64,000 nt of DNA from the human T2T-CHM13v2.0 reference genome, Homo sapiens. Both the position numbers and the translations under genes were made by a program. The notes under the pieces were generated by a model. It ran no database searches. It saw only the letters and a program-made list of their open reading frames with translations, and was not told where the DNA came from. Positions 1-64,000 of this stretch are shown here, piece by piece; position 1 is the first letter of the stretch; each line of letters begins with the position of its first letter. The stretch lies in the NCBI RefSeq assembly GCF_009914755.1, contig NC_060939.1, one strand, 5' to 3'.

Positions 1-908
1 TAGGGGAAATGAATTCAAGAGCTCTATTCTACATCATGGTGACTATAATGAATAACACAGTGGCATGATCGTAAAATCTCATGAATTATTCTTCTACTCA
101 CTAACAATTTTATGATGTTTAGGAAGAAAAAAAGTTTTTTATGATTTTAAAATAAAAGAAATCAAGATCTGATCAGAAATGTTGGGCAAAACGAGGCAGG
201 ATCCAATTCTGTAGAATAAAGCTGGTGAATAAAATGGACCTTTGTGAATTAGAGAATATTGTCTGTAGCCTCAGGGATGAAAAACAACAGTAGAAAATTG
301 CAGCACTATGTGTAAATGCATGATGATTCCTTGCTGCACTGAGCTCATGATTCTCAAGATTTCAACTAAGTCTTCTCATTTGAAAGTACAAGAGAAAAGG
401 AATATTTTCTAGGCCTCTTCCAAGTTTTGGTACAGCCGGTAGGTGGAAATCTTTCTAGTGTTCCTCAAGGTTGCAAACAGCTTCACAGGAAGAGAACATC
501 GTTAGTGCTAACTAATCAGGACCTACGATGAATGCATTTGGTAACCAAAGTCAAGAAAGGTTTACTCAACTGACTTGAAGAATGGGTCCTCTAGTAGAGA
601 TACAAAGAAACTGCCACATCTTTTTCTTCTCTTGAGATATAACTCTGGAAAGCACCCCTGTCACCTTTACTTGAAGCCTCTCATTACTTGCACATTTTCT
701 CCCAATGTTAGTGAGAGAGAGATTTCCATGCACCTTGGTTAGGATGACACTTCTACATAGAATAACAATAATTAGAAATCTGAGCAACAATTTCTTTAGA
801 GATCAAAGCAATTTCTTTAATTGCTTTATGACCCAGGATGCCAACTGAATGGAGCTAATGCCTCTTCTATCAGGAACCAGGACAATTTCCAGATAATTAT
901 ATAAAATG

Positions 909-1431
909 TGCTATTGTAAATAGTGCTGCAATAAACATACATGTGCATGTGTCTTTATAGTAGAATGATTTATAGTCCTTTGGGTATCCCATCAATGATA
1001 GACTGGATAAAGAAAATGTGATACATTTACACCACAGAATACTATGCAGCCATAAAAAAGGATGAGTTCATGTCCTTTGCAGGGACATGAATGAAGCTGG
1101 AAACCATCATCCTCAGCAAACTAACACAGGAACAGAAAACCAAACACCGCATGTTCTCACTCATAAGTGGGAGTTGAACAATGAGAACACATGGACACAG
1201 GGAGGGAATACCACACACCAGGGCCTGTCAGGAGGTCGGGGGAAAGAGGAGGGAGAGTATTAGGACAAATACCTAATGCATGTGGGGCTTAAAACCTAGA
1301 TGACAGGTTGATGGGTGCAGCAAACCACCATGACACATGTATACCTATGTAACAAACCTGCACGTTCAGCACATGTATCCCAGAACTTAAAGTAACAAAA
1401 GAATAGGCCTTTCAAAAAACAAACAAACAAA
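909..1431 (+). mobile_element. L1PA (L1PA7/8-like) 3' fragment with 5' inversion
   Basis: 988-1400 is the L1PA 3' end (...GCACATGTATCCCAGAACTTAAAGTA) plus an A-rich tail. 909-987 is the reverse complement of the adjacent upstream L1 segment. Confidence 0.9.
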
Positions 1432-1825
1432 GAATGTGATCTACACCTGGTAATTCCAACCAGCATATTAACCCTAACCACAGAGAATATCCAACACGAC
1501 TCCAGAGGGTGGAGACCTGGGTAGAGAGCATGGCTGCCTCCAGGAGTGAATGCCCAGGAAGCTGGGCATTTAAGGAGATCAGAATTAGTGGCTGGAATGG
1601 TGATGGAAAGACTGTATCTATATATTTTTCTTTTTTTTTAGCAAATAATAGGCTCAATAATTTTAAACATTAAATTTTTATTGAGACTAGACAATATGTT
1701 CTCTTCCTTACATAAGCCATTCTCTCAAATATTCTTCTGCAGGAGTACCGTAAATAATGTACAATAAGATTTTTCTCTTTTTCTTTTTAATTTTGTTTTA
1801 ACAAAATACTGCCTATTAGACAATG

Positions 1826-2010
1826 GGGTGGTATAATAAAAACCATCCTCACTTTGGAGACAGAAGATGAAGGTTCAAGTCCTGGCTATGACATTTACTT
1901 GTAAACCTTGAGAGAGTCACATAATTCCATGAATTTTCATTGCTTAGTAAAATAAAAGAATACTTATTCCCATGTACCTCTAGAGCTTTGTAAGGATAAA
2001 TTAAAATGGA
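1826..2010 (+). mobile_element. MIR fragment
   Basis: Degenerate MIR core (GGTTCAAGTCCTGGCT...ACCTTG...TGTAAGGATAAATT). Confidence 0.55.
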
Positions 2011-2267
2011 GTATGTATTATCATTTATAATTTTATAGATTTACAAATGTAAGTAGTTATTAACTTTATATTTTAGTTCTTTATATAGAATGTCAGTTCA
2101 TATTATTGAAGGAAAACATAATTTTTTATTCCATTTATTAATACAAGATATGATATTCAATATTTTACTTAAAAGTACAATAACAGTCATCTTCTCAAAC
2201 CACATGTATTTACTAATTCTCAACTAATTAGGAGATGTTGATAGAGATGTTTTTGATCAATGGTTCC

Positions 2268-2304
2268 TGTGTATGTGTGTGTGTGTGTGTGTTTGTGTAT
2301 ATGT
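2268..2304. repeat. (TG)n microsatellite
   Basis: Interrupted TG run. Confidence 0.85.
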
Positions 2305-3214
2305 GAGAAAGACATACAGACAAGTGTACTGTGATGTCTTCAAGAACTGGTTCAGAAATGCTGAAAGCTCTGGGGAACTCCGTAAGCCCCAGGAGTTGGT
2401 ACTGGCCTTGCTGATAAAGAATGGTCATGCTTGACCTCTTTCACCTTCATTTCTGTTCCTCTTCTAGCTCTCTGCTCCCAGGGCACTTGGAGAAATTGCC
2501 TTTCTCTCCTATAAGCTCTTCTGGGGCAGGGCAGGATTGTGTCATATTCACAACCATCCATTTGCCAGGAATCAGCACTGACTGGCAACTCATAAATGTG
2601 AAGCTTAACTAAGTAAAGCTGAACTCACTGGGTGTCTTTCTTCAGCTTTCTTTGTTGGTTCCGCTTACTCTGCTCATTGCTTCAGTTCATTCTGTACACT
2701 GACATCAAAGTGGCTGCTTAAATGCAAAATTTCATCATGACAACTCATGGCTAAAAACCCAACTTCACATGCTCGGCTTCTAGGTTTTTCATTATCTAAA
2801 TGCATCCTGCTTTACTGGACCTATTTCTCACACTGTTGTTCTCACCTGTTATGCTTTCTGTTCATATTGTAGGTACTTGCAATTCTAAGAATAGTGCATG
2901 GTCTTTTATTTCTCTAGATATTTGCACATGCTATGCCTTACGCATGAATATCTTTCAGCCTCACCTATGAGAATTTGCTCTTCACTTCAGAATTTTCAGA
3001 AATTTCCTTGCAGTTTCTCTAACCATAATGTTTTCAGGGAAGACACTGGAAAATATTTGGCAAGCTTGACACCGTTATGTCTTCTAATATTGAAAGCAGA
3101 CATGACTGATCCGTCACTACAGTCTTCACAAGTTTCATGTTCACAATACATTTAAGCACCCATTACCAAATATTAACATCCGCATATAAACTAAGCTCTG
3201 TTAACCTAGCCAGG

Positions 3215-5475
3215 CATATTAGTCAGTTCTCACGCTGCTGATAAAGACATACCTGAGACTGGGCAATTTACAAAAGAAAGAGGTATAATTGGACTTACAG
3301 TTACACTTGGCTAGGGAAACCTCACAGTCATGGCAGAAGGCAAGGACGAGCAAGTCAGGTCTTAAGTGGATAGCAGCAGGCAAACAGAGAGCTTATGCAG
3401 GAAAACTTCCCCTTACCATCAGATCTTGTGAGACTTCCTCTCATGAGAACAGCATGGGAAAGACCTGCACCATGATTCAATTACCTGCCACCAGGTCCCT
3501 CCCACAACACGTGGGAATTCAAGATAAGATTTTGGTGGGGACACAGCCAAACCATATAATTCTGCCCCTGGCCCCTCCCAAATCTCATGTCCTCACATTT
3601 CAAAGCCAATCATGCCTTCCCATCAGTCCTGCAAAGTCTTAACTCATTTCAGCATTACTCAAAAGTCAATAGTCCAAAGTCTCATCTGAGACAAGAGAAT
3701 TGCCTTCTGCCTATGAGCCTGTAAAATCAAAAGCAAGTTAGTTACTTCCTAGATAAGATGTGGGTATAAGCATTGGATAAATACAGCCATTCCAAATGGG
3801 AGACATTGGCCAAAACAAAGGGGCTACAGGCCCCATGCAAATCTGAAATCCAGCAAGGCAGTCAAATCTTCAAGCTGTGAAATGATTTCCTTTGGCTCTG
3901 TGTCTCACATCCAGGTCACACTGATGCAAGATGTGGGTTCCCATGGTCTTGGGCAGCTCCACCCCTGAGGCTTTGGTGGGTACAGCCTCTCTCTTGGCTG
4001 CTTCTGTCGGCTGGCATTGAGTATCTGTGACTTTTCCAGGTGGATGGTACAAGCTGTCAGTGAATCTGCCATTCTGGGGTCTGGAGGATGGTGGCCCTCT
4101 TCTCATAGCATCCCTAGATGGTGCCCCAGTAAGGACTCTGTGTGGGGGCTCTGACCCCACATTTCCCTTTCACACTGCCCTAGCTGAGGTTCTCCATGAG
4201 CCCCCCACTCCCACCCTGGCCACAGCAAACTTTTGCCTGGGCATCCAGGCATTTTCATACATCTGAAATCTAGGCCGAGGTTCCTAAACCTCAATTCTTG
4301 ACTTCTGTGCACCTGCAGACTCAACACCACGTGGAAGCTGCCAAGGCTTGGGGCTTCCACCTTCTGAAGCAAAGCCCAAGCTGTACTTTGGCCCTTTTTA
4401 GTCATGGCTGGGGTGGCTGGGATGCAGGGCACCAAGTCCTTAGATTGCACACAGCACAGGGACCCTGGGCCTGGCCCAGGAAACCATTTTATCCTAGGCC
4501 TCTGAGCCTGTGATGGAAGGGGCTACCATGAAGACCTCTGACATGCCCTGGAGACATTGTCCCCATTGTTTTGGGGATTAACATTGGGCTCCTAGTTACT
4601 TATGCAAATTTCTGCAATCCACTCATAAAATGGATTTTCTTTTCTATCACATTGTTAGGCTGCAAATTTTCTCAACCTTTATGCTCTGCTTCCCTTATAA
4701 AACTGAGTGCCTTTAACAGCACCCAAGTCATCTCTTGAATGTTTTGCTGCTTAGAAATTTCTTCCACCAGATGCACTAAATCATCTCTCTCAAGTTCAAA
4801 GATCCACAAATCTCTAGGGCAGGGACAAAATGCTGCCAGTCTTTTTACTAAAACATAACAAGAGTCACCTTTGCTCCAGTTCCCAACAAGTTCCTCATCT
4901 CTATCTGAGACCACATCAGCCTGGCCCTTATTGTCCATATCACTATCAGGCTTTTGGTTAAAGCCATTCAGCAAGTCTCTAGGAAGTTCCACACTTTCCC
5001 ACATTTTCCTGTCTTTTTCTGAGCCCTCCAAAGTGTTCCAACCTCTGCCTGTTACCCAGTTCCAAAGTTGCTTCTACATTTTTGGGTATTTTTTCAGTAA
5101 TGCCCCACTCTACTGGTACCAATTTCCTGTATTAGCCTCTTTTCATGCTTCTAATAAAGACATACCTGAGACTGGACAATTTACAAAAGAGGTTTAATTA
5201 GACTTACAGTTCCATGTGGCTGGGAAAGCCTCACAATCATGGTGGAAGGCAAAGAGGAGCAAATCACATCTTACATGGATGGCAGCAGGCAAAGAGAGAG
5301 CTTGTGAAGGAAAATTCCCCCTTATATTAACCATCAGATCTTGTGAGACTTCCTCTCATGAGAACAGCACAGGAAAGACTTGCCCTCATGATTCAATTAC
5401 CTGCCACCAGGTCCCTCCCACAACACATGGGAATTCAAGATGAGATTTGGGTGGGGACAAAGCCAAACCATATCA
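3215..5475 (-). mobile_element. Full-length THE1 (THE1B-like) MaLR element; LTRs 3215-3559 and 5128-5475
   Basis: Two similar LTRs ending ...AGCCAAACCATAT(A/C)A, about 1.57 kb of internal sequence, and a 5-bp target-site duplication (TSD) CCAGG at 3210-3214 and 5476-5480. Confidence 0.95.
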
Positions 5476-5519
5476 CCAGGTTTCAGAAGATGAGAGGAAA
5501 CTCACCCAGCACTGACTCT

Positions 5520-5817
5520 TCTGGATAGCTTCTTGCCTGGTAACCTCAGACTGAATGTGTCCTTCACAGGCCCAAGCTCCTCTCAAGATGGCCCTTTCCT
5601 TACAACGTCTCATGCTAGGTTCCAGAAACTCCTCCTCTAGCCTGTTCTGGCCAAGACAGTAATGGCTCCACTGTCACTAGAATAGGGCATTTCACTAACC
5701 TCTGTTCTTTTCCTATACACTGTTCTTCCCTTTGTAAATAGGTTCTTTATTCAATCTTCTGCAATTACCTTTATTTGTTTGTGACAGCTGCTTTCTGCTG
5801 GTAAACTGACTGACACA
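5520..5817 (+). mobile_element. Old ERVL LTR fragment (LTR33-like)
   Basis: 3' end CTTTGTAAATAGGTTCTTTATT...CTGACTGACACA resembles the LTR33 terminus. Confidence 0.55.
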
Positions 5818-5865
5818 GTAGGAATTTTGAAGCTACCAGTTTAAATAGCAATATAATTTTCATAA

Positions 5866-8323
5866 TTAAGTGGGATTTATCCCTGGGATGCAGGAATGGT
5901 TCAACATACACAAATCAATATATACTATCTACCACATTAAAAGAATGAAAGACAGAATTAATATGATCATTTCCATAGATGCAGAAAATGTGTTTGACAA
6001 AATTCAACATCCATTCATGATAGATACTCTCAATAAGGAACAGAATGAATGTACCTTAACACAACAAAGGCCATATATGACAATCCCAAAGCTAACATCA
6101 TACTTAACAGTGAAAAGTTGAAAGCTTTTCCTCTAAGATCAGGAACAAGATAAGGACGTGTCCGCTCTCACCACTTTCATTTAACATGTTACTGAAAGTC
6201 CTAGCCAGAGCAGTTAGGTAAGAGAAAGAAATAAAAGGCATCCAAATAGGAAGGAAAAAAGTTAAATCGTCACTGCTTGCAGATGATATGATCTTATATA
6301 GAGAAAACCATAAAGACTCCACCAAGAAACTGTTAGAACTAATAAAGAATACAGTAAAGTTGCAGGATAAAAAAATTAACATATGTACCCTAAAACTTAA
6401 AGTATAATAATAATAAAAAATAAAAAAATTAACATACAAAAATAAGGATGTTTCTACAGTAACAAGGAACTATCTGAAAGAAATTAAGACTACAACCCCC
6501 TTTACAATAGTTACAAAAAATTATATAAGAATAAATTTAACCAGGGATATGAAAGATCCACACACTGAAAAGCACAAAACATTGATGAAAGAAATTGTAG
6601 AAGACATAACTAAATGGAAAGATATCTCATGCTCATGAACTAGAAGACTTAATATTGTTAAAAGTTTATGCCACCCAAAACAATCTACAGATTCTGTGTA
6701 ATCCATATCAAAATTCCAATGATTTTTTATAGAAATAGAAAAATCAATCCTAAAATTTGTGTGGAATCTCAAATAGCCTAAGTAACTTGATCAAAATGAA
6801 CAAAGCTGACAGCATCACATAACCCAATTTCAAAATCTACTCTCAAGCTATAGGAATCAAAAGAGTATGGTACAAGCATAAACAAATAAATACATCATTT
6901 TTGGTCAATTTATTTTCAATAAAGGTGCCAAGAACACACAATGGAAAAAGAATAGTCTCTTCAATAAGAGGTTGTAGGAAAAGTGGATAACCACACACAG
7001 AAGAATGAAATTCAACTTTTATATTACACTAAATACAAAAGTCAACTCAAAATGGATTAAAGACTTAAACCTAAAACCAAAAACTATAAAACTACTAGAA
7101 GAAAGTTTAGGGGCAAAACTATAGAACATTGATATAGGCAATAATTTTTTTAGATTTGACCTCAAAAGCACAAAGCTAAAATAGACAAAGAGGATTGCAT
7201 CAAACTAAAAAGCTTCTGCACAGCCAAGGAAACATTCAACAGAGTGAAGAGACAACCTACAGAATATGAGAAAATATTGGCAAACCATGAATATGGTAAG
7301 GAGTTGATATCCAAAATATATAAAGAACTCAAAAGTAAGAAAACAAAATACCTGATTAAAAGTAAGCAAAGGATGTGAATAGACATTTTTCAAAAGAAGT
7401 TATACAAATAGCCAACAGGTATAAAAATGCTCAACACCACCTATCACCAGGGAAATGCGAATCACAACCACAGTAAGGTATCATCTCACATTTGCTAGAA
7501 GGGCTATTATCAAAAACTTGAATGACAACAAGTATTGGTGAGAATGTGAAGAAAAGGGAAATCTTTTTAACTGTTTGTGGGAATGTAGATTGGTACAGTC
7601 ATTATGGAAAACAGTATGGAACTCCCTCAAAAATTAAAAATAGAACTACCATATGATCCAGTAATTCTACCACTTGGATATATTTCCAAAGGATATGAAA
7701 TTGGTATGTCAAAGAGATATCTGCACTGTCCTGTTCATTGCAGCACTATCACAAGAGCTAAAATAGATTTAGCTGTTTAGCTATTAGAATCAACCTAAGC
7801 GTTCATTAGTGGATGAATGGATAAAGAAAATGTGGTATATATACACAATGGAATAGCTTTAAAAATGAAGGAAATCTTGTCATTTGCACCAACATGAATA
7901 GACATGGAGGACATTGCATTACGTAAAATAAGCTAGGCACAGAAAGACGAATACCACATGATCTCACTTACACGTGGAGTATAAAACAGTCCAACTTATA
8001 GAAATAAGAAATAAAATGGTGGTTACCAGAGGCTAGGAAATGGAGGGACTGAGGACGTGAGGGTCAAAGGGAGAAAACTTCAGTTAGGGGAAGCAAGCTC
8101 AAGCGCTCTATTATACACCATGCTGACGACAATCAATGCAAATGTATTGCATATTTCAAAATTGCTAAGAAAGTAGATTCTAAGTGTTGTCCCCACAACA
8201 GATAAAAATGTGATGTAAGGTATATGTTATATAGCTTGATTTAATCATTCTACAATGTATACATATATCAAAAACATCATGTTGTACAACATAAATATAT
8301 ATAATTTTACTTGTCAATTAAAA
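5866..8323 (+). mobile_element. L1MA (L1MA4-like) 5'-truncated LINE-1, decayed ORF2 and 3'UTR
   Basis: ORF2 RT remnant [15 protein letters not shown]...[18 protein letters not shown], then an L1MA-type 3'UTR. Confidence 0.92.
6384..6420 (+). mobile_element. Minimal L1PA 3'-end insertion inside the L1MA
   Basis: TGTACCCTAAAACTTAAAGTATAATAATAATAAAAAA flanked by TAAAAAAATTAACATA at 6368-6383 and 6421-6436. Confidence 0.85.
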
Positions 8324-8364
8324 GAGATACTATTGGTTGTTTCTGTACATATGTATATGCATAT

Positions 8365-8785
8365 TTATATCGTTTGGATATTTGTCCTCACTCAAATCAC
8401 ATGTTGAAATATAACCCCCAATATTGCAGGTGGGGCCTGGTGGGAGGTGACTGGATCGTGGAGGTGGATTTCTCATGAACAGTTTAGCACCATCCTCTTG
8501 GTGCTGGCCTCCTGATAGTGAGTGACTTCTCAGAAAATTTCGTTGTTTAAAAGTGTGTCACCTCTGTCTCTCTCTTGCTCCTGCTTTTGCCATGTGATGT
8601 GTCTTCCCCCGCTTTGCCTTCCACCATTAGTAAAAGCTCCCTGAGGCCTCTCCAAAAGCCAAGTAGATGCTGGTGCCGTGTCTCCTGTAAAGCCCGCAGA
8701 ACCTGAGCTAATTAGACCTATTTTACTTATCAATTATTCAGTCTCAGGTATTTCTTTATAGCAATGCAAGAATGGCCTAATATAC
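8365..8785 (+). mobile_element. MST (MSTA/B-like) solo LTR
   Basis: GTTTGGATATTTGTCC...GGGCCTGGTGGGAGGTG...CTCAGGTATTTCTTTATAGCAATGCAAGAATGGCCTAATA. Confidence 0.88.
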
Positions 8786-10322
8786 ATATAAACATATATT
8801 TACATATTTTTTACATTTAATTGTGTTTATATGTATACTATACATAATTATTAAAATATAAAATACTTTTTCTGATGACACACATGTTACTTCAGTGTGC
8901 AACTCATTGGACTAATTTGGGAGACTAGAAACCACAGTTCCTGCAGTGAATAATTATCCTTTTATTTACATTTGCCAGTCTTTGCAAAATGTCACTCTTT
9001 TGGATTTGTGCTTAGCCTGAAATTTTGCTCAACATGGGTCATTCCATTCTTGAGATATTTTTATGTTTTATTTAATGTTTAGTTGTCACCTTTCTTCAAT
9101 TTGAATTTCTTTGATTTGCCCACAGCCTTTTCCCCTTGAACATATTGTCCTTAACAAAGGTTGCACACAGCAGTTACACTTCCACTTTAAAATGTACAGT
9201 TATCCTAAGTGAGTAATAAAAGTGACAGAGGTCTCTTTCACCTCTACAATAAAGTCCTGTCATTGAAACATGGAGAAAGTTTTTAGAATATATGCTTGCT
9301 TTCTTATTTGAGAATATTCAATGCTTTTACAAAAAGAAAATAAACAGGAGTGATACAACTGATAAAGAATGTTAAGCATAGATAGTGAGAAAGCTATCTT
9401 ACAATAAAGAGAGAGAGAGAGAGAAACCTTATAGGATGTGTTAAGTCTGGGTATGAATAAGCAAGTAGTTTTTGCTATGTAGGCAGAATTCAAAAGAGAT
9501 GTTAGCTAGATGATGTATGATGATAATCTCTAAGAATGTTAAAGATAGAAAGAATAAATGGGTTACATGATGTAACAAATACAAGACTTTCTTCTGAAAA
9601 AAGACAATATGAAAAGGCCGAATCATAAGACATGATTCTCTCAATTCACAGCTATTTCTAAATTCACTGCCCATTGGTAGCACATGCAATAGTCCCCTGA
9701 TGGCTCCACATACACTATGCCCAATAAATACAGATAAAACCCACATCTGTTCAGCAAGCTAACTGGTGATGTCATCTGCAGTCAGGAATACTTGCCTGAT
9801 TATCTCAAATACAGCAAGTGTATTCTGTTGCCCCAAGCATCATCTATTGGCCCCCAACATCAGCTGGGAAGGGTGATGAAGCAGAGAGAGAGAGAGGGAG
9901 AGAGCATAAATATGGTAATGTGTTAATCTAAAATCTATAATTCAGGGAGGATGGCCCTTCAACCTGCTTGAATCCCACCTTACCTCTTTTTTCTTTCTTC
10001 TTGTTTCTTGCTATGTATTTAAAATAGATTTGATAAGTGTGTGATTGAAGAATATTAATTTTAACAGTGAGCTTTTCTCTTCTATGACCTCTGAATAACT
10101 TTCCTAGAAGTGTCCTGCGAAGCTACGATTGCATTAATTTTCCTACATGACTGTTGCAAAAAAATTCTAGTCTTCTACTTGAATTCTGTGAGATTATCAC
10201 TTACTGGGATCATGTGATGTATTTTTAAGATGACTGGATAATGCCATTCATCCATGTGGTTATCAAGCCTATTACTTGAATCCATGTATTCTTCTAGGCC
10301 AAGTCACTATGCTGACAGCATT

Positions 10323-10802
10323 TGTGATGGTTAATTTTAGTCATCACCTTGACTGGTTTCAAGGAATATACAGATAGCTGCTAAAACATTATTTCTGGGT
10401 ATGTCTGTGAGGGTGTTTCTGGAAGAGATTAGCATTTGAATCAGTAGACTGAGTGAAGAAGATCTGCCCTTACCAATCCGTGTAGGGACTAGATAGAACA
10501 AAACAACAGAGGAAAGGTGAATTTGCTGTCTCTTCTGGAGCTGGGAGCTTCTCCAGCCCTCAGACAACAGAGCTCCAGGTTCTCAGGCCTTTGGACTCAG
10601 ACTGCATTACACTACAGACTTCCCTGGTTCTCCTGCTTGCAGATGGTGTATCATACGATTTCTCAGTCTCCGTAACTGGGTGAGCCAATTTCCGTAGTGT
10701 ATCTCCTCATGTATCTCTATCTCTTTCCATTCTTTACACCTATTTATCTAATCCATCTGTATCACATTAGTTCTGTTTCTCTGGAGAAGCCTGATTAATA
10801 TG
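10323..10802 (+). mobile_element. MLT2-family solo LTR
   Basis: TGTGATGGTTAATTTT...GGGTGTTTCTGGAAGAGATTAGCATTTGAATCAGTAGACTGAGT...TCTGTTTCTCTGGAGAAGCCTGATTAAT. Confidence 0.88.
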
Positions 10803-13461
10803 CCATCCTATTCAATTAAAGTAGTAGGGCTCAAATTTGGTTGCTCATTGGAATTACCTCAGGAGTTCTGGAAACCAAGTTGCCTGCTTTTAGTGCTGTC
10901 TGGGGGTAACATACATAAAAGGGTTTCAATTGAGCCATGTCCCTGTTCCTCTTACCTTGACTGCCATAAGCCCAACTGCACCATTCACAGCAAAAAATAA
11001 GAATGCTTGTCCACCTCTACTACGAAAGGAGCTAGGATGAAATTGGGAGCCAGTGGTCAATCTCATGGTAAGTACATTCAGGATTTTGCACAGTTCTACA
11101 GCATTTGCAACCACCAGCATTTTCACAAATAAACCTTCATTGCGTATCTGTCCTTCCTGATTCCCAACTGCACATATGTGCAAAATCTTTTTAAAAAGTC
11201 TAAAATAATGCATGTGCCGATATCATTTTGACTAAAAAATGACATAATAAGGCCATTTCTGTATTGCCAATGTTTTTTATTTTTTTCTGCTCCTTGTTTT
11301 ATTTTTCTTGTAACCAGACCAATCTCTTGCATAGTCTCTGTTTCTTATGTTATTTACTTTTTCTTCTGTAAACTTGCTCTCACATGACTTTTATTCACTG
11401 CTTTTCATAAGATTTTGTACTTTGTGACTTGCAGGATATTACTTAAATAAATAAAAGCAAAACTTATAAACTCAGGAAATCAAAGAGCTTTTAGTCCATT
11501 CCAGTTTTAATTTATCTTTGTAGGATCTGACATATGAAGCTTTACTAGCAAGGGAGGTGACTTATTGTAAACCACATGGATTTTGGAAATTGAGGTTTGA
11601 ATCTTGGTTTAGTTAGTCTACAACCTTGAGAAAGTTATTTATGTATCTGCAAAACAAGGCTAATAATACCAAACTTTCAAGGTCATTGACATACATACAT
11701 ACATACATTCATGTCTGTGTTTATCTATCTATCTATGTCGTATTTGGAAGCAAATGGTAGCTACTAATAGCTTGCCAACTCTGGGTGAAAGCGAGATTGA
11801 TGGCTGGGGAGATGGGCTGGTGAAAAGTAGGTCTTGTCAATTATTTTTTAGACATAGTTTCACGATTATTCTAAGTAAAGGGCACCAAAATCTCCAAAAG
11901 GAGAATTCGAAAGGAAGCATGGCAGGCAGGATGTGGATTTGAATATAATATACCCACATGACTTATGACTAAAGGCAGGTGACCTTTTATAGCTTTTAAT
12001 ATTGCAGATAAAATTACGCAGCCTAGTATCTTGCAAATTTGTTAGCTAAAATCTTAATGTGTCTGAATGATCCATTTTATTTTGAAGATTACATCACTTC
12101 AACTTTTTGAAAAAGTACTTATTGCAGGATACAAAAGAAGATTAAGATGTGGTTCTTGGCCCCATTGAATTGTAATTGCAATAGGAAAACAAGCTATGTA
12201 CAGGTGAAGTAGTTTAGATAGTGCTACAAGATGGTATCTGATTTCAAGTTTATGATTGACAGATAAGTACAGATAAAGTCTTTGGAGAAAGAGATCAATG
12301 TGGGCTGGAATTGTCTGAGAAATTTTGCTAAAAGTCAGGTGACTTGAGCTGGCTTTAACATTTTGAGGTTAAGGGACGGAGGGTATTTTCTGATGTCAAA
12401 TGATTTGAACTATGGTTTCCTATCACATAGGGATTCATTAAATTGTATTTCACTTGCTCTCATTTTTCTTAGAGTTGCAGGGTTATTCATTTTTAATGTC
12501 TAATTTTCAGGCTCTCACATCAAAGGGAGCTATTTAAGGAATATTCTGTGGCTTTAGTCCTGAACACCTTGCTCTATCAGAAGCGCCACATAGCCTCTCA
12601 TTTGTAAAACTTGATGCATGTACAGGGCACTTATTGCAGTGTCAAGGTACAAAAATTATTTCAATTTAAACTATCTTCACACTGAGAACCAAACTTTAAG
12701 ATGTTTTAATGAAGAAAAACCCATGCGACCGCCCATCCATTCCTAGGTACCATCTGCCTTCAAATGCCCTCCTCCCATTTACATATCTAATTCTTCAATG
12801 GCAGTAACAGATCACTGCACGATTTTTGCTGGAGGAAAGAAATAGTAGGAGCTTTTCATAAAGCACATTTATGTCTCTGAAGGTTTGAAGTCAAAAACTA
12901 ATGTTATGAAGAGAACTGATTTTATACTTACTCTGACTGAAATTAAAATGAATATTGGTTATATCTGGAGGGATTTTGTGAAACAATGCCAGTGGAAGAA
13001 TGAGAAACTGAATATACACATACACATAACACTTTTATGACTGAGATGGCATGGGGGCCACTGAAGCCGAGTAAGAAGCTGCCACACCCATCATCTTGAT
13101 TGGCTTTCGTCTTAAATGCACTTGGTCTGACACAATTTCGTCAGGGAAATGCATACTCTATGTGCCAGGGAACCAAAAATTAAATCTCCTTTCTTGTAGC
13201 GGAATGCTTTCTCTTCAATCTAGCCTGAATCTGAATCTGGCTTCTAGGGCAAGACTGAAGATACACTGGAGTTAAATATTAAATATTATTTTAAAAATTT
13301 CAATGCAGACTGAAACTACCTCACTTCTGTCCTAGTCAAGAGAAACAAAACGAAATAAATACACAGCAGTACTGAGAGTAATATGGGCCCAGGGTTTACA
13401 TGAGCGGCTCAGAGATTTCTGGAGGACTTCTGAAAGACAGGAAGTTAATGAGATTCTATTT

Positions 13462-13551
13462 ATATGAGTTTCCTAGGGCTGCCATAACAAATTACTACAC
13501 GCTTGGTGACTTAAAACAACTGAAATGGATTCTCGTGCAGTTCTGGAGGCT
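13462..13551 (-). mobile_element. Truncated MLT1 LTR end
   Basis: GTTTCCTAGGGCTGCCATAACAAATTAC...CAGTTCTGGAGGCT, then abrupt loss of similarity. Confidence 0.7.
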
Positions 13552-14241
13552 GTTATACGAATAAAAGAGAACAGAGTTGCTAGTTGTCCAAAATTTGCCC
13601 AGAAGGGAGCAGAAGAAGTAGGGAAGATGGATACTATTGTCAAGGGTAGGGCCTCAGGAGGTTTTAAGCTTCATGTGATCAAATGAGTAAAGCAAAGTTG
13701 TAATGGAACAAAAATCAGGGAAATCATTGAGGTTTTGTGGATGAATAGTTCTATGTCTTTCCAACTTCCCTTTCTCTTCCCTCCTTTTGGCCCATTCTGA
13801 GATAAAAGCAGGCAGAGTTGCCTTTACGCCTGACCTTCTTGCTAGCTACGACCAGCAAATAACACTCTCATGTAATAACCATTCTTCCTGAGTAGGATTA
13901 GTCCTTTGATTTATTATGATTCTCTGGCATTTTAGGGCAATCTTAGCTGCTCTCCTGCTCATGTCAAGGTTGTCTTGACATGCCTGTCTGCACATAGAGT
14001 TCAGAGCCAGCCTGCCCACTCAGAAGACAGACCTGCTGATGATGAAATCATTCACAACTGAAACAAAATCTTACAGAAGCTACGTGTGTCAGTCATCTAG
14101 TTCTTTCACATGAATATAAACAGAGAATCAAGGATCATCAGACACATGCAGCTCTCACTCAGGATTTAGATAAAAGTCACTTCCTTGGGAAAAAAATGAT
14201 TTCTACTTTATCTGTATCGCTCTTGAGTTCAATCAGTAGAA

Positions 14242-14360
14242 CATTCATGAGAAATCCACCCCATGATCCAATCACCTCCCACCAGGCCCTACCTCCAACA
14301 TTGGGGATTATTACAATTCCACATGAGATTTGGGTGGAGACACTGATCCAAACTGTATCA
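14242..14360 (-). mobile_element. Truncated MST LTR (first ~120 bp only)
   Basis: Its reverse complement aligns to the start of the MST copy at 8365-8480. Confidence 0.85.
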
Positions 14361-14687
14361 CCTGCATACACATTAATTCTTTTATTACTCGGAGCTAGAG
14401 CACCAGGAATGAGATTGCTAGATTGAAGGGTATATCTAGTTTTAATTTTAATAACTGTTGCCAGGTTGCTTTCCAAAAATGCCATAACAATTTATGTTTC
14501 AGCAACAATGTATTAGAGAATGCTTTCCCTGAATCTTTGCCCACAAACATATTAACACATTTCGTTTTTAATCAGTTTGATGGGTATAAAGTGTTGTGTT
14601 GTTTAATTTGCATTTTTCTAATTACCGACAAACTTCAGCACCATTTTCTGTTGGTCATTTGGATTTGAGCCTCTGTGATTTGCTGTG

Positions 14688-15205
14688 TTAATTGGATTAG
14701 GTTTATTTGCATATGGCAGAAAAACCAAAAACAACAGAGGCTTAAATTGGATAGAAATTTGTTTTTGTCCCTTGTAAAAGTATTCTGGAGGAAGGGAGTG
14801 CGGGATTGGTATTGTGGCTTTGCAAACTAATCAGGGACCCAGGCGTCTTCTAGGGCTGCATTTTGCTCTCCTTAGGGAATGGCTGTGGTCCTCAGCCCCA
14901 CGTTCCAAGATGGCTGCTAGAGTGCCAGGCATCACACCCTCATTCCAACCAGCAGGGGAGAGGCAGGCACAAAGGAGGACACACTCCTTCCCTTTAAGGA
15001 GTCTTCCTGGACATAACACACAACACTTCTGCTTGCATATATTGAATCAGAATTTAGTCACATGGCTATACCTATCTGCAAGGGAGGCTGGGAAACATGG
15101 TCTTTCAATTAGATAAATGGCAACTCTGAGTAACATCAGGATTCTATTACTGAGAAGGATGGGGGTTGGGGGGATGGCAATTGAAGTAAGTACCTAGAAA
15201 TCTCT
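14688..15205 (-). mobile_element. Old MLT1 LTR (MLT1K/L-like)
   Basis: CAAGATGGCTGCTAGAG...GCATCACAC...GTCACATGGC...TGCAAGGGAGGCTGGGAAA. Confidence 0.7.
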
Positions 15206-15280
15206 GCTAAAACTGCCTTCCTTTTGCCAGTTTTTTTTCCATTTGGCTATTTGCCTTTTTTTTTTTTTTTTTTGTCAATA

Positions 15281-16012
<732 letters not shown>

Positions 16013-16102
16013 TATATGTATGTATGTGTGTGTTTATGTATCATTTCTTTGGAGCTTTTTGGATTTTGGAATTGTAAACAAGAAATTGCGACCCATATTT
16101 TC

Positions 16103-16235
16103 ACCCCTATTTTACAGAGGAGGAAACTGAGACACAGAAAAGTGAAGTAACCCGCCTGGGGTCACACAGTAGAGGTCTAAGTCAGGATTCAAAGCCAGCA
16201 GTCTGGCCCAGAGCTCCAAATCTTTGGCCTTACAA
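16103..16235 (-). mobile_element. MIR
   Basis: ATTTTACAGAGGAGGAAACTGAGACACAGA...GGTCACACAG...GGATTCAAA. Confidence 0.8.
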
Positions 16236-17526
16236 TACTTTGCCACCGCAACAGCGTGATCGGTGACAGGCCCGCTGTCTGTCCTGGGACGGGTCAGCTG
16301 AGCCCCCATTCTGAGAGTGAGCCCTCTGGCTGCTTGTTGCACACTGGGCTTGGGTTGCAGGGCTGCAGGCCCCCTCGCTGGCTGGCTCCTGGAAGCGCTG
16401 TGCTCCCACAAAAAGCCAGCCAGGCCTGAGGGCTCAGGGCTCACAGGTCCATGGAAATCAGCCCCAGGTGACTCCTTCCCACCTCTGCCCATGAAATGTG
16501 CCTCCCAGGCTCCAGGTTTCCCCTGGAATACAGGCCCCTGGTGTTCCCAGTGCTGTACCTGCAGTGTCTGCTTTGCTCTGAGGCCATGGCATTATTGACT
16601 TAAAATAAGCTGCTTGGGCTTTTAAAAAACAAAGAATCTGCAGACTCTGTAGCCCTTTTCCTTTCCACCTGTGCTGGGGAGCATGGCAGTGGAGAGGGTG
16701 GGCAGGCCGCTTCCTGTTGCGTAGGTCAGGCCCCCCCCAGCCCGCCCTGCTCCACGCTCTGGCCCCTCTATCAAGAGCTATTTCTCATTTTTTCCAAGCA
16801 TGAGGTTCAGGTGTCTCCATCCTCCCAGGCCCCCGGCCCCCTGCCCAGGGATGCCTTTTATGGGACCATGTCTGCCCTCAACTGGGCCGCCCTCCGAGTT
16901 CTCTCCATTTTATTCCCCTGATGCCTGAAGTGGTGTTTGTTTGTTTGTTTGGTTGTTTCTGGAGATCCGAATACACAACACTTGGGGTTGAGGTTTTTTT
17001 TTACTTTGCTGGCTGGAGTCTGCTTCTCTAAGGGTGGAGGAGGGAATGAAGAAAAGTCCTGAGCACATTGCTTTAGAAACCTAATCTAGTGTGGTCAAGT
17101 GGAAACTCAAGGGCAGTCTGTCTTGGAGGAGAGCGAGAGGGACAGGCAGACAGGTCGTGGGGCTCCCTCTTCTGGGCCTGCCGAATACAACCTGCTCCGC
17201 CCATGCCTCACTTGGTCCTTGCAACCCAGGACTCGTGCTTTTCCTCCCCCTAGTTAATTTAGTCCATTATTTTTTCATTCTCCATAGAATATTGGTTTTG
17301 TAACACTCAATACAGTTTAATATATACCATTTAGACAAAAGTTCCACCTTACGAAAGATCAGCAAAAATACATCAGCAAAGATATAACTAGTGCATTTAT
17401 AAAATACATCATAACAAGGAATCCAAACGATCACACACAATAATCTTCACGTTTGACATACTGGTTACAGCCTAGGAGAGCTCGCTAAATGCCAGTGTCT
17501 TTGGCAAGTGATTCACATCTGTAAGC

Positions 17527-18307
<781 letters not shown>

Positions 18308-18498
18308 AAGCAGTAACACTGATCAATCCTAACACCTCTGAAATGTTAGTTCTTGATCAGATAAACCCAAAATAAATCAACAAGAGTACTGAAATATGAC
18401 GAGGATGAAATCCAAAGTTTTTGAAAGGGGCAATGTTTAATAATAAGAAGAATGTTGAATTGGGAGCTAGTATATTTGGGTTCTTGTCTTTTTCCTGA

Positions 18499-18843
<345 letters not shown>

Positions 18844-19425
18844 TAAATCCTTCACTTTTAAAATGGGAGAGTTGGCTGGATGTTTCCCTATGGTCTTTCT
18901 AGGTTTAATTTTCCATGCTTCTAAAATCTTCCACGCTGGTTCATTTTGGTGTTGCAAAATGCAATCTCTAACAATTCTAACTTGGTAGTTGGAGTGAATC
19001 CAGCTCTGCCCACACAAATCTGCTCAAATAGTCGTCTGTCTTCTGAGCCGCGAGAGAGCTCAGTCCTCAAATTAACGAACTGTGATGACAGGCTTCATGA
19101 GGCTCACAGCTGGTTCTCCACTAGACACAAACTCAAGATAAGTAGTTTTAAAGGTCTCAAAGTCATGGTTTGAACTTCCTCACAGCTGGGGCAAAAAGGG
19201 ACACACCCTAAGTTTCTCAATTCTCACTATGTACCACCTCACAAATTCCATCCCCAGCCTCTTTCCTTACCCCTCACTAAGGTTCTCAAGGCTTCAATAA
19301 GCACCTACTGTATGCCAGGCTCAGGGCAAGGAAGAGATAGCCCTGTCCTCAGAGGGCTCTCAGTGGAGGGGACAGTTTTCTAAACCCTTGTGGATATTCC
19401 AATTCCTGGGGCATGAATTAGTTGA

Positions 19426-19912
<487 letters not shown>

Positions 19913-20497
19913 TAAAGATGATTCTACTCGTTGGTGTGGACATGAGTCCTGGGACATGAGTTCAGAGCAAAATTGAAAGCTTAACCCAGAGAGTTAAAGA
20001 GTTAAAGCTTAACCAGAGAGTTAAGTTTAACTCTCATAGTTTAAAAACAATTTTATTAACATATTATATGTCAATTTTGTGAGACCTCATGTCCTTTTTG
20101 AAAAAAAAAATAAAAAATAAAGAAAAGAAATGCATGTGGCTGCTGTTGCTGGGGGAGGTTGTGGCTCTGTGTCCTCCAGGGAAGGGGACCCAGCACAGAG
20201 CACTGAGGTGCAGGCTGGACAGGCCAGGACTGCACGGCACGCAGCCTGCTATGTCAGCTGGCCCCAGATGAGCCCCATGCATTACAGACACTTAGGAAGC
20301 AAAGCCTTCCACCAGGACGCTGGACAACTCAAGACACACAGACTATGCCTAAGGCCGACAGCTGTGGGAGGAGGCCTGGCCTGGAAGAGTAGGCTGTTAC
20401 TTGTCCCTCCTTTGTGATGGGAGCTGACACTGACAGAGGAAGCCATGGCACCTTTTCCAGCTAGCAGGAGGGTGGCCCCATTTCAGGCCTGTTGTTC

Positions 20498-20787
20498 TTT
20501 TTTTTGAGGTGGAGTCTTGCTTTGTTGCCCAGGCTGGAGTGCAGTGGCATGATCCTTGGCTCACTGCAACCTCTGCCTCCTGGGTTCAAGTGATTCTCCT
20601 GCCTCAGCCTTCCGAGTAGCTGGGATTACAGGCACCCGCCACCAGGCCCAGCTAATTTTTGTATTTTTAGTAGGACAGGATTTCGCCATGTTGGCCAGGC
20701 TGGTCTCGAACTCGTGACTTCAGGTGATCCGCCTGCCTCAGCCTCCCAAAGTGCTGGGATGACAGGCATAAGCCGCCGCGCCTGGCC
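20498..20787 (-). mobile_element. Alu (AluS)
   Basis: Reverse-complement Alu dimer. Confidence 0.95.
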
Positions 20788-20904
20788 CTGAGCTGTTGTT
20801 CTTGGCATTCTGAACGCTCCATTTGTCATCTGCACAAAGCCCAAGTCAAAAATGTCAGGTATCATTACGGATGGCACCTAGACTAGGCAGATACTCCCTT
20901 TTAG

Positions 20905-21473
<569 letters not shown>

Positions 21474-22533
21474 GCCTTCTCTATTCAGTCGTCTCAATTG
21501 CAGGGCCCTTCCCTGCTCCCCAGGTGGGCTGGGTTAAGAAGCCAGGACAGAGTCTTCAGTGAGCCCTGAAGTGGGTTCTTTGCTCCCAGGTCTGGGTTCT
21601 TCTATAGTGAATTCTCCTGGCTGTCAGCTCCACCTTCCTCCCTGAGAGGTACTCGGACAACCTTCTTTTCCTCTTGCCCTGGGAGAATATTTGCTTCATT
21701 TTTTTCCCCCCTGGAGACCTGAATTTATTCTTTAATGGAAATTTAAGCACTTTGAATTTCATCTGGCTTCTGCTTTATTATCTTAGGGTTAAATGCTAAT
21801 TTCTGTTTTTAAGAAAAGCCTTTCGGTTTTTTTAAAGTCTTGAATCCAGTCCCAGTGCAATCCAAAAAGATGGGTTTATTACATCAGGATCACAGACAGA
21901 CGAGACTTTTGCCTTAGAAGGAAGCTAAATAGCATCTGGTTCACCCTCTGCATTTTGTTAATTTTAAAAAATCTCAGTTCCTCTTATTTCCCATGCCCAG
22001 CATTCAGAACTGGATCCAAGTTTTGGGGACATGAAGCTTATTATACAATTTTGGGGATAGGTGTTGTCCTCTTGATGAGAAAGAGACAAAGTTACAGACA
22101 GAATTCAATGCAGGGCCTTGGACAGGGCGGCTCAGGTGAGGGACTGCAAGCTTAGGCTTTGTTGCCTTCACAGTAAACCCGCCTCTGCAACAAGCATGTT
22201 CTGTGGATGCCTTGGGTGCTTCCTGTACATTCCTGTGTCATTTTACCTTCAACACCCGAACAAGAAATATTTCCTGCGTAGGTACTTTACACATATTACC
22301 TTGTTATCTCCAGGTAGTGCTGCGTCCATTTTATCATGTCTGTACATAAGGTAGGTACTTCATTCCCCAACAGGGGAAAAAAAGAGCTTACTGTTCCCAG
22401 TAATTCCAGGAAAAGGCATGGGAAGGGCTTCCATTGTCTGCCTTGGGTGATGTCGAGCTGCCTTAAGCTGACGGCTTGACAGTGGGGGTGAAGGGCGGTG
22501 ACTCCCCCAGGGAATAGCAGGACATTGGAATCA

Positions 22534-22950
<417 letters not shown>

Positions 22951-23452
22951 GGAAGGCATTTGGCTGAGTCTTTGCTAGAATGTGGGAGGGCAGGGCAGGG
23001 GCAGGGCTAAGACAATAATTTCAAGATAACTTCACTTGAGGTGGGGTGGAAAGTGCACTGAATTCATCCAACAGCCTTAGTTGTACTTTCAAGGTCGGCA
23101 TCATCCTCCCCGGCAGGCAGGTGAAGAGAGGCTCCGTGGCTTGTCCTGGCCCAGCCCTTCCGTGACAGTGCCTTTGGCCTCATGGACTGAGGTTTCAGGA
23201 AGTTTGCGACAGTGTCTGCGGGTCTGGACACTCATGTGACATGTGGAGGACGTCCTGCAACATGCTGTGGAAACACCCTCATTTGTCTCCAGCGCTGGGG
23301 ATTGCCCAGGGAAGAGCCGCCTGTTGTCCATTCCCCAGGCCTTGTAATACTTTCTCTAACTGTGCTTGGGGGTCCTGGAATTTGTGTGAGAAAATCCATG
23401 GGTCCACATCTGGGCTGTCCGGGTAGAGGGGCCATCCGTACCCCTCCCTCAC

Positions 23453-23908
23453 TGTGATGGGTGGCACTGCATCCTCTGAGGACTCGTATGTTGAAGCCCC
23501 GTCCCCTGTACCGCAGAACTGGTCCCATTTAGGTTGTTGCAGATGTAACGAGTTAAGACGAGGCCATACTGGAGTAGGGTGGGTCCCTAATGCGGTGCAA
23601 CTGGTGTCCTTATAAAAAGGGGAAATTCGGACCCAGAGACAGGCTCGCACGTAGGGAGAACACCAAGTGAAGATGAGGGCAGGGATGGGGCGAGACCTAC
23701 AGGCCAAGGAACACAGAAGATTGTGACAACCACCAGAAGTTAGACAAGAGGCCTGGAGCAGTCCCCAGTCAGGGCCCCCAGGAGGAACCAACCCTGCCTC
23801 ACCTTGATCTCAGACTTCTCGACTCCAGAGCTGTGACAAGATAAATGTCTGCTGTTGAAGCCGCACAGTTTGTGGTACTTCATGGCAATCCCAGGAGATT
23901 AATATATG
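23453..23908 (+). mobile_element. MLT1 (MLT1B-like) solo LTR
   Basis: TATGTTGAAG...CTGGTGTCCTTATAAAAAGGGGAAATT...GGAACCAACCCTGC...ACCTTGATCTCAGACTTC...TTTGTGGTACTT. Confidence 0.85.
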
Positions 23909-25903
23909 CACATCACGCAGCCCAGGACCCCAGCAGGCCTGCAGGCTCTGGCAGCGGCTGTTGGAAGTGGCCCGTGGTCTGCCCGGGGGAGACACTGACA
24001 AGGCCTCCCAGGCTGCCGTTAGCCTCCTCCGGTCTGCCCTGGCTGACTTTTCCCCCTTTCTCTTTTCCCAAAACAAACCCCAGCCCTCTTGGGACTCATT
24101 CATTTCTGTTTACCAGAAACTTAGCATGTAACTGTCTCAGAGCTGTTAAAAGTGCCGCCTCTTCACTGCAGGGTCCTTGCCTCAAGTTAATTAGCCTGAG
24201 GAAATTTCCAGACGCTCCCTTTCCAAAAGGCTGTTTGGAAAAAGCCCTCCCTGGGTGACCTCTGGCAGTGTGAGGGGCTGAGGGCTACCCTCCTCCCTGG
24301 GAGCAGACAGCTCTGCCACTTCCCCATGTGCATCCTCCAGTCAGTGACTGGACATCTCCAGGCCTCAGTTTCCCCGCCTGTGCAGCGGAGGGCTGTTAGG
24401 AGGATTAACTAGAACACTGCGGTGCTTGGTGTGTAGAGAGTCCTCTCCATGTGTTGGTTACTAGACCCTTTGTTCATGTTGTTTCCATAGAGAATAAAAC
24501 AAAACAGGAACACTTGCTTGGGGGAGGGAGGGTGCAGGAAAGGTTGTCCAGTTGCAAGCGTGAGAGAGATTTATGTGTGTCATTTTGAGCCTCTGAAATG
24601 GCAGATCCCTCCCGGGAGGGACAGTCCCTGAGCCAGCATCCCCAGCACCCCCAAGGAGTTAGAAAGGCCAAACCTGGAGTGCCGCCCAGGAACACTGCAA
24701 CAGAAAATGCATTTTAACACCCAGAGATTGGGGGTGCCCCATTACAGAGGCACTGCTTTACTGCTGGGGCCACCACCCATGCAAACCCTTTGCCTCGGAA
24801 AGACCAGCCCAGATGCCTCCCTCCAACAGAGCCAGCGTCCCTGGCTGCCCTCTGGTTCTTTCCCAGGGGCACTCCTTGCATTGCTGTGACACTGCCGTCA
24901 CTTGCACCCCCATTCATTGCTCTTTGCAGACACTTCCCTCCCCCAGCAATGTGACTGAGGAAAGAAGGAGGGTTCCATGGTGAATATGAGGGATGTGGGC
25001 ATGGCATATCTGGGAAGGAAAGGGGGACCCCCGACACCCCGTCCCAGTTCTCCAAAGCCCTCGGAGCCTGCAGAAGAGCTCTGCACGAAGGAATAGGATT
25101 GGCAGAGGGACAGAGCCTCTCTGTCAGGCAGAAGTCAAGTTGAGTGATGGGCACCCACCTGGACAGCTGAGACAGGGTCTCAATGTCTGACCAGGCTGAA
25201 GGGGAACTTGGGAGGGCTGGTTCTTAGCAATGGAAAGGTTGGCGTGACACTGAACTCTGCCTCTCGAAAGCCCGACCCCACCTATGGGAGACGGCAGCGG
25301 TAGAGGTCACCAGCATTGCTTAGAAGCAGCCCCCTGCAGACGTCTCCCCTACCCCCACCCTGGGCACCAGAAGGGGAAGCCCGCAAGAAAGGGCAAGGCC
25401 AGCGCAGGATCAAAGCTCAGCCTCCTCTCCAGCTCCAAGACTGTGGCTCTGGCTGGCATGGGAAGGGGAGATGAGTTTCAAATGGAGCTTGAGAGTGAAG
25501 ATTTAACCAGTGAACGGGATGGAATCCTAACTCCTACAAGCAGTAACCAAAAGAAGTCGAAAGCTTATGGCTCCCTAATAAGGACTTAGGGAGCTGCTGC
25601 CCAGTGGGAAAGGGGGGTTCTGCAGTTGAGAGGTAGATGCTGGAGGAAACCAAACCATATTGTGTATAAACCGCAGGGGAGAGACTCCTCAACCATATGG
25701 CTCTGCTGACCCGTGGTGAGGATGGAATGGATGAGGATGCAGGCCCTGTAACTGGATCAGTAAAAGGCCCCACCACTTGGAGCAATGAACCTTCTGTTGA
25801 GCTCCTTCACCCCCTGTTCTTCCTGCTCAATCAATTCGTAGGCCTCCATATAGTCCTTTCTTTCAGCCTGAAGAAAGGTGTCCATTACCACCCCCAGTGC
25901 CCC

Positions 25904-26227
25904 TTGCATTAGTCAGGTCTTTCAGTGAAACAGAACCAATAGGAGATTCATATAATAAATAATTGGCTCCTGTGACTGTGGAGGCTGACAAGTCCCAAGA
26001 TCTGCAGTTGGCCAGCTGGAGACCCAGGAGAGCCGGTGACGCGGTTCCAGTCTGAAGCCAGCAGACCCAAGACCCAGGAACAGCTAATGCTTAAGTTTGA
26101 GTCCAAAGGTTGGGGGGCTTGGAGAGGGTGACAAATGTCCCAGCTTGAAGGCAGTCAGGCAGGAGGCGTTCCCTCTTACTCATGGGAGATCAGCCTTTAT
26201 GTTCTATTCAGACCTTCAGCTGATTGG
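25904..26227 (-). mobile_element. MLT2-family LTR, partial
   Basis: ATTAGTCAGG...GAAACAGAACCAATAGGA...GGAGGCTGACAAGTCCCAAGATCTGCAGTTGG. Confidence 0.8.
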
Positions 26228-26299
26228 CCACTTTCGCCCTCTCCTTGTGGTCCTGTCAAACTCCTGGGAAGGTGGGGAACACTTGCCCTCCTACTTCCT

Positions 26300-27200
26300 T
26301 GCCTGCCTCAGCTCCTCGGCCCACTCCACTTGAGCTTCTGCCTCCTGCACTGTCATTGGGTGAGTGGCTGATGGCTCACTGACTGCCAAGTCCAGTGGAC
26401 ATGGGCAGCCACACCTTACTTGACCTCTTTGGGACTCTCAGCCCTGCTGGCCTTGTCCCATCTTCGGTCCCTCCCAAGGGCTTCTGAGGTGCCACCGTGC
26501 ACTGCTGGTGTTTTCACAGCACTGACTGCCACTTTCTGGCTGGCCCCTTCATCTTGTTTGCTGACTCCTGGTCTTGTGTTTCAGCCTCTAACCCTGGTGT
26601 TACCAGAGATGTTGTAGGTTCTCTTTCATCCTTGACCTTTTCCGTGGGGTGGGTCACATCCTTTCTGCCCACTCACCAATGGCCCTCAAACCTGCCCCAC
26701 ATCCTTGACTTCTGCCTGTGTTCCCAACCTGTCTCTCCCACTGTTTCTGGACATTTCTGTCCACATGCCTCAAGACACATTGACACACAACCTTCCCCAA
26801 ACAGAACCCTTTATCTTCCCACTCACACTCCCTTGATATAGCCTATGGCCCCAACACCAGCCCCACACCGTCCTATACTCCTCCCTCTCCTCATGGTCAA
26901 TGGCCCACAGACGCTTCCAAGTGGACCTCTTAATCCCCATCACATCCATTCCTTCTTCCTCATCCTTAACAACACATCAAGCTGTCCAGCACCACTTCTT
27001 GTTTCCTTTCTAGCCTCCCTTTCTCCCATTTTCTCACATTGCTGGAATGATCTTGCTAAAATACAGTTTAGTTGTATCTGCCCCCACCCCCAGCTCTGGG
27101 GGCTATTACACAGAGCTGCTTATCATTTGCTGTAATTGTCATGCCCTTTCACATATCTATGGCTTAGCTCATATCATTCCCCTAGCCCAGAATTATTCTT
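26300..27200 (+). mobile_element. Degraded L2 fragments
   Basis: C/T-rich sequence with L2-like motifs (GCCAAGTCCAGTGGACA...CTTACTTGACCTCT). Confidence 0.45.
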
Positions 27201-27254
27201 TACCCTTTCTGCCTTATCACAAACTGCCTGGAAATAATAAAGCTTAGAGCAGGG

Positions 27255-28910
27255 TGAAAAATATAGAGAACAGAAGAATGATAGAGAAAATTAATGAAAC
27301 CAAAGTTGGTTCTTTGAAATGATAAAAAAAATTTGACAAACCTTTAACTAGACTGCCAAAGGAAAAGAAAGATTCAAATTACTAAAATCAAGAACGAAAG
27401 AGACAATTCCATCTGCATATTTTTCAAATATAGACAAGTTGATCTTATAATTCATATGGGATTAAAGGAGCCCAGAATAGCCCAAACAATCCTGGAAACA
27501 AGGTTGGAGGATGCACAGTTCTCTAATTCAAAACTTACTACAAAGCAACAGTAATCAAAATTGGCACGAGAATAACCATATATATCAGTGGACTAGAACT
27601 GACAGTCAAAAAAAGTCCTCACATTGAAGGTGTCAATGGATTTTTTACAAGAATTCTAAGACCATTAAACAGATGAAAGAATAGTCTTTTTTTTACAAAT
27701 TATAAATGTTCATCTCTAACACATACCACATACTAAAAATTAACTCAAAGATCTCAATATAAAAGTTAAAATTATAAAAATCAGAAGAAAACATAGGTTT
27801 GAAAATTTGTAATCTTGGATTAGGCAACAGCTTTGTGGATATGACACCAAAAGCACAAGCAATCAAAGAAAAAACAGATAAGCTGAACTTCATCAAAATT
27901 AAAAAAATTGTGCATCAAATAACACTATCAAAGTCAAAAGACAGACCACATACTGGAAGAAAATATTGCAAGTCATATATCTGATAAGTGTCTAGTTTCT
28001 AGAACATATAAAGAATTCAAAGAATTCATACAACTTAATAATAAAAAGACAACTCCAATTAAAAATGGAGAAAGAAATGGAATAGGCATTTCTACAAAGA
28101 AGACATAGAAATTACCAATAAGCACATGAAAATATATTCAGTATCACTAGTCATTAGGGAACTGCAAATCAAAACTACAGTGAGGTACCACTTCACACTC
28201 ACTAGTATGGCTATAATAAAAAATAATAACAAGTATCAACAAGGATGTGAAGAAATTGGAACCCTTATACATTTGTGGGTGGGAATGGAAAATTGTGCAG
28301 CAGCTGTGGAAAACAGCCTGGCAGTTCCTCAAAAAGTTAGATGTCCGGTTACCGTATGATCCAGCAATTCCACTACTAGGCATACATCCAAGAGAACTGA
28401 AAACATATGTTCACACAAAAATGTGTACGTGAATCTTCATGGTGGCATTCTTCGCAATAGCCAAAACAGAAACAACCCAAATGTCCTTTGACTGATGAAT
28501 ATATTAACAAAATGTGATAAATCCATACAATGGAATATTATTTAGCCTTAAAAAGATGTGAAGTATTGATACATGCTAAAACATGGATGAACCGTGAAAG
28601 TGTTAAAGAAATGTCAGTGAAGGAAGAAGCCAGATGTAAAAGACCACATATCGTATGGTTTCATTTATTTGGAATATCCAGAATAGGCAAACCTATAGAG
28701 GCAGCAAGTAGATTAGCGGTTGGCAGGAGCTGGGAGGAGTGCAGAAATGGAAGTGACACCTAATGGGTAGAAGGGATTTTGGGAGGCGATGAAAATGTCC
28801 TGGAATTAGATCATGGTGATGATTGCACAACTTGGTGAATATGTTAAAAATCACAGAAATGCGTCCGTTAAGATGGTGCATTTTATGCTACATAGATTGT
28901 ATCTCAAGAA
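27255..28910 (+). mobile_element. L1MB-like LINE-1 fragments (ORF2 C-terminus and 3'UTR)
   Basis: Remnants such as DMTPKAQAIKEKTDKLNFIKIK and LPYDPAIPLLGIHPRE; L1MB-type 3' end. Confidence 0.88.
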
Positions 28911-28914
28911 AACC

Positions 28915-31200
28915 TGGAATCTAATCTGGGATCACACATTGCACTCATTCTTCATGTCTCTTTAATCTCATTTAGAACACCGCACCTCCTTTCCTGCTCC
29001 CTCTTTTCATGATATTGGCATGTTTGAAAAGTCTAGGCCGGTCATTTTGTAGAATGTCCTGCAGTCTAGATTTGGCTTGTTTCCTTATGACTAGATTCAG
29101 GCTAAACAACTTTTTGGGGAGAAATTAATTTTCTTAATGTTTGTTGTTGGTGTGAAGAAACGCAAATGATTTTTCATAGTAACCTTTAGCCAGTAACCTT
29201 GATAAATTATTTCATGAGCTTTGATGTTTTACCTGTTTTCTTTTAATTTTTTATGCATGCAATCATGTTATCTGTAAATAATGACAGTTTACTTTTTCCT
29301 TTCTAATCTTCACCCTTTAGTTGCCTTTCCTTGCCTCACTGCACTGAACAGACGGTTATCTCCCAAACCTCCTAACGTTCATCTCGGGCAACCATTAGTC
29401 TATTTTCCAGCTCTGTAACTTCATTATTCCAAGAATAATGGAATCATATAGTGTGTAACCTTTTGAGATTGGCTTTAAAAAAAAAATACTTCCCTTGAAG
29501 TCTATTCAAGTTGTGTGTCAATGTCGACATGATTTTTAGAACCAGACTGCACAGATCTATTAGAGAACTGATATTTTTAAATATTGAATATTCCAGTCTA
29601 TTGCATAGTACATTGCTTACTTTATTTATATCTTTAAATTTTTTCTCTAAATGTTCATCTTTTTATTCTTTTTTAAAAAAGGTGGTACATAATTTTAATT
29701 GTATTCCCCTTTTCCTATGCTTTGGAAGATTTTGTGTAGAAGCAGTGTTCTTTCTTTCTTAAATGTTTGTAAGCATTCACTTGCAAAATTGTCTGCACCT
29801 GGTTTTCTTTGTGAGCAGATTTTTAATTACAATATCTTTTTTAATTTTTTTTGATGGTAATGTGTTTCTCAATGCTGTTTGTCTTTCAGCCTCTATTTCT
29901 CCTTCACTTTTTGAAGGATATTTTCACTGGGTATAGACTTCCAGTCTGGCAAGATGGCATCAAGATGCTGTTCCTTTGTTTCCTGGAGTCCATTGTTTCT
30001 ATTTTAAAATCAGTCATCAGTCTTAGTGTTGCTCCTTTGAAGATAATTTTCTTTTTTTTTTTCCAAATGCTTTCAGATTTTTCTCTGTTTTTGCTTTTCA
30101 TCAGTTTGCTATAATGTCCCTAGATATGGTGTTGCTTCTCTCCTTCTTGGGAATTATAGTGTTGCTTGTATCTGTGGTATCCCATCTTTTATTCATTTTT
30201 GAAAATTCTCTTCTTTTCAAATAGTACTTCTCCACTCTGTCTTCTCCTTTCCTCTGTGACTCCTCATAACAAATATGCTAGATATTTTTACCATACTCTA
30301 GACGCCTCTTATATTCCTTCTGTATTTTCCAACATTTTGTCTTTCTGTGCCTCAGCATGTATTTTTTTTCTGATTCCATCTCCCAATTCACTTTTTCTTC
30401 AGTTGAATTCAAACTCCTGTTAAACCAATCTATTGATTTCCTAATTTCAGTTTGTTCTAAAGTTTTAAGATTTAGGATTTCTATTTTGAATGCTTTCTCA
30501 TTCTCTGACAAAATACTTCTGTATTTCTTAAACCAATTAATTATAGCTGTATGAGGTTTGTTTCTGATAATTTCAAATCCTGGATGCTCCAAGGATATGT
30601 CCCTACTGTTCATTGATTATCTTGAGTTTTGTTAATATCTTAACCTCTACTATTCCTGGCTTTTTAAAAATTAAATGCCGGGCATTATATGTAAACATTT
30701 AAGAGGTAATTTGAGGTTCTGGATAATTGTATCTACATTTTAAGAGGATTACTTTTTCTCTAGGCAATGAGACTAGAAGCCCCAGTTACCCCAGGTCATC
30801 TTAATATCATCAGGGACTGACATAATTTTGCGGTTGGTCTTCAGTTCCTTTGAGGGCTGATCCCTTTTTAGTATCCCCAGGTCAAAATGATTTCAAATTC
30901 TGAGCTAACTTTTCTGGAATTCCGTCTCTTTTCCATAATTTCTCACTCACTTGTTTGCTTGCCAATGATGTCAAGATTTTCTGTTGTTCTTGAGGGAGAG
31001 CTGTTCTGATTCACTCAGTCTACCATTACCAAGCATGGAACCTATTTCATGACAGTTTGTTTCTTCATGTGTTTTGTGACTTTTGATTATAAAATCATGT
31101 TCCTAGTCACTATCTTTGAGAAATCGTTAAGGCCTCAGCTTAAACCTTTTGGAGAGAACTTATATTTGCTTATGCTAGATGCCAGGAAGCACAGTCAACT
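28915..31200 (-). mobile_element. Patchwork of old L1M fragments, including an ORF1 remnant
   Basis: Minus-strand IIFKGATLRLMTDFKIETMDSRKQ resembles the L1 ORF1p C-terminal domain. Confidence 0.65.
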
Positions 31201-31226
31201 TCAGATCACTTTAAACTAAAATTTCT

Positions 31227-31512
31227 GGCTGAGAGCAGTGGCTCATGCCTGTAATCTCAGCACTTCGGGAGGCTGAGGCAGGTGGATCACCTGAAGTCAG
31301 GAGTTTGAGATTAGCCTGGCTAACATGGTGAAACCCCATCTCTACTAAAAATACAAAACTTAGCCGGGCATGTTGGTGGGTGGCAGTAATTCCAGCTACT
31401 TGGGAGACTGAGGCAGGAGAATTGCTTGAACCTGGGAGGTGGAGGTTGCAGTGAGCCAATGCGCTCTAGCCTGGGTGACAGAGCGAGACTCCGTCTCAGA
31501 AAACAAACAAAC
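31227..31512 (+). mobile_element. Alu (AluS)
   Basis: Dimer with a short internal deletion. Confidence 0.93.
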
Positions 31513-31515
31513 CCA

Positions 31516-31890
<375 letters not shown>

Positions 31891-32424
31891 TCAAATAGGG
31901 ACAGATGGTTAGGAATGTGTTAGGGGAATGTTTTATTTCTTTGCTTCTGTGCTCACCCACTGAAGGTATTGAGTTCTGGGATTTCTGACTTTATGCAGGG
32001 GTCTCTGGTCAGAACTCTTCCTCCAGCCCAGCTCCCCTCTTACTTTGGTCATTTGTACCCAGCATAGTTCAGTGTAACTGTGGTTCTAGGCGACTGGAAA
32101 CCAGCAGAAGCCTTCAGGACAAAATTCAGCTCACTCATACAGGATTTTGATTCCAATGGAATTTCTGCCCTCTCATTGTTTTCCTTATTTTATTGCTATC
32201 TCAGTAGAACTTTAAATAAATAAATAAAGCTAAAATTATTTTATTTGCCATTTTTATATGTAATGATCTCGGAGGGATTCTTGAACAGATGTGGTCTACA
32301 GTCTACAGCTAACATGTAGCTGCCTGCTTTCACTGTGTTCACTCTTCAGATTAATAAAATGAAAAGCAATGCTGATAATAGTGGTTTCTTTTCTTTCTGC
32401 TTTCTCCAGTAATTAGCTTATGGG

Positions 32425-32830
32425 GGACACTCAGAGGACAGGATTTAGGATCAGCAGACCTGGGTCTGCCTCCCATCTCCACTGCTAAGAGTTGAATCAG
32501 TCCATGCAGGCCACTCCCCATCCTCAGCCTTTTCTTCTGTCAAATGAACAATATAATCCCCTAGTTTTAGGGAATTTTGAGGAATACATCAGATTACCAA
32601 ATCGTGAGTTCCTTGAGCTGATAAAGAGTGAGCACTTACTGTGTGTAAGGCAACTTTCCTAAGTGCTAGGGATACAAAAGTGAACAAAACACACAAAAAA
32701 TGTGTCTGTGTGTGTGTGGGGGTTGGTGTGGATGTCCACAGGCATACATGTGTGGTAGCAGACAATAATATAAGAAAAATAAAGTAAAATATATAGTGTT
32801 TTAGGTGGTAGTAATTCCTATGTCAAACAA
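32425..32830. mobile_element. MIR (+) followed by L2 (-) fragments
   Basis: MIR-like CAGACCTGGGT...TCTGTCAAATG; L2-like GAGCACTTACTGTGTG...CTAAGTGCTAGGGATACA..AGTGAACAAAACA...GTAAAATATATAGT. Confidence 0.65.
32514..32718 (+). repeat. Inverted repeat, left arm (donor copy)
   Basis: Reverse complement of 35108-35319; about 14 substitutions plus small indels by hand alignment. Confidence 0.95.
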
Positions 32831-33453
32831 CAGCGCCGACGAAGTAGAGGGGATAGGAATGCGTGTGTATGCCTGTGTGGGCACGTTCGCTACCTCTGCA
32901 TCCCAGGCACCTAGACACGATCTGGCTCAGAGGGGAAGCTCAAAGAATGTTTGATGGATGAATTAACACTCATAGGACACTTACTACCATGCCTGGCGAA
33001 TAACAGTAGCTTTTGGTTTTAGAATGGATGCAGTTGCTATTGGGCTCCCCTCTTTATGTCCAGTTGATGCAAGTAGGTTAGGGGGTCTCTAGAGGCTCAC
33101 AAAGCTGTGCTTGGCTCAGAAGTTATCCAGATAAAAACTAGTATAGGAATCCAACTCCCCTCCTCCCTCCATCTTTCACCCCTGCAAATCTGGTGAGCTC
33201 CATGAAGCTTTCCTCCCCAGGTGACGTTGTTGCTGCTGTACTTAAGGGACAGCACAGGCCACCTGGGTGTGGGACAGAGCTGACACCTTCCTGTCTGGGC
33301 TCTTCCAGCCTTCACTCTAGAACGAAGCGGGAAGCCTCAGGTCCAAGGGGAGAGCCGCCGCAAAGGCCGCGTTGAACGCCGAGGTGCACGCGCAGGTACT
33401 GGCTAAGTGCGCGCCAGGGTGCTCGGGAGGGGGCGGGTGCGGGCCGCACTGCC

Positions 33454-34490
33454 GGGCGGGGTGCGCGAGTGAGGAGGGCGGGGTGCGCGAGAGAGGAGGG
33501 CGGGGTGCGCGAGTGAGGAGGGCGGGGTGCGCGAGTGAGGAGGGCGGGGTGCGCGAGTGAGGAGGGCGGGGGAGTGCGCGAGTGAGGAGGGCGGGGGAGT
33601 GCGCGAGTGAGGAGGGCGGGGTGCGCGAGTGAGGAGGGAGGGGTGCGCGAGTGAGGAGGGCGGGGGAGTGCGCGAGTGAGGAGGGCGGGGGAGTGCGCGA
33701 GTGAGGAGGGCGGGGGAGTGCGCGAGTGAGGAGGGCGGGGGAGTGCGCGAGTGAGGAGGGCGGGGTGCGCGAGTGAGGAGGGCGGGGGAGTGCGCGAGTG
33801 AGGAGGGCGGGGGAGTGCGCGAGTGAGGAGGGCGGGGGAGTGCGCGAGTGAGGAGGGAGGGGTGCGCGAGTGAGGAGGGCGGGGGAGTGCGCGAGTGAGG
33901 AGGGCGGGGGAGTGCGCGAGTGAGGAGGGCGGGGGAGTGCGCGAGTGAGGAGGGCGGGGTGCGCGAGAGAGGAGGGCGGGGTGCGCGAGTGAGGAGGGCG
34001 GGGGAGTGCGCGAGTGAGGAGGGCGGGGTGCGCGAGAGAGGAGGGCGGGGTGCGCGAGTGAGGAGGGCGGGGGAGTGCGCGAGTGAGGAGGGCGGGGTGC
34101 GCGAGTGAGGAGGGCGGGGGAGTGCGCGAGTGAGGAGGGCGGGGTGCGCGAGTGAGGAGGGCGGGGTGCGCGAGTGAGGAGGGCGGGGGAGTGCGCGAGT
34201 GAGGAGGGCGGGGGAGTGCGCGAGTGAGGAGGGCGGGGGAGTGCGCGAGTGAGGAGGGCGGGGGAGTGCGCGAGTGAGGAGGGAGGGGTGCGCGAGTGAG
34301 GAGGGCGGGGGAGTGCGCGAGTGAGGAGGGCGGGGGAGTGCGCGAGTGAGGAGGGCGGGGGAGTGCGCGAGTGAGGAGGGCGGGGGAGTGCGCGAGTGAG
34401 GAGGGCGGGGTGCGCGAGTGAGGAGGGCGGGGTGCGCGAGTGAGGAGGGCGGGGTGCGCGAGTGAGGAGGGCGGGGTGCGCGAGCGAGGG
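33454..34490 (+). repeat. GC-rich minisatellite (VNTR-like), 44 units of 22 or 25 bp
   Basis: GGGCGGGGTGCGCGAGTGAGGA (22 bp and variants, 21 units) and GGGCGGGGGAGTGCGCGAGTGAGGA (25 bp, 23 units); 1037 bp in total. Confidence 0.98.
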
Positions 34491-34571
34491 CGTCCGGCCG
34501 GCAGGTGGCACTGTGGCGTCGCCGTGGGCCGAGCCTGGCGAAGCGCTGCTCGCCCGAGATCGCGCAGCTTG
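34491..34571 (+). other. Candidate non-coding first exon (5' end undefined)
   Basis: Ends at TTG|GTGAGT, a consensus splice donor at the downstream edge of the CpG island. Confidence 0.45.
34496..34513 (+). promoter_or_regulatory. CTCF-like motif
   Basis: GGCCGGCAGGTGGCACTG closely matches the CTCF core CCRSYAGRKGGCRS; motif match only. Confidence 0.55.
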
Positions 34572-34985
34572 GTGAGTGGCAGCGCCTGGCTTTATACTCG
34601 CGTCTCGGACACCGATGGTCATCTTCCCACGTCCGTGACTCAGTGGCCTTCCAATGCAGGCTGCGGCCTCTCAGCCCAGAAGGCCCTGGGTTCTGGTACA
34701 GGCCTTCCTTGTGGCAGACGGAAGGAAGGCTGACAAAGGGAGTTCACCGGGTTTGCCTGACTTGCCACGCTCTTCTCTCTCCGTGCCAACTTTAACCTGG
34801 GAAGCCACACATACCTCTAGGGCCTCTGATATCTTCAGTGTCCCCAAGGCCCATGCTGCTCAGAGCCTCACGTGGCCGCAAACCCAGGTGCCAGTACTTG
34901 AGAGTTGCACCTTGAGCGGGAACTGCAGAGGGTTTTAATGGCACCAGCTCCAAACATTTCGCCCACAGCGTCTGCAGTCCTCCAC

Positions 34986-35716
34986 TGCGGAAGGCAGAAT
35001 AAACGCCCCAAGGGTGTCCACATCCTACTCCCCAGAGCCTGTGAATTTGTCCCCTTACATGGCAAAAGGGAATTACAGTTGCGGATGGAATTAAGGTAGA
35101 TTAATTGCACACACAGACAGAAACACGCATTTTTGTGTGTTTTGTTCACTGTCGTATCCCTAGCACTTAGGAAAGTTGCCTTACACACAGTAAGTGCTCA
35201 GTTAATCTTTATTGACTCAAGGAACTCACAGTTTAGTAATCCGATTTATTCCTCAAAATTCCCTAAAACTAGGGGATTATATTCTCCATCTGACAGAAGA
35301 AAAGGCTGAGGATGGGGAGCTTAATGGGTAAGGAGATTAGCCTGGGTCACCCAGGTGGGCCCAATGCAATCACCTGTCCTTATAAGGAAGAGAGGCGAGA
35401 GAAAGAAAGAGAGAGAACAGAGAACAGAGAAGGCCGACAGCACCAGGAGGTCTCAGCCCGGTTTTTCTGGCTTTGGGGATGGAGGACGGGCCACGGAACA
35501 GGGCGGCCTCTGCCTAGCAGCTGGAAAAGGTAAGGGACTAGGTTCTCCCAACGAACCTCCGGAAAGAAACGCAGCCCTGCCAGCAGCTTCATTTCAGCTC
35601 AGTGAGACCTCTTTTTACTCTTTCGACCTCCAGGACTGTAAGATCATAAACGTGTGTTGTTGGAAGCCAGCAAGTTTGTGGTAATTTGTCACAGCAGTCG
35701 TGGGCCCACTAAGACA
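34986..35716 (+). mobile_element. MLT1 (MLT1D/E-like) LTR split by a 212-bp insertion
   Basis: 5' part GTCCACATCCTA...CTTACATGGCAAAAGGGAATT...GGAATTAAGGT resumes after 35319 as GGAGATTAGCCTGG...GGTGGGCCCAATGCAATCAC and ends ACTAAGACA. Confidence 0.85.
35108..35319 (-). repeat. Inverted repeat, right arm (derived copy)
   Basis: Reverse complement of 32514-32718, inserted in the MLT1. Confidence 0.95.
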
Positions 35717-35777
35717 CCTGTCGTGGGCCTCGTGTCCAGAGGCCTCAGCTGAAATGCACTGGGGGCCTGGTGGTGTG

Positions 35778-36025
35778 TGTTAGGTCCACTTGGCTTGCTG
35801 TGTTGTTCAAGTCCTCTCATTTCCTTTCTTATCTTCTGTCTGGTTGTTCTTTCCATTATTGAAAGTGGGGGACTGAGGTCTCCGACGATTATTGTAGAAC
35901 TACTTTTCCCTCCAATTCGCTCCCTTTCTGCTTTGCATATTCTGTTAAGTGCTAAATGTTTATAACTACTTATTCTTGCTGTATTGAATCTCTTCTCAAT
36001 ATATAATGTTCTTTGTCTCTTGTAA
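35778..36025 (-). mobile_element. L1M fragment
   Basis: GTGTTGTTCAAGTCCTCT...TCCATTATTGAAAGTGGGG...TCTCC.AC.ATTATTGT, antisense L1 endonuclease region. Confidence 0.7.
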
Positions 36026-36259
36026 CCTTGGACAAGATACAGACTACTTAGACTATTGAAAATCCTGACAGTGTATTTGAAACATGCACGTGGACATGGT
36101 TTTATTTTTCTCAGTTACTGCTTTCAACTGTGTGCTGATTGAAACTCCTTTCCCCTGGATAGAAGACCTATTAAAATAACCCAACTTTATTCACTAACTT
36201 GTCAACTACTTTTGGTCAGTCAGAATTTTGTCTTTGGCCAGAGTTAATCAGCTAACCCG

Positions 36260-36413
36260 TTGTCCCCAGATCATCAGTGCAGCTTCACCTGGGTACTTCT
36301 TATAAATGCAAATTCTCAGGCCCTGCCCCAGAAACTCTGGAGGTGGCCCTGCAGTCTGTGTTTAAGAAGCCCTCCAGGGGATCCTCAGGTGTGATAAACT
36401 TTGAGAATCAGCG
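36260..36413. mobile_element. MER5A-like hAT fragment
   Basis: TCACCTGGG...AAATGCAAATTCTCAGGCCC...AAGCCCTCCAGG...TTTGAGAA. Confidence 0.7.
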
Positions 36414-37090
36414 GTAACCCATCTGCAGAGGTATTTCTATTATTTCAGTAATTATATTTTTAAAATTTTACTTTCTGGAAATACTTTTTAAAATTTACCT
36501 ATTTTTTCATGTATCTTGATTCTTTTTTTCTGTTTTTATTTCTCATTTTAGGTCTTTAGTAATTTTAAGCCAATTTATCTTGTAGGCTCTGTTTTGATCA
36601 TTCTACTGGCTTTCCATCCCTGAAGTTTATTGACTTGGAGTTGCCAGTGTTTTGTAATTTGGGATTGTGAGCTGGTCTTAATGGGGACTTCATCTATTGG
36701 AATCTTCTGTACCTTACATGAGAGTGGGTGCCTCCAGAGTGCTTTTGGGTTTGCTTCAGCCAGGTGCTTGGCGTTATCACCAGCCCAGGACTGCTTTGCA
36801 TACCAATGTTTTGACCTGGGGATTTTCTGGCCCATGCATGTCATATACAGCCTAATCCCATCACATGAGTATGGGCCTGTGATGACAAATTGATAGGAGA
36901 ATCATTTTCCCTACTCAGAGCCCAGGCCAGGTCTAATATCCCTGACATAACTGCCAGTGGGGGAACTTTCTCTAGATGATGATTACTGAGAGTGCATCCT
37001 GCCCTTGAAGGACCCCTCATTTATGAGTGTTGTGGGGCAGGTCCAAGGCTTCCTCTCCAATTCCTCACAGCATTAAAACCCAAGTCCCTA

Positions 37091-37480
<390 letters not shown>

Positions 37481-40400
37481 TCATCTTTTGGCCTTTACTT
37501 TCTGTTGAACTCTGCATTTAGAGTCTGTTCTATTGCACCAAGCAATTCTGAGCATATTGCGGTGGGTGTTGCCTTTCAGGTTACCTAGTTTCTCATATTG
37601 CTGTAAATAGAAGTCCCCTGATAGCTCATTTTGAAACGTCAATCTCTCTTCCCTTCTCCACCTAGTGCAGGCTAAACCTAGTGTTTCCATAGATGGAGAG
37701 TGGGGTAGGGGCAGTTGCACATGACTCTCCTGCTTCTTGGCACTTGCTGTTCTAATGTTGGGGTCAGGAAGAGGGGCTGGCAAGGCATGACTGTGGTGAG
37801 CTCTCCTCTTGCTTTTCGGGTGGTAACTGCTGGTCCAGCTTATTGTCCACAGCTCTGCATAGGTAGGAGGTGACCAGAAACCCTAGGCATGATGAGGTTC
37901 AGCTGCCCCTGTGGACCCCCAGATGGTGGCCTCATGGTGCGTTCTGGTGCACAGGCCTTCTGCTCCATGACGTGACCCCGTAGCCCCGGTCTCCTCTGCC
38001 GTTCAGGGCCTTCAGCCTGGGCCCTAGACACGCATGCCACATCCATCTTCTCCCCTCTTGGAACCCGAGGACTCAAAGCTCTACTGGCATCCCCTCTCCT
38101 CTGTCCTCATTTCCTGTTTCCCTGGCTACAGGAACACCTGACGATGCCCATTTGCAGCAAACCAACCATGGCTCAGAATTCCTCCAAGCTCAGTCATGCT
38201 CTGAGGGCATGTGAAAAGAATGCCCTGCAGAGGAGGAGAGATTTGTTTGTGGCCTTGATGTCATTTGAGATTCTGAGTGTCCAACTGGGGAAATCAACGT
38301 TTCCAGGTGGAAACAAAGGGGGCTGCAGAAAGCTGCCCACCCAAGCCAAGGGTCCCTGTTTTGCTGAGTCTAGCGAGGGACTTCCTGTCCCCACTGCTCC
38401 ACTCCCTCCTCCAGCCCAACTCTCCCTGAGGCAGATGGCAGCAGAGAGAGGAGCAGGGGTTTCCAGGTCAGGCGAGAGTCCTCAGTGGGAGCCTGCTGGG
38501 AGGTGGTTTTCTGCCTGAAAGCAGAAGTGGTGGTGTGACAGTCCGTGGACACCAGAGTAGGGACAGAAAAATTGTCTCAGACCCCATCTACAATAAAAAT
38601 GTATACAAAGGCCTCCCATCCTAGGGGCAGGTATGTGCCTAGAAAGTACCCCTTCTGGCTCTGCCAACAGCTGTACCAGCTTCATTTGCTGGAGGTGAAG
38701 AGGCGGCCACATGACCCTGGACTGGCCGGCGTGGTGGGGTCGGCACGCAGGTCTTGACTGCAGCAAGTTCTATGTGTTTGTGCACAATTAGCCAGATAGC
38801 CTCTCCTCTGGGGAACCAGTTCATTCCAAGCCAAGAGTAGATGAGTGGGCCCTGTGCCAGGGAGACAAATGACTGGTGACACCGTGGTGTTTCACTGAAG
38901 CTCTGCTGGGGGACCCATCACAGCCTCTGCCTGAGCTGCTGGCTTTCAAGTGCCCTGGGGCCGAGCCCTGGGAATATCCTTGTTTATCTGCAGTTGCTGG
39001 CCTGGCTCCTCTTCCCCTTTCTCTATTCCTCCCTCTCTTCTCTGGGGAGCAAGCGGCCCACCCCCACCCCTGTACCACTGGGTCCTGAATGTCCAAAAAG
39101 CCAAGGAGGTTCTGGCCTCAACTCAGCCTCTCCTTGAGGCAAATCACCTCACTTGGGAGTGGGGGTTCTTCAACTTTACACATCCCGGTTACCCAGGGGG
39201 CGTGGTGAGCATCGGATGAAAAACTGGGAGGGGGAACTTGAATGCTGCTTCTGAACGCGTATCCGGGGTGAGAGCTCATCTCCCTCCTGGATCCTGTCTT
39301 CCTGCACCAAATTGCCAAGGCCAATGCTCTGCCCCTTGGGTAGGCCAGTCCACCCCCCTTCCTGTCCACCCACCCCAGATGCCAAGTCTGTGGTGGGGTG
39401 GCCCATGCTGGGGCATGAGAAGTTTGGGGGATGAGGAGGAGAACCATATCCACCAGGGAGGACCCGGGGTGAGGAAAAGATGAGACAGGATGACACTCAG
39501 GAGAGGCCGCCTTTCAGGAGATGGACCTCAGAACGATGGCTTTTCCTTGATAACTCTAGACCTTGAGCTACACTGGCCTCTCTCTGAGCCTGCGCCAGCC
39601 ACAGGGATGTGAAGGTTGAGATATTCCATACGTGGTTGGCTGACAGGTAGCTGAGTACAGCCATTGTAGAGGGGGATCTCGCTCTGCTTAGTGACATTGA
39701 TACCTGTATCATTCAAGTGCTAGACATTTTGTTCCTGGGCATATGTCCCAAAGACTTGCACACAAAGCGACCGAGAAGTGATTTACCACAGTATTGTTTG
39801 GGGACAGTGGAGTTAGAGGCTGGCATCCATCACTGGGGAATGGGTGAGTAAAATGAGATTGTCACATGGATGACCCACAGCCACAAACAGGGTGGACACC
39901 CATCACTGTGGCTACAGCCTTAAAAATAGCGTGAGTGAGAAAAGTAAGAAGCAGGACAAAATCTCTAACACTGCATCATTTGTAGGAACCTGAAAATACA
40001 TACCTATCAATCAACTTGTCAGGTTTCTCAAGTGTGCGGAGAAAAAGAAAGATAAACATTAAATGCAACAGTAGGGATGAATGTGCAAAGGTGGGAGTGG
40101 AGAATTGGGATAAAGAGGAATAAAGTAAAGCACAGTAGGAGCAGGACCTCACATGGAGAAATTGTGCTAGCACACCATGAACTGAGCAACTGGTTGACTC
40201 TGCCCCTGAAGGAAAAGGAGCAGTTAAAGCCCTAAAGAAGTGAATGTCAGCTGCAGAGAAGGGATACGCACTATTCATCACTAAAGCATGGGCAAAACTG
40301 TGATCACAGGGCCAGCCCCTCCCTCTGCTCCCATCCACACCAACAGCACCAACTGTTGGCTAGGTCTAGAGCAGAACTCTTCCCCTTTGCCTTCTAAGAA

Positions 40401-41114
40401 CAGACTCTGAGACGTGGTGACTGCTCCAGGGCAACCTCCCTCTTCCCAAATGACACCAGAGGATCTCTTTGAGTGGTGAAGGCTCAGCATCTTCATTAGC
40501 TCTCCGATTTAGAGATGGCCAAGCTAAAATCTACAGCACCTAGCTCAGTGCCTGGCAGAAAGTTGATCCTCAAATGATGGATGGATGAATGACCATACCT
40601 GCTTGGCAGCTGCTTAGCTTTGGTTGGGCCAGAGAAGAATCAGTCAAATGATCCCTATGGTGTGCTGAACACTGCAAAGTTGCCAGAATAAGACCCTGTG
40701 CTTGCTCTTGAGGTGTTTGCCTAGTGTTTCTCAACTAGGTTACATATGTCGTGGTCCCAAAACTTGTCTTGGCCATCTAGTATGTGCTGGGCTTTTGCTA
40801 CCAGTTGGGGTAAAGAAATGAGTACAATGGGTCCTAGATACAGACATAAAACAGATAACCTGCAATATGAGGAGTGACTGAGATACGCCAAGAGTGTGGG
40901 GAGTGCAGGGAATGTAACTGGCAGGCAGTGGACCTAATGAGTGAGTCCTGAAGGTGTCAATAGCCCAAAAAACAAAATTATGAGTTAGGAAGATTTGTTC
41001 TTTTCAACTGCATATGAAAATATTTGCCAAAGAGGATCTCTACAAGTTTGAGCAGTAGCTGGTTTCTTTTTTCTTTTTCTTTCTCTCTCCCCTCGACCTT
41101 CCTTCATGGGTGAT

Positions 41115-41508
41115 TTGGGACAGAGACAATGCCATGGGCTCACCAAATCATATTTCACTTTCCTCTCCCTGGGCACATTGGAAGACTTTTCCAGCATGAC
41201 TTGTAATTAAATTGGAGCTATATGACCATAGTTTGGCCATTGTGGTGCAGGAGGAAGTAAGGTGTACAACTTTCAAGCCAGCTATAACCTCCCTTGAACC
41301 ATCATCCATTCTCTCTTGCCTTTCCACAGTGACCTCAGTGGGTATATATTTACATGGCAATGTCACAAGATGAAGCTTGGATCCCAAAGTCACCACTCAG
41401 AGAAATTGCCCAGGAGAGCTAGTCAGCCAGCACTGGGTGTGATATGAGTCACTGAGATGTGGGTTTATTTGTTCCTGCAGCAAAGCCTGTTATATCCTTA
41501 CTAATATG
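41115..41508 (+). mobile_element. Old MLT1 LTR (MLT1I/J-like)
   Basis: CACTGAGATGTGGGTTTATTTGTT.CTGCAGCA...ACTAATA terminus. Confidence 0.65.
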
Positions 41509-41576
41509 CTAGGTACACTGCTTTCCAAAGTAGCTATTTTGAGGAACCACAGCTCTTCTTAAAAAATTATGCCAAT

Positions 41577-41743
41577 TTTATTTATTTATTTATTTGAGAC
41601 AGGGTCTTGCTATGTTCCCAAGGCTGGGTTGCAGTAGCTATTCATGGATGTGATCATGGATCACTGCAGCCTGGAATTCCTGGGCTCAAGCAATCCTTTT
41701 GCCTCAGCCTCTTAAGTAGCTAGGACTGTAGGCATGTGCCACT
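41577..41743 (-). mobile_element. Alu monomer (AluJ/FRAM-like)
   Basis: Single diverged Alu arm. Confidence 0.8.
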
Positions 41744-42058
41744 AAATTTATTTTATTTCTTAACAGCTTTATTGAAATATAATTTACATACCATACTATT
41801 GACCCATTCAGAGTGTACAATTCAGTGGTTTTTGGCATATTCAAATTTATACCACCATTACCAGTCAATTTTATAACATTTTAGTCACCCCTAAAAGGAA
41901 ACTCCATCCTTATTAGCACCCAATTCTATACCCTACTACTAGGCAACAACTAATCTTCTTTCTGTCTCTATAGATTTGCCTGTTCTGTATATTTCATATA
42001 AATGGAAGCATAAAACATATGGTCTTTGTGACTGGTTTCTTTCACTCTTATCATGTGA

Positions 42059-42481
<423 letters not shown>

Positions 42482-43200
42482 TAGCATTTCCTCTACTTGT
42501 CATTTTAAAATCTTCATTGAAGAAATTCTATTTAAATCCTTTACCCATTTTTTAAATGTGGTTGTCTTTTTATTGTTGTGAGCGTTCTTTAGATGTTTTT
42601 GATGTTAGAACCTTATCAGAAATATGTCTTGCAAATACTATCAAGAAAGTTAAAATGGGAGAAAAGTATCTTTTGAAGTGAAAAGTTTTCAAGTTTTATG
42701 AAGTCCAATAGATTAATTTTTTCTTTGGTTGCTTGTGCTTCTGGTATAATAGCCAATAAACCATTATTTAATCCAAGGTCATGAAAAGGTACCTGTATTT
42801 TCAAGGAGTTTTATTACTTTGGTTCTTACATTTAAGTCTTTTTTCCATTTTGAGTTAATTTTTTGTATACGGTATAAGGTAAGGCTCTAATTCATTCTTT
42901 TGCGTGTGGATGTCCAGCTGTTCCAGCACAACATGTTGAAAACAGTATTCTTTCTCCTACTTAATGATCTTGCCACTCTTGTCAAAAATTAATTGACCAT
43001 AGATGTGCAGGTTTATTTCTGGACTCTTAATTTTATGCCATTCATCTATATATGTATCCTTATGCCTGAACCACACTGTGTTGATTACTGTAACATAACC
43101 CCACTGACACTGGGAAGTACAAGTCCTCCCACCTTGTTTCTCTTTTTCAAGATTGTTTTGGCTATTTTGGGCCACTTACATATCCATATGAATTTTAGGA

Positions 43201-43480
43201 TTTTTCTTTCCGTTGTTGCCCAGGCTGGAGTGTAGTGGTGCAATCATTGCTTACTGTAGAGTCAATCTCCTGGGCTCCCACCCCAGCCTCCTGAGGAGCT
43301 GTGATTACAGGTGCATGCCACTGCACTGGCTAATTTTATTATCTCTATTTTTATATACATGGGTTGAGGGGGGGGATCTCTCTTTGTTGCCCAGGCTGGT
43401 CTTGAACTGACTTCAAGTGATCTTCCCACCTCAGCCTCCCAAACTGCTGGGATTACAGGCATGAGCCACCATGCCTAGCC
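43201..43480 (-). mobile_element. Alu (AluJ-like)
   Basis: Diverged Alu; flanks TGAATTTTAGGA and TGAATTTTAGAA. Confidence 0.88.
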
Positions 43481-46211
43481 TGAATTTTAGAATTAGCTTT
43501 TATATTTCTGCGCAAAAAAAAAAGGCGGTTGGAATTTTGTTAGGAATTAGATTGAATCTGCAAATCAATTAGGGATACTCAGTGTCCTTTGACCTACATC
43601 TTCCCATTCCCCTGCCCCATAACTCTGGTCTTGGTAACCACTGTTTTATTCTCTATATATTTGACCTTTTAAAAAAGATTCCACATGTAAGTGAGACTAT
43701 GCAATATGTTTTGTGTCTGACTTAATTCACTTAGTGTAATGTCCTCCAGGTCCATCCATGCAGGGACAAATGGCAGGAGTTCCTCTTTTTTAAGGCTGAA
43801 TAAAATATTCCATTGTATATATACCACAGCTTCCTTATTCATTTGTCCATTGATGGACACCTAGATTGTTTCCATATCTTGGTTATTGTGACTAATTCTG
43901 CATTAAACATGGGAGTGCAGTATTTTTATGAGGTGGTCATTTCATTTCTGTTGGGTATGTACCCAGAAGAGGGATTGCTGGGCCATATGGTAGGTCTATT
44001 TTTTAATTTTCTGAAACTTCCATACGGTTTTTCATAATGGCTATACCAATCTACATTCCCACCAACAGAGTTGATACAAGGGGTACAAAGGGTTCTCTTT
44101 TCTCCACACTCTCACTAGCACCCGTTATCTCTTGTATTTTTTAATAATAGCCATCCTAACAGGTGCGAGATGGCATCTCATAGTGGTTTCATTTACACTT
44201 CTCTGATTGGTGTTGTTGAACTCCTTTTCATGTACTGTTGGCCATTTGTATGTCTCTTTGGAGAAATGTCTGTTCAAGTCCTTTGCCCATTTTTAAATTG
44301 GGTTATATGTTTTCTTGCTATTGAGTTGCATGAGTTCTTTATACATCTTGGATATTAACCCCTTATCTGATACATGGATTTTTCTAATCTGTAGGTTGCC
44401 TTTTCATTTTGTTGATTATTTTCTTTGCTGGGCAGAAGCTTTTTAGTTTGATGTAGTCCCATTTATTTATTTTTGTTTTTGTAGCCTGAGCTTTTGATGT
44501 GATATCTAAGAAATCATTGCCGAGGCCAATGTCAAAGAGCTTTACCCTTCTAGGAGTTTTAGAGTTCCAGGTCTTAGGTTTAGGTCTTTTCTTTTATCCT
44601 ACACAAAAATCAACTCAAAATGGATAAGAATCCAGTGTAGGGTAACAGTCCAGTTTTATTCTTCTGCATGTGGAAATCAGTTTTCCCAGGACCATTTATT
44701 GAAGAGACCATCCTTTCCTCATTGTCTTTCTTGGTGCCCTTGTTGAAAATTAGTTCACTAATTATGACTGGATTTATTCCTGTACTCTATTCCACCGGTC
44801 AGTATGTCTGGTTTTATGCCAGTACCATAGTGTTTGATTACTATAGCTTTGTAATACAATTTTGAATTGGGAAGTGTGATGCCTCCACCTTTTTTTTCCT
44901 CAAAATTAATTTGGCTGTTTGGAGTCTTTTGTGGTTCCATGTGAGTTTTGGGATTCTTTTTGCTATTTCTATGAAGAATATCATTGGGGTTTTGGTATGG
45001 ATTGCATTGAATCTATATATTGCTCTAGGCAGTACGGACGTTTTAAAAACATCAATTCTTCCAATTCATAAGCATGGAATATATTCACTTATTTGTGTCC
45101 TCTTCAATATCTTTCATCAGTGTTTTATAGTTTCAGTATACAGGTCTTTCACTTCCTTGGTTAAATTTATTCCTAAGTATTTTTTTTATGCTTCTGTAAT
45201 TAGGATTGTTTTCTTGATTTCTTTTTCAGTTTGACCATTATTTGCATATAGAAATGCTACAGATTTTTGTATATTGATTTTGTATTTTGTAACTTTACAT
45301 AATTCATTTATTAGATCTAACAGGTTTTTTTTTTTTGGTGGACTCTTTGGCATTTTCTACATATAGGATTATGCCATCTTCAAATAGAGATAAGTTTACT
45401 TCTTCCTTTTTGATTTGGGTATCTTTTTATTATTTTTTTCTTGTCTAATTGCTCTTGATAGAACTTCCAGTACTATGCTGAAAAGAAGTGGTGAGAGTGG
45501 GCTTCCTTGCCCTGTACCAGATTTGAGAGGAAAAAGCTTTGTTTCTCCCCATTGTTTATGATGTTAGCTGTGTCTTTTTGATGACTAGCTTTTATTATCT
45601 TGAAGAACTTTCCTTCTATACTTAAACTGTTAAGAGTTTTTTTTATTATGAAATAACGTTGAACTTTGTTGAGTGATTTTTGTGCATCAGTTGATATGAT
45701 CATGTGGTTTTTGTCTTTCAGTCTGTTAATGTGATGTATAACACTGATTGGTTTGCATAAGTTAAAACAGCCTTGCATGACACTTGATCATGATGTGCAA
45801 TATTTTTGATGTGTTATTGAACTCAATTTGCTCCTCAAATTTTATTGTGGATTTTCACATCAATGTTTATCAGAGATATTGGCTTGTAGTTTTCTTTTCT
45901 TGTGGTGTCTTAGTCTGGCTTAGGTATCAAGGTGATGTTGGTCTTATACAATGTGTTAGGGAGTATTTCTCCCAGTTCTATTTTTTGGAAGTGTTAAGGA
46001 AGCGTTGATATTAATTCTTTGAAAGTTTGGTAGAATTCATCTGTAAAGCCATTTGGTCCTGGGCTTTTCTTTGTTGGGAGATTTTAAATTACCACTTCAA
46101 TCTCTGCTGTAATAGCTCCAATTTCATTTCTTATTTTATGTATTTGAGTCTATTCACCTTTTTACTTAGTCTAGCTAAGGGCTTTTTTTTTTTTTTCAAA
46201 AAACCAACTCC

Positions 46212-46251
<40 letters not shown>

Positions 46252-46535
46252 TTGAGGGGGAGTCTCACTCTGTTGCCCAGGCTGGAGTGCAGTGGTGCGA
46301 TCTTTTTTTACTGCAACCTCCACCTTCTGGGTTCAAGCAATCCTGCTGACTCAGGCTCCCAAGTAACTGGGACTACAGGCATATGCCACTACACCCAGCT
46401 AATTTTTGTACTTGTAGTAGAGACGGGGTTTCACCACGTTGGCCAGACTGATCTCGAACTCCTGACCTCAAGTGATCCACCCTCCTAGGTCTCCCAGAGT
46501 GCTGGGATTATGGGCATGAGCCACTGTGCCCAGCC
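46212..46535 (-). mobile_element. Alu with (ATT)n tail
   Basis: Reverse-complement Alu; (ATT)n at 46212-46250. Confidence 0.93.
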
Positions 46536-46673
46536 TACTCTTATTATTGAATTTTTCCCTATGGTTTTTCTGTTCTCTATTTGGCTTATTTCTGCTCAGA
46601 TTATTATTTCCTGCCTTCTGCTAACTTTGGGTTTAATCTGTTCTTTCTCTAGTTCCTTGGGGCATAATATTAG

Positions 46674-46893
<220 letters not shown>

Positions 46894-48562
46894 GTGCATT
46901 TTTCTTGTGGCAGTTCTTGACTTGAAGTCTATTTTATCTGCTGTGATTATAGCTGCACTGCTTTCTTTTGGTTATCATTTGCATGAAATATCTTTTAACC
47001 CTTCATTTTCAGTCAGTTTGTCCCTAAGGCTAGTGTGGGTCTCTTGTAGGCAGCATATCCTTAACCTTATTATTAAAAAAAAATCCATTTAGCCACTCTG
47101 TCTTTTGATTAAAGAATTTAATCCACTTACTACATTCAAAGTAATTATTGATGGGTAAGGACTTACTACTGCCACTTTTTTGTTTTCTGGTTGTTTTGTA
47201 GATCCTTTGTTCCTTTCTCTCTTGTTCATCTTTGATTTGATGAGTTTCTGTAGCACTATTATTATTTCTTTCTCTTTACTTTGTGTATCTGCTATACTTT
47301 TTTTTTCTTTGTGGTTACCATAAGGCTTACGTAAAACTATAGACTATTTCATACTGAAAACACCTTAATTTCAGTCACATACAAAAACATTAGACTTTTA
47401 CCCTCCCTCATTTATATTTCTGATGTTGCAGTTTACATCATTTTATATTATGTATCTCTTAATATAGCTTTTTTTTCTTTGACTATTTTGGTCTTTAACC
47501 TTTATACTATCTGTATCTATATATACTTTATAGAACTATATATAACAATATTAGAATATTCTAGAGTTGACTATATATTTACCTTTACCAGTGAATTTTA
47601 TACTTTCATATGTTTCCATGTTAGTTATTAGTGTCCTTTTATTTCCACTTAAAGAACTCCCTTAGACATCTCTTGTAAGGAAGGTCTAGTGGTAATAAAT
47701 TCCTTCAACTTTTGTTTGTCTGGGAAAGATTATTTCTCATTTATTTCTGAAGGACAGCTTTGCTGAGTATAGCAGTATAGTTAGCAGTTTCTTTTCAGCA
47801 CTTCGAATATGTCATTCCATTCTCTCCTGCCCTACAAGGTGTGTGCTGAGAAATGCACTGATGGTCTAATTGGCATTCCCTTATGTGACTTGACATTTTT
47901 CTGCTACTGCTTTTAAAATGTTGTCATTGACTTTTGATAGTTTAATTATAATGTGTCTTAGAGTGGACTTCTTTGGGTTGAATCTATTTGGGAAAAGTTG
48001 AGCTTTGTGTATCTGAATATCCATGTATCTTCCAAGGCTTATGAAGTTTTCAGCAATTTATTATATAAGCTTTCTTTCTCTATCTTTGTCTCTTCTCCTT
48101 CTGGAACTTTCATAATGCAAATATTTGTTCTTTTAATGGCATCCCACAGGTCCTATAAGCTGTCTTCACTCTTTTTCATTCTTTGTTTTCCCTCCTCTGA
48201 CTAATTTTAAAAGACTCATCTTCAAGTTCAAAGATTCGTTCTTCTCCTTGATCTAGTTTGCTGTTTAAGCTTTCTATTGTATGTTTTATTTTGTTAACTA
48301 AATTTTTTAGCTCCAAGGTTTGATTAAATTTTTATGATATCTCTTTTGTTGAATTTCTCATTCAGATAATGAACTGTTTTCCTAATTTCATTGAATTGTC
48401 TATCTGTATTCTCTTATATCTGAGTTTTCTTAAGGTCACTATTTTGAATTCCTTTTTAGGCAATTTGTAAACTTCCCTTTCTGGGGAGGGGGGAAGGTCA
48501 GTTGCCTGAGAATTATTATGTTCCTTTGGTGGTATCATGTTTCCTGGCTTTTTCTTCTTCCT

Positions 48563-48902
48563 TTTTTTGGGGGAGGAGGGGAGTGGGGCAGTGTCCCATT
48601 GTCACCCAGGCTAGAGTGCAGTGCATGATCATGGCTCACTGCAGCCTTAACCTCTCAGGCTCAAGCAATCCTCCCACCTCAGCTTTCTGAGTGGCTGTGA
48701 TCTCAGGCATGTGCCACCATGCCTGAGTAATTTTTTTATTTTACATTTTTTTTGTAGAGATAGGGTCTTCCTATGTTACCCAGAGTGGGTAACATAGGAA
48801 GTTATGGGGAACATATTCAAACTCCTGGGCTCAAGTAATCCTCCTGCCTCAGCCTCTCAATGTGTTTGTTGGGATTACAGGCATGAGCCACCATGTCTGG
48901 CC
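48563..48902 (-). mobile_element. Alu (AluJ-like) with an internal palindromic insertion
   Basis: Reverse-complement Alu; extra sequence at 48783-48816. Confidence 0.88.
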
Positions 48903-51045
48903 TTTTCTGGCTTTTTCATGTTTCTTGTGTTCCTGCATTGATGTCTGCACATCTGATGGAATGATTACCTTTTCCAAACTTTACAGAGTGGTTTTTGCAG
49001 GGAAAGTCTTAGTATACCAGTTGGGAAGAATATGGTGGTTCTACTCTGCATCTGAGTAGACACAGTAGTATAACCTCCATGCAGCTGCTTCAGCTACGAT
49101 CAACATCAGCAATGACTGGGTGCCTCAGTAGCCTAGGCTATAGCAATATGTGGCAGCAGCAGTGGCAGTGTAGGTTGTTAGGATCCCAGGTGGCAACAGC
49201 TTTTGGGGTCCTCCTGTTTTTCTTTTCCCCACAATGAGAAGACTAGCTGAGAGGACCCCTTTTGATGTTCTGACACAGCCCACGAGCAGCTGCAGCAGCG
49301 TGGGGTTCCAGGTCACAGGTGACAAGAGCAAATGTGGAGCTTGGGCCCTGGACTCAGGGTCTTGAGAACGAACTGTGGCACCTGGGTCTTGGGGTACAGG
49401 TTCAATCTCTGAAGGAAGGGTTGCATGCAGACTGCCCACAGAGCCAGAGTCTATAATCTGAGGCAACTCCCAGCAGCTTGAACCCAGGCGGCCGGGTTGT
49501 AGCTGTGACTCCGACTCTAGGGGTTAGGGAATAGCACTGGCCTAGCTTCATAGAAGAAGGGGAGCTCTGGAGGTGTGAGCCTGGGCATCAGGGGTACAGC
49601 TGCAATTCAGGAACCAGAGCCAATAGGGTACAATGGCAACTCAGGCGTAGGGGGGATGAAACACCATGTAGTCATGACTCTGGACCCTGGGATGGTGGGA
49701 AATGGGAGGCTCGGTAAGGCAAGGTGAGGCTGCAACAAGGATCTCAGATTAGCAGAGTTCAGCTTTCACTTGGGTCCACAGCGCCAGTTGGGGAGGGGGA
49801 GGCAGGGAGAAGTACGACAATGGCACTATTCCTTGTGAGTGAAATGTCTCAGCAGCTCAGACTCTAGGGGTGAGTCCAGTTCCAGAGAAGCAAGGTACTA
49901 CAGTTATTTGCCCAGTAGGATGGGGTGTCGCAGCTTAGCCACTGCCCTATTTCCCTGGGACACAGGGGACCATGTCAGTTCATCCCTGGGATGTGCCACT
50001 GCTTAGCTTGGCCAAGGCATTAATTACACCGGAGGTGATGCACCATTTCAGCTGAGGCCTGGGGAGTGTGGCTGCTCTGGGCAGTCAGGGCACCATTTGC
50101 TGGAATGCAGGGTGCCACTTCAGTTCTGGCCTGGAGAGTATGGATGCTCTAGACAGCCAATGTAGCATTTCCCCAGGATGCAGTGTGCCACTTCAGCTCA
50201 GGCCTGGAGGGGCAGGGCACAGTAGCAACTGGGAGTGGTAGATGAAGTAGTTCTACAGTAGCATGGCCGCATGGGGTAGGGTGTAGCAGCAGCTCTTCTC
50301 AGGGATGGCAGACCACCAGGCAGGGATGGCCCAGTGGTGTCAAGGCCTCAGGGATGGAAAGGTGCTGAGGGTGCTGTGATCACTCACTCCTGGAGCAGGA
50401 CACACTCCAGCAGTGATTCTGGTTCCAAGATGTCATAGCACAGTAGCCAGGCCACTGGAGTGGGACACAATGTTGACTCCTTCTCTTGGGGGAGCACAGC
50501 TGTGTGAACTCCAGGCAACTCCCTAGGCTGGCCTTAGTGCCTGTGAGAACTACAGGTGTCCAAGGTGATAATGGAGGCTGATGAAGTTCTTACCTTTTCT
50601 CTGTAGGAAATAGTCCCTCCTAGTTTTTAGTTGATCCCAACTGGGAAATGGGGTGGCAGAGGTGAGCTGTGTTCCTTCCTTTCTCCGTGGGGCAATAGTG
50701 GGTTTCTTTGCTCTACAGGGTTTCTGCTACTCCTTTGATGTACTTTGGTGCCCTCCTTTAGTTATTTTCATCAAAAAGTGGTGGTTTGTTTGTTGTTTTG
50801 GCTGTCTTTGTGGGTGGATGAGTGCGAGGGTCTTCAGTCAGTCATCTTGCTGATGTTACTCTAAAACTTCGCTTCTGTTCCTAGTGTGTTGTGTTTTTAT
50901 CATGAAAGAGTGTGGTGTTTTGTCAAGTACTTTTTCTGAATCTGTTGATGATTATGCTTTTCCCCCTCCTTTTTTTGGTTAATATTTAGTTTCTCTCACT
51001 TCTATTGGTATCTTATATTATTAAATTAACATTATCTGATTAATA

Positions 51046-51350
51046 TGTGGTATGCAGAATAATGACAACTCAAAGAGGCCCAAGTCCTAATCTTCAGAAC
51101 CTATAAATATATTATCTTATGTGGTAAAAGTAACCTGTAGATGTTAGGTTAAGGTTCTTGAGGTGGGGAGATTTTCTTGGATTATCTGGGTGGAACTAAT
51201 GCAATCACAAGAGTACTTATAGAAAAGATATAGGAAAATCAGAATCAGAGAAGATGATGTAATGATAGAAACAGAGTTTTAAAGATGCTATCTAGTTTGT
51301 GTCACCAGATTTATGGTAACTTGTTACAGCAGCCATAGGAAACTAAAGCA
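51046..51350 (+). mobile_element. MLT1D-like LTR, internally deleted
   Basis: CAGAATAATG...GTCCTAATC...GAACCT...GGGGAGATT...GGATTATCTGGGTGG...TTGTTACAGCAGCCATAGGAAACTAA. Confidence 0.75.
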
Positions 51351-51501
51351 ATTACATTGGTTGATTTTTCATATGTTGAACCAAGGTTGCATTCCCAGGA
51401 TAAATCCCACTTGGTCATAGTGTTTAATTCTTGTAATATACTGCTATATTCTGTTTGCTACTATTTTGTTGAGGACTTTTGAATCTATACTCATAGGGAC
51501 A

Positions 51502-51811
<310 letters not shown>

Positions 51812-53463
51812 TCATGAGGAATATTGACCCATAGTTTTCTTTTAATGACTTTGTCTGATTTTGGCGTCAAGGTAATATCGGCCTCATATAATGAGTTGAA
51901 AAATGTTCCCTTATTTTCTATTTTTGGGTAACTTGGTCAAAGATTAGTTAGCTCATAAATAGTTTGGTAGAACTCACTAGTGAAGCCGTTTGGTCCTAGC
52001 CTTTTTCTGTGTGTGTTGAAAGTGTTTTGATTACTGACTCAATCTCTTTACTTGTCATAATCGATTCATATTTTCTATTTTTTCTTGAAGTAGTTTTGGC
52101 AATTTTTACCTTTCTAAAAATTTGTCAACTTCATCTAGATTATCTAATTTTTTGGCATTCAGTTCATAATATTCCCTTATATCCTTTTTATTTCTGTAAG
52201 TTTGGTAGTAATATCATCTTCATTTCTGGTTTTAATACTTTGAGTCTTCTTTTCTTTTTTGGGCAACATAGCTAATAGTTTGTCATTTGTGTTGATTTTT
52301 TTAAAATAATTTTTATGGTCATTGATTTTTTTCTCTCATTTTTCTATTTCCACGCTTATTTTTATTATTCAATTTCTTATGCTTGCTTTCAGTTTAGTCT
52401 GTACTTCATGTCCAGTTTCTTAATGTTGAAGGGTAGGTTATTTACTTTTTTTGAAGTGAAAGCTTGTGTAGCTAAAAATATCTCTTTGAGCACCGTTCTA
52501 AGTGCATTCAATAAGTTTTGGAATGTGTCTTCATTTTCATTTATCTCAAAGTATGTTCTAATTTTCCTAACACTTTCTCCTTTGATTCATTGGTTATTTA
52601 GGAGTATGTTGTTTAATTTCACATATTTGTGCATTTCCCAAATTTCTCTCTATTATAGATTTCTAATTCCATTATAGTTGGAGAACATGCTTTGTATGAT
52701 TTGAATCCTTTTAATTTACTGAGACTTGTTTTATGGCCTAGCATATGGATAATGTTCCCTATGCACTTGAGAAGAATGTGTATTCTGATATTGTTGGGTG
52801 GAGTTCTATAAATATCTGTTAAATATAGTAGATTGATGACATTGTTCAACTGTTGTATTTTATAAGTTTGTAATTGTTAGATTGTCTTGATGGATTGACC
52901 CTTTTATCATTATAAAATTATTTCCTTGTCTCTAGTAACAATTTTTGACTGAAAGTCAATTTTGTCTGAAATAATTATAGCCACTCCAACTCTCCTTTGG
53001 TTACTGTTTGTGTGGCACATCTTTTGCTATCCTTTTATTAATTCTTTCAACCTATATGCGTCTTTGAATCTAAAGTGAGTCTCTCATAGATAACAGTCGG
53101 ATCATGTTTTTATTTTAAATCCATTCTGACAATCTATGCCTTTTAATTAGAGAGTTTAATACATTTATATTTAATTTAATTACTGATAGGGTAGAATTTA
53201 TGTATGCCATTCTGCTGTTTGGTTTTCTATTAAGTCTTATATCTTTTTCTTCTTCAATTCCATCATTACTGCCTTTTCTGTTAAAAAGATATTTTCTATG
53301 TACAATCTCAATTCCCTTGTTTTTTCTTTAACAATATATTTTTGAGTTATTTTCTTAGTGGTTGCCCTGGGAGTTTACCATTAACGTCTTGATTTATAGT
53401 AATCCAGTATGTAATAATATCAACTTAATTTTAATAGTATACAAAAACTTTGTTACTATATAG

Positions 53464-53883
<420 letters not shown>

Positions 53884-53884
53884 T

Positions 53885-54025
53885 AAAACAACCTGAAAGT
53901 TAGGTATATTTATTCTCATTTTATAGATGATGAAATTGGCAGATAGTGTAGTTAAGTACCTTCTCTAAGGTATAAATGCTTAAAAAAGGGATGACTGAGA
54001 TTCAAGCCCAGGTTTTCCTTACTCA
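53885..54025 (-). mobile_element. MIR
   Basis: CTCATTTTATAGATGATGAAATTG...GATTCAAGCCCAGGT. Confidence 0.7.
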
Positions 54026-54306
54026 GTTTATTTTTACTTTCAACCACAAGTATCTCTTCCTCTATTTCCCATCTCTATCATAATGACTTGGCAAACCTTA
54101 CCTCTTCAACTTCTGCCAGGCTATGTAAGGTTAGAAGTTTCTTTCTTTTTTTTTTTTTAACACCAAAGTTTCTCTCTCATGTAATAGTGAAATGCAGGGT
54201 GTCTATAGATGATACAGAGTTTCATGATATTGGGGTATAGATTTTTTCTCATTGCTCTGGTAGTTTCTTTTAAATCTCTTTCCTTTGATATCTACTGTAA
54301 TAGGAA

Positions 54307-54588
54307 TTTTTTTTTTTTTTTTGAGATGGAGTCTTGCTCTGTCACCCAGGCTGGAGTGCAGTGGCACGATCTTGGCTCACTGCAAACTTCGCCTCCTGGG
54401 TTCAAGCAATTCTTTGCCTCAGCCTCGCAAGTAGCGCCCACTACCACACCTGGCTAATTTTTGTATTTTTAGTAGAGATGGGGTTTCACCATTTTGGCCA
54501 GGCTGGTCTTGAACTCCTGACCTCATGATCTACCCACTTCGGCCTCCCAAAGTGTTGGGATTGCAGGAGCGAGCCACCGTGCCTGGTC
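54307..54588 (-). mobile_element. Alu (AluS)
   Basis: Reverse-complement Alu; flanks AATAGGAATT and AATAGGACTT. Confidence 0.93.
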
Positions 54589-54611
54589 AATAGGACTTCT
54601 TAAAAATGAAT

Positions 54612-56780
<2,169 letters not shown>

Positions 56781-59095
56781 TTCTCATATAGGTCACAGTG
56801 TATTTCTTTTATGCTCTTATTATAAATTACATTTCTATACATTATGTGTCCATTGACAGAGGCTTGTTTCATATAGTTTTCTCCTATTTTAAAACAAATA
56901 GGAGAAAAGGAGTTACAAAAATTCCAGTTGTACTGTCTTTTATATCTACCTATGTAGTTACCTTTATCAGTGCTGTTTATTTCTTCATGTGGATTCACAT
57001 TTCATTGCCACCTGTCCCCCCTGTCTTCACATTCATTCCCTCTCACTGTCTGATGTATCTTCCTTCCCTACAGTTTCAGACATCCTTCCATTCCACCTGG
57101 CAGGCCTGTAAGAGTTTCACTTCCTGCCCATGCAGCCAGTGACCCCTGCTGCCTTTGGAAATCACTGGTTACAGGTTGCCTTTTCTCCCTGCCCTCATCC
57201 AAAGCACAATGTGAAGGCATCTATTTCCCAGTCTGTGGGAATATGATCCACTTGAAGGCAAACTGACTTTTTAAAAAATCATATTTCCCATCCTCTCACT
57301 AGGAGGCTGAAGCAGTAACCTCTAAAGTGTCTGTTCTACTCTAGCTAATTGCACGTGGCTAGCAACCATTAAACAAAGCAGTTGCCCCCATAAGCAGATA
57401 TTGGGCTCCAGTAGGGATGCTGTAAAACACAGGGTGGACTTAGTAATGGGTTTCTGGTAGGAACAGACCACCGGGGCTGGCCATTAACACTACGTTACTC
57501 AGGGCTATTGTTCATGGACTAATCAATTGTGAATTAGAGTTCTGAGCCATGTATAACTTATTTGTGGCATGGCGTCACCATTAATCATGTTCTGGAATGC
57601 CAAGAAAAGACTGAATTGAGTTATGCATTGAAGGTTTAAGGTTTCTTGAAACCAAGCTCACTTAACAGTATTCATGAGTAGATGACGTACTGTGGTAACC
57701 GGTCCTTGGTATTAGTCCAATTTCGCAGTGATCCCAGGGGCTAGATAGCTGAGCAGATGCTGAGGTTTCTGGAAAACAGTGACTAGTGTTCGGCATGAGT
57801 CTGGGGAGAAACCATATATGGCATATCTTATATTTTCAAAGCTCCAAGTGAGACCAAATGAGAAGGAGAGGTTTAAGATTTCCACATAAAATTCAAATGT
57901 TGTATTGGGCTTGGGGGAGAGAGAGAGGTCAGATTTCCTTGCAGTTTGGAACTTCCTTGGAATTCCATAGTACTAGAAACTGACCTTAACATGAGAGTCA
58001 ACTTTGGAGGGAGAAGACACAAAGCAAGCTCGGAGTTGCAGAGACTTCTAACCTCTAGGTACTTCTTAATGCTCTTGCTACACTATCACCAACAACAATC
58101 ACACTGGCTACCATGTCTTTGGACCTACTGAGTGCCAGGTGCTGTCCTAGGTGTCTTGCAGACATTAACATATGTAGTTTAACGTTCAGAGCAATATTCC
58201 ATGGCAAGTTATATTATCCCTATTTTAAGATGGCAAACCATGTAGCATGTGTACCTGTGGCATTGAACACACACAAATTCCAGGTCGGGGGAGTCCCCAT
58301 GAAGCATGTTCTTGCCACCTCTTCACTGTCTCTATAAATCTATTCTTGGGGCTGGTTCTTCCCCTGACCCTGGATGAAAGTTTTGGTCCATGAATTTTTT
58401 TGGTCTCTCCAAGGTAATAAAAATAGTTTCCCAGTCAACTTTCTCAAGTCAACTTAAGTTGCAAAATATGGTCTCGATTCAGTAATAAAACTATCCAGTT
58501 TCGTGGCATAATACAACTCTGAATTTCGTTTAAAGTTGAATCTATTCTTTCTCTTCTGGCTTCAGGAGGAAGATTGCCTGGGGGAAGAGTCCACAGTAAG
58601 CCTGTTAGAGCTTTCCCCACCTGGGAATTCTTTGTCTTCCATGGGCTGGGGGCAGGTGGAGGGGAAAGGGGACCAGGAAGGTTCCTTCTTGGCAGATACT
58701 GATGTGACTATCAAATATGATTGTTCTCTGGGCCTTGCAAGTGCTCAGAGCTAACTTTGCCTCCTAGAGCACGTTCATAGGTGGCCTGGAGATACACATC
58801 CATCACCCTGTTATCTGCTGACATCTCTCTCCTGCAGGCTGATGTAGAAGATGGGCTTTTCTCTACTTGCGGTTAGTACTCCTTCTTCAGCTCCAGGGAC
58901 GCTGGTGGATCACAGCTGGTATTCTCCTATTGTCTCCTCACCACACAGTCCCCTTGGACAGGACCTAAGCCACCGCACATCAGCTGTCTCTCGTACATGG
59001 CCCCCCACTGTCTCTACTCTGACACACTCTGAAAGTGCAGGCTGATTCTGGTGCAGCTACCTCCCTTCCTCTGCCATCAAAGTAGCTAGGTTGCC

Positions 59096-59475
59096 TGCTA
59101 TAGACTGAATTGTCCCCCTGCCCCCCATTCATATGTTGAACCTTAACCCCCAGTGTGACTGAATTTGGAAACAGGGCCTATAACAAGGTAATTAGGGTTA
59201 AATGAGGCCATAAGGGTGGGGCCCTCATCCGTAGGATTAGTATCCTTATGAGAAGGGACACCGAGAACTCTCCTTCACTCTTTCTCCAAGAGTGCTCAGA
59301 GGAAAGGCCATGGGAGGACACAGCAGCTGTCTGAGAGCCAGGAAGAGCACCCTCGCCAGAAACCAAGCCCTGCTGGATCTTGATCTGGGACTTCCAGCCT
59401 CCAGTACTATGAGAAATAGAGTTCTTTTGTTTAAGCCACTTCTGTGGCTTTCTGTCCTGGCAGCCCCAGCCAACA
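59096..59475 (+). mobile_element. MLT1A-like solo LTR
   Basis: TGCTATAGACTGAATTGTCCCC...ATTCATATGTTGAA...GGTTAAATGAGG.CATAAGGGTGGGGCCCT...GGACTTCCAGCCTCCAG. Confidence 0.88.
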
Positions 59476-59944
59476 AAGGGCCAATCTCTTTCCATCTGGA
59501 TTTCTCAGCTGTGAGCCAGGTACCCATCCACTATGCTGCCTAAACATCTGGGTACGTGTATGGTATGAAGTCCCTTTTGAGGTCTCCATGTAGCCCCTCT
59601 TCTTTTCTAGGCCCAAGATGGGTGGGAGGTACCATCTCCTCATTGGCAGGGCTGGAACGAGGCACACCAGTGGCTATCTCCAAAGAAATATTTTAATCAC
59701 CAAAGCCCAGCTTTTTTACATCCATACCCATGGGTAAGGGGTTTTGGTTTGATGGTTTGGGGTCAGGTATTGTCTTGGGCACATGGTATCTCTGCATATT
59801 GATGTCAGTCCAAACTTCCATTTTCACATTGTTTAGTAACCAGTTGGTGAGAAGCTAGGCCCGTGTCTTGAATCCAGGTCTCTCTGACTAGGATTTGTAG
59901 TCTTTCCAAAACTATATTGCCCTGACTCTCTGAAATACAACGAT

Positions 59945-60125
59945 TTCAGACTGTAAACTCACGAGGGCAGGGCTGTGTCTGTCATGTCTACCACTGTATC
60001 TCTTGACTTCTAACGTGTTTAACACAGAGCCCATGCTATTATGGATGTGGAAGTTGCCACGTGCATGGTGGCCAGTGCAGTGCCTGGCACGTATGAGAAC
60101 TCACTCAATATTTGTTAAAACTGTG
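59945..60125 (+). mobile_element. L2 3' end fragment
   Basis: GACTGTAAACTC..GAGGGCAGGG.CTGTGTCT...CAGTGCCTGGCAC...CTCAATATTTGTT. Confidence 0.7.
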
Positions 60126-61909
60126 GAATGGAGCGGAGAGGCCAGCTTTCTGGTGCCGGAATGAGAATTGGGAATCATATAAGCATGCTGGAGCCTTCTG
60201 GAGGTCAAGGAGGTCTGCTGGGTGAGGAAGCTTTCTGGTTACTTCCCAAGGGGCTAGGCCAGGCTCTTCCATTTGGGTCCAGTTTCTACCTCCTTCCTGC
60301 TTTCTTTCAGGCATACATGAGTCATCTCCTTCTCCCCTCAGGGGCTTGAATCTTGCCTGGCCCCCAGAGGTGACAATCACTGCAGGACAGAGCCACACCG
60401 TAGTAAGCAAGTTACACTCCGCTGTGGGGAGCCGGCATCCCAGCCTGGAGGAGGAGACCCTGTCCTGGGCCTAACCCGCAGATAGGAGCTGAGTCATGAT
60501 TTGGTAGGTCAGCCTTGGCCCCTGGCTGAAGCAAGGGGGAAAAGCATCAGAGAAGAACATGGTTAGGACAAGGGGCTGAGGGTCATTGCTGCTTTCAGTT
60601 TCACCCCTCATGTGCTGTGTGACCTTGACAAAAATCTTCACTCTCTAAACAAGCCAGAGCTGGGAAATCTGCCCGCTAATGCTTTGCATATGTATGTTGC
60701 AAGGAATAATGAGACAGGCTCCACGAAGCATGTTCTGTCCTTGGGGGACAAACAGTACAAGCTATTTATTTCAAGAGCATGGCTTAACCAGCTCATCCAG
60801 CTTAGCCCAGAAACACCCCTGGCTATCCTGGCATGATCTCTGTAGAAGCAAGAAGGTCTAATTAGGTGTCCTTTTCTGCCTGGAGCCCAGTTGGCCCACT
60901 CTGAGCAGAAGGCAAAATGCTGTTGGTCTGGCATTCAAGGTCCCACGTCTCTGTCCATGGCTGTGTCTTAAACTCATTCATTCATCAGGAAATCTTTATT
61001 GAATCCTTCATCTGCACGAGGCCCTGTGGTGGGCCCTGGAGGCGGGGGGCAAAACTGGAAACATGCTGGTCTTTGGACCTCCGGTTTCAATTGCTATCAA
61101 CCCCACAATGCTGCACCTCATGTGCCACCGATTTCCCACTCTCCTCTGTCCCCTTGCACAGCCTGTCCCTTCTGTCCAGAAAGCCCTTCCTCTCCTCTGC
61201 CTGCCAGATCCTCACTTCTCCTTCAGGTGTCCTCTCCTCTGTGAGTCTCCATGGACTGCATGAAGCAGAGTGAATCACTCTTTGCTATGTGGCTCTGAGA
61301 GATGTGACAGCCTCTCTGGCTTTGGTCTTCCTGGTGTGGAATGTGGCTGCACCCACTCTGTAGAGTGGCCGACAGTCCTGGATTACTTTCAGGGGGCTTC
61401 ATGACTCAAAGCCAAGCAGGATCTCATTTTGAGATGGGTTCACCCATCAATCTGCCTCAGGACCCAGACCCTGCAGCCAGCATTCCATCCAGCCTCTGGG
61501 AGGCAGTTTTGGTTCAGACAAGGCCATGTGTTACATAGCCTTACAGAGAGAGGGCTGGAGGGCAGGGTGCATGGATAGAAGGTACAGAAGACTCCAGGAT
61601 GCTTGCATTAGAATAAAATGAGAAGAAGGCATACTTTGGTGTTTGATTTATTGGTGTGCTCTCCTTTAGAAGAGAGCCTGGAAGAGTCTGCCTTATTTTC
61701 CAACCTGAGGAGGAAGTGCAGTCCACGGGCAGGCCGAGGGTGGGTAGGTGGGGCGTGGCAGGGCAGGAGGTAGCTGCTGACCACCTGCCTTGACGTAACG
61801 CATGACCCATCTGTTCCCCTCCCTTAGAACCCACCCGTCCTGGCAAATAGGCCCCATGTTCCTGTCTCTAATCCTCCCAAGAGTCCTGACCACTTTCTTC
61901 TTTACCCTC

Positions 61910-62441
61910 TGTTTTAAAATATACATTAAGAGAGAATGTGAGGAACAGCAGGACCAACAGATCAGGAGGCAGCTGCCCTTGAAAAGATGGTTTGTTACTC
62001 ACAGTTCCCAAGACAAGGGAGTGTGCCATGGGGGGTCGTGCCAGGAAGCACAGGACTGGGCGGGAGGCAGAGGCAGCAGGAATAAAACATGGACAAGAGC
62101 CTCTACTGTGGTTCCATGGGAAGGACTGGGCAAGGCAGGGTAGACAGGCCAGGGATTGGCCTGTTTGATTAATTTCTGCAGGCTTTGGGGTGTTGGGCCT
62201 GTCTCTAGTTGCCTGGTACTCGCCCTGGGGCAACGCGGGGAGGTGGGGGTGGCTGGAAGGATGGGGGTGTGGCCAGGGGTGTGGCCTCTGGATTGGTTGG
62301 CTCACATTTGAGGAGCACGCTGTGGGGGTGAGTTCTTTATTCTCTCTAGGAAATAGTCCTGGGAGGGGCCATCCCTTCAGGGTTGGCAAGGCCCCAGATG
62401 TCAAAGCATCAGGAAACAGAAAATAAAAGACATGGTTATAT
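61910..62441 (-). mobile_element. ERVL LTR (MER54/MER74-like)
   Basis: TTTGTTACTCACAGTTCCCAAG...GGCAAGAGCC-like...CAAGGCCCCAGATGTCAAAGCATCAG; subfamily uncertain. Confidence 0.65.
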
Positions 62442-63248
62442 CTCCTCACACCCAGGAGCACAGCTCTCTGGCCTCCACGTGGCTCTGCACCTCAGCCCTG
62501 GATTCTCATCCCTGGTGGGGCTGGGGGTCCTTTGTGGATAGGCACGGGCCTCATGCCACTTGAGAGGGGGAACCTGGACCCAGCCTATGTCCTGCCTAGC
62601 ACCCACCAGGGTGTGGCATGAAAGAGACTGTGGAGAATGGAAGGGGAAGCTCTGGTGCCCACCAGGAAGGCATGTGGGGAGGGGTGGTGTGGGCTGTGGT
62701 ATGGGGGATGCACGGAAGAACAAGGGCTCCGGGAAGGACTGGAACAACACGCAAGGCCACAGGAAAGAGGCTTTGTCCTTGCCTGGAATTCCTATGCCTT
62801 TCTAAAGGATCAACTTATACAGAGGGGTAGAGCAGACTGGATGCGATTCTCAGAGTAGTCAGAAGTGTGGCACCCAGAGTTACCTGCAGGCTTTTGCTGA
62901 AAGCGATCATGTGGCACAGCTGGGAATGACCCCACAGCCAGGGACTGGGCAGAGGGGGTATCCAAACAGTGTGGCCGGTGAGCCCTGGTTTGTAGACCCC
63001 TGGCTTGGAACAGTGGGGATCCCAGGCATGGGCAGGGGGCAACAGGGGGAGCACATTGCCTGAAGGGTGAGCTGGGAGAGCTTTGAGTAGGAAGCAGTAA
63101 AGGGAGCCCCTGTTAGCGGTCTGAAAAGAGTGACTTTGGTATTGGTGAGGTGGTAGGGAGCAAGGCGAGCCAGGCGGCTCCTGCAACAGGCCTGAGCCGG
63201 AGCAGTGCCCACAGGGATGGACATGTGGGAATTTAAGACAAAGGACAT

Positions 63249-63378
63249 GGGCTGGGTACGGTGGCTCACGCCTGTAATCCCATCACTTAGGGAGGCCAAG
63301 GCAGGAGGATCCCTTGAGGCCAGAAGTTCGAGACCAGCATAGTGAGATCCCATCTCTACAAAAAAGGAAAAAAAACCA
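63249..63378 (+). mobile_element. Alu left monomer (FLAM/AluJ-like)
   Basis: Single arm plus A-rich tail. Confidence 0.85.
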
Positions 63379-63917
63379 AAGTGACAGGACTTGGGGAGGT
63401 TCTGTCTATGGGCTGGCTCTCAGGTTTCTCACTTTTGTAAAAACGGAGCAAGGTGGAGCCACTCATTGAGACACACAGGCCCCGGGCGGGAGCCGGGATT
63501 CTGAGAAATGTCCGCTGTCAATTGTGGGAGACTCTGGAGAAGGAGGAAGTGGCGCTCCCCACAGTCTGTTCCATGGAATGCTAATAGCTGAACTAAACAG
63601 CCACAGCTACGACCGCTCTCAGCACTTTAAGATACTATTCCATTCCCTCTGGCACCTGCTGTCAGACTGTTATTCCTTCCAGGGTGCCTGTCTTTTCTCT
63701 GGTTGCTTTTAAGATTTCTTCTTCCTCCTTGATCTCTGTAGTTTCAATATGATGTATGAGGTGTGGATTCACTTCTGTGCATTGTCACTCTTGTCTTCAA
63801 TTCTTGCACATCCCCAGCCATGATCTCAATACATTTCCTCTTCCATTTCTTTGATTCTCATCTCTGGAGTGGCGTTTAGACAGAAGTCAACACCTCTCAA
63901 ACTCTTTGCCTAACTAC

Positions 63918-64000
63918 TTTTTTGTGTGTGTGTGTGAGATGGAGTCTTGCTCTGTCACCCAGGCTGGAGTGCAATGGTGTGATCTTGGCTCACTGTAACC
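63918..64000 (-). mobile_element. Alu (cut by the window end)
   Basis: GAGATGGAGTCTTGCTCTGTCACCCAGGCTGGAGTGCA. Confidence 0.9.

What the first reader, a model, noticed from the sequence alone, without database searches (positions are those of the whole stretch)
32514..35319. CpG-island/VNTR cassette bracketed by ~205-bp inverted repeats: a potentially invertible promoter and CTCF switch
Seen: 32514-32718 and 35108-35319 are reverse complements, about 91-92% identical by hand, with perfect tracts of 37 and 47 bp. They are not two copies of one transposon, because the duplicated segment spans a MIR/L2 junction. The ~2.4 kb between them holds the whole CpG island, the strand-asymmetric GC-box array, a CTCF-like motif and a splice donor. 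Established: inverted repeats can mediate inversions by non-allelic homologous recombination, and CTCF function depends on orientation. Inference: an inverted allele would flip the candidate first exon and the CTCF site together. The arms are short and diverged, so inversion may be rare or absent.
Basis: partly seen in the sequence, partly recalled or inferred. Interest (0 to 1): 0.8.

Follow-up and report, generated by a model that had tools for sequence, protein, structure and literature searches.

The report
Old inverted duplication around lncRNA promoter
A real pair of about 205-base inverted repeats brackets a CpG-island promoter with a GC-rich tandem repeat, but it looks like the scar of one old copy-and-paste repair event, not a working DNA switch.

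Summary
Bases 32514-32718 and 35108-35319 are reverse complements: 188 of 205 aligned bases match, there are two indels, and the perfect tracts are 47 and 37 bp. These are the only two full-length copies in the T2T genome.

The right arm is a 212-bp insertion that splits a copy of a dispersed repeat, which I recall as an MLT1-type LTR. In 10 of 11 other genomic copies holding both flanks, the flanks abut. The left arm lies inside an older SINE-like repeat that runs past its outer edge, so it is the donor.

The two LTR halves are collinear. The cassette in T2T-CHM13 therefore has the orientation it had when the copy was made. Divergence (K2P 0.089) suggests roughly 40 Myr, at assumed rates.

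The cassette is as described: a CpG island, a 43-unit 22/25-bp VNTR found nowhere else in the genome, 42 GC boxes all on the + strand, and two alternative first exons.

The CTCF-like motif is no better than chance. This window alone holds 37 inverted pairs of at least 150 bp, and 19 of them bracket the cassette.

Inversion is physically possible but unsupported. Orientation in other genomes could not be tested. The feature is ordinary, and interest is low.

The parts
32415..32595 (+). Old dispersed SINE-like repeat (recalled as MIR). It runs across the outer edge of the left arm at 32513|32514.
   Evidence: A profile built from 7 copies elsewhere, with none from this locus, matches 32415-32595 at model positions 22-212 with E 2.1e-4. 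A single genomic copy used as query matches 32413-32567 with E 0.0022.
32514..32718 (+). Left arm, the donor copy of the duplicated segment.
   Evidence: The old repeat continues to the left of the arm edge only at this copy.
32623..32698 (.). Piece of a second dispersed family inside the arm (recalled as the 3' end of L2).
   Evidence: Three other genomic places match only arm positions 110/116-185 at 80-83% identity.
33211..33395 (+). First exon of the predicted lncRNA LOC124907505, with a GT donor at 33396.
   Evidence: The hub's RefSeq table gives the exon. One search shows the donor context.
33220..34779 (.). CpG island.
   Evidence: Sliding 200-bp windows with GC >= 0.5 and CpG o/e >= 0.6. 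Composition profile.
33453..34489 (+). GC-rich VNTR of 43 units: 23 of 25 bp and 20 of 22 bp, in 4 sequence types. Each unit carries a GC box on the + strand, and the G-rich strand is the + strand.
   Evidence: TRF. Unit parsing and GC-box counts. The 23-mer unit core occurs 43 times forward and 0 times reverse in the whole genome, all at this locus.
34492..34571 (+). Alternative first exon just after the array. It has no AG in front, and a GT donor at 34572.
   Evidence: The hub's table lists it among exons of other transcripts. One search shows the context.
34498..34512 (+). CTCF-like 15-mer with one mismatch to the recalled core motif.
   Evidence: There is 1 match in the window, 0.45 are expected, and 39 of 100 shuffles reach 1.
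34981..35107 (+). Left half of the interrupted LTR-like dispersed repeat (recalled as an MLT1-type MaLR LTR).
   Evidence: 642 first-look candidates, 40 scored, 39 of them elsewhere in the genome at 76-91% identity.
35108..35319 (-). Right arm, an inserted inverted copy of 32514-32718.
   Evidence: It separates two flanks that abut in other copies of the LTR-like family.
35320..35480 (+). Right half of the interrupted LTR-like repeat, collinear with the left half.
   Evidence: 34 genomic matches, 33 of them elsewhere. Adjacency to the left half in other copies is shown.

Best explanation
The inverted repeat is the fossil of one duplicative insertion. A 212-bp copy of a composite stretch was made: part of an old SINE-like repeat, the tail of a second old repeat and a TG-rich run. 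It was pasted in reverse orientation 2.4 kb downstream, into a solitary LTR-like repeat. About 3-5 target bases were lost, and there is no target-site duplication and no poly(A).

That pattern fits templated synthesis during break repair or a replication template switch (FoSTeS/MMBIR type), not transposition. This step is inferred.

The event is old, roughly 40 Myr if neutral rates of 1.0-1.2e-9 per site per year apply.

The CpG-island promoter and its Sp1-box VNTR merely lie between donor and copy. In T2T-CHM13 they still have the original orientation. I judge that the arms have no function and that flipping, if it ever happens, is very rare.

The cassette itself works as an ordinary GC-skewed CpG-island promoter with two alternative first exons flanking the VNTR. 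This rests on the annotation and on sequence features.
For: Shown:
- Only two full-length copies of the arm exist in the 3.1-Gb genome.
- The sequence left of the right arm (34960-35107) and right of it (35320-35480) both belong to a dispersed family.
- Of the 22 loci fetched with those flanks, 11 carry both flanks at E <= 0.01. In 10 of those 11 the flanks are collinear with only 4-26 bases between the matches. That is a net -18 to +5 bases relative to this locus, mostly +3 to +5. look at the junction in 10 and 9 of them. L024 is the non-collinear one.
- A further copy in the window shows the same adjacency (51054-51143 and 51162-51236).
- The SINE-like family profile covers 32415-32595 at the left copy, but only 35311-35244 (model positions 136-206, E 0.086) at the right copy. 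The left copy is therefore the unbroken one.
- There are 17 substitutions (11 transitions, 6 transversions), giving K2P 0.0885.
- No Pfam family is found in the 3 ORFs of at least 80 aa in or beside the cassette.

Background:
- MEPS figures come from PMC2583991 (passages).
- 24 validated NAHR inversions have repeats of 654 bp to 24.2 kb (PMC6748972, passage).
- Recurrence is driven by repeat length: 23 of 32 recurrent inversions have repeats of at least 10 kb (bioRxiv 10.1101/2021.12.20.472354, passages).
Against: - Differences between the arms are clustered. With 19 events placed at random, the chance of tracts of both >= 47 and >= 37 bp is 0.008, although for the longest tract alone it is 0.105. 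The test is post hoc. This could reflect partial gene conversion between the arms, which would mean they do interact. It could equally reflect mutation clusters or the indel region.
- Short-repeat NAHR is documented: repeats of 140 bp (bioRxiv 10.1101/2025.05.27.656315), and matching fragments under 50 bp for repeats 5 kb apart (PMC2583991).
- 132 of 183 resolved balanced inversions have flanking repeats of at least 200 bp (bioRxiv 10.1101/2021.12.20.472354). These arms are therefore within the reported range.
- Only one haplotype was examined.
- The junctions are too old to show microhomology, so the repair mechanism is inferred.
- The names MIR, L2 and MLT1 are recalled.
Confidence: 0.8

Rival explanations
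1. The arms mediate NAHR, so the 2.4-kb cassette exists in two orientations in human populations, in somatic cells or among primates. A flip would turn over the first exons, the GC-box array and the CTCF-like site together.
For: - The arms are inverted, 2.4 kb apart and 89-92% identical.
- They meet the thresholds of 200 bp and 80% identity used for repeats that can mediate rearrangement (PMC11794170).
- NAHR inversions with 140-bp repeats, and NAHR with identity tracts under 50 bp between close repeats, are reported (bioRxiv 10.1101/2025.05.27.656315; PMC2583991).
- The clustered differences could be conversion tracts.
Against: - The longest identical tract is 47 bp.
- The T2T orientation is the original one, because the LTR halves are collinear.
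- The predicted lncRNA splices exon 1, inside the cassette, to exons far outside it on the same strand (hub table). The transcripts behind that model came from this orientation.
- The base rate is very low: a few hundred balanced inversions against about 628,000 inverted pairs (PMC11794170; bioRxiv 10.1101/2021.12.20.472354).
- 18 other inverted pairs in this window bracket the same cassette.
- The CTCF motif is at chance level.
Confidence: 0.04
2. The arms act in RNA. A transcript covering both would fold into a stem of about 200 bp, making a substrate for A-to-I editing or bringing splice sites together for exon circularisation.
For: The predicted inter-arm RNA duplex energy is -309.4 kcal/mol, against -61.1 +/- 6.2 for 30 shuffles. 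From general knowledge, flanking inverted repeats are known to promote such effects.
Against: The annotated transcripts start at 33211 or 34492, downstream of the left arm (hub table). No known RNA carries both arms. A first exon has no upstream acceptor to back-splice. Rfam finds nothing in the arms or the cassette.
Confidence: 0.05
3. The pair is the footprint of an old inversion made by staggered breaks, which leaves inverted duplications at the two breakpoints.
For: An inverted duplication at both ends of a segment is the signature of that model (recalled from Drosophila work; no paper was read here).
Against: That model predicts that the partner of the outer LTR half lies next to the left arm, in reverse orientation. 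Instead it lies directly inside the right arm in the same orientation. Nothing at 32719-32900 matches the LTR family.
Confidence: 0.02
4. The arms are the terminal inverted repeats of a DNA transposon, or two independent insertions of one repeat family.
For: The arms are inverted and of equal length at the two ends of a 2.8-kb unit.
Against: - The genome holds no other full-length copy.
- The arm is made of pieces of two different dispersed families.
- The left arm's outer edge lies inside an older repeat.
- There is no target-site duplication.
- No ORF of at least 80 aa matches any Pfam family, so no transposase or recombinase domain was found.
Confidence: 0.01

Closest known systems
Templated or duplicative insertions from break repair or replication template switching (FoSTeS/MMBIR-type local inverted duplications)
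   Same: A short copy of nearby sequence was inserted in reverse orientation at a site that can be reconstructed as empty. A few target bases were lost, and there is no target-site duplication or poly(A).
   Different: The event is tens of millions of years old. Junction microhomology can no longer be read, so the pathway cannot be assigned.
Inverted-repeat (NAHR) polymorphic inversions of the human genome
   Same: Inverted arms of more than 80% identity and at least 200 bp flank a unique segment.
   Different: - The arms are at the very bottom of the reported size range.
- The longest identity tract is 47 bp.
- No second orientation is known.
- Validated sets have repeats of 654 bp to 24.2 kb (PMC6748972) or 140 bp to 134 kb (bioRxiv 10.1101/2025.05.27.656315).
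Bacterial invertible promoter switches (fim or hin type)
   Same: By geometry only: a promoter lies between inverted repeats.
   Different: Those switches use a site-specific recombinase and short specific repeats. No ORF of at least 80 aa here matches any Pfam family, so no recombinase was found. No such system is known for mammalian promoters (general knowledge).
CpG-island promoters with GC-box minisatellites and positive GC skew
   Same: It has a CpG island, 42 co-oriented GGGCGG boxes, and G-richness on the non-template strand downstream of the first start site.
   Different: The array is unique to this locus, and the gene is an uncharacterised predicted lncRNA. Binding, R-loops and copy-number variation were not tested.

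Membership tests
NAHR-competent inverted repeat pair (inversion locus) | Two arms in inverted orientation with high identity | tested here: met
   188 of 205 aligned bases match. The score is 305 against 20.7 +/- 2.5 for shuffles.
NAHR-competent inverted repeat pair (inversion locus) | An uninterrupted identity tract of MEPS size (134-232 bp in cultured cells, 300-500 bp in meiosis; PMC2583991) | tested here: not met
   The longest perfect tracts are 47 and 37 bp. The same paper cites exceptions with under 50 bp for close repeats.
NAHR-competent inverted repeat pair (inversion locus) | Both orientations observed among haplotypes or species | not testable with these tools
   Only T2T-CHM13 is held. 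The supplement searches found nothing, and the files held were small or unreadable.
Templated or duplicative insertion (repair or template-switch scar) | The copy interrupts a pre-existing sequence whose empty state can be reconstructed | tested here: met
   The flanks abut in 10 of the 11 loci that carry both flanks, and in one further copy in the window.
Templated or duplicative insertion (repair or template-switch scar) | A donor nearby that extends beyond the copied segment | tested here: met
   The SINE-like profile covers 32415-32595 at the left copy. The right copy starts at the point equivalent to 32514.
Templated or duplicative insertion (repair or template-switch scar) | Microhomology or short deletion at the junctions, and no target-site duplication | tested here: inconclusive
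   About 3-5 target bases are missing and no duplication is seen. The family copies differ by 20-30%, so single-base junction features cannot be read.
DNA transposon with terminal inverted repeats | Several genomic copies with the same termini, a target-site duplication, and a transposase or its remnants | tested here: not met
   There are two arm copies only, both at this locus. There is no duplication and no Pfam family in the ORFs.
CpG-island promoter | At least 200 bp with GC >= 0.5 and CpG o/e >= 0.6, overlapping a transcription start | tested here: met
   33220-34779 meets the criteria. The starts at 33211 and 34492 come from the hub's RefSeq table of predicted models.
CTCF site | A motif match above chance, and occupancy | tested here: inconclusive
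   There is one match with one mismatch, and 39 of 100 shuffles do as well. Occupancy is not testable here.

The most novel reading that the evidence does not exclude
The two 205-bp arms still recombine now and then, helped by their 2.4-kb spacing. On this reading the clustered differences are conversion tracts, and a low-frequency germline or somatic allele exists in which the CpG-island promoter, its 42 one-strand GC boxes, the G-rich VNTR and the CTCF-like site point the other way. That allele would uncouple the lncRNA's first exons from the rest of the gene.
Probability: 0.03. Interest if true: 0.5.

Novelty: new member of a known kind. Interest (0 to 1): 0.15.

Why it matters
It matters little as it stands. 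It is a clean, datable example of a short inverted templated insertion in a primate genome, with donor, copy and reconstructable empty site all in view. It also shows why an inverted pair around a promoter is not evidence of a switch: this window alone has 19 pairs around the same cassette.

The VNTR with its CpG island is probably the biologically more relevant part, as a likely copy-number-variable Sp1-box array beside two start sites. If both orientations were ever found, the locus would be a small natural experiment on promoter and GC-skew orientation.

Tried and rejected
- The own-genome DNA search with the SINE-like part (32400-32625) found only the two arms. The family was therefore shown indirectly, with nhmmer on 144 kb of fetched DNA and a 7-member profile.
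- The first MAFFT alignment misplaced the short central piece of the family copies inside the arm. I replaced it with anchored pairwise alignments.
- A 5-bp word that occurs on both sides of the right arm looked like a target-site duplication. One search shows that the two words align to different positions of the family copies, so I rejected it.
- nhmmer extended the arm match out to 35379. That stretch belongs to the LTR-like family, so I treat the extension as spurious.
- The Rfam scan of 31000-37000 gave only Alu/SRP-like and weak miRNA-family matches outside the arms and the cassette.
- The 436-aa ORF on the - strand across the VNTR has no Pfam match and is a stop-free artefact of the repeat.
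- Literature on a VNTR near ADAMTS17: 4 papers hold both words, and none concerns this locus judging by title and abstract start.
- Searches of supplements for the locus coordinates: nothing in 2 small files of PMC13721702; the one held file of PMC12058530 was unreadable; PMC11794170 had only a gene-level row for ADAMTS17.
- bioRxiv supplements are closed. The inversion tables of 10.1101/2021.12.20.472354 and 10.1101/2025.05.27.656315, which could list this locus, were therefore not seen.
Full report
**Observation**

The inverted repeat is real and lies at the stated coordinates. A local alignment of 32300-33000 against the reverse complement of 34900-35600 returns 32514-32718 versus 35319-35108. 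It has 212 columns, 188 matches, 17 mismatches and two indels of 4 and 3 bases. Perfect tracts are 47, 37, 29 and 21 bp. The score is 305, against 20.7 +/- 2.5 for 200 shuffles. Counting gap columns it is 88.7%.

**What the arms are made of**

A search of the whole T2T-CHM13 assembly (3.1 Gb, held as G000) with the left arm finds five places. Two are the arms themselves. The other three cover only arm positions 110/116-185, at 80-83% identity (repeated with a shifted query). So the arm is not a repeat family of its own, and one part of it belongs to a dispersed family. I recall this part as the 3' end of L2, but no tool named it.

The other part gave no hit in the genome search. I therefore took weak nhmmer hits in 144,494 bases of fetched DNA. 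One of them (in L017) served as a query and found 7 further places at E < 0.01, including window 32413-32567. From 7 members, none from this locus, I built a profile.

- The profile matches 32415-32595 at model positions 22-212, with E 2.1e-4.
- At the right arm it matches only 35311-35244, at model positions 136-206, with E 0.086.

This family, which I recall as MIR, thus runs across the outer edge of the left arm but stops at the edge of the right arm.

**How the pair arose**

The sequences on either side of the right arm both belong to one dispersed family, which I recall as an MLT1-type MaLR LTR.

- 34960-35107 gave 642 first-look candidates. 40 were scored, 39 of them elsewhere.
- 35320-35480 gave 34 matches, 33 of them elsewhere.

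Of the 22 loci fetched with these two queries, 11 carry both flanks at E <= 0.01. In 10 of those 11 the flanks are collinear with 4-26 bases between the matched ends. That corresponds to a net -18 to +5 bases relative to this locus, mostly +3 to +5. L024 is not collinear (junction views). A copy inside the window shows the same adjacency (51054-51143 and 51162-51236).

The right arm is therefore a 212-bp insertion into that repeat, and the left arm is the donor. A 5-base word on both sides of the insert looked like a target-site duplication. It aligns to two different positions of the family copies, so there is none. About 3-5 target bases are missing and there is no poly(A).

I infer a templated insertion during break repair or a replication template switch. 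The junctions are too old to show microhomology, so this step is not demonstrated.

**Consequence for the switch idea**

The two halves of the interrupted repeat are in the same orientation, one inside the cassette and one outside. If the cassette had been flipped by recombination between the arms, the inner half would lie next to the left arm in reverse. The cassette in T2T-CHM13 thus has the orientation it had when the copy was made, or has flipped an even number of times. The same arrangement contradicts the model in which the duplication is the by-product of an old staggered-break inversion.

**Age**

There are 17 substitutions in 205 bases: 11 transitions and 6 transversions, 4 of them in CpG context. 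K2P is 0.0885. This gives:

- 37-44 Myr at 1.0-1.2e-9 per site per year;
- 20 Myr at 2.2e-9;
- 89 Myr at 0.5e-9.

The rates are assumed, not measured.

The differences are clustered. With 19 events placed at random, the longest tract reaches 47 bp in 10.5% of trials, and tracts of both >= 47 and >= 37 bp occur in 0.8%. This test is post hoc. The pattern could come from gene conversion, from clustered mutation, or from the indel region. It cannot be resolved without outgroups.

**The cassette**

- CpG-island-like windows span 33220-34779. For 33200-34700, GC is 0.73 and CpG o/e is 1.12.
- The tandem array lies at 33453-34476/34489. It has 43 units of four types: 23 of 25 bp, and 14 + 3 + 3 of 22 bp.
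- The array's 23-base core occurs 43 times forward and 0 times reverse in the whole genome, all at this locus.
- GGGCGG occurs 42 times on the + strand and never on the - strand.
- G-runs of three or more number 116 on the + strand and 17 on the - strand.
- GC skew is +0.56 to +0.69.
- The annotated exon 33211-33395 is followed by a GT donor. The exon 34492-34571 has no AG in front and a GT after it, so it is an alternative first exon directly behind the array (exons from the hub's table).

The array therefore sits in the first intron of one transcript and forms the proximal promoter of the other, with its G-rich strand as the non-template strand.

The CTCF-like 15-mer at 34498-34512 has one mismatch. 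It is the only such match in the window, but 39 of 100 shuffles give at least one.

**How special is the bracket?**

In this 64-kb window a self-comparison finds 37 inverted pairs of at least 150 bp and 80% identity. The other 36 pairs are 157-312 bp long and 80.1-85.5% identical, which I take to be Alu-sized.

Genome-wide, 627,791 inverted pairs of at least 200 bp and 80% identity are reported for T2T-CHM13 (PMC11794170, summary and Table 1 passages).

**Can such arms recombine?**

From passages read:

- MEPS is 134-232 bp in cultured cells and 300-500 bp in human meiosis. Exceptions exist below 114 bp and below 50 bp, the latter for alpha-globin repeats 5 kb apart (PMC2583991).
- 24 validated NAHR inversions have repeats of 654 bp to 24.2 kb (PMC6748972).
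- 54 NAHR inversions have repeats of 140 bp to 134 kb (bioRxiv 10.1101/2025.05.27.656315).
- 132 of 183 resolved balanced inversions have flanking repeats of at least 200 bp. Recurrence depends mainly on repeat length, and 23 of 32 recurrent inversions have repeats of at least 10 kb (bioRxiv 10.1101/2021.12.20.472354).

The arms are therefore at the bottom of the range. Inversion is possible but expected to be very rare.

**Other readings**

- If one RNA carried both arms it would form a strong stem: -309.4 kcal/mol, against -61.1 +/- 6.2 for 30 shuffles. The annotated starts lie downstream of the left arm.
- No Rfam family matches the arms or the cassette.
- The three ORFs of at least 80 aa have no Pfam family. 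The 436-aa ORF on the - strand is a stop-free artefact of the array.

**What could not be done**

No other human haplotype and no primate genome is held here. The supplements that might list inversions at this locus were closed, unreadable or empty for the coordinates. Repeat family names were not confirmed by any library.

**Verdict**

The structural inference is right and can be sharpened to donor, copy and empty site. The switch interpretation is unsupported and unlikely, though not excluded. This is an ordinary feature of a known kind.

Noticed in passing
window 33562-33861 and 34085-34384: Two 300-bp blocks of the VNTR, 523 bp apart, are 98% identical, while most other registers are 61-84% identical. 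This points to a recent internal duplication or unequal exchange within the array.
   Followed up: no
window 33312-34622 (- strand): A 436-aa ATG-started ORF runs across the whole VNTR. It has no Pfam match and is a stop-free artefact of the C-rich repeat strand.
   Followed up: partly
window 31228-31800: Two tandem Alu-like elements upstream of the left arm give sub-threshold Rfam matches to SRP RNA and to Alu-derived miRNA families such as mir-1268 and mir-3135. They form inverted pairs with Alu-sized repeats at 46-55 kb that also bracket the cassette.
   Followed up: partly
window 51054-51251: This is another, uninterrupted copy of the LTR-like family that the right arm splits. It is useful as an in-window model of the empty site.
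   Followed up: partly
window 36279-36382 (- strand): A weak Rfam match to the mir-544 family: 26.4 bits against a gathering score of 66.5, with E 0.087. It is probably chance or repeat-derived.
   Followed up: no
window 34377-34671: The hub's RefSeq table places an enhancer (34377-34671) and a silencer (34393-34452) over the last VNTR units, the alternative first exon and the CTCF-like motif. The evidence behind these entries could not be seen here.
   Followed up: no

What the first reader, a model, noticed from the sequence alone, without database searches (positions are those of the whole stretch)
33454..34490. 44-unit GC-box minisatellite with an internal variant code and no CpG decay
Seen: with S=22-mer, s=GAGAGAG variant, A=GGGAGGGG variant and L=25-mer, the order is S s S S S L L S A L L L L S L L L A L L L s S L s S L S L S S L L L L A L L L L S S S plus a terminal variant. 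Higher-order blocks recur (sSL twice, A-LLL three times). 41 units carry GGGCGGGG (Sp/KLF box), and L units carry GCGGGGGAGT, one mismatch from the WT1 site GCGTGGGAGT. Each unit has 2-3 CpGs and none shows a TpG/CpA variant. Inference: a recently expanded, probably hypervariable array whose length and S/L ratio could tune transcription-factor load or methylation, as in other promoter GC-rich repeats.
Basis: partly seen in the sequence, partly recalled or inferred. Interest (0 to 1): 0.72.

Follow-up and report, generated by a model that had tools for sequence, protein, structure and literature searches.

The report
GC-box minisatellite in a lncRNA promoter
A 1-kb run of 44 short G-rich repeat units fills most of a CpG-rich patch at the predicted start of an unnamed non-coding RNA on human chromosome 15; it is an ordinary member of a well-known class of repeats, likely variable in length between people, and any effect on local gene control is untested.

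Summary
The unit occurs at this locus only in CHM13. The array holds 130 of the 168 CpGs of a small island that persists when the array is collapsed, and ends 1 bp before a predicted lncRNA first exon. The features that looked special are ordinary. Variant codes with block duplications are the described norm for VNTRs. A 177+-copy GC-box minisatellite at 4q35 also has a variant code and keeps 169 of 174 CpGs. Only four mutations built the code, so no CpG decay is modest evidence for an unmethylated germ-line island. Higher order is limited to conserved context of rare variants; there is no exact WT1 site; the PRDM9-like match is chance. Polymorphism and effects on methylation or expression could not be tested, and no locus-specific report was found. 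One lead: only L units carry a short-loop two-tier G4 motif. Side finding: a 205-bp inverted duplicate brackets the island. Verdict: new member of a known kind, low interest.

The parts
33454..34490 (+). Minisatellite, 44 units of 22/25 bp, G-rich strand on +; 76% GC, 130 CpG, o/e 1.56; 41 GC boxes
33454..33563 (+). First five units, all 22-mers (S s S S S); the three last full units are also S, and L units lie only in the interior
   Evidence: order string; older units at the ends is inference
34469..34490 (+). Terminal unit with CG in place of TG, running into unique sequence
33323..34635 (.). CpG island (best-scoring segment); with the array cut to two units a 320-bp island with 44 CpG, o/e 1.09, remains
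33211..33395 (+). First exon of predicted lncRNA XR_007085471.1 (LOC124907505), followed by a GT donor; the array lies in its first intron
   Evidence: hub annotation
34492..34571 (+). Exon of the second predicted transcript; no AG before it and a GT donor after it, so likely a first exon with the array as its proximal promoter
   Evidence: hub annotation
34377..34671 (.). RefSeq functional element 'enhancer', 295 bp, over the last units and the 3' flank
   Evidence: hub annotation; that this length marks a tiled reporter (Sharpr-MPRA) region is recalled, not checked
34393..34452 (.). RefSeq functional element 'silencer', 60 bp, wholly inside the last S units
   Evidence: hub annotation; the length fits two merged 50-bp bins at 10-bp step of ATAC-STARR-seq; the assignment is inferred
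32514..32718 (+). Left arm of an inverted duplicate (205 bp); part of it has 80-84% matches elsewhere in the genome
35108..35319 (-). Right arm (212 bp): 188 of 205 aligned bases identical to the left arm; sits inside an LTR-like repeat
34985..35097 (+). First piece of an LTR-like interspersed repeat (MLT1 type, name recalled); the element goes on at 35331-35697

Best explanation
This is a single-locus GC-rich minisatellite that fills most of a small CpG island at the predicted start of an unnamed lncRNA; it likely grew by repeated duplication of one 22-bp GC-box unit, likely varies in length between people, and likely acts as a passive extension of an open, unmethylated SP/KLF-type promoter with at most small local effects. 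Steps: (1) shown: a 320-bp island remains without the array, which adds 130 CpGs and 41 GC boxes; (2) shown: four changes (T>A, C>A, a 3-bp GAG insertion, a terminal T/C difference) make the whole code, and rare variants recur in the same context; (3) inferred: units and blocks were copied by slippage, unequal exchange or conversion, with the later L unit spreading in the interior; (4) inferred: the array is unmethylated in the germ line, so CpG transitions are no more frequent than other changes; (5) inferred: SP/KLF factors bind the boxes and the region behaves as promoter chromatin.
For: Anatomy and order; single locus; island persists when collapsed, array holds 130 of 168 CpGs; array ends 1 bp before a likely first exon (hub annotation). 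Mutation spectrum: no CpG transition among the 2 internal substitutions has probability 0.67 if CpGs mutate like other sites and 0.05-0.10 at 10-15-fold CpG rates (0.55 against 0.01-0.03 if the terminal change counts as a third) (fold values recalled). Comparators: three near-perfect GC-box arrays on chr1 show 0 of 5, 0 of 10 and 0 of 45 decayed CpGs; the 4q35 23-mer has 177+ copies, four main variants and 169 of 174 CpGs kept, 2 CpA. Variant motifs reshaped by duplication and deletion are the usual VNTR pattern (Course 2021, PMC8327921, section 7). ATAC-STARR silent regions are about 75% promoters and enriched for SP/KLF motifs (PMC9435738), which fits the silencer call over the last units.
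Against: Polymorphism was not tested: one haplotype only. The array is extreme for its kind: the longest and highest-scoring of 32 GC-box cluster loci taken from chr1, 33 of the 1,733 genome-wide triple-box matches, and 3 CpG per unit against 1 in the 4q35 array, so a larger effect than 'passive' is possible. GC-rich VNTRs are over-represented among methylation-associated VNTRs. No match to a recalled 10-bp SP1 consensus (0 hits). The lncRNA is only a predicted model. The mutation-spectrum argument rests on 2-3 events.
Confidence: 0.6

Rival explanations
1. Length or motif content works as a real control: long alleles attract methylation and silence the island (or add SP/KLF sites and open it), making this an mVNTR/eVNTR for the lncRNA.
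For: Each added unit brings 3 CpG and a GC box, and 77% of the island's CpGs are in the array. Class precedent: 1,480 mVNTRs, GC-richer than average; CpG-rich VNTR insertions under methylation outliers (PMC13278280 passages); 9,422 VNTRs with an expression-associated motif. Reporter-type elements overlap the last units (hub annotation).
Against: No row for this locus in the supplement files that could be searched (incomplete, and hg38 coordinates are estimated). Only 163 eVNTRs were fine-mapped as likely causal in Lu 2023. The nearest protein-coding gene presents its 3' end 43 kb away and its promoter about 415 kb away (hub annotation).
Confidence: 0.2
2. The L unit spread because it folds: its five-G tract completes a short-loop two-tier G-quadruplex motif inside one unit, which would stall replication and favour copying of L-rich blocks; S units need two units and a 14-16 nt loop.
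For: 23 short-loop two-tier motifs, all of the one form that needs the five-G tract, equal to the 23 L units; none in S, s or A. G4Hunter mean 1.43, every 25-nt window at least 1.2. L units are the majority and lie only in the interior. Non-consensus, short-loop G4s destabilise CEB1 in yeast (PMC5491262 passages).
Against: No three-tier motif with loops up to 12 nt (0 found); G4Hunter is nearly equal for S and L (1.41, 1.44) and never reaches 2; two-tier DNA G4s are usually weak (recalled); the folding energies use a G4 model not made for DNA. The destabilising CEB1 forms need three G-triplets with one-base loops; this unit has two.
Confidence: 0.08
3. The array is methylated, and CpG decay is missing only because it is too young and homogenised too fast; it has no part in promoter function.
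For: Only 2-3 point changes exist in the whole array; the 4q35 array also keeps 169 of 174 CpGs although its flank is not CpG-dense (9 CpG in 432 bp); the terminal CG/TG difference may be an old CpG transition.
Against: Likelihood ratio of about 7-50 for unmethylated from the mutation spectrum; both flanks keep CpG o/e of 0.65-0.9; reporter elements that overlap it imply open chromatin if my reading of their origin is right.
Confidence: 0.1
4. The length or the code is an assembly or cell-line peculiarity of CHM13.
For: One assembly only; G-rich tandem arrays are hard to sequence (general knowledge).
Against: Only four discrete unit types with no singleton among 43 full units, which random sequencing error would not give; 1 kb is far below long-read length.
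Confidence: 0.02

Closest known systems
Human GC-rich minisatellite VNTRs with internal motif variation (Course 2021, PMC8327921; Lu 2023, PMC10234305; minisatellite variant repeat codes, recalled)
   Same: Unit of 7 bp or more, single locus, several motif variants, blocks recurring by duplication, about 2 Mb from a chromosome end (chromosome length recalled).
   Different: Allele variation and human-specific expansion are not shown here; 3 CpG per 22-25 bp is high for the class.
mVNTR/eVNTR promoter repeats (Garg preprint 10.1101/2020.12.16.423078: CSTB 12-mer, MAOA 30-mer, TRIB3 33-mer are named there)
   Same: GC-rich repeat directly upstream of a transcript start, inside an island, with factor-like motifs in every unit.
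   Different: The transcript is an uncharacterised predicted lncRNA; no association with methylation or expression was found or could be tested.
4q35 23-mer GC-box minisatellite (G000:C4:192327430 onward, L067), seen here
   Same: GC box in nearly every unit, four main variants, CpG kept in 169 of 174 units.
   Different: At least four times longer, 1 CpG per unit, 65% GC, unrelated spacer.
G4-forming minisatellites CEB1 and CEB25 (PMC5491262)
   Same: G-rich, strongly skewed, G-tracts separated by one base.
   Different: Two G3+ tracts per unit and a 14-16 nt loop for a three-tier fold; no evidence of folding or instability here.

Membership tests
Minisatellite VNTR | Head-to-tail array of units of 7 bp or more | tested here: met
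   22/25-bp units, 44 copies, TRF score 1591
Minisatellite VNTR | Single locus, not part of a retrotransposon such as SVA | tested here: met
   All 43 matches with 0-1 mismatch lie here; the immediate flanks have no paralogue other than short interspersed-repeat pieces over 490 bp away
Minisatellite VNTR | Internal variant motifs rearranged by duplication and deletion | tested here: met
   Four unit types; A-LLL x3 p=0.0015 post hoc, tandem LsS-LsS
Minisatellite VNTR | Copy number varies between haplotypes | not testable with these tools
   Only CHM13 is held; no row found in searchable supplements
mVNTR/eVNTR | Lies at a promoter, enhancer or CpG island | tested here: met
   Island 33323-34635; 1 bp before a likely first exon (hub annotation)
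mVNTR/eVNTR | Copy number or motif dosage associates with methylation or expression in cis | not testable with these tools
   No cohort data; Garg tables closed; Lu 2023 file cut when stored, no chr15 hit in the part held
Higher-order repeat array | A fixed multi-unit period repeated along the array | tested here: not met
   Longest repeated block 7 units, p=0.25; 3-mer and 4-mer diversity as in shuffles
G4-unstable minisatellite (CEB1 type) | Three-tier G4 motif with short loops | tested here: not met
   0 motifs with loops up to 7 or 12 nt; 22 with loops up to 16
G4-unstable minisatellite (CEB1 type) | Non-consensus G4 folds in vitro and destabilises the array in vivo | not testable with these tools
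   Two-tier motif in 23 of 23 L units is a prediction only
PRDM9-driven hypervariable minisatellite | PRDM9 13-mer motif (recalled) beyond chance | tested here: not met
   Best match 1 mismatch; 71% of shuffled S units and 83% of shuffled L units do as well or better
WT1/EGR site cluster | Exact WT1 or EGR consensus (recalled) | tested here: not met
   0 exact WT1, 0 exact EGR; 23 one-mismatch words

The most novel reading that the evidence does not exclude
The 3-bp insertion that turns S into L switches on both an EGR/WT1-like site and an intra-unit G-quadruplex, so the S/L ratio, not the length, sets the methylation and activity of this promoter and drives the array's own growth; the whole island also sits between inverted arms that could flip it.
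Probability: 0.06. Interest if true: 0.55.

Novelty: new member of a known kind. Interest (0 to 1): 0.2.

Why it matters
As it stands it matters little: one more promoter-island minisatellite beside an uncharacterised lncRNA. Its use would be as a clean test case: a two-letter (S/L) code, 77% of an island's CpGs in the array, and a single locus make it easy to ask with phased long reads whether CpG-island size or motif mix changes methylation. A motif-ratio effect through a variant-specific G4 would be a real addition to VNTR biology.

Tried and rejected
PRDM9 motif as the driver: chance level. Fixed higher-order repeat: not supported. 'No CpG decay' as a surprise: common in pure arrays. WT1, EGR, NRF1, BANP, E2F and AHR consensus words (all recalled): 0 exact hits. 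Paralogous arrays or a segmental duplication: none. Degenerate proto-units in the 5' flank: p=0.29 against shuffles. Coding potential: the + strand has 13-14 stops per frame; the - strand is open in all three frames, which follows from its lack of T-A and T-G-A words and is no sign of a gene. Structured RNA: 0 Rfam matches in 30000-38000. Gene conversion between the inverted arms: the longest identical run (about 47 bp) is within what 8% divergence gives (my estimate from the mismatch positions). Literature: full-text searches for ADAMTS17+VNTR+methylation (0 papers), chr15+10046+tandem repeat+methylation (7 listed, none on this locus by title or abstract start), chr15+99927+repeat (0), 15q26.3/minisatellite/VNTR/ADAMTS17/LOC124907505 (744 papers with 2 terms, 30 listed, none with the LOC id), and the unit sequence on both strands (0). 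Supplement searches found no row for the locus, with the gaps told in the full report. The journal versions of Garg 2021, Sulovari 2019, Jadhav 2024 and Ernst 2016 were not held under the ids tried. Twelve chr2 places and four distal chr1 places of the comparator list were not examined as sequence.

Full report
Observation. The window is chr15:97,650,001-97,714,000 of the held assembly. TRF reports one minisatellite at 33453-34476, period 25, 43.2 copies, 92% matches, score 1591. The array is 76% GC with 130 CpG.

Order of units. I tested 7 statistics against 20,000 shuffles of the unit order. Rare variants keep their context: A is followed by LLL 3 of 3 times (p=0.0015, pattern chosen after the fact) and s by S 3 of 3 times (p=0.03); there is one tandem block LsS-LsS. 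But sSL twice has p=0.08, the longest repeated block (7 units) p=0.25, and 3-mer, 4-mer and neighbour statistics are as in shuffles (p=0.21-0.60). The order records descent by copying of short blocks, not a higher-order repeat. S-type units hold both ends and L units lie only inside, which suggests that L is the later unit (inference).

Uniqueness and surroundings. All 37 exact and 6 one-mismatch matches of the 23-base core in the genome lie in this array; 8 isolated three-mismatch hits elsewhere compare with 13 for the reversed control. The flanks have no paralogue apart from short interspersed-repeat pieces and an inverted duplicate described below. The best-scoring CpG island runs 33323-34635; the array supplies 130 of 168 CpGs in 33280-34700, and with the array cut to two units a 320-bp island with 44 CpG (o/e 1.09) remains. 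So the array grew inside an existing island. By the hub's annotation it lies in intron 1 of one predicted transcript of LOC124907505 and ends 1 bp before the exon 34492-34571 of the other; that exon has no AG before it and a GT donor after it, so it is likely a first exon. RefSeq lists an enhancer (34377-34671) and a silencer (34393-34452) over the last units. The 60-bp length fits merged 50-bp bins at 10-bp step of ATAC-STARR-seq, whose silent regions are about 75% promoters and are enriched for SP/KLF motifs (PMC9435738, passages); tying this element to that study is my inference, and reading the 295-bp element as a tiled reporter region is recalled.

No CpG decay. The whole code comes from four changes. 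With 6 CpG bases per 22-mer, having no CpG transition among 2 internal substitutions has probability 0.67 at equal rates and 0.10-0.05 at 10-15-fold CpG rates; counting the terminal change as a third non-CpG event gives 0.55 against 0.03-0.01 (fold values recalled). That is modest support for an unmethylated germ-line island. The terminal unit has CG where the others have TG, so a CpG transition fixed in the founder cannot be excluded. Comparators: the pattern of three GC boxes 10-30 bases apart has 1,733 matches in the genome, of which the first 100 were listed and 33 belong to this array. I examined 32 chr1 places from that list (4 distal chr1 and 12 chr2 places listed were not fetched); 26 of 32 had a TRF array with a GC box, none as long or as high-scoring as the target (next: a 31-mer, 22.7 copies, 6 of 22 CpG sites decayed); the three near-perfect arrays with at least 4 copies showed 0 of 5, 0 of 10 and 0 of 45 decayed sites. 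A tighter pattern (444 matches, first 100 listed) showed a longer array at 4q35: 23-mer, at least 177.5 copies in the stretch fetched, 91% matches, four main variants, CpG kept in 169 of 174 parsed units, CpA in 2, lost otherwise in 3. GC-box minisatellites with a variant code and almost no CpG decay therefore exist elsewhere; this one stands out only by its CpG density and island setting.

Mechanistic leads. The minus strand has a one-mismatch match to the recalled PRDM9 13-mer in 43 places, but 71% of shuffled S units and 83% of shuffled L units do as well: rejected. G4Hunter averages 1.43 (S 1.41, L 1.44, maximum 1.76); three-tier motifs need a loop of over 12 bases. In CEB25 and CEB1 only short-loop G4s caused instability in yeast, and CEB1 needs three G-triplets with one-base loops (PMC5491262, passages). 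One difference between units is real at sequence level: a short-loop two-tier motif occurs 23 times, always in the form that needs the five-G tract of L. Whether it folds is untested, and two-tier DNA G4s are usually weak (recalled). No Rfam family matches 30000-38000.

How it most likely works. Shown: composition, single locus, island setting, position before a likely transcript start, block-wise copying. Inferred: growth by slippage, unequal exchange or conversion; length polymorphism (I put this at about 0.85 from the class, untested); an unmethylated, SP/KLF-bound, open state; small and local effects of allele length. Confidence 0.6. Rivals: a true methylation or expression control (0.2), a methylated and inert young array (0.1), G4-driven spread of L (0.08), assembly peculiarity (0.02).

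Comparison with what is known. Course 2021 (PMC8327921; abstract, section 7, passages) finds that most of 53 VNTRs examined hold several motifs and differ by duplications and deletions of blocks. The Garg preprint (10.1101/2020.12.16.423078; passages and section 21) reports 1,480 methylation-associated VNTRs, GC-richer than average; its one chr15 example is another locus. Lu 2023 (PMC10234305; passages) reports 9,422 VNTRs with an expression-associated motif and 163 fine-mapped. PMC13278280 (passages) notes CpG-rich VNTR insertions under methylation outliers; a panepigenome preprint (10.64898/2026.08.19.745838; passages) notes structural variants that make or remove islands; neither names this locus in its main text. 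So it works like a promoter-island VNTR and meets the sequence tests of the family; the defining test, allele variation, could not be run.

Is the locus in print? Five full-text searches found nothing on it. Supplement searches used hg38 prefixes 99926-99929, which I estimated from recalled ADAMTS17 coordinates and which may be off, and exact CHM13 prefixes for Porubsky 2025. No row for the locus appeared in: Course 2021 (3 files, file 1 not searched); Zhang 2024, PMC11701250 (4 files); Gunasekara 2019, PMC6545702 (one small file only); Lu 2023 (file 4 cut, file 1 not searched); Linthorst 2020, PMC7608644 (2 of 4 places of one term not shown); Eslami Rasekh 2021, PMC8096271 (file cut; method limited to short arrays, recalled); Porubsky 2025, PMC12240836 (12 of 16 files; main-text passages). 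For Zhang, Gunasekara, Linthorst and Eslami Rasekh I saw only these supplement searches and, where listed, the start of the abstract. The Garg tables, the likeliest place for an association, were closed. The array is surely in automated repeat catalogues (inference); absence of a description is not established.

Side finding. Arms at 32514-32718 and 35108-35319 are inverted copies, 188 of 205 aligned bases identical (8.3% different), each other's only close match in the genome. The right arm sits inside an LTR-like repeat: in two other genomic copies the pieces matching 34985-35097 and 35331-35697 are about 25 bases apart, here 233. The right arm is thus likely a templated, inverted insertion copied from 2.4 kb upstream, some 30-40 million years old by recalled primate rates. 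Because the repeat is collinear across the arm, the held haplotype is not inverted; short arms at 92% identity make recurrent flipping unlikely but it was not tested.

Verdict. Real, exactly as described, and ordinary in kind: a new member of the known class of GC-rich promoter-island minisatellites. Interest 0.2. The boldest reading left open, control by the S/L ratio through an L-specific site and G4, has probability about 0.06.

Noticed in passing
window 32514-32718 and 35108-35319: 205/212-bp inverted duplicate (8.3% different) bracketing the island at 2.4 kb; the right arm interrupts an LTR-like repeat (34985-35097 and 35331-35697), so it is likely an old templated inverted insertion; could in principle support inversion of the promoter.
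   Followed up: partly
window 34469-34490: The terminal unit has CG where the other units have TG or AG; it may preserve the ancestral, pre-expansion sequence.
   Followed up: partly
L067:431-4501 (G000:C4:192327430 onward): 23-mer GC-box minisatellite at 4q35, at least 177 copies, four main variants, CpG kept in 169 of 174 units; its right end was not reached.
   Followed up: partly
G000:C4:74182484-74182722 and L061 (G000:C1:103374433-103374615): Pure GC-box arrays: a 21-mer of about 12 copies on chr4 (from the listing) and a 17-mer of 11.3 copies with 45 of 45 CpGs intact on chr1.
   Followed up: no
window 33454-34490, minus strand: All three frames are open for 345 codons, a result of base composition; not taken as a gene.
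   Followed up: yes
window 23001-24500: The only other mildly CpG-rich kilobase in the window (27 CpG in 23001-24000), overlapping the RefSeq enhancer 23643-24507.
   Followed up: no
window 50043-50209 and 56729-56775: Two small tandem duplications: a 72-bp unit x2.3 (76% matches) and a perfect 23-bp unit x2.
   Followed up: no
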